Part shown: positions 1 through 32,000 of the stretch, in pieces
Numbering within the stretch: position 1 is the stretch's first letter
Layout: the number at the start of each line of letters is the position of its first letter
NCBI GenBank assembly: GCA_024275415.1
Contig: JAJRZD010000019.1
Coordinates: 30,001-62,000, forward strand
DNA from: an archaeon
GTDB taxonomy: Archaea; Asgardarchaeota; Thorarchaeia; Thorarchaeales; Thorarchaeaceae
Length of the DNA stretch: 32,000 bases
Direction: 5' to 3'
Made by a program: the position numbers and the translations under genes
Notes under the pieces: generated by a model
The model's database searches: none
What the model was told of the DNA's origin: nothing
The model's input: only the letters and a program-made list of their open reading frames with translations

Positions 1-1209
1 TTCAGGAGTGTCCTTTTGAAACGCAGGACTATCATTGATCCATGTCTTGTTTGAGCCAGTCAAATCTGCAGAGCCCCCTATAAGCTCGGGAAGGCTCTTG
101 GCAAGTATGTTCAGGACTTTCCCAGAGGCAGCTCGCGTAGGCATCATTTTCCCAGTGCTATCGAATACCGGCAGATCTGAATCCCACCCCTCTGGAAGGT
201 TCCCCTGCAAACGCCTCTCAAGTTCTGTTCCAAGATTCTTGAACTGTTTCTTGTATGAGCGGAAGCGACTCTCCCACTCATTCTGCATCTTCTTGCCACG
301 AGGAATTGCTTCCCTGAAATGTTCTAGAACATCCTTTGGGATGTAGTATCTCGGCTCTACGGGCCATCCAAGTGCTTCCTTTGCCCCATTCAGTTCTTCC
401 TTCCCTGCCGGCTCCCCATGTGACTTCTCAGTGCCTTGTTTGGTCGGAAGTCCGAATCCAATTACGGTCTTGCACATGATCAGAGTTGGTTTAGAACCCT
501 GTTTGGCGCCATTTATGGCATTATCAATCGTTTCCACATCATTTCCATCTTCGACCCTGACGACATTCCATCCTAGGGCATTATACTTGGCTGCAACATC
601 TTCTGTGAACGTACGGTCCGTGCTACCATCAATGGAAATCCTATTGTCATCATATAGCACTATGAGCTTTCTCAGCCCCAAATGTCCCGCTAGGGATGAC
701 GCCTCAGAGGCGATTCCCTCCATCAAGTCCCCGTCTGTCGCAATCACATATGTATAATGATCAACTACCTCATAATCTGGTCTGTTGTACACTGCTGAGA
801 GGTTCGCCTCCGCAATCGCCAAACCGACCGCGTTACTGATACCCTGTCCAAGCGGTCCTGTGGTCACCTCGACTCCGGGAGTGCAGCCATATTCAGGGTG
901 GCCGGGTGTCTTGCTTTCCCATTGTCTGAATCTCTTTATCTCCTCTAAGGGAAGGTCGTACCCTGTTAGATGGAGCAACGAATAGAGCAGCATCGACCCA
1001 TGTCCTCCCGATAGCACGAACCGATCCCTGTCTGGCCACATCGGGTCTTTTGGATTGAATCTCAAGTGTCGTGTCCAAAGGGCATATGCCATGGCAGCTG
1101 CCCCCATAGGCATTCCAGGATGTCCTGATTTTGCATCTTCAATTGCATCGGCTGAAAGGAAACGAATAGTGTTGATTGCTCTTTCTTGGAGTGAGGCTCT
1201 TGGTGTCAT
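1..1209 (-). CDS. tkt: Transketolase, single-chain type; the 3' end runs off the window start
   Basis: Not in the ORF track because it has no stop in the window. Hand translation from the ATG at 1209 is open to base 1: [43 protein letters not shown]-binding GDLMEG...DDN, and ELIGGSADL of the middle domain. Confidence 0.95.
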
Positions 1210-1429
1210 TGCTGGCTATTCTCTCCACAAGGATTGATCAAATCCATCGGTTTGAACGATGCTCTCAGGACTCAACCCTCTTTTGGTTGTTACGCTTTGT
1301 AGGATTTCCAAGCACACGATCTGGTTCGAATCCCTAAGAGCAATCCTCGCTAACGGCTCAAGTGTGAATTTGCAACATCTTCTCATTGCTTCCTTCAAAT
1401 GCCATGTGCATTCCATCTTGCCTCATACA

Positions 1430-2029
1430 TCACAGCTCTAGTGTTTCTCCAATAGTATGTCCCGGAGGGAACCTGTTCATGAACTCTCCTTTGAGAATGT
1501 CCATGGTTACCATGTACTGAAACTTTCCCATCGAGAAAAGCATCTCTCGGAACACACCTACCTTTTTGAACCCAACCTTTTCGTAGGTTCTTATCGCACT
1601 CTTATTGTGTTCCAGAGCATAAAGGTAGATGTTATTCAGCCCGAGCACATGGCATCCCCCAGAGCGTAACTAGCATCGCTTCAGTCGCGTATCCTTTCTC
1701 CCTTTCATTGAAATTCCAGATCGAGATTCCAAGTTCAGCGTGTCTATGTACCTTTGAAATATCAAACAGGCTAGATGTTTCGAGGAACACCTTGGTGTCT
1801 TTGTGTTCGATTGCGAAGAGGATCTCTGCCCATTATCCCATGGTTTGGCAATACAAGCATTCTCCAACCACTGCTGTTCAGCCAGACGCGAGTTTGGGAG
1901 CGGATTTCCAAGATACTGTCTTGTATCAATATTGTTGATATACTGCATGAGGACATCAATGTCATTCACCTCAAGTGCCCGTAGATGAACATGATTACCA
2001 TAATACATGATATTCTGGGAAACACTCAT
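1430..2029 (-). pseudogene. RimJ/RimL-family GNAT acetyltransferase broken by two compensating frameshifts (pseudogene or assembly error)
   Basis: The N-terminus (HLRALEVNDI...) is in one frame. The core EILFAIEHKD...RHAELGISIW...EKGYATEAM is in the -1 frame from about 1827. The original frame resumes at a G5 run near 1656-1660 (HVLGLNNIYLYALEHNKSAIRTYEKVGF). Confidence 0.8.
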
Positions 2030-2136
2030 TCCCCGTTAAAAGAGTCACTACCGCATTTACCGAACTAGAGATAGCTAGAAGACGTTATACTTTTATGGTC
2101 TTGTGTTATTACTAGGTCAATTTCCTCGTTCAGGAG

Positions 2137-2505
2137 ATGGAGATAGGAGAAATGCAACTAGAACTACTACTTGGTGGATTTATTACAATCATCATCCTTG
2201 TGGTTGTGGTATTCCTTGTGATATACGGATTGTTCCTTGGGGTTGCCCTTGGTTTTGTCAATGGTGAGAACCGGGAGATTGGCTCCACATTTGTTACGGC
2301 CCTTGGAATCGCATTGCTAGGATGGATTCCCATCTTGGGTTGTATCATCTCTTGGTACCTCATCAAGACACGACATGAAGTCGGCTGGGGTGGTGCCATT
2401 GTCGCATGGCTGTTGACTGCAATCATCGCATTCATCGTAATCATGGCACTCATGTTCGTCTTCGGCTTGACACTGTTTGCACTCCCAGTGTATCCGTATC
2501 CGTAA
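2137..2505 (+). CDS. Small multi-pass membrane protein of unknown function
   Basis: 122-aa ORF with about 3-4 hydrophobic segments; purine-rich GGAG upstream; first of three co-oriented genes. Confidence 0.75.
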   Translation: MEIGEMQLELLLGGFITIIILVVVVFLVIYGLFLGVALGFVNGENREIGSTFVTALGIALLGWIPILGCIISWYLIKTRHEVGWGGAIVAWLLTAIIAFIVIMALMFVFGLTLFALPVYPYP

Positions 2506-2523
2506 TAGCTTGAAGGATGACTT

Positions 2524-3198
2524 GTGGTGGTAACGGAAGCAACCGACGATGGGACTTTGCAACAACCTTGTGAACAGGTCATTTTTGACCCACAACGAGG
2601 AAAGCTCGTTGTAGATTTCAGGGCTGTTGCACGCAGACCCATCAAGTTCCTACGGCTCATTGGGCCATTCCTTACCGCCCATCATCCTCTTTGTTCACAT
2701 TTTGGTGGACACACGATATCTGTCAGACACCGAACCTATTGTGTTGGCTGTCTGTTCAACACGCTATCATTCTTTTCTGCTTTCGGTTTCTTCCTGCTCT
2801 TATGGATGGTCAACCCCCTGCTTGCTCAACGCTCGTATCTCTTCTATGGTGGGATTGGCGCAGTCATTATCTCACTCCTGATCAGCGCAACTGGATTGAC
2901 TTCCAACATGAAGATCAAGATACTTGCCAAATTCCTTCTTGGTGCGGGTTTTGCGGCAATAACTGTTTCAATCCTAGTGGCAGGCGATGATATACTACTG
3001 AATATTGATGGGAAGATCCTGTTCATTCTGCTGATGTACCTCCCGGTCATGACGATTATGAATGCCAAACGGATGTGGGAGATCGAGAACGCGTGTAAGG
3101 ACTGCGAACACAAGATGCGTTGGAGCAGATGTCCTGGTTTCAAAGATATCATCTGTAAGACAATCGTTGAAGGCTTTGTGAAGCGAAACGATACCTAG
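2524..3198 (+). CDS. Membrane protein with Cys/His clusters (possibly metal-binding)
   Basis: 224 aa; HHPLCSH and YCVGC before about 4 TM helices; CKDC...C after them. Confidence 0.75.
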   Translation: MVVTEATDDGTLQQPCEQVIFDPQRGKLVVDFRAVARRPIKFLRLIGPFLTAHHPLCSHFGGHTISVRHRTYCVGCLFNTLSFFSAFGFFLLLWMVNPLLAQRSYLFYGGIGAVIISLLISATGLTSNMKIKILAKFLLGAGFAAITVSILVAGDDILLNIDGKILFILLMYLPVMTIMNAKRMWEIENACKDCEHKMRWSRCPGFKDIICKTIVEGFVKRNDT

Positions 3199-3242
3199 GA
3201 GCCAATTCTTGCTTTATCCAACACATTAATTTTTCACGGTTC

Positions 3243-3866
3243 ATGCCAAAAGGGTTGAGAGGGTTTCAATTGAGTAAGAAGAAAATTGTATTCAAGGTGC
3301 CAGTCGTGCGGGTACAATTTGACGGTATGCGGTTCCCGAAAAAATGTCCAGTTTGTGGTAAAGAAGCAACGATGAACAGTCGTATCTCTTTTGCGACTAA
3401 AGGAATCCAGCGTGCCAGCCCAATTTTGACTTCCTATCCTACTTCTGGTGTCAGCCATACCTCACCTAGTAGCATCTTCGTGCCAAGAAGTCTTTTGCTC
3501 TACGTCTGTGATGAGCATTATAGATCGGAATCTGGTGATACGAACTACAAAGTCATCTGTTTCGTGATTAACGTGGTGCTGGCAGCAGCATCCGTTTTTG
3601 TAGGATTACAGGTTGCAAATCATCTTTGGGTAGGTACCCCTGTGGATATATCTACTCTATCTGTCCTGTTGGCATTTCCTGTGTCGCTTTTGATCACAGC
3701 TATGGTGCTCAGAAGTGGACCTCTTGGATCTGCAGTGAAAGTCGTTGGGTTCGATTCGGGAATCTCAAACATATGGTTACAGTTCACCCGAGATGATTAT
3801 CGAGAGGCTTTCATGAGAGAGAATAGCGAGCATGCTGAACTGGTCAAGTGGATTATGAAATCTTAG
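3243..3866 (+). CDS. Hypothetical membrane protein with a CxxC zinc-ribbon-like motif
   Basis: 207 aa; CPVC and CDEH motifs, two predicted TM helices. Confidence 0.75.
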   Translation: MPKGLRGFQLSKKKIVFKVPVVRVQFDGMRFPKKCPVCGKEATMNSRISFATKGIQRASPILTSYPTSGVSHTSPSSIFVPRSLLLYVCDEHYRSESGDTNYKVICFVINVVLAAASVFVGLQVANHLWVGTPVDISTLSVLLAFPVSLLITAMVLRSGPLGSAVKVVGFDSGISNIWLQFTRDDYREAFMRENSEHAELVKWIMKS

Positions 3867-3911
3867 ATTTCCTCTCTCTTCCGAGAACTATTCTTCTGGT
3901 ATAAATAAAAT

Positions 3912-3948
3912 GAGGGGGCTGCCTACTCGATAAGTGACAAGCCCCCTC
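3912..3948. terminator. GC-rich inverted repeat between convergent genes, possible terminator
   Basis: GAGGGGGCT...AGCCCCCTC, a 9-bp perfect stem between the stops at 3866 (+) and 3964 (-). Confidence 0.45.
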
Positions 3949-3963
3949 TGCCATGGTGTTCAA

Positions 3964-4344
3964 TCAGACCTTTAGTTCCAACTCGCTTTTCCAGAGACCG
4001 TGGATGTTGCAATATGAGGTTGCCATGAAAGTACCCGACTTCTCTGTCTTGAAGGCAAAGATCGCATAGGGCTCGGAGTACATCTTACTAGTATCGGCGC
4101 CCCCAGCCGACTCCCCATGATGGTCGAATGTGCAGTATCCGACTTCTACTGGGAACTTCTCGCCTTCTGGCCAGAAGAACAAGTCTGCCCATTTGATATG
4201 ATGTGCAGTAGTGTTCGGATGTGGAATTTCTTTTCCTACTGTTATATGGATGTGGTACAACCCGTTGCCTTTGTCCTCAATCTCTATTACCGGAACGTGT
4301 TTCTCATTTTTCCAGTCTGCTGTCTGTATCCAACTCTTGGACAT
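3964..4344 (-). CDS. sor: Superoxide reductase (neelaredoxin / class II SORL type)
   Basis: EKHVP, HPNTTAHHIKW and YCNIHGLW iron-ligand motifs; no N-terminal desulforedoxin domain. Confidence 0.92.
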   Translation of the reverse strand: MSKSWIQTADWKNEKHVPVIEIEDKGNGLYHIHITVGKEIPHPNTTAHHIKWADLFFWPEGEKFPVEVGYCTFDHHGESAGGADTSKMYSEPYAIFAFKTEKSGTFMATSYCNIHGLWKSELELKV

Positions 4345-4470
4345 TATCCTGAACCTTCCTTTTTGCGAGGCAGATTCAACTGCCTATGCCTTAACCAATC
4401 AGAACCCATCGTTAAAACATCTTCGTCATGACGAAACGACATTATTATATGGAAATGAACGTGGGCAATC

Positions 4471-5079
4471 GTGGTTCTTTTCAAAGGGGTGATTCGTGTG
4501 TCGGAAACAAACGGTTTCGTAAAGCTCAACTCGACTACCAGTGAACCCGATAGAGCACCAAACTCGGTGTATATCGCGTTGTTAGCCATCTTCACGGCCC
4601 TTACTACAGTTGCTACCATTGTGTTCATTATCCCAATCCCATCCACTTTCGGATATTTCAATCTGGGGGACGCATTGGTAATGATATCTGGTATCCTTCT
4701 TGGCCCAATTGGGGGCTTCATCGCAGGCGGTGCAGGATCGGCAATGGGTGATCTTGCATTGGGCTATGTCGGTTACGCTCCGTTCACTTTCTTCATCAAA
4801 GGAGGAGAAGGATTGGTTGTTGGAGCCATCAGCCGCTACTCGGGAAATAAAACCACATTGCGATTTTGGGATGTCATCGCAGTCCTATTAGGTTCCATTA
4901 TTATGCTCTCTGGCTATTATATCGCCGAAGTTGTCTTTCTGGGGTTGGCACCACATGCAGCTCTCCTCGAACTAGTCGCCTTTAATTCGATTCAGGTTAT
5001 CGCAGGAAGCGCAATCTCGCTTATCGTTGGCCCTATGCTTCGAGGGTTCCTGAAAGGCTATGTCTGGAAATCCGAATAG
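4471..5079 (+). CDS. ECF transporter S component (substrate unknown)
   Basis: About 6 TM helices with GYFNLGD...LLGP..GFIAGG.GSAMGDL...Y..YAPFTFFIKG; exact start uncertain. Confidence 0.85.
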   Translation: MVLFKGVIRVSETNGFVKLNSTTSEPDRAPNSVYIALLAIFTALTTVATIVFIIPIPSTFGYFNLGDALVMISGILLGPIGGFIAGGAGSAMGDLALGYVGYAPFTFFIKGGEGLVVGAISRYSGNKTTLRFWDVIAVLLGSIIMLSGYYIAEVVFLGLAPHAALLELVAFNSIQVIAGSAISLIVGPMLRGFLKGYVWKSE

Positions 5080-5185
5080 TTCCTTATCACTGAACAAACA
5101 AGTCCGCTTTTTCTACAGATTCTCAGAATCCCTTTTTAGGAGGCTCATATGACATGATTATGTGTTTCGTTGAAACATACAAAAG

Positions 5186-6484
5186 ATGTTGGAAGCTGAC
5201 AGCATGACGTTGCGAGAGAAACTCAAGATTGACGCAAGTCGAATAGATGACATTAATGAATTCTTGATGAAAGATGATAACCCTCTAGTCACCGAACTAC
5301 TAGATTTAATCGAGCAGCATGGCGGTGTTGAGGAGATTAACCGCAAGGCAAACGAGGCACGTAAGATTGAGAATCTGCTCGCACAGTTGGAAACAAAGAA
5401 GTCTCCATATGTCAAGGATATTCAGTGGCTGCAGGAACAAAGGGATAATGATGCATTCATTAGCGTTCCGGCATACCGTGAAAAGATTCTTGGTGATGCT
5501 GCATCCACGCAATCGTTTGATGCCTCGTTCGCAGTGACTCTTGAGATAAGTGCGTGTCAATATTTCCCGTGGCTGATTGAAGAAGCAAGGCAATCGATCG
5601 AGAAGCAGGAGTTGATGCCTAGCCGTTTCATCAGAGTCCGCAATATGAAAGAACAGACAGAAGACAACGATGTCATTGCATTTGCGGCCGCTATGCAGGT
5701 CATCGGCTCCTCATATGTTGAAACGTTGGACACAAAGGGAACCTATCCAAACGAGGAGGGACTGCCCACAAACATCCACCTTGGAGGGCCTGACACAATA
5801 ACTGGCTACTTCGGTGGAGTAGGAATGCCTAATGATTTTCCCATCAAATGGGCTGACGAGTACCTGCAGTACTATACAACCTATGGTGTAAAGCAGGTAC
5901 TGAATATCAATCCTGGAAGCGTCTTGCTGGGCTACATGATGCACAAGCTTGGCATTGACATGGAATTCAAAATCTCGGTCTTCATGGGGAATGACAACCC
6001 TTATTCCTGTCTGTGGACACTCCTCACCGCGAAACTGTTCAGCAGGGACGATGGAAGCTCTCCTTTGATTGGATTCAATCTCTCTAATAGCGTTGATAAC
6101 AGGACAATCGAACTAGCCGCATATATCCGTAAGGATTTCGGTTTTGAGGATGTGGTTCGCATTGAGCATCATATCACGGAAACCTACAAGAGCATCGTTC
6201 GACAGCCCTACGATCGAACTATGGAACTTGTGGAACTAGCAGATCATGTCAAAAATATCAGTGCCAAACACGAAGGCGGGATACCAGAGATCGATATGAA
6301 GCGCGAGCATCCCAGTGACATCCTAGATTACTTCCGTGCAAAAAGCGAGATTGAACAGAGTGGCGACATGCCTTTCCTTCTCCAGAACTATCTAGATAAA
6401 CACCATGCACTTAACCGAACCGCGGAGGAGCTGACAAAGAAAGGCTTCACCTTTATAGCAGCACCAAAATTACACAGAGAATAG
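5186..6484 (+). CDS. Conserved-looking soluble hypothetical protein (432 aa)
   Basis: Long ORF with typical globular composition; no motif I can name with confidence. Confidence 0.85.
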   Translation: MLEADSMTLREKLKIDASRIDDINEFLMKDDNPLVTELLDLIEQHGGVEEINRKANEARKIENLLAQLETKKSPYVKDIQWLQEQRDNDAFISVPAYREKILGDAASTQSFDASFAVTLEISACQYFPWLIEEARQSIEKQELMPSRFIRVRNMKEQTEDNDVIAFAAAMQVIGSSYVETLDTKGTYPNEEGLPTNIHLGGPDTITGYFGGVGMPNDFPIKWADEYLQYYTTYGVKQVLNINPGSVLLGYMMHKLGIDMEFKISVFMGNDNPYSCLWTLLTAKLFSRDDGSSPLIGFNLSNSVDNRTIELAAYIRKDFGFEDVVRIEHHITETYKSIVRQPYDRTMELVELADHVKNISAKHEGGIPEIDMKREHPSDILDYFRAKSEIEQSGDMPFLLQNYLDKHHALNRTAEELTKKGFTFIAAPKLHRE

Positions 6485-6497
6485 CAATGAGCTTGGG

Positions 6498-6524
6498 GAG
6501 AGAGGGCGGGCGCCCATCTCTCTC
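6498..6524. terminator. Hairpin between convergent genes, possible terminator
   Basis: GAGAGA-GGGC...GCCC-AT-CTCTCTC inverted repeat between the stops at 6484 (+) and 6537 (-). Confidence 0.4.
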
Positions 6525-6536
6525 ACAAAATAGATT

Positions 6537-7004
6537 CTAATTATCCGGTTGGAAAATATCGTCGTAAAGCTGTTGTAGTATGTCCCTGTGTCTTTGCTCC
6601 TCTTTGGCCAGTGTTTCGAACACTGTTCTGTGATTTGCTACACCTGTAAGCTCAGAGAGCGCTTTATAGAACGAGTGTGCTCCTTCCTCCCTTTTCATTG
6701 CAATGACAAGAATCTCTTGAGGAGTCGAGTCTGGTTTCAAAGGAATATCGATTAGGTATTTGCTAAGTCCTAGATCCTCTATCTCTGCAACTGTCGCACA
6801 TGTGAAGGTGGTGCAAACATCCTCTTTGAGAGCTTCCATCAGCTTCTCCTTGTGACCAATCTCTTGTTTTGCTAATTCCTGAAGCAGTTTTTCTGACGAT
6901 TGAAGTGTCGCTTCTTCTGCTGCTTTGGTGTAGAACTCGTAGGCTTCTTCTTCCCTCCGGATAGCCAAAGAAATCAGCTGTTTGAACGATTGCTGGACTG
7001 ACAT
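6537..7004 (-). CDS. Ferritin-like / rubrerythrin-family di-iron protein
   Basis: Two repeats of (A)xxxE...Y...L..EExxH (AIRREEEAYEFY...QEIGH; AMKREEGAHSFY...EEQRH). Confidence 0.85.
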   Translation of the reverse strand: MSVQQSFKQLISLAIRREEEAYEFYTKAAEEATLQSSEKLLQELAKQEIGHKEKLMEALKEDVCTTFTCATVAEIEDLGLSKYLIDIPLKPDSTPQEILVIAMKREEGAHSFYKALSELTGVANHRTVFETLAKEEQRHRDILQQLYDDIFQPDN

Positions 7005-7091
7005 GACAATAACCGTTCATCTGCTGGTTTTCTCTTGATTTAAGCATGATGATTTGTCTTCGAGTCTGTACCTGAACATTTTTGAAATCTG

Positions 7092-7571
7092 TTGGCTCGC
7101 AAAGCCCGATGCAATATGGAAAAATCATCCCACAACTGCTTCAATTGTGCTGAAAGTGTCCTAATTGGCTGTAATCGCGAACTAGACTTCCATGACTTCA
7201 GTCCGACTGTGATGCGTGTTGCGTCGATGTTCGGAGGTGGAATTGTTGGAACTGGTGAAACCTGTGGCGCAGTGACCGGGGCATTGATGTATCTGGGACT
7301 AGTATTGGGCACTGATGGTTCTGAACCCCACTCCATGTTCAAGGCGCGCAGAACAGAAACAAACCAGATAGGACTACGATATATCAAAGAGTTTATTGAA
7401 GCATGGGGCTCTCAACGATGCTCTGTCCTTCAGGCGATGGATAAGGGGCTCATTTCTCCTACGGGCTCACAAAGACTTGATGATAGCATTCAAGGCTCAA
7501 AATGCAATACCTATGTACGATGGGCGGTAGAGCAAGTCACTCGCATGCTGATTCCTTATCTCTCCACCTAG
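7092..7571 (+). CDS. C_GCAxxG_C_C family putative redox protein
   Basis: NCAES, FGGG..GTGETCGAVTGA and two later Cys residues. Confidence 0.8.
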   Translation: MARKARCNMEKSSHNCFNCAESVLIGCNRELDFHDFSPTVMRVASMFGGGIVGTGETCGAVTGALMYLGLVLGTDGSEPHSMFKARRTETNQIGLRYIKEFIEAWGSQRCSVLQAMDKGLISPTGSQRLDDSIQGSKCNTYVRWAVEQVTRMLIPYLST

Positions 7572-8863
7572 ACTTTCCTTGGCACTATCTCCTTCATTCC
7601 GTCCGGAAGATATCTGTGAAGTGCTTTGGGTATCTTAACACTCCCATCTTCTTGTTGAAAGTTCTCAAGAATGGCAACGATTGCTCTTGGGTTCGCCATC
7701 AACGTACTATTCAACGTGTGGAGATAGTCCTTTTCCGACCCTCCCTTTTTCAATCGGTATCTTATCTTCAATCTTGTGGCCTGATATGCAGTGCAGTTAC
7801 TACACGACCCTCGTTCTCTATAAGTTTCTGCGCTGGGTACCCAGGTTTCTAGATCGTACTTCTTTGCAGCTACTATTCCAATATCTCCAGTGCACACATT
7901 CACAACTCGATATGGAATATTGAGTGCCTGGAAGTACTCTTCAATATTAGAATTGAGTTCCTCATGGATTTTCCATGATTCGTCGGGATGCGAAAAGACA
8001 AACTGTTCCACCTTGTTGAACTGATGAACTCTGAAGATTCCCTTTGTGTCCTTTCCATGTGTCCCCGCCTCTTTCCTGAAGCATGCACTTATCCCTGCGA
8101 ACTTCATTGGCAACTCCGTGGGCTCAAAGACCTCATTGGCAAACATTGCAGCAATAGGATGCTCGGATGTGGCTATTAAGTACAGGTCTTCATCCTCTAT
8201 TTTGTACATGACATTCTCAAAGTCGGCCAGATCAGTGACCCCTTCGTAGGATTCTCTCCTCATCATGAACGGCGGATATATCGGGGTGAATCCTTTCTCT
8301 ATCAGCATGTCCAGTGCCATCCTCTGCATGGCAAGATCCAGCATCACTAACTCGTTCTTCAGGAAATAGAAACGTGCCCCTGCAATCTTCGCAGCACGAG
8401 GAATATCAGCTAGATCGAGATGCTCTAGCAGGTCAACGTGACTTCGTAATTCGAAAGATGGTTTCGGTTTTCCACCCCATTCCTTTACAACCTCATTATC
8501 GTGCTCGTCTACCCCATAAGGGACTGACTCGTGAAGTATGTTCGGGATGCTCATCTGAATTGCTTTCAACTGACTTTCCAGTGTCTTTGTCTTCTCTTCG
8601 GTCTTGGCGATTTCTTCGTTTATCCCATTGACCTTCTGGATGATCTTTGATGCGTCCTTTCCTTCCTTTTTGAGCCTGCCGACCTCTCTCGAGTACTTAT
8701 TTCGATCCGTCCTTAGAGCCTGTATCTGTTTTTTGAGTTCTCTTATCTTACTATCAAGTACGAGCAGCTGTTCAAACTCTTGGAGCTTTTCATCATCACG
8801 TCGTTTTTTCAGATTTTGCCGAATCAGATCTGTATTCTCCCGAATAAACCGGATATCGAGCAT
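7568..8863 (-). CDS. serS: Seryl-tRNA synthetase (canonical type)
   Basis: MLDIRFIREN start, N-terminal coiled coil, LIATSEHP, motif 2 FRKEAG...GIFRVHQF.KVEQF, SCSNC, motif 3 HTLNST...R. Confidence 0.98.
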   Translation of the reverse strand: MLDIRFIRENTDLIRQNLKKRRDDEKLQEFEQLLVLDSKIRELKKQIQALRTDRNKYSREVGRLKKEGKDASKIIQKVNGINEEIAKTEEKTKTLESQLKAIQMSIPNILHESVPYGVDEHDNEVVKEWGGKPKPSFELRSHVDLLEHLDLADIPRAAKIAGARFYFLKNELVMLDLAMQRMALDMLIEKGFTPIYPPFMMRRESYEGVTDLADFENVMYKIEDEDLYLIATSEHPIAAMFANEVFEPTELPMKFAGISACFRKEAGTHGKDTKGIFRVHQFNKVEQFVFSHPDESWKIHEELNSNIEEYFQALNIPYRVVNVCTGDIGIVAAKKYDLETWVPSAETYRERGSCSNCTAYQATRLKIRYRLKKGGSEKDYLHTLNSTLMANPRAIVAILENFQQEDGSVKIPKALHRYLPDGMKEIVPRKV

Positions 8864-8944
8864 CTTGTCACCTCGTGCAGGACTGGTAATGAGATGCTTG
8901 CCTTTTCAAGTTTCATGTTCTTATTCGTGGGACTCATTAGGAAG

Positions 8945-9586
8945 TCAGGTTTCAGATGATGGGCATAGCTGGCTGACAGGGCATTCATGGCATTTTGGTT
9001 TTCTAGAGCCACAGATTCTCCGTCCATGTGCACCAATCAATCTGGCGTATTCGCCCCATTCACTCTGAGGAAGTAATCCCATCAGGTCGCGCTCTATTTT
9101 TTCTGGCTTTTCCTGCTCGGTCAGTCCCAACCTCTGGCTCACTCGACGGATATGTGTGTCCACGACGACCCCCTCGTTGATACCAAAGGCGACTTGCAAT
9201 ACCACATTTGCGGTCTTTCTGCTGGCTCCCTTTAGCTTGACGATTTCCTCGATCGATTGTGGCACATTCCCATCAAACGCCTCTACCAGCATCATGGCTG
9301 TGTCTTTGATGAAGACTGCTTTGTTGTTGTAGGCACCTACACCATAGATGATCCTGCGTATGTCCTCAATGTCCGCCTCAGCGAGCTTCTCAGCGGTAGG
9401 ATATTTCCTGAAAAGTTCAGGAGTGACCTTGTTCACATACGCATCAGTAGTGCGGGCGGAGAGGATTGTAGCTATCAGCATCTCGAATGGATTCTTGTGG
9501 TCGAGGTATGTGATGGGCGCGTCAGAATGCTTCTCCCTCAGCACCTCCAGTATTCTAGCCATTCTCTCTCTTTTTTCATTTGTCAT
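8945..9586 (-). CDS. nth: Endonuclease III
   Basis: NPFEMLIATILSA, helix-hairpin-helix with RKTANVV, VDTH, and the C-terminal [4Fe-4S] motif C-x6-C-x2-C-x5-C. Confidence 0.95.
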   Translation of the reverse strand: MTNEKRERMARILEVLREKHSDAPITYLDHKNPFEMLIATILSARTTDAYVNKVTPELFRKYPTAEKLAEADIEDIRRIIYGVGAYNNKAVFIKDTAMMLVEAFDGNVPQSIEEIVKLKGASRKTANVVLQVAFGINEGVVVDTHIRRVSQRLGLTEQEKPEKIERDLMGLLPQSEWGEYARLIGAHGRRICGSRKPKCHECPVSQLCPSSET

Positions 9587-9628
9587 TGATTAGGATTCCC
9601 TCTCTTAATGCTAGCACGAACGTCCATT

Positions 9629-11071
9629 TCAATCATGTGCAGGACTGGCAGATGGTGCAATCGTGTCATTGTTCTGTGGGCCGTTCCCGAAAGGTCCTTT
9701 TGAGATCGCCCCTAGAATCACTACGTTCAGGACAATGATAGTCAAGAAGAGGATCGAGGGCGTCATGAATGTATATATTATCCCTGCTATGACTGGACCC
9801 ACAGAAGCCAAGACATATACAATGACCCAAAAGATGGAAAGAATCTTGGCTGTGTCCGTTTTTGGCAGTCGCTTTCGGATCAAGATGATTATGAGTCCCC
9901 ACCAGAGCGAATCGTTGACGTATTTCAAAACGATGCCAATGAACGGCGTTGAGAAAAGGACACTGAGCCCTGGTGCGATGTTGTCTATCGCCAGAATGGT
10001 TTCAGCCGGCATGACATACGGGATTATCGGGGCTATGAATAACAGTCCCGCGCTGATGGGCATTATGCAGTACACGGTGAATGCTGCACGTTTTACTCCT
10101 TTTCGGTCACTCGTCCTACCCATCTTCAATAGGAGAGGCACTGATATTAATAACTGAGTGACAAGCATCAGGTTGATGCCCGCGATGTCTATTGAGAGTT
10201 CCTCATAGGCATAGATAAGCGCGCTGAACTTGAAGAAAGAATCGCTCAACGAATCAAGGACTACGACCAGCACAAGGCCTGGAATCGATGCTAACAGTAA
10301 TCTTGCTGCCCTTACATTCTCTGAAAGGAACTCGGAGATTATAGTTTTCTCTCTCTTAACACATTTCACCTCTTGAGGTTCGAGTAAGATTGACCTGCCT
10401 ATCGAGGATATGATCAGGCACAACCCTGTGATGAAGTACATCACTCTAAACGCTTCGGGAAATCCCATGACTGGTTCCAACAAGCCAAATGCAATCAATC
10501 CCAGTATACTGAAGCCTCGACCTGCCGTAAAGAGCGAAATCGCGAATCCACTATGCTCCTGAGGTACATTTTCCATTATGAATGCGGATGACCCGCTCTT
10601 GAAAAGGTCGTGCACTGAATAGATCATCAGTGCAATGAATATGAGCACGAAGTCAACGAAGAGACCTACATAGATATAATATATACCAAGGACAAGCTGG
10701 GCTGCGACTGCGATTCTTTTTCTGTTAGATATGTCACCTATATACCCTCCAATCAATCTGCTAATACTGCTCATCGCACCTATTATAGACATCACGGCCC
10801 CGATGGTTAATATGCTCCAACCAAGAATTCTCAGGTAGAGGTTCAAATATGCAGCCAAATAGCTGAATGTGCTAAACACCCATGATGTTGCCAAAAAAAC
10901 AGTATAATTCTGGTTAGCAAAGATTGTTCTCAGAGACCTCACAAGTCCATCATCGCCCTCTTGCGAATTCTCTTCTTCGCATGTAGCCATCGTGGGCTCA
11001 TGGGTATCGGCCAACGCTACTCCTCGTTTTGGTTGTTTTTCTTCGTTTTGTATATTAAGGAGTTCTGTCAT
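9629..11071 (-). CDS. MFS transporter
   Basis: About 12 TM helices; motif-A-like GGYIGDISNRK and GRTSDRKG. The hydrophilic N-terminal 45 aa may lie upstream of the true start. Confidence 0.88.
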   Translation of the reverse strand: MTELLNIQNEEKQPKRGVALADTHEPTMATCEEENSQEGDDGLVRSLRTIFANQNYTVFLATSWVFSTFSYLAAYLNLYLRILGWSILTIGAVMSIIGAMSSISRLIGGYIGDISNRKRIAVAAQLVLGIYYIYVGLFVDFVLIFIALMIYSVHDLFKSGSSAFIMENVPQEHSGFAISLFTAGRGFSILGLIAFGLLEPVMGFPEAFRVMYFITGLCLIISSIGRSILLEPQEVKCVKREKTIISEFLSENVRAARLLLASIPGLVLVVVLDSLSDSFFKFSALIYAYEELSIDIAGINLMLVTQLLISVPLLLKMGRTSDRKGVKRAAFTVYCIMPISAGLLFIAPIIPYVMPAETILAIDNIAPGLSVLFSTPFIGIVLKYVNDSLWWGLIIILIRKRLPKTDTAKILSIFWVIVYVLASVGPVIAGIIYTFMTPSILFLTIIVLNVVILGAISKGPFGNGPQNNDTIAPSASPAHD

Positions 11072-11199
11072 ACTCGTACCTCTTCAATTAGTCTATCATA
11101 TACTAATTTGGAGGGGGAGGTATTTAGACTCATATCCGCATAAAATGACGATCTCATCTCGGGAAAGGAAATTCCCGAGATGTTATCATCTTCTACTGT

Positions 11200-11451
11200 T
11201 TAAACGTCAAAAACCAGCACACTAACGTCACCATCCGCCGTTGGAATGGCAAGCAGTTTGTGTGTGCAAATATCTGCTGACAGGACGATACATTCAGGCG
11301 GAGTTGCTGATTGCATGAGGTTTCGTACGGCGAGTTCGAGGTTCAGTGCTACAAGCCTGACCGTTTCGGGATCGTTATACGGGTCTACCTCACGTCCTGT
11401 TTCTGGGCCTATGACGTTTGCGAATGTTGTTTCTAGTCCACTTCTTATCAC
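11200..11451 (-). CDS. Small hypothetical protein (83 aa)
   Basis: GTG start 8 nt after a GGAGGT Shine-Dalgarno; protein-like sequence. Confidence 0.6.
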   Translation of the reverse strand: MIRSGLETTFANVIGPETGREVDPYNDPETVRLVALNLELAVRNLMQSATPPECIVLSADICTHKLLAIPTADGDVSVLVFDV

Positions 11452-11490
11452 TTACTTGTACCTCCATTGCGGCCGATGCCGCTGATCGTC

Positions 11491-11532
11491 TTAGAATGGT
11501 TCTGGGTCTGGTGAAATTGGGTCAACTTTCAT
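11491..11532 (-). CDS. Candidate 13-aa peptide MKVDPISPDPEPF
   Basis: ATG at 11532, TAA at 11491-11493, AAGGAG about 11 nt upstream; shares the C-terminal EPF with the next small ORF. Confidence 0.3.
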   Translation of the reverse strand: MKVDPISPDPEPF

Positions 11533-11653
11533 TTGCTTCTCTCTCCTTCAATGTATTGTTTTTCTCTCTTTTACTGACAGTTGGAATGCACATTGGGGCA
11601 GTTCCCTGAGGTTCATGTGCAAGCAGTCTACTAGTTTTGCTGTGATAGCATAA

Positions 11654-11776
11654 CTAGAACGGCTCATTGTCCTCACATGGGGGTTGAACCACGGAAGAAA
11701 TGTCATTGACGAGTCCAAATGATAGCAGTTCTAACGTAGCTCGGTCAAGAGCCATACTCTCTATCATAGCCCGCAT
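11654..11776 (-). CDS. Candidate 40-aa peptide MRAMIESMALDRATLELLSFGLVNDISSVVQPPCEDNEPF
   Basis: ATG at 11776 (in-frame GTG at 11800), TAG at 11654-11656. A perfect AGGAGGTGA lies upstream but 20 nt from the ATG, so the start is uncertain. Confidence 0.35.
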   Translation of the reverse strand: MRAMIESMALDRATLELLSFGLVNDISSVVQPPCEDNEPF

Positions 11777-12103
11777 TTGGTCAGTCCTGATTCTTTTCAC
11801 CTCCTATTGCATACCCTGTCAGTTGGTTTGGTAGCACAGGACGTTAACCTGGATAGCATCCAACCAGATACTGATCGATTGACATCACTCTCTCGAATTA
11901 TGTGTCCAGTCAACGAATTGTACTATCAATCCATTGTATGTTATTCTAAATCGTCCTTATATACGGAACCTTCACACAAAAGCATGAGCAGAATCGCTAC
12001 AAAACGAAAATTGCTTGATTCTGTGAATCTATTTTCATTAGTCCCTCTGGTCTTTGCACAAACTGTGTTATCTTCCTACTTTCTACCTAAACACTTGGTC
12101 ATA

Positions 12104-12111
12104 TTTATTAA
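12104..12111 (+). promoter_or_regulatory. Putative archaeal TATA box for a leaderless transcript
   Basis: TTTATTAA ends about 23 nt before the ATG at 12134. Confidence 0.45.
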
Positions 12112-12133
12112 GTTGAATTGTGATAGGATAGTC

Positions 12134-13201
12134 ATGTGCAGTTTGGGGAGTGGTGCATTAAAGCTGCTCGGAAGGCTTGCTATTAACCCGTCTCTTCGAC
12201 AGTCCCAACTAGCGCGAAACTTAGGTACGACTCGCTCAGCAGTGAACCAGCTATGGAAAAAGCTGGAAAAATACAACGCTCTCCGTATCGGTGGAATTCT
12301 TGATTATGGGAACATAGGAGTGCGGTTCATCTATGGATGGGCCAAAGACACAGCAAATCCTATCACCCTTCAGAAATTCACTCGGTGGCTCAAGAGCACC
12401 CCGTTCACAACCACCATATACGAGTCCCAAATCACCTCTGCAAATGATAGTCGTATCTTCTTTGAGGCGCTAGTGCCCGACGGAGAATATCTTAATGACT
12501 TCTTTCGAACGTTAAGGTCTTTTGAGAGAGCACCATACCACCTCAATGTATTTTTCCAACATGCTCTTGAAATTGGCGTTCATCTGAACCTAGGGCTTTA
12601 TGATGGAACGAAATGGCAATTCGATCCCGGCTTTAGATTGGAAGCATCTCTTGATGGTGCACTACCTTACGCTGAAATTCTCCCTGTTTCCAACGCGGTA
12701 TATCAAACTACTCCGAGGAAACCCGATCTCGAGTCATTAGTACTCGTTTCGTTGTTAGAACGAAACTATCGCGCCACATGGAAGAATGCAGTACAACAGT
12801 TCGAAACGTTTGGACTCGAGCATCCTTCAGCAAGAACACTTCGCAGACGACTGTGTGATTACCGAAAGAACATGGTCAGGCCTCTTTTACATATTGAGAA
12901 CATCGGTCTTTCGAAGACAATTGTAATTACACTTGAGGAAAAAAACACATCCAATCTACACAAAATTCTTCGGGCACAATCAATCCTGTTCCCTAAGGTA
13001 CGTACGTTCTCAGGATTGAATTCAATCGCGCTCATATTGGATATACCCGATGAATCTGATTGGCTGGTTATTTCAACAGCTATCTCCAACATTATAGGCT
13101 CTCCAACCAAGATGTGTACATTTATAGCAGAGAAATCACCCATTAGGATGCATCTAGAAGACATAGCGCTTTATATTATACAAAGGAGCAAGACGAAATA
13201 G
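12134..13201 (+). CDS. Winged-helix / Lrp-AsnC-like multi-domain transcriptional regulator
   Basis: HTH SLRQSQLARNLGTTRSAVNQLWKKL plus a second degenerate one (PSARTLRRRL). The start was moved from 11777 to the ATG at 12134 because of the TATA spacing and the HTH position. Confidence 0.75.
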   Translation: MCSLGSGALKLLGRLAINPSLRQSQLARNLGTTRSAVNQLWKKLEKYNALRIGGILDYGNIGVRFIYGWAKDTANPITLQKFTRWLKSTPFTTTIYESQITSANDSRIFFEALVPDGEYLNDFFRTLRSFERAPYHLNVFFQHALEIGVHLNLGLYDGTKWQFDPGFRLEASLDGALPYAEILPVSNAVYQTTPRKPDLESLVLVSLLERNYRATWKNAVQQFETFGLEHPSARTLRRRLCDYRKNMVRPLLHIENIGLSKTIVITLEEKNTSNLHKILRAQSILFPKVRTFSGLNSIALILDIPDESDWLVISTAISNIIGSPTKMCTFIAEKSPIRMHLEDIALYIIQRSKTK

Positions 13202-13215
13202 TATGCGGTCTAAGA

Positions 13216-14685
13216 ATGAAAGATCAGAAAGGAATATCTGTGGAGGGACTAGGAGATGGTGACTTGAACCCATCTTCAGTCCTATCACAAATAAGAACCC
13301 CCTATGATGACCTTCTACCGGAGGTTGACGACCCCTCCGCTCAATTCTATTTGGATGCTATGAGGATATATCTTGGTCTAAGCACAGGTACCCTTTCTTT
13401 TGAAGATGCTCTTGGTGCAACTGATATACTGAAGCAAAACCCAGAATTCAATCGTTCGCCTTCTAATCCAATCCAAATTCCAATCAACAAACATTATGAA
13501 TCCAGAATTCTCGAAAATCTTAGAACACTCTCAAAATTCAATCTTGTAAATAGGGATTCAATAAAATCGGCCTATTCATTTGCATTTTCATTTCCAGATG
13601 CGCCAATAAATCAACAGGATTTAGATACATTGAAGATACTATCGGACAATCCGCGGATTTCCATTTCATCTTTAGCCAAAACTCTTGGACTATCGTCAAG
13701 AACTATTTCAAAATCATTGGAACGATTGAGATTACGACATGACATCCGCTATGTGGCACTCCTTGATGAAACGATTTGGAATCTTCAGCGTGTTCTCATC
13801 TTCTTCACTATCAAAGATGGAGTTGATTGGCTCTCTATCGAGAATCAATTATCGACCTTTCCATTTTTAAAGACGATTCTGAAAACATCAATGTCCGATC
13901 TTGGATATATGTCCGTGATTGTTCCGGGCGGAACGAAGAATATTGATGTTTTTCTGCACAGCGTAAGAAACCTTTCCTCAAGTATCTTTGAGTATATATC
14001 TGTACATCGTGATATCGCAAGTGGCGCAGAATGTAATTTATCACTTTTACAGGGGGACAAGTGGCTCTTTCCTGAAGATGTGAAAATAGCACTTGATTCT
14101 GCACAGAACTTCTCAATCAGAGAATCTCCTCGTCTTGTATACTCTCATGGACGAGATTCGAACTTCACACAACTAGATTATGAAATTGCCTCCACAGTCA
14201 AGCTTTCATCTCGCGCATCCACTCGCGACTTGGTAACATCGCTTGCAAGGCGTGGCATATCTGTTTCTCCTAAGCGATTGGCCGCGTCATTACGTACTCT
14301 CTATAATCGGTCAATTCTGTTGCCCTACACAGTTTTCAAGCTAGGACTCGCATCAAGTTTGTGCTTTGAAATCATATGTGATGATACTTGGAAGCATAGA
14401 ATTCTAGGAGTAACAACAATGCTCCCCAAAACTGTATTCCTTTTATCTGCTCGCGGAATCATCCTCTGGGTACTTGCACCTAGTTATCATCAAGTGGAAT
14501 ACTATAGGATGTTCAGAGCACTCGAACAGCAAAGGGGTGTGGACTCGGTACAATTGATAATGACCATCAATCAGAAAGGCTCAAAGTCGATACTCGATAT
14601 AACTGAGAACCTGCCTTTTGGAAAAAAAGGGTTCTCAGCTCCCTCTTCTGCATTAGACCTGGGCGCTTACATCACTGATTTCTAG
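13216..14685 (+). CDS. Tandem Lrp/AsnC-like winged-helix regulator with an extra N-terminal domain
   Basis: HTH1 NPRISISSLAKTLGLSSRTISKSLERL and HTH2 SSRASTRDL...SPKRLAASLRTL, each followed by a RAM-like region; 14 nt after the previous gene. Confidence 0.8.
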   Translation: MKDQKGISVEGLGDGDLNPSSVLSQIRTPYDDLLPEVDDPSAQFYLDAMRIYLGLSTGTLSFEDALGATDILKQNPEFNRSPSNPIQIPINKHYESRILENLRTLSKFNLVNRDSIKSAYSFAFSFPDAPINQQDLDTLKILSDNPRISISSLAKTLGLSSRTISKSLERLRLRHDIRYVALLDETIWNLQRVLIFFTIKDGVDWLSIENQLSTFPFLKTILKTSMSDLGYMSVIVPGGTKNIDVFLHSVRNLSSSIFEYISVHRDIASGAECNLSLLQGDKWLFPEDVKIALDSAQNFSIRESPRLVYSHGRDSNFTQLDYEIASTVKLSSRASTRDLVTSLARRGISVSPKRLAASLRTLYNRSILLPYTVFKLGLASSLCFEIICDDTWKHRILGVTTMLPKTVFLLSARGIILWVLAPSYHQVEYYRMFRALEQQRGVDSVQLIMTINQKGSKSILDITENLPFGKKGFSAPSSALDLGAYITDF

Positions 14686-15601
14686 CCTTTTTTGATTTTT
14701 TAAACGCCGCCATAAGATTCTCAAGCGAGTTTTCAAACTGGCTTATTGGCGGGCCAAATACGATTTCATCAATGCCAATCTTATCAAGATTATTCGCGTA
14801 CTCTATCACTCCTTCTGCCGTAGTGAAAACCCCCCATCTTAATAGACTACATGTGCCAAAAGCCTGTATGACTGCAGAGTTGAGTTTTCCCTTTCTATTA
14901 TATGCACCTCGTGCCTCACTTATACCCCATAATGCCATATCCTTGATTATCTTGGATGGTGCACCCAACGCAACAATTGCTGCCGCATAAAGGAATTCAT
15001 TTGGGGGTTCATCGGCTAACTCAGACACGATGTATGATGGAAAGAATACTCCTGTCTGGTGCGTTCCATCTCGTTCTCTAATCTGCTTTAATGCCCACTC
15101 TATCATCATCGGGTCTGAATAATTAAGAAGCACACCGTGAGCTTCCCGGGATGCATCGATCATCCTCGGCCCCTGTGCTCCTAACCATACGTGTCCTTCA
15201 ATCCCCTTCTCTTGCAGCAAGTTTCTTACCCTGACTGTCGTCCCGAGGGTTGTTTCTACAACCTCTTTAGGAATCCATGTTTCTTGTCCGATCGAGCGCA
15301 ATGCAGATTGATCCCCTGGCCCTATTAGTACATCGAACCTGTTTCCATGATAGTCTGACAGAGTTTCGATGAATCCGCCAATAGTTTCTGCATCGTAAAG
15401 GATTGCGGAAAGAAGTCCAATCCCGATTTTCGCTTCAGTACAAGATGCGACCACATCTGCGACTGCTGGGGCAAACCTAGGAGATGGGAAGTCTACCACC
15501 CACAGTCGATCAATTCCTACGGCATCAAGTTTCTTCGCGATTCGAATGGTATCATCAAGTTTCTCATGGACATTGATTGCTACTCCCCACCTAATGATCA
15601 T
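14672..15601 (-). CDS. LLM-class flavin/F420-dependent oxidoreductase (divergent paralog)
   Basis: GIDRLWVVD, GNRFDVLIGPGD, VWLGAQGPRMI, GIDEIVFGPP. Confidence 0.85.
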   Translation of the reverse strand: MIIRWGVAINVHEKLDDTIRIAKKLDAVGIDRLWVVDFPSPRFAPAVADVVASCTEAKIGIGLLSAILYDAETIGGFIETLSDYHGNRFDVLIGPGDQSALRSIGQETWIPKEVVETTLGTTVRVRNLLQEKGIEGHVWLGAQGPRMIDASREAHGVLLNYSDPMMIEWALKQIRERDGTHQTGVFFPSYIVSELADEPPNEFLYAAAIVALGAPSKIIKDMALWGISEARGAYNRKGKLNSAVIQAFGTCSLLRWGVFTTAEGVIEYANNLDKIGIDEIVFGPPISQFENSLENLMAAFKKSKKARNQ

Positions 15602-16614
15602 TCCCTCCTCAAACGTATCTCTTTAAAAATATCTTGCACTGCCCCCCTCCAATCTCCTGTGAATGGCGGACCAAGCACCACTTCGGTGATTCCCAATGCA
15701 GCCACTTTCTCGAACATATCCACCATATGTAGCAGGTCTCCTGTAATGGCGAACATGTCCATCATCTCATCATTGACGAACGGCACTCCTGCATCGGGTC
15801 CCTTTCTAGCCACGGCGTCCCTCAATCTGTGAATTCGACCTTCATCCACACTCAACATCCCCAGTATCTTCTCAGGCATATCAGCAACAACGATTGCGAC
15901 AACTCTCTTTGCAAGGCTCTCTTTTCCCCCTTTGAAAGTTGGAATTGTCGGAAGCCATGCAATCTTTTCGATGTCCTCTGGATCTCTTCCAGCAATGCGT
16001 GCTGACGAATCAATCTCATTGGTAGCGTACTTGAGATAGTCCAGAGGGCCAGACAAGATAGCCCCGTCTGCGATTTGTCCTACCAATCGAAGCATCTGTG
16101 GGCCTCGTACCCCAAGGAATACCGGAATATCTTTTACAGCATCGATGTGCAGTCCAAATCCGTTCAGTTTGAACACTTCACATTCTGCAGAAACCGTTTT
16201 TCCTTTCCAGATATTCCTGAGTGCCAGGACAGTTTCTCTGAGTGCCGTCACTGGCCTTTTGATTGCGATACCTAGCCTTTGCAAGTCCTGAATCCCCCCA
16301 ATCCCAGTCCCGAATACGAATCGCCCCCTACCGATATCGCACAGGCTTAAGGCTGCCCGTGCAAGTGTTGCAATATTGTGTGTGCTCACAGGGACTATGG
16401 CCGTTCCCACCCGACACCGTTCGGTCATGCGTAAAGTTGATGCAGAAAGAATGAACACATCCTGTCCAATCCCAATATCCTCGCCAATCCATATCGAATG
16501 GGCTCCTAACGCATCAGCATTCTCGGCAATCCATTTTGTCGCCTTGACTTTCATATGAGTCGTGATTCCGATACTTGCATGATACACTATTGATCCCCAG
16601 TCGTTGTGCGTCAT
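15598..16614 (-). CDS. Mer-like (methylene-H4MPT reductase-like) LLM oxidoreductase
   Basis: GAHSIWIGED, VGTAIV, GRFVFGTGIG, IPVFLGVRGPQMLRLVGQIADGAIL, GITEVVLGPP; 4-nt overlap with the downstream paralog. Confidence 0.88.
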   Translation of the reverse strand: MTHNDWGSIVYHASIGITTHMKVKATKWIAENADALGAHSIWIGEDIGIGQDVFILSASTLRMTERCRVGTAIVPVSTHNIATLARAALSLCDIGRGRFVFGTGIGGIQDLQRLGIAIKRPVTALRETVLALRNIWKGKTVSAECEVFKLNGFGLHIDAVKDIPVFLGVRGPQMLRLVGQIADGAILSGPLDYLKYATNEIDSSARIAGRDPEDIEKIAWLPTIPTFKGGKESLAKRVVAIVVADMPEKILGMLSVDEGRIHRLRDAVARKGPDAGVPFVNDEMMDMFAITGDLLHMVDMFEKVAALGITEVVLGPPFTGDWRGAVQDIFKEIRLRRE

Positions 16615-16696
16615 TATGACTAAAGAATGATTTCAAATGTAACTCGATAGATGCTTAGGTATTTGAGAGAGGATTCCCTCTATAGAATGACCAACA

Positions 16697-17248
16697 TTGA
16701 AACGCATACTTTGGGGCATCACGGGGTCTGGTGACAAGATTGGAGATATCATTGAGATAATGAAACGAGTGGATGCACTTCCTGAAACAAAGATGTCTGT
16801 TATAGTTTCCAAGGCTGGTGAGCAGATGCTCAGGCGCTATGGTCTGTGGGATTCTCTAAGGTTAGCGTTTAAGAAGGTCAAGACCGAGGTCAATGCTAAC
16901 GTTCCCTTTGTGGCGGGCCCATTGCAAGTTGGACATTATGACCTCTTCGTTGTGGCACCATTGACCGCCAATTCTACTGCAAAGATCGCCCACGGTATTG
17001 CCGACACCCTGATTACAAACGCTGTCGCGCAGACATTGAAGGGAGAAACCCCTGTCATCCTATTTCCCGTGGATCAGATCGCAGCAGTACTGGAAACTAT
17101 AGCCCCGGATGGCGTCGCGTACACGATTCGAACTAGGGAGGTCGATGTCCAGAACGCGATGACGCTGAAGAAGATGAGGGGCGTGACTGTCGTTTCATCT
17201 CCCGAGGAGATACTTGTGATTACTATCGATTTTCTTCGTGACGAATGA
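16697..17248 (+). CDS. Archaeal flavoprotein (AfpA/DmrX-like, HFCD superfamily)
   Basis: RILWGITGSGD and YDLFVVAPLTANSTAKIAHGIADTLITNAVAQ. Confidence 0.8.
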   Translation: MKRILWGITGSGDKIGDIIEIMKRVDALPETKMSVIVSKAGEQMLRRYGLWDSLRLAFKKVKTEVNANVPFVAGPLQVGHYDLFVVAPLTANSTAKIAHGIADTLITNAVAQTLKGETPVILFPVDQIAAVLETIAPDGVAYTIRTREVDVQNAMTLKKMRGVTVVSSPEEILVITIDFLRDE

Positions 17249-17319
17249 TTGGCGCATAGAACCAATCTTAAGTGAGATGGAGGGACAAACCGCAACGCTT
17301 TGACTCAGAGGGAGCAACG

Positions 17320-18621
17320 ATGGGAACTGATGTACCTTGGTCGGAACTTCCTGACGGCTTTGAGTTCGGAATTGTCGAAACTGATGAAGAACTCGATGAG
17401 TTAGTCAGATTCAATAACGAAATTCACGGCCCTGAAGCAGGAGGGATGCTTCGACGACTCGTCAATCACCTGCCTGATTTCAATCGGCAAATGAACTATT
17501 TCATTCGGGATGTGGAATCTGGAAAGACAATCTCAGCTATCAGTGCCATCCCAAGTGTCTGGTCATACGGTGGGATTCCCTTACGGAACTTGGAGCTCGG
17601 ATTCGTTGGCACTCGTGAGTCATACCGAACTAGGGGAATGTTCGCATTCCTTTACAGGTTCTTCGAACATCAGCTGGAAACAGGCTACTATGATATTGCT
17701 ACGATTCAAGGTATCCCTTATTTCTATAGAAAATATGGCTACGAATTCATCTTGCCACTCGGGCGGTTCATAACAATACTCCCTTCTGCAATTCCTCACA
17801 TCTCCACTGAGGATGTACCGCCCTATATGGGAATCCGGGTTCGTCCTGCATCATCTGCGGACATCTCTGCTTTGATGGGACTATTTTCCGAGATGCAGTC
17901 ACGGCTCCTGATTACATCAGCGCGCGATGTGCGACTTTGGCAAGCACAGGAACTGACTAGGATGCATGAGGACAGACTAGTAGAAACTTTCGTCCTAGAA
18001 AGAAATGACGTGATTGATGGCTATTTCCGTATCAATGAAGCCAAGGATTCTGATGCTGAATCCGTACAATCAATCAGAGTGAGTGAATCAAGCATCAAGT
18101 CTTACGATTCTGTCATGCGAACACTTCAATTCCTCAAGAGTAGAGCCACGGATTCCAATGCTTCTGCTATCGAAATCGCTGGTGATACGACATCGAACCT
18201 TGGAAAGATAGCGATGGATTATGGTGGACTTGTGAACCGAGGCTGGAAATATCAGGTGAAGATTCCGAACGTGGTGAGCTTTATCCAGAAGATATGCCCC
18301 GTCCTGGACAAGCGATTGAAGGCATCAATGTTCAGCGAACTAACACGAGATGTTTTCATCAATACCTACAACAACTGCTACCAGATCAGTATTGAAAAGG
18401 GGAACGTGAAACACATAGCCGACATCGGGATGCAGCCGGTAGACGCATATACGAACATAAGAATCCCGCCACAGGCATTCCTCCATTTGCTCCTTGGGGA
18501 TGCCTCGATAGAAGAACTTCATGACCGACAGATGGATTTTCTAATCCGGCCGGGAGAAAAGACTCTGCTTGAGATACTATTCCCCAAGATGGCGAGCTAC
18601 ATATCCTACTACCATGTCTAA
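17320..18621 (+). CDS. Eis-like GNAT acetyltransferase with a C-terminal SCP2-like domain
   Basis: VGTRESYRTRGM acetyl-CoA loop, FYRKYGY, C-terminal IPPQAFLHLLLG...LEILFP; ATG at 17320 follows GAGGGAG. Confidence 0.8.
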   Translation: MGTDVPWSELPDGFEFGIVETDEELDELVRFNNEIHGPEAGGMLRRLVNHLPDFNRQMNYFIRDVESGKTISAISAIPSVWSYGGIPLRNLELGFVGTRESYRTRGMFAFLYRFFEHQLETGYYDIATIQGIPYFYRKYGYEFILPLGRFITILPSAIPHISTEDVPPYMGIRVRPASSADISALMGLFSEMQSRLLITSARDVRLWQAQELTRMHEDRLVETFVLERNDVIDGYFRINEAKDSDAESVQSIRVSESSIKSYDSVMRTLQFLKSRATDSNASAIEIAGDTTSNLGKIAMDYGGLVNRGWKYQVKIPNVVSFIQKICPVLDKRLKASMFSELTRDVFINTYNNCYQISIEKGNVKHIADIGMQPVDAYTNIRIPPQAFLHLLLGDASIEELHDRQMDFLIRPGEKTLLEILFPKMASYISYYHV

Positions 18622-18658
18622 GGGGCTTTCCCTCTCGCTAGGCGGGTTCTTTTCCTTC

Positions 18659-19033
18659 TCAATCCAAGTCCGGGATATTGATTTCCACTGCAAAATCGGC
18701 TCCGCATGGGCATCTTGCATTGATGGGGTATTTGTCCGGCGTATCAATGGAGATAGAGGCGCCTTGAAGTGCAGCCTTGTCAATCATAGTTTGCATGTTG
18801 TGAACCATGTACTTGGCAAACCCGACGACCACATCGGGAATCTAGATATCGTTTATCCAGAATACATAATGACTACATTCAGGATTCGGACATGATGACA
18901 GTAGTACTTTTGTCCCGTCACCACACGACCCACATTTCAGATCTGTATGGTGGTAGTCAGGGGCATCCGGTGCTGGGAGAGAAAGTCGATTCTCTGCCCC
19001 GCATCGATAGCAGTAATAAACGAACTCAACCAT
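18659..19033 (-). CDS. Cys-rich (double zinc-finger-like) 124-codon protein with an in-frame TAG at codon 64
   Basis: CYRC, CGSC and CPNPEC precede the TAG at 18842-18844. The frame stays open for 60 more codons (IPDVVVGFAKYM...RCPCGADFAVEINIPDLD) to the TGA at 18659-18661. Confidence 0.7.
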
Positions 19034-19163
19034 AACAATTGCTTCCTCGAATATAGTAACCGACAGCTGTCAGTCTTGGAGTATTTTATGGACTTCAAGA
19101 GATAATAGGTGTTGTGTGGATGTTTGATAGTACATTGAGTCCACAACAAGTTAGCATTGAAAG

Positions 19164-19418
19164 TTGTCGCAAATCCTTGTGGTGCTAATAAGGCGCCGTA
19201 CAATGAATCATTTGTGGAGTGGCTCGTCATTGCAAGTGTCTTCGAAAATCACCAATCTCTACTCACTGCTTCTGGTATTTCTGTCGGAGAATTACAAGAA
19301 TCATAGTGGACCGTGTGATGAGTGCGGGACAAACACGCCCAGCTACGGTATGACATTTCGTATTGGAAGTAGGTGGGTATGTGTGGACTGCATTGTTCTT
19401 CGGATGGAGAGTCAGTAG
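19164..19418 (+). CDS. Small zinc-ribbon protein (start uncertain)
   Basis: C-terminal CDEC...CVDC pair; the N-terminal part is not convincing. Confidence 0.45.
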   Translation: MSQILVVLIRRRTMNHLWSGSSLQVSSKITNLYSLLLVFLSENYKNHSGPCDECGTNTPSYGMTFRIGSRWVCVDCIVLRMESQ

Positions 19419-19457
19419 CCGAAAGCCCAACAATGAAAAGGGAATCTCCTGTTCATC

Positions 19458-20234
19458 TTGATGGTGATTTCCTTGAAACGCAGGATACAGCCTCACATCA
19501 GAGCCGGAGAAGGTGATGTGCATGACGTTGTGCTTATAGCTGGAAACCCTGACCGCGTTCCTATAATCGGGTCTAAGATGAAGGACGCAGAGGAGGTAGC
19601 CCACTATCGAGGGATTCTTACCTATCGTGCCTACACTCCCGGTGGTGTACCAGTGACTATTTCTGGGACTGGGATGGGCACCCCAACGACTCACATATGT
19701 GTGGAAGAATTCGCGAATCTAGGTGCTAGGGTCTTTATACGTATTGGTACTTGTGGAGGCGTTGATCCCGCCTTGAAAACGGGGGACGTAGTGGTGCCCA
19801 CTGGATGTGTGCGTGATGAACGAACAAGCTTGAACTACGCTCCAATGGAGTATCCTGCTATTGCGACCCCGCGCTGGTATAACGTACTGTACGAGGAGAT
19901 CAACAATCTCCTGCCCGCCGAACGAGTACATACAGGGATTTGCTGGACCAGCGATGTCTATTATGTCACTCCTGAAACATCACAGCTGGATGTTTGGACG
20001 CGTGCCAATGTGAAATGTGTGGAGATGGAAAGCTCGCTGTTATTCATTTTTGCACAGACCCATGGTCTTGAAGCAGCGACCATCGTTGCCTGTGATGGGA
20101 ATCTTCATACTGGTCAGAAAAGTGAGCAGAAGGACGAGTCCGAGAAGAGCGGGGAACAGGATCCTCTCCTCGTAGAAGCAATTGAGAAGGAGATAGAGGC
20201 GGCTGTGCGTTCAATAGACCGACTCTATGTATAG
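19458..20234 (+). CDS. udp: Uridine/nucleoside phosphorylase (PNP/UDP family)
   Basis: GNPDRV, GTGMGTP, EEFANLG..VFIRIGTCG, TSDVYY, VEME. Confidence 0.88.
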   Translation: MMVISLKRRIQPHIRAGEGDVHDVVLIAGNPDRVPIIGSKMKDAEEVAHYRGILTYRAYTPGGVPVTISGTGMGTPTTHICVEEFANLGARVFIRIGTCGGVDPALKTGDVVVPTGCVRDERTSLNYAPMEYPAIATPRWYNVLYEEINNLLPAERVHTGICWTSDVYYVTPETSQLDVWTRANVKCVEMESSLLFIFAQTHGLEAATIVACDGNLHTGQKSEQKDESEKSGEQDPLLVEAIEKEIEAAVRSIDRLYV

Positions 20235-20265
20235 CAATTCATACTTTCAATCGGGTGTGTCTTTC

Positions 20266-20895
20266 ATGAAGTCGAAGAGTCCCTCTCATTCGTCTGAAAA
20301 ACAAGAGAAGGCATATCTGGTCATGAAGGCAAACGCGGAACAGGCATTGGCTTTGGCCGCGGAATGGTGGGAACATAAGGAGGTTCCAAAATACATCCAT
20401 ACCCGACAGTTGCAACGGAGCGAGATTGAAGAATTCGTTGATCTTTACAACAGATGCTTCATCGCATCCCCCGACCCATTCTCACCTCTGACCGTTGAAG
20501 AGGCACAGAAGCTGGACTTTGAGGGCGTATTCGTGGCAGAGATGTGGGACACGCTCGTGGGATTCATTGCATGTTTTATCGAGCGAGATGATGAGTCGAT
20601 ATATGGTGAGATCACTGGGATTGGTGTCCTTCCCAACCGTCGGAGACGAGGTGTCGCTACTGCGCTGATACGAATAGCATCTGAGTATTTCATCGATGCT
20701 GGCATAGAAGAGGTATATTGTGAGGTATTTGAGGAGAACACACCCTCCCTCATGTTGATCCAAGCCTACGGATTCGTTGAAGTCGGGCGCAGGAACGTTC
20801 CCGGAATTACAGCCGGGCGTGACATTGAAGCGGATACTCCTGGCGGCAAGATTATGCGACGGCTGGGACTACGCCCTCTTCTGGAAACAGCATGA
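20266..20895 (+). CDS. GNAT acetyltransferase
   Basis: ITGIGVLPNRRRRGVATALI, EVFEEN.PS..L...YGF; start uncertain (20227, 20266 or later). Confidence 0.85.
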   Translation: MKSKSPSHSSEKQEKAYLVMKANAEQALALAAEWWEHKEVPKYIHTRQLQRSEIEEFVDLYNRCFIASPDPFSPLTVEEAQKLDFEGVFVAEMWDTLVGFIACFIERDDESIYGEITGIGVLPNRRRRGVATALIRIASEYFIDAGIEEVYCEVFEENTPSLMLIQAYGFVEVGRRNVPGITAGRDIEADTPGGKIMRRLGLRPLLETA

Positions 20896-20968
20896 AGCAG
20901 TGTGTGCTGGAATCGCCAAACCTAAATCCGCTCGCATTCATCGTCCTACCGGACGTATTAGGCTTTGA

Positions 20969-22216
20969 TTGATGAACATGGAGGTCGTCAGCGAAGTGGA
21001 CTATGATGTCATTGTGGTAGGGGCAGGCCCAGCTGGTTCGATTGCATCATATGAACTAGCCAGAGCAGGGATCAGGATCGCACTATTGGAGAAATTCACC
21101 ATTCCTCGCGATAAGCCATGTGGAGGGGCAGTCATGGCCCGTGGGCTTCACATAGTCCGTGGGAAGATTCCCAAACGCATCGTAGAACAGATGATCCATG
21201 GCCTCCGTTTTGTACTACCCGATGGAAAGGAGGCACAATTCAAATCAGACCGACTGATTGGCATCACTGTATTCAGGAGCCTGTTCGATGAATTCTTGGC
21301 GAAGCGAGCCGAAGCTGCCGGTGCTGAACTCCATGAGAACGCCCGAGTTGTTTTGGCATCCACCTCCGAACATCATGCACAGGTCAAACTAAGGAACGGT
21401 GACCAACTCGAAGCAAAATTCCTAATTGGCGCTGATGGCGTGAACTCAATTGTAAGCCGATCCCTTGGGCTCAGGCCGAAGCGAAAAAACCCTTTCAGAA
21501 TCGGACTGGGCATGGAGGCAGATTTCCATGTGGGGCATGAAGGTGTTATGGAAGCAACTCGAGGCGATCCGTCCATCCTTGAGATTATTCCCGTCGATGG
21601 GAGAATCAGTTATGGATGGATGTTCCCGAAGAAAGAACACTTGGCTATTGGTATCGCGGGTGCCAGCGTACATATGCATCCCCTGCGTCCAATTTTCGAG
21701 TCATTCAGGAAGAAGTTAGAGGCTCGCATTGGTATCGACCTGAAGACCGACAAGAAACGTACCTACTTCCTTGGCGGTGATGGCATTCTGGGAAAGAACT
21801 ATACTCGACGCGCGTTGCTAGTGGGTGATGCAGCAGGGTTTGTGGATCCCATGATGGGGGAGGGAATTGCTTATGCGATGAGATCAGGTCAGCTTGCAGC
21901 CGCAGTGATAAAGAGATGTCTTGACCAAGACCTCTATCTGGAGAAGCACCTTATTGAGTATCAGGCTTTATGTCATGATGAGTTTGCAGCCAATTTCGCC
22001 ATGGCGGAACGGGCCGCCCTCAAGGGTACTTCATTTGCTGAATCCGTACTTATCCATGCACAGGCACTCAAGATGTCCTCTGAATTGTTAGCAGCACTTG
22101 CCCGAGGCGAAATTGGTTATTCCGACATCCCTGCGCTGGTAGTGCGAAACCTTCCACGTGAGATTCCACGATTTGTCCGGACAACTATCCAGTCCCGTAT
22201 CTTGAAGAAGCAATAA
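20969..22216 (+). CDS. Geranylgeranyl reductase family FAD oxidoreductase
   Basis: VVGAGPAG, PRDKPCGG, IGADG.NS, YGWMFPK, VGDAAGFVDPMMGEGI. Confidence 0.9.
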   Translation: MMNMEVVSEVDYDVIVVGAGPAGSIASYELARAGIRIALLEKFTIPRDKPCGGAVMARGLHIVRGKIPKRIVEQMIHGLRFVLPDGKEAQFKSDRLIGITVFRSLFDEFLAKRAEAAGAELHENARVVLASTSEHHAQVKLRNGDQLEAKFLIGADGVNSIVSRSLGLRPKRKNPFRIGLGMEADFHVGHEGVMEATRGDPSILEIIPVDGRISYGWMFPKKEHLAIGIAGASVHMHPLRPIFESFRKKLEARIGIDLKTDKKRTYFLGGDGILGKNYTRRALLVGDAAGFVDPMMGEGIAYAMRSGQLAAAVIKRCLDQDLYLEKHLIEYQALCHDEFAANFAMAERAALKGTSFAESVLIHAQALKMSSELLAALARGEIGYSDIPALVVRNLPREIPRFVRTTIQSRILKKQ

Positions 22217-22265
22217 TAAAACTCAAAGGTCAGTCGTGCATCTGATGTGGTGGTCGTGACTATTT

Positions 22266-23258
22266 ATGAGAGTGACCTTAGCCATCATCATATTATTACT
22301 CGTGCCCGGACTGCCCTATAGAGCAAGCCAAGCCAATTATACACCCTCCTTTGATGGTGAAGAAGCATTCAACCATCTCGTGGCTCAAACTGACTTTGGA
22401 CCACGCCCCCCTGGCTCTGATAATCTGACCAAATGTAGGAACTACATCATTAATGAGCTTGAGCAGATCGGCTGGACTGTATCTCTCCAGACCTTCACTT
22501 ATATGGACACATTCATTACAAACATAGTCGCTGAATGGCCATCAAGATCACCCTCCTTCTTTGTGGTAGGTGCTCACTATGACACCCGCCCCTATGCAGA
22601 TCAGGAGTCTGACCCAACTGACAGGACTCTTCCCGTTCTTGGTGCAAATGATGGCGCCAGTGGAGCCAGTGTCTTACTAGAACTTGCTAGAGTTCTTCCC
22701 GAAAGCATCAGGGGCTCCGTGGAGTTTGTATTCTTTGATGCTGAGGATTCAGGTAATATCAATGGGTGGGACTGGATTGTCGGCTCAACATATTATGTAG
22801 ACCAGTTAGATTAGCAGAAACGCGCTAATATCACTGGTATGATCCTGCTAGACATGGTCGGCGACGCTAATCTGGTCATCCCCCGTGAGGTCAGCTCCAC
22901 CAATAGCCTTCAGGACGCTATCTGGACCACTGCAAAGGATCTGGATAATGATGACATCTTTGTGGACTCCCCCGGGGCGTCTATCCTTGACGACCACCGA
23001 CCGTTCCTCGATGCTGGTATTCCCGCAGTAGACCTGATACACTATCCATTCCCAGAAACTTGGCATACGCTGAACGACACTCCTGAGAACTGCGACCCGA
23101 ACAGCCTTCAGGCGGTTGGAGAGGTCGTGGAAACATTCCTAGTCACCAACTCTGACTCTTATCTTCCAGATGCACCATTTCCGTCCGTTACTATTGTTCT
23201 CATCGCCCTTCTCCCAGTGTTCACGGTGGCTGCAATCAGGTTCCGTCGTCGTGAGTAG
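22266..23258 (+). CDS. Secreted, membrane-anchored M28 zinc peptidase (glutaminyl-cyclase-like) with an in-frame TAG at codon 183
   Basis: Signal peptide; GAHYDTR, GANDGASG and FFDAED before the TAG at 22812-22814; LLDMVG, DDH.PF and WHT..D after it in the same frame; C-terminal TM helix and RFRRRE tail. Confidence 0.85.
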
Positions 23259-23311
23259 ATATGGTACACAGTTTTAAACATTGGATTCTCTAATATTAGG
23301 GTTGGTCTGGT

Positions 23312-24208
23312 GTGAGAAACTTGGAAAAAAGGATCCTTTTCAGGCTAACCGGAGTCAAACAGGTTCCCCTCACCCATTTGGCAATCACCCCAAAGGGAGA
23401 TCGGATAGCTTGTGGCACAAGCGACGCAAGAATACTTCTCATCAATCCTACGACCAGAAAACTCCTTCGTTCTCTCACAGGACATCAATCCATGATATCG
23501 TCCCTTGCTTTCACTCATGAGGGCACTCGGATTATCTCATCCAGCTGGGACACGACCACTAGACTGTGGAGCAGCACAAAGGGCAGCCAAGAGAAATCAG
23601 TACTCAATCACACATCTGAAATGAAAGCACTTGCGGTACATGACAAAACCGCACGAGGTGCAGTCGGCACACGAGATGGACTGGTGAAAGTGTTCTCTCT
23701 CAAATCAATGAAATGCATGAGGAACATCTCCGCTCACATCCGTGATATATCAGGCCTTGCTTTCGCATCTGATGGGACATACCTGATAACTTGCTCTTGG
23801 GACGGGTCGGTCAAGGTCTGGGATTTGAACTCGTATAACCTGTTGAAGGATCTGGTGCGCCAGAAGGAACGGATTAGATCCATGTCCTTCTTGCCCAATG
23901 ATTCGAGAGTATATCTGGGGCTACACAATGGGGTTATCCGTTCTGTTTCTCTTGAGAATGCACGGGATGTCCACGAATTGAAAGGACATAACGATATAGT
24001 GAGTTCGCTATCTATCGACCCCTCCGGAACACTTTTGGTTTCAGGCAGCTGGGATCGAACGATTAGAATCTGGGACCTCTCATCCAACACTCCTTTTGCT
24101 GTCGAAACGGCAGGAACTGGTATCTCCTCTCTGGCATGGCACCCGTCTGCAGAATATTTCTACGCGACCGATTTCTCAGGAACTCTTGCCGAGTGGGACT
24201 TGAGTTAA
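23312..24208 (+). CDS. WD40-repeat beta-propeller protein
   Basis: About 7 repeats with GH...WD signatures (LTGHQS...SSWD, AHIRD...SWDGSVKVWD, LKGHND...SGSWDRTIRIWD). Confidence 0.92.
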   Translation: MRNLEKRILFRLTGVKQVPLTHLAITPKGDRIACGTSDARILLINPTTRKLLRSLTGHQSMISSLAFTHEGTRIISSSWDTTTRLWSSTKGSQEKSVLNHTSEMKALAVHDKTARGAVGTRDGLVKVFSLKSMKCMRNISAHIRDISGLAFASDGTYLITCSWDGSVKVWDLNSYNLLKDLVRQKERIRSMSFLPNDSRVYLGLHNGVIRSVSLENARDVHELKGHNDIVSSLSIDPSGTLLVSGSWDRTIRIWDLSSNTPFAVETAGTGISSLAWHPSAEYFYATDFSGTLAEWDLS

Positions 24209-24269
24209 AGTGCAGTTTTTATGTGCGGGGATGATGGCAGTCTGCATCCTTCAGCAATCAGGCATTCCC

Positions 24270-24980
24270 CTATGAGAACACTCTCAGGTCGATGTTCAGG
24301 AATCCCTCCTTGTGCATAATCAGCCGCACCCGTCCGTACTTCCTCTTACCAGTAACAATCGCTTGAAGGGTTTCCCGCTCAGAATTTCTACTTCGTTTGT
24401 CGAATGGGATGGGAACCTTCTCCCCCGATAGCGTAAGCACCTCGACAGCCTTCTCGAACACATCAACGAGCATCCCCGAAAGGATTATAGTGCCATGCTT
24501 GAAGTGTGGTATTTTCCCTCTTATGCTGACCAACATCTTTGATAATTGGCGATGCCTACTTATCTCTGCAGCTGCGCTCCGAATCACGTCCTTTACAAAC
24601 TGGTTCGCGTATAGATGCACAAATTCAATCCGTGTCCCCTCTGAAACGCGAATCTTTTCTATGGTACCATGACCCGTCCTACCAAGGTGTTGTTCTGGGA
24701 AATACCTGGCGACCAGTCTATCCTCAAAACGTCTTCCAAAGGACTGAAGGCTATCTTTTTCCTGCCCTCCCACTTTCCGGACAAGGAACCCTGTCACAAT
24801 TCTATCGTGCAGGAACCTCTCCGCCTTGGACTTGTTGCCAATCCCTTCCTTGTAGATCGTTTTGATGGCGAAATTTGTGGCATCTGCATACACATTGAAA
24901 TCATGTTCCAAAGTCAGTTGTTTTGTGCGAGACAGTGGCACGCTAAGCAACTTGACTATCTCGACCTGTTTCTCAGACAT
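24270..24980 (-). CDS. TnpB/Cas12f-like N-terminal (WED-REC) protein lacking the RuvC domain
   Basis: Pattern match by eye to the IS200/IS605 TnpB N-terminal half: KLLSVPLSRTKQLTLE..F..Y..ATNFAI, NQFVKDVIRSAA, KIPHFK, VLTLSGEKVPIP, GRVRLI...FLNIDLRV. The protein stops where RuvC-I (GVDLG) would begin. The ORF track starts at 25022; the ATG at 24980 is preferred. Confidence 0.6.
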   Translation of the reverse strand: MSEKQVEIVKLLSVPLSRTKQLTLEHDFNVYADATNFAIKTIYKEGIGNKSKAERFLHDRIVTGFLVRKVGGQEKDSLQSFGRRFEDRLVARYFPEQHLGRTGHGTIEKIRVSEGTRIEFVHLYANQFVKDVIRSAAAEISRHRQLSKMLVSIRGKIPHFKHGTIILSGMLVDVFEKAVEVLTLSGEKVPIPFDKRSRNSERETLQAIVTGKRKYGRVRLIMHKEGFLNIDLRVFS

Positions 24981-25043
24981 CGCCTTCACTTGTGATGATG
25001 CTACCTTGCCTTGCTTAATCAATCTAGCTCCGGGAACAGTCGC

Positions 25044-26069
25044 TCAGAGCCTGTCTGCTATGAATCTTGCTTCAGCAATCCCCCTCTGTATTCCCTTCGG
25101 AAGCAGGTCATAGGCGCCGAACTCGAGCATGACCTTCTCATAATACTCGGGCTCGTGCTCCCGTAGATTCGCCATCAACGAGTCCCCTGACTTGTATGCA
25201 TCCTTCAAAGTCAGTAATGCCAGCCCGATCATCGTCATCGCCCTACGCATCTCAAGGACTGCAAGCTCATAATCCCCATTGAACGTCAATGTCTGTGCTC
25301 CATAATAGTTCCGCTGTGCCTGAATCAGATGCGCTCCTGTGGGACTCTCAGGTGTGACGTTCTCATTCTCCTCAAGCCGTTCAACTGCTCTCTCAAGCCA
25401 CTCCCGTACTATCTCAAGGATCTCGACAAGCTGCTTCTCTTCCATGCCCTTGAGCCTGAAGGTTCTCAGGAAGAGCTTGTACATCGTCGGATCCAGCAGC
25501 CGGATGTTGGAAAGCACCTCTGAAGGTTTGATGATGTCAAAGATGTTGTTGCGCATGATGATCAAGCGACTCAGGTCGAATATCCCACCCCTCATCTCGT
25601 GCACCGCCGATTCGATATCGTTCTCTGCAAGATGTCCTTCCGCACGGGTCAGCTCCTCAAGTGCAATCTGTTTGATCTTTTGCATGGTCTTTTCAGGCCA
25701 TTGATAGGACTTGGCACGCTCTATCCATCTCTGCACGTCCCCGTCTTCATCAAACTCGACCCTAGCGCTCTTCAGCCTGCTTACGACCCCTGCAATCACG
25801 AATGCATGGTCTTCGTACTCGTCGAATATCTCTTCGAACTTGGCGCTTGGGATGAAATCCATGTCTATCTTGATCCCTCTATGCTCAGCTATCAGCCTTG
25901 CAGGCGCCTCATCATCCTTCCAGACAATGACAAGGTCAAGATCTGAGCCCATCGTAGCGGTGCCTTTCACCACGGACCCGTAGGTGAAGATGCCTTTCAC
26001 CTCATCCCGCTTCTTCCATTCCTCAATGGTGTCCTGAAGGGCTGCGTCAAACCTACGGCCAATATCCAT
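25044..26069 (-). CDS. Minimal nucleotidyltransferase (MNT) fused to two HEPN-like helical domains
   Basis: YGSVVKG.....SDLDL (GS...DxD). ALEELTRAEGHL..NDIESAVHEM and AQRNYYGAQ.L..NGDYELAVLEM resemble HEPN first helices. Confidence 0.8.
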   Translation of the reverse strand: MDIGRRFDAALQDTIEEWKKRDEVKGIFTYGSVVKGTATMGSDLDLVIVWKDDEAPARLIAEHRGIKIDMDFIPSAKFEEIFDEYEDHAFVIAGVVSRLKSARVEFDEDGDVQRWIERAKSYQWPEKTMQKIKQIALEELTRAEGHLAENDIESAVHEMRGGIFDLSRLIIMRNNIFDIIKPSEVLSNIRLLDPTMYKLFLRTFRLKGMEEKQLVEILEIVREWLERAVERLEENENVTPESPTGAHLIQAQRNYYGAQTLTFNGDYELAVLEMRRAMTMIGLALLTLKDAYKSGDSLMANLREHEPEYYEKVMLEFGAYDLLPKGIQRGIAEARFIADRL

Positions 26070-26229
26070 CTTTCTCGCTCCTCAATCTTTATGCACCCCG
26101 ATGATGTACGTTTCAGAATATGAATCTACACCCGACCTATTAATTGAATGATTCCTTCTCTCTTGGGAGAAACCTTTTCCGACATCTCTTAATAGCTGTA
26201 TAAATCCGTATCCCGTAGAGGCACCAACA

Positions 26230-26934
26230 ATGACCAGAACCGATGGCAGAGCAAACAACGAACTACGACCTGTCACCATAACCCGCAACTACCTCAAACA
26301 CCCAGAAGGCTCAGTCCTCATATCGACCGGGGACACGAAAGTCATATGCACGGCCACCGTGGAAGAAAACACTCCCAGTTGGCTCAATGGCACCGGCCAG
26401 GGATGGGTCACCGCTGAATATGCGATGCTCCCGCGTGCCACGAACGAGCGTACCAACCGCCACAAGGTCTCGGGCAGGAACCAAGAGATACAACGCCTGA
26501 TCGGACGCTCCCTCCGCGCAGCAGTCGATATGAACCGGATGGGCGAAACGACAATCAAGGTGGACTGTGACGTGATCCAAGCAGACGGCGGCACACGGAC
26601 TGCCTCTATCACTGGCGCCTATGTCGCTATGGTCGATGCCCTTGCTTACATGATCGACATGGACATCATTCCCGACCTCCCCCTGCGAGGGAACGTGGCT
26701 GCTGTCAGCGTGGGTGTGGTCGATGACGAGTGCCTGCTTGACCTCTGTTATGTGGAGGACTCGGCAGCCCAAGTGGACATGAACATCGTCATGCTGGATG
26801 ACGAGTATGTAGAGGTGCAGGGGACAGGCGAACACTCTACCTTCGACAGGCAGGCGCTGGACGAGATGCTCGACCTCGCCAAGAAAGGCATCTCCCAGCT
26901 CATCAAGCACCAGTTGAGCGCCCTCGACCTGTAA
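26230..26934 (+). CDS. rph: Ribonuclease PH, bacterial type
   Basis: [78 protein letters not shown]. Confidence 0.93.
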
Positions 26935-27092
26935 GAGCCCCTCTTCCCCCTGACAACCCCTTGTCCTTGCGTAAGGTTTAATTGCAAATTCTTCGCGAGT
27001 ACCTTTGCTCATGTCGAGTAGAAGCTTGTTATCACGGCTTCAGCAAGGTCGTGACTGAAAATCGCTCTGGCGAACCTCGACACATAGCAACG

Positions 27093-27099
27093 TTTAAAT
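27093..27099 (+). promoter_or_regulatory. Putative TATA box of the 23S rRNA transcription unit
   Basis: TTTAAAT followed about 25 nt later by a GC-rich, hairpin-dense leader leading to the 23S processing stem. Confidence 0.55.
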
Positions 27100-27416
27100 C
27101 CGCAGCCAATCTGGCTGCCGGAGCGCACACCATGTTTCCATCGGTGTGCTCCTGTCCAAAGTCCTCACCCGAGGCTCCGCCGAGAGGACCACCTCTTGTG
27201 CCACCGGCACAACAGGCCCTCGATGAGGGGATCCATTACGAACAGACCCCGCCGGGTCACTCGCAATGGAGGACAAGTCATTCGTCCGTCAGCTGATGCC
27301 GTGCATCACCAAGGCTGGTCGACGGGACTGCAGAGGATGATCGACAATCGTACACTGAGGTATATTGAATAGTTACAATCCTTGGACAACGCAGATTCTT
27401 TCTGCGCAGCAGGTAT

Positions 27417-27445
27417 TACTGTGCCGGGTGCATGAGTAAATTTGC
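27417..27445 (+). other. 5' strand of the pre-23S processing stem with BHB motif
   Basis: TACTGTGC-C-GGGTGCAT pairs with GTGCATCT-C-GCACGGTA (31317-31333). Central helix GAGT (27434-27437) / ATTC (31310-31313), each followed by an AAA bulge. Confidence 0.8.
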
Positions 27446-30020
27446 TATTTGCTGTATGACTGTTGGTGGATGGCTTGGTTGGCAAACCGATGAAGGGCGT
27501 GACAAGCAGCGATATTCCCTGGGTAGGCGCATGAAGCCTTTGATCCGGGGGTGCCCGAATGGGACTTCCTCGCATGGGTTAATACCCCATGTGGCTCCAG
27601 TGTCGCAGCTGGAGTGGGAACGCTCCGAACTGAAGCATCTTAGTAAGAGCAGGAAAAGAAAACAATAGTGATTCCCCTAGTAACAGCGAGCGAACGGGGA
27701 ACAGGCCAAACCGAATCCCATTGCGAAGAGTGATGGGAGATGTGGTGTGTGGGCACGGGATCTATCGCCGACGGACCTAAGACGAAGTCCTCTGGAACGA
27801 GGCGGCGGAGAGGGTGAAACCCCCGTAGTCGTAAAGTCCGGGCGTTTCCTGTGTTCCCGAGTAGCGCGGGTTGGTCTTCTCGCGTGAACGTCCCAGTCGC
27901 AATCTGGGAAGCCTAAATATTATGCCAATCCGATAGCAAACTAGTAGCGCGAGCGAAAGTTGAAAAGAGCCGCGGAAGCGGGGTGAAAAGCACCTGAAAC
28001 CAACAGTCTAAACAAAGGATGCTGATTAAAAGAGTAGACTCTCGGCGAACGAAAACGGAGTGATCCGTGTGTAGGAGCCGAGACGATCGGATTAGCATCA
28101 TCCGTCTTGAAACACGGGCCAGGGAGTTCACGGACGTGGCGAGATTAAGACATGAAGTCGTAAGCGAAGGGAAACCGACAAGCCCGCAGCCTTCGGGTGA
28201 GGGGCGAGGTGTGATAAGTGCCTGTAGTCACAGCCGTGACACGAGAAACCAGTCGATCTTGGCGTGGGCAGGGTGAAGCCGGGCGAAAGCTCGGTGGAGG
28301 CCCGAAAGGGTTCTGACGTGCAACTCGTTCCGTTGACCTGCGCGAAGGGGTAAAAGGCTTATCTAGACTGGTGATTGCTCGTTCTCCGCGAAGTTGGTCG
28401 TAGCCAAGCCCCACTCGAGGTATCATGTGGTGTAGAGCACTTTTGGAAGCGCCCGGGGGACGTCAAGTCCTTCACCTTCCCGAAAACTCCGAAGCTGCAT
28501 GAACTGTAGACGGTGGGAGACGGGTGCCCGGGGTAAGCCCGGCAGGCCGAGATGGGGAGAACCGAGAGTATGGTTAAGGTCCCTAAGTGCCGGATAAGTG
28601 CGGTGAAGAAGGGAGTCGAGAGCCCAAGACAGTCTGGGGGTGAGCTTAGAGGCAGCTATCCCCGAACGAAAGCGTAACAGCTCACAGACCGAGGCTCTCG
28701 GCCTTGAAAATGGACGGGGCTCAATCCGGCCACCGAGACCATACAGCACACGAGTACCATCGTGTGATCTGGTAGCGGAGCGATCTGGTAGGGTAGAAGT
28801 GGGGCCGTGAGGTCCCGTGGACCTGCCAGATTTGATGATCCTGGCGGTAGTAACAGCGTAGCATGGTGAGAATCCATGTCACCGAAAGGGAAAGGGTTCT
28901 TCGGCGATGCGTCATCAGCCGAAGCTTAGTCGGTCCTAAGTGGCGTCGTAACTCGAGCGTCACGAAAGGGAATCAGGTTAATATTCCTGAACCTCGGAGA
29001 TACATTTCACGGTAACGTAAAGCCGGGTCTGTGACTCATCTGGACAGGCCAAACGCAGCTCTCGCTGTGTTTAACACTATAAGCCTACCGAGTACCGTAA
29101 TGGTGAGAAGTAGGTGAAGGGTGGAATAGCGGGTGGTCGGACACCCGTTTGGCTCATTCCTGGTGACCTTGAAAAACAGATCCGGAAGGATTCTCCGAGT
29201 CCGTACCCAGAACTGACACAGGTTCCCTGGCTGAGAAGGCCAAGGTGTATCCGGGTCACTCCTCCTGAGGGAAATCGGCCAATTAGCGGCGTAACTTCGG
29301 GATATGCCGTGCCTGGGTTAGTGCAAGCTTTCCTAGGTCTTAGTAACTCAGGGGTCCCAACTGTTTAATACAAACATAGCTGACTGCGAGCGGGAAACCG
29401 TTAGTACAGTCAGTGAATCCTGGTCTGTGCCTGTCTGTTAAAACTCAGAAATGGGTCGAAGCACAGGTTAACGCCGGGACTAACTATGAGTCTCTTAAGG
29501 TAGCCAAATGCCTTGTCGGTTAAATGCCGACGTGCATGAAGGGAGCAATGAGGTCCCCACTGTCCCCAGGAGGAACCGGGTGAACCCACACCATACCGAA
29601 CAGTGTATGTACGCCCAATGGGAAGAGAAGTCACTGCGGAGGTTTACTACGCAGTCTGTCGTTGCCATTTCTGATATCATACAGAGTATAGTCAGGAGCG
29701 ACGAAGCACGTTCTCCGGGACGTGTGGATGCGACCGTGTAATACTGACTATGGTATTGGGGATGGCTAACCTAGACCAAGCGAGTCTAGGGACACCGGCA
29801 GATAGGCAGTTGGGCTGGGGCGGCACAGGGCTGACAAGAGATCAGCCCTGACCAATGGTGGACTCAGAGGCGACGGAAACGTCTCGTCGAGATCAAGGGC
29901 ATAAGTCCGCCTGACAGGATCCCTAACAGCAACGGATCCTGGGACGAAAGTCTGGCCTAGCGAACGTTTACATGCCAATTGTAGGGCGGTAGACATGACA
30001 AAAAACTTACCCCAGGGGTA

Positions 30021-30811
30021 ATCTCTAGCCGGTCGTCAAAAGGCGAGGATAATAAATACATCATTGCCATTTAATGAGTGGAAAAAAATGGAACGTTGGG
30101 ACATATCAGATGATGAAGACTTTGAGAAGGAGAATCTGGATAGACCAGAAACTCTGGTTCGAAGGTACATTGAACAGTTGTTCAAGGGTACAGATCGCAT
30201 CACTGAAACAATGTTAGCCAGCGTAAACATAGCCTATCTCGCAGGCATTACTGAAGATGCCCACCTTGGCCAAGGTGGAAAAGAAGGATATGTCTTTGAC
30301 ATCGAGTCTAAATCAGAACGATGGCTCACTGACTTAATTATGCCTGCACTCAGACTTGAGATTCCTGAAAAGGAAATTAGAGTCAAACGACGTGGTACCA
30401 GACCTGAGTATCGTATTCAGGTATGGGACAAAAAACTCGTTGAAACCCTTCGAGTATTATTCGAAAGACCTGGAATAGTCCGTCTGTGGAGTATTCGAAA
30501 TCAACGAGCGTGGGTGCGTGGTTTTGCTGATGCTGAAGGATCAGCAACTCGTAACACGGACAAACAACCACAATTTAGTTTCTACAACCAAAACTTGGAG
30601 AAACTTAAGATAGCAGGCGAAATCCTTGAAAAAGATGGAATCCACTTTGGCTTCTACCTACCAAATGGTAGAGATGTGTGGCAAATGTATCTAACAGGAC
30701 GCGAGAATCTAAAACGTTTCCTTGATGGGGAAGCTTCTGGGGTGAGCCATCCTGAGAAACGTTCACGCTTACTTCAATTCCTTGCTGAGTAGCGCCGACT
30801 AGGGACCCTAA
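30021..30811 (+). mobile_element. Archaeal BHB-type rRNA intron (791 nt) inserted after A2450 (E. coli numbering)
   Basis: Removal restores GGGGTA|ACAGAGTCGTC. The intron ends form a 12-bp stem (30022-30033 with 30794-30805; 2 G-U pairs, 1 mismatch). Helix GGGG/CCCT carries TAA and AAA bulges; cutting after the second bulge base gives exactly these boundaries. The intron does not end in G, so it is not group I. Confidence 0.9.
30088..30792 (+). CDS. Intron-encoded two-motif LAGLIDADG homing endonuclease (first motif degenerate)
   Basis: AYLAGITEDAHL (30238-30267) and AWVRGFADAEGS (30511-30540). ATG at 30088 preferred over the TTG at 30064. Visibly more AT-rich than the flanking rRNA. Confidence 0.9.
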   Translation: MERWDISDDEDFEKENLDRPETLVRRYIEQLFKGTDRITETMLASVNIAYLAGITEDAHLGQGGKEGYVFDIESKSERWLTDLIMPALRLEIPEKEIRVKRRGTRPEYRIQVWDKKLVETLRVLFERPGIVRLWSIRNQRAWVRGFADAEGSATRNTDKQPQFSFYNQNLEKLKIAGEILEKDGIHFGFYLPNGRDVWQMYLTGRENLKRFLDGEASGVSHPEKRSRLLQFLAE

Positions 30812-31094
30812 ACAGAGTCGTCGCGGGCAAGAGTTCATATCGACCCCGCGGCTTGCTTCCTCGATGTCGGCTCTTGGTATCCTGGCGTTGCATAAGGCGC
30901 CAAGGGTGCGGGTGCTCACCGATTAAAACCGAACGTGAGCTGGGTTTAGACCGTTGCGAGACAGGTTGGTTTCTATCTATTGGGCGTGTTGGTCAACTGA
31001 CGGCAAGATGTTACCGGTACGAGAGGAACGTAATGTCGCGACCAATGGTGTACCCATTGTCCGATAGGGCAGCGTGGGGTAGCTAAGTCGTAAT

Positions 31095-31127
<33 letters not shown>

Positions 31128-31300
31128 AGACCGGAAAATAGTTGACCACTTAAGTGACGGTCCTACCGAAGGAGCGCGGGGCTGGTGACAGCGACGCGTA
31201 GTCACGAAACGAGGGTTCTGCTAGAAGAGCAGGTTAATAGGGCAGGGGTGTAAGTACCGAGCTCCGGCGAGGTATTCAGCTCACTGCTACTAATACCCGA

Positions 31301-31333
31301 GGCAAGCGAATTCAAAGTGCATCTCGCACGGTA
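31301..31333 (+). other. 3' strand of the pre-23S processing stem with BHB motif
   Basis: Complementary to 27417-27445; ATTC-AAA bulge at 31310-31316. Confidence 0.8.
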
Positions 31334-31452
31334 CCTAGAGCTGTAAGGGTTGTAAGAAACGTACGGTTGTAAGAGCGATCATCATCTGTGGGCCATCTAT
31401 TTTTGAAGGGGCCGACCGTCTGCTGAGCGGGGGCAACCGAATGTGAGGTCTA

Positions 31453-31465
31453 TTTCCTCCTTTTT
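31453..31465 (+). terminator. Pyrimidine/oligo-T tract, possible rRNA terminator
   Basis: TTTCCTCCTTTTT about 120 nt after the processing stem. Confidence 0.35.
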
Positions 31466-31658
31466 GAGTACAATTCTAGTTCACGATGGCTAATGGGTGT
31501 GTCTGGATAACACACGCACCTGAAGGTTGGGTCTTTCAGGTACCAAGATTCAAAGGGATGCCCTTGCACCACTTCAAGGACATCCCAGCCTCAAAGGCAC
31601 GTATCTCACAGGTATGCGATATGTTGATTTTCATGAGAAGCCATCCCTCAAATCTTAT

Positions 31659-31687
31659 CCGTTGCGAGACAGGTTGGTTTCTATCTA
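31659..31687 (+). repeat. Exact 29-nt direct repeat of 23S rRNA 30951-30979 (helix 93 region)
   Basis: CCGTTGCGAGACAGGTTGGTTTCTATCTA occurs at both loci; the flanks on either side are unrelated. Confidence 0.95.
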
Positions 31688-31716
31688 AGAGTTCTTGCCT
31701 ATCTAGGAGTTCTTGG
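31681..31716 (+). repeat. Two-copy 18-nt tandem repeat overlapping the end of the rRNA copy
   Basis: CTATCTAAGAGTTCTTGC followed by CTATCTAGGAGTTCTTGG (2 mismatches). Confidence 0.85.
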
Positions 31717-32000
31717 GGGGTCATCAGACTCCACTAAGGGGTACCCAAGAAGATGAACTGTTCATTGTAGGATGGACATACGGCGGTCTACCCTTGGCGC
31801 AAGGCCTACTCTGAAGGAGGTCGAAAAGGTCTGAAACTCAGACCCACGGTGCCTCACAACCCAAGGATTGTCCTCACCGACGAGCTCAGACACAGGGTTC
31901 TTGCGTACAGTACTGATCCAATTAGCCCTCAAAGACGTGTTTACCAAACAGAGTCGTGAGACCGTGTTTCGAGCACTGGATGGAGACTACGAGGACCTCA

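Follow-up and report, generated by a model that had tools for sequence, protein, structure and literature searches.

The window, a stretch of 32,000 nucleotides of archaeal DNA, carries a short minus-strand gene whose product resembles the first half of TnpB and Cas12f. An earlier note on this DNA had proposed that the product is a domesticated TnpB derivative without the RuvC nuclease domain, and we refer to it as the WED-REC protein. The locus raises three questions. Does the protein derive from TnpB? Is it a maintained host gene or a relic? And what could such a protein do when the nuclease lobe is gone?

The WED-REC gene

The minus-strand ORF at 24270-24980 comprises 236 codons and a stop, with an ATG at 24980 and a TAG at 24270-24272. 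It had been described as a clean 236-residue ORF, and its orthologs establish it as a real, conserved gene. In the alignment, the orthologs start at the same ATG, and all of them share an M-S-D/E N-terminus.

24270..24980, minus strand: ORF of the WED-REC-only protein (P0001), 236 aa plus a TAG stop (ORF call, orthologs, dN/dS 0.06-0.25)
24986..24989, minus strand: GTGA, a Shine-Dalgarno-like word 6-9 nt before the ATG (start contexts; genome-wide G-rich signal)

The genome as a whole shows a G-rich Shine-Dalgarno signal at -9 to -12, which the GTGA of the WED-REC gene fits. The deposited gene call is a 250-residue version (P0002) with a TTG start at 25022. We reject this start: it sits in a conserved non-coding motif, and its frame relation to the ATG varies among relatives.

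The WED-REC protein of the window contains no cysteine. Seven WED-REC proteins were checked, that of the window (pI ~10) and six relatives, and all are basic, with a pI of 9.7-10.6 and 0-1 cysteine.

Predicted fold and domain limits

The AlphaFold2 model of the WED-REC protein, built from 24 homologs, has a pLDDT of 89.1 and a pTM of 0.86. It begins with a strand (residues 6-13), extends into a helical domain (residues 18-149) and closes with six strands and one flanking helix (residues 164-235). The domains are assigned as follows.

24933..24980, minus strand: N-terminus and first WED strand (beta1, residues 6-13), residues 1-16 (model; aligns from TnpB residue 1)
24501..24932, minus strand: helical REC domain between WED beta1 and beta2, residues 17-160 (model, fold alignment)
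24273..24500, minus strand: six remaining WED strands and the flanking helix, residues 161-236 (alignment, model; weak Cas12f profile match)

Residues 161-236 include the invariant motifs IPFDKRSRN and RVRL.

Comparing the model with TnpB and Cas12f structures, as the earlier note had suggested, revealed a strong structural likeness (Z 11-14). The top 50 Foldseek matches in the PDB are all Cas12f, Cas12n, TnpB or other Cas12 proteins (type V effectors), the best with an E-value of 1e-6. In an exhaustive VIA-align search, Cas12, TnpB or Fanzor account for 31 of the 33 chains with Z >5. The top match is dCas12f (9n9c; Z 14.0, rmsd 3.8, 168 residues, chain 2-212), and the others include AsCas12f (8dzj; Z 13.7), Fanzor2 (Z 12.1) and ISDra2 TnpB (8h1j; Z 11.2, 161 residues, chain 1-175). 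Meanwhile, the fold matches in the ESM Atlas are archaeal TnpBs (TM 0.63), and the language-model neighbours of the protein are TnpB N-terminal families.

In ISDra2 TnpB, residues 1-12 and 117-176 form the WED domain, a seven-stranded OB barrel with a flanking helix (PMC10097598). REC (residues 13-116) is inserted after beta1, and RuvC begins at residue 185 (PMC10097598). The WED-REC-WED order read earlier from the sequence motifs is borne out by the model and by its alignment to residues 1-175 of TnpB and 2-212 of dCas12f. The stop right after the last WED strand is likewise borne out, as the alignment ends at about residue 176, the end of the ISDra2 WED domain. Since the fold alignment covers ISDra2 residues 1-175 and RuvC starts only at 185, the predicted structure is that of the complete recognition lobe of TnpB/Cas12f, ending at the lobe boundary.

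The REC domain contains one segment peculiar to this lineage.

24606..24776, minus strand: lineage-specific REC insertion, residues ~69-125 (alignments, split matches, pLDDT)

An insertion of about 55 residues had been suspected here; by alignment it is real, ~57 residues long and confined to a few genera, the window's own genus and four others. It is the least confident segment of the model, with a pLDDT of 54-74. Most genera, together with the deep relatives, have a short form of 179-195 residues that lacks the insertion and approximates the size of the ISDra2 REC lobe. The short form is probably ancestral.

Sequence similarity to TnpB

The WED-REC protein matches no Pfam family, and its family profile matches none of the PDB sequences. 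Two profile matches are weak and in register: the NCBIfam Cas12f2 profile (residues 18-45 against profile positions 10-37, E 0.04) and the PADLOC Cas12f profile (residues 137-232 against positions 92-190, E 0.036). PADLOC makes no defence-system assignment and returns only weak Cas12f and minimal-NTase matches. The family profile also matches the first ~70 residues of Asgard ORFs of 384-392 residues that carry PF01385 and PF07282. An hhalign comparison with a profile of 27 archaeal TnpB N-terminal sequences gives a probability of 62% and an E-value of 7e-5 over 49 columns. The REC helices alpha1-alpha2 (residues 21-69) are the source of the in-register profile match to archaeal TnpB. When the family profile was compared by hhalign with two of the TnpBs encoded in the window's own genome, no signal emerged. 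The homology to TnpB proposed here rests mainly on the predicted structure, and the sequence support for it is weak.

Such marginal similarity would suit a stand-alone WED-REC-like fold that does not come from TnpB, being either an ancestral TnpB module or a convergent combination of an OB-fold and a helical bundle. Against this origin, the topology is the same throughout the lobe, and nearly all chains above the Z threshold (the 31 of 33) are TnpB, Cas12 or Fanzor. The weak sequence matches are all in register with the N-terminal halves of TnpB/Cas12f. Moreover, TnpB occurs everywhere, but the family is limited to one Asgard family and a few lineages close to it. We consider an origin outside TnpB very unlikely.

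Distribution, synteny and selection

The WED-REC gene is present as a single copy in the window's own genome. We ran the family profile against six-frame translations of 400 Asgard genomes. Within the GTDB family to which the window belongs (Ca. Thorarchaeota), the gene turned up in 79 of 85 genomes and in every one of the 16 genera. The six genomes of this family in which it is missing are 65-88% complete. None of the other 315 Asgard genomes carries it; four of them gave weak matches, and the three inspected are TnpB N-termini. The orthologs carry the source name Candidatus Thorarchaeota; among them are SMTZ1-45, AB_25 and a closed chromosome. When 1.84 billion representative proteins were searched exhaustively, only 16 clusters came up, nearly all of them from this family. 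A sister family of the same order is represented by one genome (96% complete), in which we found an ortholog of the neighbouring NTase gene (30% identity) and neither the WED-REC gene nor the motif upstream of it. With the relative P0040 as query, nothing was found in this sister-family genome or in two of the genomes with weak matches.

Two genes flank the WED-REC gene in the window.

25044..26069, minus strand: NTase, 341 aa, Pol-beta NTase domain and HEPN-like helical domain, kanamycin-NTase-like (Pfam, fold, adjacency)
23312..24208, convergent to the WED-REC gene: WD40 gene, 61 nt away

The gene order is the same in 30 of 30 loci: RNase PH (divergent), NTase, the WED-REC gene, WD40 (convergent) and M28 peptidase. 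The most divergent relatives (25-31% identity; P0034, P0036 and P0040) have the same block minus the WD40 gene. One of them, P0036, has a C-terminal repeat extension, which is not RuvC.

The checks on homologs named in the earlier note (length, synteny and selection) all turn out in favour of domestication. All orthologs measure 179-243 residues, and the NTase gene adjoins in all 30 loci and in the deepest relatives as well. For the 24 pairs with unsaturated dS, dN/dS is 0.06-0.25. At this locus, no full-length or RuvC-bearing TnpB was found in any relative, the most divergent included, which contradicts the recent truncation that the note had given as a possible objection. The WED-REC gene is domesticated, as the note had claimed: it is a single-copy gene, vertically inherited across 16 of 16 genera, with fixed synteny and under purifying selection.

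Databases contain many ORFs of comparable size that are N-terminal pieces of TnpB, which would fit a decaying TnpB fragment, either a recent truncation or a functionless pseudogene. This view conflicts with the occurrence in every genus at one fixed locus, with the intact reading frames, with the low dN/dS and with the invariant motifs. We regard decay as exceedingly improbable.

Absence of the nuclease lobe and of mobility features

RuvC and the zinc finger/TNB are absent from the protein, which ends with the last WED strand, contains no cysteine and has no Pfam match. No ortholog contains RuvC, the longest having 243 residues. Scanning the whole genome with PF07282 detected three TnpB genes of the ordinary kind, none of them on the contig of the window. 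Around the WED-REC gene, we found no tnpA among the neighbours, no repeats like IS ends and no CRISPR array. One copy per genome, a fixed locus and the lack of tnpA or end-like repeats set the gene apart from IS200/IS605-type elements. The absence of a RuvC remnant, tnpA or IS end, noticed before on the sequence alone, is in agreement with the fold limits, the PF07282 scan and the repeat search.

Search for a partner RNA

All characterised exapted TnpB/Cas12 derivatives stay RNA-guided (PMC10691335), and in TnpB the WED domain contributes to binding of the RNA scaffold (PMC10097598). In line with these precedents, the WED-REC protein might be an RNA-guided or RNA-loaded regulator like TldR or dCas12f, with its guide or scaffold RNA encoded in trans. 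We looked for such an RNA downstream of the gene, within it and upstream.

24209..24269, no strand assigned: 61-nt spacer to the convergent WD40 gene, holding a hairpin; not conserved, not significant (folding, locus comparison)

The distance to the stop codon of the convergent WD40 gene, given before as about 60 nt, measures 61 nt. The segment at 24229-24270 that had been described as structured, a GGGGA...TCCCC hairpin following the stop of the WED-REC gene, does not hold up. It folds no better than its shuffles (z -0.27), which is chance level, and it is not conserved. In most relatives, the convergent stop codons lie -15 to +19 nt apart, and the 61-nt spacer of the window is an outlier. 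Because the gap is this small, most loci have no room for a 3' omega-type RNA. We reject the hairpin as the partner RNA on both counts, its z value and the missing spacer in most relatives.

Omega-RNA scaffolds often overlap coding sequence. Along the ORF, synonymous differences are flat, at 0.20-0.34 wherever n >70 (sliding window, 11 close pairs), and thus do not point to an RNA that overlaps it. On the upstream side, a hairpin after the conserved motif had shown apparent covariation. It was rejected as well, with a mean z of -0.24 over 28 distinct spacers. Rfam identifies only 23S rRNA in the window and nothing at the WED-REC region.

These results speak against an RNA-guided regulator: most loci offer no 3' space for an RNA, the ORF shows no synonymous constraint, the spacer before the ATG has no significant structure, and Rfam finds nothing. 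Furthermore, half of the RNA-scaffold surface and half of the heteroduplex channel, those formed by RuvC, are missing from the protein. We consider an RNA partner encoded in trans quite improbable.

A promoter-like motif upstream of the gene

From the NTase stop to the ATG of the WED-REC gene there are 45-83 nt, unconserved apart from one block.

25014..25026, minus strand: near-invariant motif, TAGATTGATTAAG in the window, family consensus GGTTAGATTGATTAGG (16-mer) (locus comparison)

In 29 of the loci examined first, the 9-mer core of this motif is found exactly once and always at the same place; of 40 further loci, 37 have it. The 3' end of the motif lies 29-32 nt before the ATG in 34 of 38 of those loci, and 29-36 nt before it in ~90% of loci. 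This distance is kept where the spacer extends to 272 nt, and also where the motif abuts the NTase stop. Since the distance to the ATG is constant whatever the position of the NTase stop, the motif is anchored to the WED-REC gene.

Genome-wide, we found no enrichment: AGATTGATTA occurs 15 times versus 9.5 expected, and ATTGATTAG 26 times versus 36 expected, mostly inside ORFs. These counts rule out a genome-wide regulon or a general promoter word. We defined local TATA boxes from the upstream regions of the tRNA and NTase genes. The motif is one base off these boxes, such as CTTTATTAG upstream of the tRNA-Thr gene and AGATAGCTTTATTGA upstream of the NTase gene; the latter box and the motif have a TAGAT prefix in common. 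Relative to the ATG, no position-specific TATA signal is visible genome-wide, only the Shine-Dalgarno signal. In its simplest reading, the motif probably serves the gene as a BRE/TATA-like core promoter of its own, which would give a short-leader mRNA. Because the motif is conserved more strongly than the NTase promoter, whose best 8-mer is common to 15 of 30 loci, it may possibly serve as an operator in addition.

The motif contains TTGAT, which is the TAM of ISDra2. The nearest sequence-detectable Asgard TnpB copies (three copies) are flanked by TTCAC/TTCTC-like words. On the basis of these flanks, we tentatively reject the motif as an ancestral TAM and regard its likeness to the ISDra2 TAM as a probable coincidence.

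The neighbouring NTase gene

The earlier note had called the upstream gene MNT-HEPN, which is correct as to the fold: it matches PF01909 (E 2e-9), has a KNTase-like architecture and superposes on the HEPN protein AF_0298 (Z 13.3). Further fold matches are 3c18 (Z 15.9) and ANT(4') (Z 14.1), and the fold relatives include HalB, an oligonucleotide-synthesising NTase. The core elements of an NTase, G-S, D-x-D and a third Asp, are present, and the HEPN-like domain carries an inserted bundle. In the family alignment, G31, S42 and D69 are invariant, and D43 and D45 are nearly so (>=90%). No histidine is found among the invariant or nearly invariant columns, where the R-x(4-6)-H motif of HEPN RNases would require one.

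This neighbourhood might suggest another role, in which the WED-REC protein would recruit the substrate of the KNTase-like MNT+HEPN enzyme, for example by holding an RNA 3' end to be modified. Such a pair might have a connection with the RNase PH and rRNA genes next to it. The two genes are adjacent and co-oriented in every locus, with a gap of about 45-83 nt, and this extends to the deepest relatives; the NTase has kept its catalytic residues. A predicted complex of the two proteins, run without controls, scored 0.08, which we count neither for nor against the pairing. Adjacency and co-orientation stand as claimed earlier, but the functional link rests only on adjacency within a block of ~10 genes. 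Because this whole block is syntenic, adjacency does not discriminate. Moreover, the promoter-like motif of the WED-REC gene is anchored to its own ATG and not to the NTase stop, and the sister family keeps the NTase without the WED-REC gene. We consider a partnership with the NTase unlikely.

Proposed origin and mode of action

Our findings support, with reasonable likelihood, the idea that the WED-REC protein is an isolated TnpB/Cas12f recognition lobe, left by a TnpB that was once truncated and now acting as a non-catalytic binder of duplex DNA. In the most parsimonious scenario, a TnpB gene would have been truncated and immobilised in the ancestor of the Thorarchaeota family. Vertical inheritance would since have kept it as a host gene, present once per genome and equipped with a promoter-like element of its own.

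The fold and the charge of the protein (pI ~10) suggest a non-cutting nucleic-acid binder. That its ligand would be DNA rather than RNA, we infer solely from the role of the missing lobe in TnpB. In TnpB and TldR, the TAM duplex lies in a cleft formed by WED and REC only, whereas the RNA scaffold needs WED and RuvC, and the heteroduplex channel needs REC and RuvC (PMC10097598; 10.64898/2026.09.22.753285). The REC lobe alone would thus keep a complete reader of duplex-DNA motifs and only half of each RNA-dependent surface. Given the intact WED-REC cleft, the pI of ~10 and the lack of a detectable partner RNA, guide-independent binding of duplex DNA without cleavage would be the most likely mode. 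The role may be regulatory or architectural, and the gene's own promoter box would be the obvious first candidate target.

A more specific version of this proposal seems unlikely to us. Here the isolated REC lobe would be a guide-independent sequence reader in the style of TAM recognition, representing a new class of archaeal DNA-binding regulator that originated from an RNA-guided nuclease. The first candidate site would be the near-invariant, asymmetric, TATA-like 16-mer with its TTGAT in the promoter of the WED-REC gene; the protein would then regulate its own gene, in competition with TBP/TFB.

Comparison with known systems

TnpB proteins of IS200/IS605/IS607 elements have a REC lobe that superposes on the whole WED-REC protein, as for ISDra2 (PDB 8h1j, 8exa). 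Compared with TnpB, the WED-REC protein lacks RuvC, TNB and the C-terminal domain, and its gene has no adjacent omega RNA, tnpA or IS ends. The gene is also single-copy, immobile and in fixed synteny, and its REC insertion is lineage-specific. On the basis of these features, the WED-REC protein belongs structurally to the TnpB/Cas12 superfamily but is a derivative and not a functional member, with the REC lobe as the only defining feature that it shares with them.

The TnpB N-terminal clusters annotated as 'Transposase (Fragment)' (Pfam 38: PF27234 MJ0013, PF27142 Aq_aa04 and PF27229 SSO2105_N) comprise proteins of ~160-260 residues in the same fold and feature space. The WED-REC family, compared with PF27234, PF27142 and PF27229 by size and fold only, is single-copy, syntenic and under purifying selection.

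The best structural matches to the WED-REC protein are the dCas12f of dCas12f-sigmaE (9n9c) and miniature Cas12f. However, in dCas12f the RuvC fold is kept, along with a guide RNA and a sigma factor as its partner, whereas the WED-REC locus is without a CRISPR array, guide RNA or sigma factor. TldR and the inactivated, immobilised TnpBs (Altae-Tran et al. 2023, PMC10691335) are likewise exapted, immobilised and non-cutting, with REC and WED kept. TldR retains a degenerate RuvC and a guide RNA of ~100 nt beside the gene (10.64898/2026.09.22.753285). The characterised TldRs are bacterial, whereas the WED-REC family is archaeal, with the whole nuclease lobe gone and no RNA detectable.

In the literature searched, the described exaptations, that is the inactivated TnpBs of PMC10691335, TldR, dCas12f-sigmaE, Cas12k and Cas12m, all keep the RuvC fold and a guide RNA. 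Among the full texts, we found no description of a RuvC-less TnpB variant or of a TnpB in connection with Thorarchaeota. A RuvC-less route of recycling an RNA-guided nuclease looks to be undescribed. From a host-fixed protein with no domains other than WED and REC, it would follow that selection can act on the TAM/PAM-reading half by itself, so that motif reading would have been separated from RNA guidance in evolution. At ~180 residues, it would provide a natural minimal scaffold for the study or engineering of TAM recognition. It would also add a lineage-defining gene to the Asgard archaea, the group closest to eukaryotes. If several independent lineages made the same move, TnpB derivatives reduced to the REC lobe would be a recurrent and unrecognised route of exaptation.

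Conserved motifs upstream of the WED-REC and NTase genes

Window 25014-25026 (-): near-invariant motif before the WED-REC gene, at the equivalent position in loci L001-L088
Window ~26116-26131 (-): conserved promoter-like block before the NTase gene, from comparison across genera

In the gap that precedes the WED-REC gene, which encodes a TnpB/Cas12f-like recognition lobe, the spacer is unconserved apart from one short motif. Its consensus is GGTTAGATTGATTAGG, and it lies 29-32 nt 5' of the ATG in about 90% of the loci. The motif is asymmetric, differs from the local TATA boxes by one base, and includes TTGAT, the flanking target motif (TAM) of the ISDra2 TnpB, a match that is probably coincidental. 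For the block upstream of the NTase gene (MNT+HEPN nucleotidyltransferase), the window's genus has the sequence GTGTAGATTCATATTC and most other genera have AGATAGCTTTATTGAC; a TAGAT prefix is common to this block and the WED-REC motif.

A genome search located a second exact copy of the window's 13-mer.

Contig C57 of the same genome, 16558-16570 (+): exact copy of TAGATTGATTAAG

Besides the window's own copy, this is the sole exact occurrence in the genome, where about 0.1 would be expected by chance. It stands 53 nt 5' of an ORF of 251 aa and about 1 kb from a full-length TnpB gene (C57 14319-15548), one of three in the genome.

Neighbouring genes and the 23S rRNA gene

Window 22266-23258 (+): M28 peptidase gene with a single in-frame TAG at 22812-22814
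Window 26230-26934 (+): RNase PH gene (PF01138 and PF03725)
Window 27442-31312 (+): archaeal 23S rRNA gene, 3871 nt against a 2987-position model
Window 30064-30792 (+): ORF within the 23S rRNA span, matching the LAGLIDADG_3 domain at E 6e-11
L001 3934-4842 and L003 3912-4817, in the window's genus: gene of 301-302 aa with a weak HTH_20 match

The RNase PH gene is transcribed divergently from the NTase gene and precedes the 23S rRNA by about 500 nt; most loci examined keep it beside the NTase/WED-REC pair. In some close relatives the gene with the weak HTH_20 match separates RNase PH from the NTase gene; it is missing from the window, where the gap between the two is only 160 nt. The halves of the M28 peptidase gene on either side of the TAG share one frame, and its orthologs are uninterrupted (329-367 aa). 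The surplus length of the 23S rRNA gene takes in the LAGLIDADG_3 ORF; this is an rRNA intron carrying a homing endonuclease.

Unusual WED-REC orthologs

L043 5001-6134: P0036, a divergent WED-REC ortholog with a C-terminal fusion

The C-terminal extension of P0036, approximately 185 aa of repeated helical units, has no Pfam match, and RuvC is not present in it. The MAG of isolate LCG1B.62 contains, on separate contigs of one assembly, copies with and without the REC insertion (L052, long form; L087, short form). These may be true paralogs, or they may reflect a mixed bin (contamination 6%).

Ends of Asgard TnpB elements

L039, L040 and L041 (genomes G309 and G110): Asgard TnpB elements, three copies, TnpB of about 385 aa

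At the left end the three copies have a hairpin in common, CTCAAGGAAGCCCC...GGGGAGGAATTGAGG, and on the right they all terminate in ...GAGGTAGTTTA. Their left flank is TTCAC or TTCTC, which may serve as the TAM of these TnpB elements.

Follow-up and report, generated by a model that had tools for sequence, protein, structure and literature searches.

The single 23S rRNA gene found in a Thorarchaeial genome is most probably interrupted by a mobile BHB intron, which carries a homing endonuclease gene and is located between A2450 and A2451 (E. coli numbering). The element is of a well-known selfish kind, and its site and clade are without description in the literature searched.

Host gene, insert and BHB motif

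The window (the whole stretch of DNA analysed, 32,000 nt) belongs to a MAG of 127 contigs, which is 93% complete with an estimated contamination of 4.5%. A DNA search of this genome revealed one copy of the 23S gene. It is unlinked to the 16S gene, a fragment of which is located on a separate contig (C77). The initial annotation had supposed an Asgard host, and this was confirmed: the host is Thorarchaeial, because the endonuclease is 89% identical to the one in Ca. Thorarchaeota SMTZ1-45.

In the intronless relatives, that is, a member of the same genus (G006), G019, G015, G025, G030, and others, the positions corresponding to 30019-30021 of the window are connected directly to those of 30811-30813 and read GGGGTAACAGAG. 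This uninterrupted sequence determines the insert as 791 nt, although an AA/AAA repeat allows the boundary at the DNA level to shift by one base in either direction. The sequence GGGGATAACAGG is found at positions 2444-2455 of the annotated E. coli 23S gene, and thus its U is 2449 and the next two A are 2450 and 2451. Owing to the AA repeat, the position of the insert is inseparable from L2449 at the DNA level. It is solely the BHB cutting rule, together with the junction of a second intron family held by genome G016, which is unambiguous, that places the insert at 2450/2451. A cut after the second base of each bulge gives GGGGUA+ACAGAG, which is the sequence of the intronless relatives. With the 3′ cut at 30811/30812, the catalytic A2451 becomes the first base of exon 2. 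The insert thereby sits within the peptidyl-transferase centre, one base before A2451, and the earlier placement of 791 nt between A2450 and A2451 agrees with both the intronless relatives and the E. coli numbering.

Table 1. Coordinates of the 23S rRNA gene, its intron, and the elements of both in the window.
Feature	Position	Strand	Basis or remark
23S rRNA gene	27442..31312	+	Rfam RF02540, archaeal LSU, 2403 bits, model 1-2987
BHB intron, 791 nt	30021..30811	+	missing from intronless relatives; RNA joints skip or go back 791 nt
Central BHB helix, exon-1 strand GGGG (E. coli 2445-2448)	30015..30018	+	pairs with 30806-30809
Central BHB helix, intron strand CCCU	30806..30809	+	pairs with G30015-G30018
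5′ splice-site bulge, U2449 A2450 / first intron base A30021	30019..30021	+	predicted cut 30020/30021; BHB geometry
3′ splice-site bulge, A A / A2451	30810..30812	+	predicted cut 30811/30812; RNA joints agree within 2-base ambiguity
Intron-terminal (inner, h′) helix, 5′ strand	30022..30036	+	MFE fold, covariation
Intron-terminal helix, 3′ strand	30792..30805	+	includes last base of ORF stop codon
Possible Shine-Dalgarno-like GAGTGG, 6 nt before ATG (inferred)	30076..30081	+	Thorarchaeial homologues
Homing endonuclease gene, 234 aa from ATG, stop included	30088..30792	+	Pfam match, fold
First LAGLIDADG motif, AYLAGITEDA	30232..30261	+	D57, presumed catalytic acid
Second LAGLIDADG motif, WVRGFADAEG	30511..30540	+	E150 aligns with Glu of I-DmoI second motif

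The helix of 4 bp, the two bulges of 3 nt, and the terminal stem, all claimed by the initial annotation, are present in the window (table 1). In detail, the terminal stem is formed by 30022-30028 with 30799-30805 and extends to 30036/30792. In seven distinct termini, seven pairs plus 3+3 pairs of this inner helix are kept and none is broken, and compensatory double changes are found at four of the stem pairs (30025/30802, 30026/30801, 30027/30800, and 30028/30799). The 3-4-3 BHB core was found in 16 introns at the site, which compose three groups with unrelated termini, and 15 of these 16 introns at 2450/2451 have a canonical central helix. The chance of a 4-bp complement in a fixed register is ~0.02. 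The Odinarchaeial copy has GGGA/UCCC, whereas the window copy has GGGG/CCCU, which is an indication that the intron strand tracks the exon base 2448.

The exon-side outer helix, already described as unpaired, has indeed no pairing between CCCCA and CAGAG, and this applies to every copy compared at the site. The strict hBHBh′ form with helices on both sides is therefore absent and the motif is a relaxed BHB, of which the inner h′ helix is strong and covarying. Broad-specificity EndA of the (alpha-beta)2 and epsilon2 types is reported to cut relaxed motifs of such kind (PMC5829648).

Thermodynamic folding, either of the whole region or of 84-nt mini-substrates, recovered the terminal stem, whereas the central helix was missed in favour of a CCCCAGGGG self-hairpin in exon 1. 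The fold supports neither side, because the exon C residues belong to another helix in the pre-rRNA.

Two other explanations of the motif were considered and rejected. The first is an alternative register, in which the intron CUCU (30023-26) pairs with the exon-2 AGAG (30814-17). It places the bulges on the wrong strand side with a 13-nt loop, and it is also broken in the f12 copies, where 30026 is changed to A and the change is compensated in the terminal stem. The second is the origin of the exon G2448 from co-conversion or from selection for the intron. G is found at this position in intronless relatives of several families, and such an origin is also opposed by the Odinarchaeial copy, which has an exon A with the matching intron U.

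Endonuclease gene, distribution, and mobility

The claim of a LAGLIDADG ORF inside the insert is borne out by the match to Pfam LAGLIDADG_3 (PF14528; E 6e-11, 42.8 bits vs. a cut-off of 22.5) and by two motifs with invariant acids. Database gene calls use the ATG start, whereas the upstream TTG (30064) would give a protein of 242 aa. As to the putative Shine-Dalgarno-like element, GAGTGG or GGTGAT is found at the same spacing in the homologues L002-L004 and L025-L027, and is absent at the same distance before the ATG from the Promethearchaeota homologue L030 and the Odinarchaeial copy.

Among 19 homologues, A49, G53, and D57, as well as W142, G145, D148, A149, E150, and G151, are invariant, and the dN/dS of the gene is 0.13-0.24. 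The closest solved relative by sequence is I-DmoI (E 5e-5). It is also the best match by fold (Foldseek E 3e-10, TM ~0.7), with the top 34 hits being all I-DmoI. The structure model (pLDDT 86) consists of two repeats of a helix plus four strands, that is, the pseudo-dimeric fold, and the protein carries a variable acidic N-terminal extension of ~40 aa. Judged from its sequence, the ORF is intact and under selection and encodes a monomeric homing endonuclease with two LAGLIDADG motifs, which is predicted to cut DNA.

The search of Asgard genomes for insertions at 2450, which had been proposed at first, was positive. Homologous introns occupy this site in no fewer than four further Thorarchaeial species genomes, in Promethearchaeota DZ2M.271 (a second Asgard family), in one Odinarchaeia MAG, and on seven contigs from metagenomes. 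A pattern scan of metagenomes gave 30 matches, 23 of which are due to chance and lie outside rRNA. The intron of Promethearchaeota DZ2M.271 (L030) is 665 nt long, is placed at 2450/2451, has the CCCU-AA 3′ end, and encodes an endonuclease with 61% identity. The same 23S gene also bears a group I intron, as shown by a match to the Rfam model RF00028.

The occurrence of the intron is patchy. G001 and G007 carry it, and the site is empty with its target intact in G006 of the same genus, in G019, G015, and others. Moreover, the similarities of introns and hosts disagree, as judged from pairwise identities. The exons of G001, a member of the same genus, are 91.5/89.5% identical to those of the window and the intron 72.7%; the respective values for SMTZ1-45 are ~87% for the exons and 91% for the intron. 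ORF-less derivatives of 145-148 nt retain the same termini. The patchy occurrence, the conflict between intron and host similarity, and the ORF-less derivatives all argue for mobility.

It is unlikely that this is a genuine BHB intron which is no longer mobile, is inherited only vertically, and contains an endonuclease that is inactive or has another role (e.g., as a maturase). Such an explanation may draw on the cleavage being a prediction from sequence, on BHB splicing having no need of a maturase, and on the free-standing homologues of the endonuclease in other Asgard genomes (L031/L041, L042, and L043), which show that members of the family need not reside in introns; none of the distant homologues L041-L044 lies within an rRNA gene. 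On the contrary, the invariant D57 and E150 together with the low dN/dS, the conflict of intron and host similarities, and the empty site with an intact target within the same genus are at odds with strict vertical inheritance of an inactive gene. Decay at this site looks like the ORF-less derivatives, and the window copy is not decayed.

The mobile intron was initially thought to extend both the host range and the sites of its kind. This stands insofar as neither a BHB intron at 2450 nor endonuclease-bearing Asgard rRNA introns turned up in the accessible literature (subscription papers and CRW intron tables aside); on the other hand, the element is not unique to the window genome. Penev et al. 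(PMC7594248) removed intronic regions from their new sequences and analysed the introns, and the main text is without sites.

Splicing in RNA and the proposed mechanism

The spliced and the circular-intron junctions, for which the initial annotation had suggested a search, were both found at the predicted ends in the metatranscriptome X6. One contig runs from 30748-30810 straight into 30020-30087, that is, back by 791 nt, and represents the circular-intron joint (30810 to 30020). Another one skips 30020-30810 and represents the exon-exon joint (30019 to 30811). Each joint has a 2-base ambiguity and is present in one low-depth contig of this single run (depth 3.3 and 8.3), with 25 nt at the shorter side of the exon joint. 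The contigs come from a ~96% identical environmental relative, which is not provably the organism of the window. Exon ligation and circular intron release are thus seen in RNA as a weak but specific signal.

The exon joint of X6 could equally derive from an intronless strain. In the runs X12 and X15, contigs end at 30021 with no joint at the site and the interior of the intron uncovered, which is evidence in neither direction. A joint from 29826 to 30811 in one contig of X12 (depth 8.6) is unexplained and probably refers to another organism or to a contig artefact. Every run covers a small share of the stretch (≤0.27), and this gives no basis for naming a habitat.

The genome encodes two EndA paralogues (tRNA_int_endo, 101.6 and 70.1 bits) and RtcB (581.7 bits). 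For one of the paralogues, the Aeropyrum pernix chain 3P1Z_B/3AJV_B is the closest match (E 1e-43); the other is divergent. Two EndA paralogues, read as (alpha-beta)2, have been described in 44 out of 60 Asgard genomes (preprint 10.64898/2026.10.13.758758).

According to the proposed mechanism, the pre-23S rRNA would be transcribed with the intron inside, and the exon-1 GGGG (2445-2448) would pair with the CCCU near the 3′ end of the intron. The stem formed by the two ends of the intron would stack on this central helix, and two 3-nt bulges would result on opposite strands, 4 bp apart. Each bulge would be cut behind its second base, at 30020/30021 and 30811/30812, by a splicing endonuclease, which in this genome is probably an EndA of (alpha-beta)2 architecture, of the crenarchaeal kind with broad specificity. 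RtcB would then join the exons, by which GGGGUAACAGAG is restored, and the intron would be closed to a circle. Translation of the intron RNA may yield the 234-aa monomeric enzyme with two LAGLIDADG motifs, whose predicted target in intronless 23S rDNA is the site that the intron splits; repair of the cut would then copy the intron in (homing).

Excision of the intervening sequence without religation, leading to a fragmented 23S rRNA, or an interrupted gene without function, is highly improbable. The missing outer helix would fit such a case, and the RNA joints come from a close relative, not provably from this organism. Nevertheless, the RNA contig joins the exons exactly, the circular-intron joint is the signature of an endonuclease plus a ligase, and RtcB is present. 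A break at A2450/A2451 would also sever the catalytic centre, and the assembly, which is 93% complete, yielded no second 23S gene.

That the insert is a group I or group II intron which splices itself and bears a LAGLIDADG gene, as found at L2449 in eukaryotic and organellar rDNA, is extremely unlikely, even though L2449 is a classic group I site and archaeal rRNA genes do hold group I introns (PMC6125680), including the one in the 23S gene of L030. There is no match to any Rfam intron family, RF00028 included, in the window at the gathering score or in the insert at E≤1. The ORF is preceded by 67 non-coding nt and followed by 19, which leaves no room for a ribozyme core; the ORF-less versions have 145-148 nt in total, and what is conserved corresponds exactly to the elements of a BHB.

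The probability that the insert stems from chimeric assembly or from wrong binning, for which the fragmentation and the estimated contamination of the MAG could speak, is practically negligible, since the same intron and site occur in several independent assemblies, the intron and exon 2 are continuous in a DNA contig of an unrelated run, and joining at the junctions gives back exactly the conserved rRNA sequence.

Significance and relation to known introns

Endonuclease-bearing BHB rRNA introns have so far been described mainly from hyperthermophilic Thermoproteota. The BHB intron at 2450/2451 extends their range to Asgard archaea of marine, aquatic, and sediment metagenomes; its insertion site, at the base adjoining the catalytic A2451, is likewise new. 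Several independent introns with the same relaxed motif are natural substrates for testing the specificity of the two-paralogue EndA of Asgard archaea. The endonuclease provides a new I-DmoI-like scaffold, with a predicted long target in universally conserved rDNA. From a practical aspect, such introns lengthen and break the 23S genes in MAGs and disturb rRNA-based phylogeny and the design of primers and probes.

The most similar known system is that of I-DmoI in Desulfurococcus mobilis. In both cases, one ORF nearly fills the intron, the intron termini and the exon form a BHB, and a conserved region of the 23S gene is occupied. The I-DmoI intron is located in the helix-69/71 region, whereas the site is 2450/2451 here; the hosts differ as well, with a hyperthermophilic crenarchaeon there and a Thorarchaeial MAG of sediment-type metagenomes here. 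The exon-side outer helix is missing here, the two proteins have ~23% identity in the fold alignment, and the acidic N-terminal extension of ~40 aa is a further difference. Excised introns of the D. mobilis class reportedly circularise, according to the work of Kjems and Garrett.

Endonuclease-bearing BHB introns at rDNA hot spots which eukaryotic group I introns also use (PMC2602781) include Vdi141.L1927 (with I-Vdi141I), the analogous intron of Aeropyrum pernix, and the Thermoproteales 16S introns. The enzyme I-Vdi141I acts as a homodimer (PMC2602781), in contrast to the window enzyme, which has two motifs in one chain. ORF-less remnants are known at the same sites (PMC4496867). I-Tsp061I, from a Thermoproteales 16S intron, is likewise carried by an endonuclease-bearing BHB intron and was retrieved as a fold match (Foldseek rank 36). 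The sites and hosts of Vdi141.L1927, the A. pernix intron, and the Thermoproteales 16S introns all differ from those of the window intron.

The group I introns at L2449 often carry LAGLIDADG genes, for instance I-SceI in the yeast mitochondrial omega intron. The position of L2449 introns, including yeast omega and those of myxomycete and fungal nuclear rDNA, is indistinguishable from that of the window intron in DNA terms (2449, 2450, or 2451). They differ in being spliced by a ribozyme and not by protein enzymes; the window intron is without a ribozyme core, and its endonuclease groups with archaeal intron enzymes and not with I-SceI. The coincidence is a further case of unrelated mobile introns converging on one rDNA target.

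The shared spot could also suggest that the Asgard BHB introns at 2449-2451 are descendants of group I introns whose ribozyme was lost and whose splicing was taken over by the tRNA-splicing machinery. A derivation of BHB introns from group I introns is an old proposal (PMC6125680), but for the present introns it is decidedly unlikely. If it were true, they would be intermediates of a switch of intron type in the lineage nearest to eukaryotes, and L030 holds both kinds side by side.

The 665-nt intron of L030 shares the family, the site, and the 3′ end with the window intron. It differs in the shorter N-terminus of its endonuclease, in two compensated stem pairs, in its host from another Asgard family, and in the group I intron that stands alongside.

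Insertion site in the host 23S gene

The window holds a single archaeal LSU rRNA gene at 27442-31312 on the plus strand (Rfam, 2403 bits, full model), and the Rfam scan found no 16S or 5S gene in it. A partial 16S gene is located on a separate contig of the assembly (3.5 Mb in 127 contigs, 92.9% complete, the window being contig C122). The genome was assigned as Thorarchaeial because its endonuclease is 89% identical to that of Ca. Thorarchaeota SMTZ1-45. An RNase PH-like ORF (26230-26934) lies ~500 nt upstream of the 23S gene and is co-oriented with it.

In domain V, covariance alignment placed a single large insertion of ~800 nt near GGGAUAACAG, off its true position by a few bases. For the boundaries, window positions 29500-31300 were compared with 40 relatives. 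In many of them (e.g., the same-genus genome G006, and G019, G015, G025, G030, and G031), the sequence to 30021 runs straight into 30811 onward. The extracted junctions of all intronless family relatives read GGGGT-AA-CAGAG, and the insert is therefore 791 nt long. At the DNA level the boundary can slide by one base either way, owing to an AA (exon) versus AAA (intron end plus exon) repeat.

The sequence GGGGATAACAGG corresponds to 2444-2455 of the annotated E. coli 23S gene, so that its U falls at 2449 and is followed by A2450 and A2451. The intron of relative G016 has a junction free of the repeat, whose sole possible placement is between A2450 and A2451, the position proposed in the initial annotation. 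The host exon carries A at 2444 (window 30014) and G at 2448 (window 30018), where E. coli has G and A, respectively (CCCCAGGGGUAAC in the host vs. CCCCGGGGAUAAC in E. coli and Odinarchaeia). Since G2444A and A2448G are common to intronless Thorarchaeial and other Asgard relatives, they are a lineage trait near the peptidyl-transferase centre and not an effect of the intron.

The insert with the surrounding part of the 23S gene occurs once in the 92.9% complete assembly, and comparison with relatives showed no other large insertion in the gene from 28004 onward. The second match of the own-genome search is an exact 29-nt duplicate of 23S positions 30951-30979, found at 31659-31687, ~350 nt past the 3' end of the gene.

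The bulge-helix-bulge motif and its conservation

In the canonical bulge-helix-bulge (BHB) motif, every 3-nt bulge sits 3' on its strand of a 4-bp helix, which is formed by the last paired bases of exon 1 and bases near the intron 3' end. The elements of the window intron are listed in the table. Cuts after the second base of both bulges return an intron of exactly 30021-30811 and the product GGGGUA+ACAGAG. These match the coordinates of the initial annotation, whose 4-bp helix, two 3-nt bulges, and terminal stem all stand. The exon-side outer helix (CCCCA vs. CAGAG) is unpaired in every copy examined, and the motif is therefore relaxed, again as first annotated.

Features of the 23S intron in window coordinates
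Feature	Position	Strand	Remarks
Central helix, 4 bp	G30015-G30018 with C30806-U30809	+	one G-U and three G-C pairs
5' bulge	U30019 A30020 / A30021	+	BHB geometry
3' bulge	A30810 A30811 / A30812	+	BHB geometry; third base is the catalytic A2451
Inner helix	begins directly at U30022-A30805	+	7 pairs, C-A mismatch, 3 pairs, bulged U, more pairs
Inner-helix double change	30025/30802		C-G to U-A
Inner-helix double change	30026/30801		U-A to A-U
Inner-helix double change	30027/30800		A-U to G-C
Inner-helix double change	30028/30799		G-C to A-U
Endonuclease ORF	ATG 30088 to stop 30792	+	234 aa

Energy minimisation alone did not recover the predicted central helix, the case for which rests on comparison and not on folding. 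In detail, 16 introns at the 2450/2451 site, gathered from relatives and metagenome contigs, form three groups with unrelated terminal sequences. The first is the Thorarchaeial/f12 group, including the window intron. The second is an Odinarchaeial copy, whose endonuclease is 48% identical and whose termini (AUGCG/CGCAU) are wholly different. The third is a second, ORF-less family in G016, G010, and G017. The 3-4-3 register is found in all 16 introns, with a canonical central helix in 15 of them. The Odinarchaeial exon has A at 2448 with an intron U opposite (GGGA/UCCC), whereas the window intron pairs G with C (GGGG/CCCU), which indicates that the intron strand follows the exon. Within the first group, all inner-helix pairs are kept across seven distinct termini, and four of the pairs have changed on both sides.

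RNA evidence and host splicing machinery

Reads were searched as Logan contigs, drawn from three RNA runs and a single DNA run and matching the window at ≥93%. One contig of the metatranscriptome X6, 165 nt long with a depth of 3.3, runs from 30748-30810 gaplessly into 30020-30087. This back-joint of 791 nt is the junction expected from a circularised intron, and it agrees with the predicted ends to within the 2 bases that the repeat leaves ambiguous. With 5 differences in 131 bases, the contig derives from a close relative's copy. A second X6 contig, of depth 8.3 and with 25 nt on its shorter side, joins 30019 to 30811, skipping 791 nt, as in the spliced form. The junctions of the spliced and circular forms are each represented by a single low-depth contig of this one run. 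An intronless strain could be the source of the exon joint, whereas the circular junction has no easy alternative explanation. In another RNA run, X12, a contig (depth 8.6) joins 29826 to 30811 and skips 984 nt; this unpredicted junction may belong to another organism or be a contig artefact.

Excision of the insert without ligation, leaving a fragmented 23S rRNA, is unlikely: contigs with joined exons and with a circular form were observed, the gene is present once, and the insert lies in the catalytic centre. A ribozyme intron is excluded, with no Rfam intron match and just 67 + 19 non-coding bases. Equally excluded is the chimera that the initial annotation had kept in mind: the same intron is present in independent assemblies, and a contig of the DNA run X1 spans the intron into exon 2 (30458-30849).

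The genome encodes the ligase RtcB and two paralogues of the splicing endonuclease EndA, each with both Pfam domains. The first shows a Tyr/His/Lys pattern, as read from its sequence, and has as its nearest match chain 3P1Z_B/3AJV_B of Aeropyrum pernix (E 1e-43), presumably the catalytic subunit of that heterotetramer. The second has no obvious catalytic His, and its matches include chains named NEQ261 and PAE0789, presumably structural subunits. The pairing of one catalytic-like with one structural-like paralogue suggests an (alpha-beta)2 enzyme. Enzymes of this type are reported as accepting relaxed motifs (PMC5829648), and two EndA paralogues, read as (alpha-beta)2, have been described in 44 of 60 Asgard genomes (preprint 10.64898/2026.10.13.758758).

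The endonuclease, its distribution, and known introns

The ORF product matches Pfam LAGLIDADG_3, as anticipated from the sequence, and its nearest solved relative by both sequence (E 5e-5) and fold is I-DmoI. A structure model based on 19 homologues (mean pLDDT 86) contains two helix-plus-strand repeats. In a Foldseek search with it, chains of I-DmoI fill the top 34 ranks (E 3e-10, with a TM of about 0.7 on target), ahead of I-Tsp061I and intein endonucleases. D57 and E150, in the motifs AYLAGITEDA and WVRGFADAEG, are invariant among homologues, and pairwise dN/dS in eight copies is 0.13-0.24. An acidic N-terminal stretch of ~40 residues varies between homologues, is missing in some of them, and was modelled poorly. 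A GAGTGG or GGTGAT element precedes the ORF by 6-8 nt in the window copy and the Thorarchaeial homologues; it is not found in the Odinarchaeial copy or in L030 (Promethearchaeota DZ2M.271, of a second Asgard family).

Among family relatives with an assembled site, the homologous intron is present in G001 and G007, the unrelated ORF-less family in G016, G010, and G017, and the site is empty in G006, G008, G009, G014, G015, and G019. Of 400 species genomes surveyed across the phylum, 10 encode a homologue of the protein (E≤1e-10), a floor because many MAGs have no assembled 23S gene; five of the 10 belong to the host's family, the window genome included. The similarity of the introns, as pairwise identity, is incongruent with that of their hosts. 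For instance, the exons of the same-genus G001 are 91.5/89.5% identical to those of the window and its intron just 72.7%, while in SMTZ1-45 the exons are ~87% and the intron 91% identical.

A 665-nt copy of the family is present in L030. Two metagenome contigs, as well as the genus with the 665-nt copy, contain ORF-less versions of 145-148 nt that share the same termini; such short forms are the usual decay stage in the homing cycle. More distant, free-standing endonuclease homologues (35-49% identical) lie outside rRNA genes in L031/L041 (Ca. Borrarchaeum weybense), L042, and L043; the one in L043 follows the 3' end of the 23S gene at a distance of ~1.3 kb.

Introns in rRNA genes look common in the host's family. 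In G010 and G017, a second insert of ~33 nt between CTTAC and CCCAGGGG (L010, about 2000-2045; L012, about 1270-1305) is only ~10 nt upstream of the 2450 intron, so that two short introns seem to stand almost back to back. Other domain V inserts, deduced from gaps between matches, are located at window equivalents 30941/30942 in G009 (~430 nt), ~30933 and 30960/30961 in G008 (~28 and ~216 nt), and 30836 in G014 (~30 nt). The 23S gene of L030 combines two intron types, with a group I intron (L030:8-257, RF00028, 61 bits) besides its BHB/endonuclease intron at 2450/2451.

Overall, the BHB intron carrying a LAGLIDADG endonuclease gene is real and well supported, its present endonuclease activity being putative. 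In the freely accessible papers that were searched, no description turned up of a BHB intron at 2450/2451, nor of endonuclease-bearing rRNA introns in Asgard archaea. The kind of intron is already well known, with those of I-DmoI, I-Vdi141I, and I-Tsp061I as examples, and L2449 is a classic group I site.

Follow-up and report, generated by a model that had tools for sequence, protein, structure and literature searches.

A 29-nt exact copy of a 23S rRNA segment downstream of its own gene in a Thorarchaeota genome: a probable scar of illegitimate repair

The 23S rRNA gene of a Thorarchaeota genome is followed, a few hundred nucleotides beyond its end, by a second exact copy of one of its own internal segments, set in DNA that is otherwise not ribosomal. 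The presence of such an orphan copy raises the question of whether it marks the edge of a mobile element, is kept for a function, arose at assembly or is a by-product of DNA repair. The locus was analysed within a window of 32,000 nt (contig C122:30001-62000) of a MAG with 92.9% completeness and 4.5% contamination. The evidence presented below suggests that the orphan is probably a non-functional scar left in vivo by illegitimate, microhomology-guided DNA synthesis or joining.

The copied segment and its surroundings

A repeat search of the window showed that the orphan is identical to its source at 29 of 29 positions, lies on the same strand and is spaced 708 nt from it (Table 1). It starts 346 nt beyond the 3' end of the 23S gene, placed at 31312 by Rfam. 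The original prediction, which had described a perfect 29-nt direct repeat about 350 nt downstream of the rRNA gene and had considered a chance match unlikely in 32 kb, was borne out on all three points. A search for the 29-mer with up to three mismatches gave no match in 100 dinucleotide-preserving shuffles of the window and two matches in the real one. At the same tolerance, the whole 3.5-Mb genome (127 contigs) was found to contain two copies, both in the window; the further copy that had been proposed to be sought was absent.

Alignment to the annotated E. coli rrl gene assigned the source segment to E. coli 23S positions 2590-2618 and A2602 to window position 30963, in keeping with the claim that this nucleotide lies inside the segment. 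The Rfam structure line places the beginning of helix 93 (H93) at 30949-30950, two bases before the copied segment. The description of the orphan as a copy of helix 93 therefore held for most of the helix, including A2602, but the two basal pairs are absent and 12 nt beyond the 3' strand of H93 are added. The missing basal pairs and the additional 12 nt indicate that the copy was not cut along a structural unit.

The absence of rRNA homology on either side of the orphan, also claimed at the outset, was confirmed by two approaches. The rRNA models of Rfam gave no match at E≤1 in 27000-32000 outside the annotated gene, and local alignments of both orphan flanks with the whole 23S sequence scored no better than those of shuffles. 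A match of 12/13 between flank positions 31434-31446 and 30926-30938 was equalled by 47 of 300 shuffles and was discarded as a sign of weak rRNA similarity. A second rRNA gene or an rRNA pseudogene was rejected, as rRNA homology does not reach beyond the core match.

Table 1. Features of the locus in window numbering, from the 23S rRNA gene to the toxin-antitoxin pair beyond the window end
Feature	Position	Strand	Description
23S (LSU) rRNA gene	27442..31312	+	Rfam RF02540, 2403 bits, full length
LAGLIDADG ORF in the 23S intron	30064..30792		PF14528, E 6e-11; looks intact
Source 29-mer	30951..30979	+	within 23S gene; E. coli 2590-2618; 5/7 H93 pairs, loop, A2602 and next 12 nt
Native 3' trailer	31292..31432	+	3' strand of long pre-23S processing stem
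Unique stretch U1	31433..31658	.	no relatives found; end is the orphan's left junction
Orphan 29-mer	31659..31687	+	exact copy of 30951-30979, 708 nt 3' of source
18-nt tandem duplication	31681..31715	+	1.9 copies, 94%; TRF score 63
rve-type, IS481-like transposase fragment	31786..31910	+	HTH region only; HTH_32 E 9e-6
IS110-family transposase fragment	31891..32318	+	internal; PF02371 E 8.5e-11; passes window end at 32000
HepT-like RNase and MNT nucleotidyltransferase	32479..33055	minus	PF01934 and PF01909; C122:62479-63055

The 23S gene, its trailer and the question of function

The 23S gene is full-length and unbroken across its own 29-mer, and the source copy is an uninterrupted exon. Upstream of it the gene is interrupted at about E. 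coli 2449-2451 by an intron of ~800 nt (an 808-nt insertion in the Rfam model alignment), which carries the LAGLIDADG ORF listed in Table 1. The insertion region corresponds to window positions 29984-30821 in the peptidyl-transferase ring and is common to the same-genus genome G001; the exon at the insertion reads GGGGTAAC against the Rfam consensus GGGAUAAC. The 23S gene is unlinked, with neither a 16S nor a 5S gene found within the 32-kb window, and it is enclosed by a very long predicted processing stem.

The 3' strand of this stem is formed by the trailer, which pairs with the 5' leader (27300-27458) at -102 kcal/mol as calculated by RNAduplex. The sequence from 31313 to ~31408 is 75-78% conserved in the same-genus genomes G001 and G005. 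G001 (identical to L021) is the closest relative for the part of the 23S gene 3' of the 29-mer as well as for the part 5' of it. Since the trailer pairs with the leader, is conserved in the genus and adjoins a gene with the same nearest relative on both sides of the source, no element is enclosed by the two repeats; the DNA between them, from 30980 to 31432, is the native 3' end of the 23S gene and its processing-stem trailer. Two T5 tracts (31400-31404 and 31461-31465) follow the processing stem and probably end the rRNA transcript ~195 nt before the orphan.

The perfect identity of the orphan over a functionally central part of the rRNA, with a classical homing site in it, together with the presence of a LAGLIDADG endonuclease gene in this very 23S gene, could be taken to mean that the copy is functional, either as a decoy or secondary site of an L2593-type (I-CreI-like) endonuclease or as an RNA acting on H93/A2602. 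However, the intron of the resident endonuclease lies ~160 nt upstream of the source, and the target of that enzyme is elsewhere. The orphan carries a truncated H93 and is not conserved even within the genus. Folds of 31600-31760 on both strands were no better than those of shuffles (z-scores -1.4 and +0.5), no A/T-rich archaeal promoter box was seen by eye on either side, the ORF spanning the orphan is without homologues, and the orphan lies downstream of both T5 tracts. A functional role of this kind is accordingly judged highly improbable. The two functional options of the original prediction fared alike: nothing was found in support of a decoy or of an antisense guide. The copy is unique to this genome among ~300 relatives, and neither strand gives a significant fold. 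A LAGLIDADG homing or intron site was likewise rejected, as neither copy has an intron or an endonuclease gene and the ORFs around the orphan are without Pfam matches.

The patchwork behind the trailer

The trailer is followed by the unique stretch U1, for which no match was found in the own genome, in 300 genomes of the phylum or in phage or plasmid records. No microhomology is seen where the orphan begins, at its left junction (31658/31659). The longest ORF over U1 and the orphan (31486-31737, 83 aa) belongs to no Pfam family and has no real homologue; its lone match in an exhaustive search, to a repeat protein in which a short APxGW motif was matched eight times, was judged spurious.

At its right end the orphan runs into the 18-nt tandem duplication. 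The first unit of the duplication opens with CTATCTA, the 7 nt in which the orphan ends, and this 7-mer recurs 18 nt downstream in a non-rRNA context, which makes it a candidate microhomology for a template switch. About 70 nt of unique sequence separates the duplication from the rve-type transposase fragment. The latter, 125 nt long, shows 78-92% nucleotide identity to copies on contigs C12, C127 and C106 of the same genome, of which the C12 copy encodes both HTH_32 and rve; the fragment is devoid of ~165 nt of the 5' end of the element and of the whole catalytic domain. The three copies (C12:18823-19737, C127:43927-44650 and C106:18267-18502) are diverged (78-84% at the nucleotide level) and have a common left end starting with TGTAAGGTAACAA, and those on C127 and C106 appear to be frameshifted or truncated.

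The IS110-family fragment that follows retains 428 nt, corresponding to nt 508-934 of a 1299-nt gene and approximately to residues 170-312 of 432. It is 90% identical at the nucleotide level to L054:708-1134, an intact 432-aa metagenome gene, and intact 432-aa relatives are present in Thorarchaeota. The fragment is without the DEDD catalytic domain (PF01548 is absent at the locus) and without approximately the last 120 codons. The rve-type and IS110 fragments overlap by ~20 nt (31891-31910), and both parental genes read CACAGG-n-T-y-CTTG-nn-CACAG at this place. Since this imperfect overlap of ~20 nt is found in both parental genes, the fragments were joined within an imperfect microhomology, and 31891-31910 is clearly a scar of microhomology-mediated deletion or joining.

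Three further roles for the IS110 relic and its surroundings were considered and set aside. An intact IS110 element with a guide (bridge) RNA was rejected, as the catalytic domain is gone and the non-coding end is not common to intact copies. The relic as a source of a 23S-matching guide RNA was also rejected, the flanks of 11 intact relatives (L045-L055) being unlike the surroundings of the orphan. Finally, 15-19-mers in five contigs had pointed to a repeat element where the fragment ends on its 3' side, but the flanks were unalignable and the number of matches fits chance.

Beyond the window end the contig runs on for 14.6 kb. It carries the HepT/MNT genes, a toxin-antitoxin pair located between the insertion-sequence debris and a syntenic 95-aa gene, and then only housekeeping genes up to the contig end (UbiE-type methyltransferase, alkaline phosphatase, class-II amidotransferase, AsnC-type regulator and SAH hydrolase). 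No integrase, reverse transcriptase or nuclease was found in these 14.6 kb. A tyrosine integrase (PF00589) was absent from the whole contig, with matches in the genome only on C119, C116 and C43, and neither an RVT_1 reverse transcriptase nor Ku was found in the 92.9%-complete genome.

These data bear on the possibility that the orphan is the distal att repeat of a decayed site-specific integrative element that had recombined with the 23S segment. A direct repeat in the same orientation, beside mobile-element debris and a toxin-antitoxin pair, is what such an element might leave. However, native and not foreign DNA separates the repeats, displaced 23S 3' sequence was not found after the orphan (the right flank being at the level of shuffles), a third 29-mer is missing from the genome, and no tyrosine integrase is present on the contig, the remaining 14.6 kb included. 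The sole recombinase relic is an IS110 fragment without its catalytic DEDD domain, and the rve-type and IS110 families to which the debris belongs do not create 29-nt repeats. An att remnant is consequently considered very unlikely. The leading option of the original prediction, in which an rRNA-targeting element reaches beyond the window end and the orphan is its att core or junction, finds no support in the downstream DNA, where the proposed look for an integrase, reverse transcriptase or nuclease came back empty; its view that a plain integrase duplication is unlikely, in contrast, was upheld.

The composition of the patchwork also allows for an RNA-templated origin, in which a reverse transcriptase switched among abundant RNAs (23S rRNA and transposase mRNAs) and the resulting chimeric cDNA was inserted behind the 23S gene. 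All three fragments (23S, rve-type and IS110) are indeed short, internal, in sense orientation and on the same strand. Nevertheless, the three fragments would share one orientation by chance in 1 of 4 cases, the 92.9%-complete genome yielded no RVT_1 domain, and the identities of the fragments to their nearest relatives differ (100%, 78-92% and 90%), suggesting separate events. This origin is regarded as extremely improbable. Even when the two are taken together, there is very little likelihood that the 29-mer was kept for a function (as a cis decoy or target, or as an H93/A2602 small RNA) or that the patchwork records RNA-templated repair.

Relatives, assembly and origin of the copy

Comparison of the locus in relatives, which had been proposed earlier, showed that the orphan is present in this genome alone among ~300 sampled. 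An identical 29-mer was found in 27 other Thorarchaeota contigs, in a single copy each and always with 23S flanks; for 21 of these the stretch compared reaches >900 nt downstream. Among 300 sampled genomes of the phylum, every matching genome had one 29-mer match, located in the 23S gene. Counterparts of the orphan flanks were found in none of 40 relatives and in none of the 300 phylum genomes. With no flank counterparts and one copy per relative, the orphan is specific to the strain or species. The absence of changes within 29 nt implies that the copy is either recent or constrained; as the segment is invariant across Thorarchaeota, its identity cannot date the copy.

In G001 and G005 the similarity to the trailer ends at ~31388-31408, and different genes follow. 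In both this genome (G000) and G005 the same small gene of 95-96 aa lies a few kb behind the 23S end. The interval between the 23S gene and this small gene contains entirely different genes in G001 and G005 and is thus a variable island. An allele with an empty site was sought in several ways: orthologous flanks were not found in the 300 phylum genomes or the 27 Thorarchaeota contigs, and a 24-mer of the right flank, chosen to detect an empty site, gave no match in a metagenome contig collection. In the same collection, which may omit records of the own genome, a 41-mer over both junctions was likewise without a match.

Two of the Thorarchaeota 23S sequences, L036 and L039, have AAGGGGTTTAGA in place of GCTGGGTTTAGA directly before the 29-mer block; in L036, identity over the 134-150 nt before the block drops to only 72%. 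A further intron or insertion, with its end near E. coli 2581, may account for this difference. Several contigs were also observed to start or end within a few dozen bases of the invariant 23S block (L019, L029, L035 and L037-L039, as well as G211:C322, G194:C113 and G253:C239), with firm contig coordinates for G211, G194 and G253 only, as the L-numbered stretches may be 8-kb slices. The invariant 23S block is evidently a common assembly breakpoint in many Thorarchaeota MAGs.

This breakpoint lends some weight to the explanation that the junctions of the orphan are an artefact, produced by chimeric reads or by a wrong path through the assembly graph among co-occurring Thorarchaeota that share the invariant block. 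The genome is a 127-contig MAG with 4.5% contamination, contigs of many related MAGs have an end only tens of bases away from the block, the 41-mer over the junctions is absent from a metagenome contig collection (which may not hold this genome's records), and some assemblers use a k-mer size of 29, which also counts for an artefact. A de Bruijn path, however, cannot invent junctions; since both orphan flanks are non-rRNA, reads joining non-rRNA sequence to the 29-mer must exist on each side. Moreover, the 23S gene runs unbroken across its copy of the 29-mer, synteny with G005 holds on either side of the patchwork, and the neighbouring fragments are 78-90%, and not ~100%, identical to other sequence of the assembly, which fits old genomic relics better than mis-joined contigs. 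An artefact is therefore unlikely, although it is more probable than the att, functional and RNA-templated explanations.

The scar of illegitimate DNA synthesis or joining, put forward in the original prediction as a templated-repair option, is favoured on the grounds of the exact copy in cis, the patchwork and the microhomology at a neighbouring junction. The copy is short (29 nt), exact, in cis and in direct orientation; it ignores RNA structure and is not conserved in the genus. The shared order of the 23S end, a few kb of DNA and the 95-96-aa gene in G005 supports the contig across the region. The site forms the left edge of a stack of truncated mobile elements, which indicates that insertion, breakage and deletion have happened here repeatedly, and the rve-type/IS110 junction within ~20 nt of microhomology indicates that microhomology-mediated joining has acted at the locus. 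Microhomology-dependent joining is the break-repair route described for archaea that lack Ku, and the failure to find Ku in this 92.9%-complete genome fits. On the other side, no empty-site allele was found and the left junction is without microhomology.

From these features we infer that the orphan arose by a template switch and has no function. According to this scheme, a break would have been repaired, or replicated, in the variable DNA that directly follows the 23S gene, and a DNA end or a stalled nascent strand would have invaded, within that molecule, the 23S sequence lying 708 nt upstream. A 3' end with the complement of CTATCTA could have annealed to the same heptamer in the 23S gene, whereupon ~22-29 nt would have been copied before the strand switched back; the 18-nt tandem duplication may have arisen by slippage, in the same event or in one close by. 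A variant in two steps, in which a 708-nt tandem duplication of 30951-31658 was followed by the deletion of most of it, would be equally compatible. The template switch is the most economical history, and as duplication with deletion gives the same product, the two variants are inseparable here. The recurrence of CTATCTA could equally well result from a later duplication over an existing junction, which would void it as evidence of priming.

The probable repair scar carries little biological weight, being one more case of self-derived filler at a junction, though in an Asgard archaeon, where scars of break repair have hardly been described. It also calls for caution: exact rRNA k-mers may occur away from rRNA genes and can then lead rRNA-based binning, probe design and mobile-element searches astray. 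In this genus, the stretch that follows the unlinked 23S gene is a hotspot where mobile DNA inserts and decays. The literature searched yielded nothing specific on templated insertions in archaea or on orphan rRNA snippets, and to our knowledge no archaeal enzymes that make templated insertions have been characterised.

Among known systems, the att duplications of integrative elements resemble the orphan in that a segment of a stable-RNA gene is repeated downstream of the gene, near mobile-element debris. Unlike the duplications at tRNA and other stable-RNA genes, however, the present copies are separated by native DNA, with no integrase, displaced 3' end or element boundaries. The segment covers the rRNA positions equivalent to the I-CreI LAGLIDADG homing site (23S L2593), but, in contrast to that site, neither copy has an intron or endonuclease, the sole LAGLIDADG gene being in the intron ~160 nt upstream of the source. 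A close parallel is with the templated (filler) insertions of alt-EJ and FoSTeS-MMBIR, which are likewise short exact cis copies in direct orientation at a rearrangement junction; the association of the orphan with a small tandem duplication and with microhomology at a neighbouring junction is also shared with scars of this kind. Typical templated insertions differ in having been described mainly in eukaryotes (Pol theta) and bacteria, whereas the host here is an Asgard archaeon, and the orphan shows a candidate microhomology at only one of its two junctions. The orphan can be viewed as real and non-random but ordinary, a further case of a known kind of rearrangement scar.
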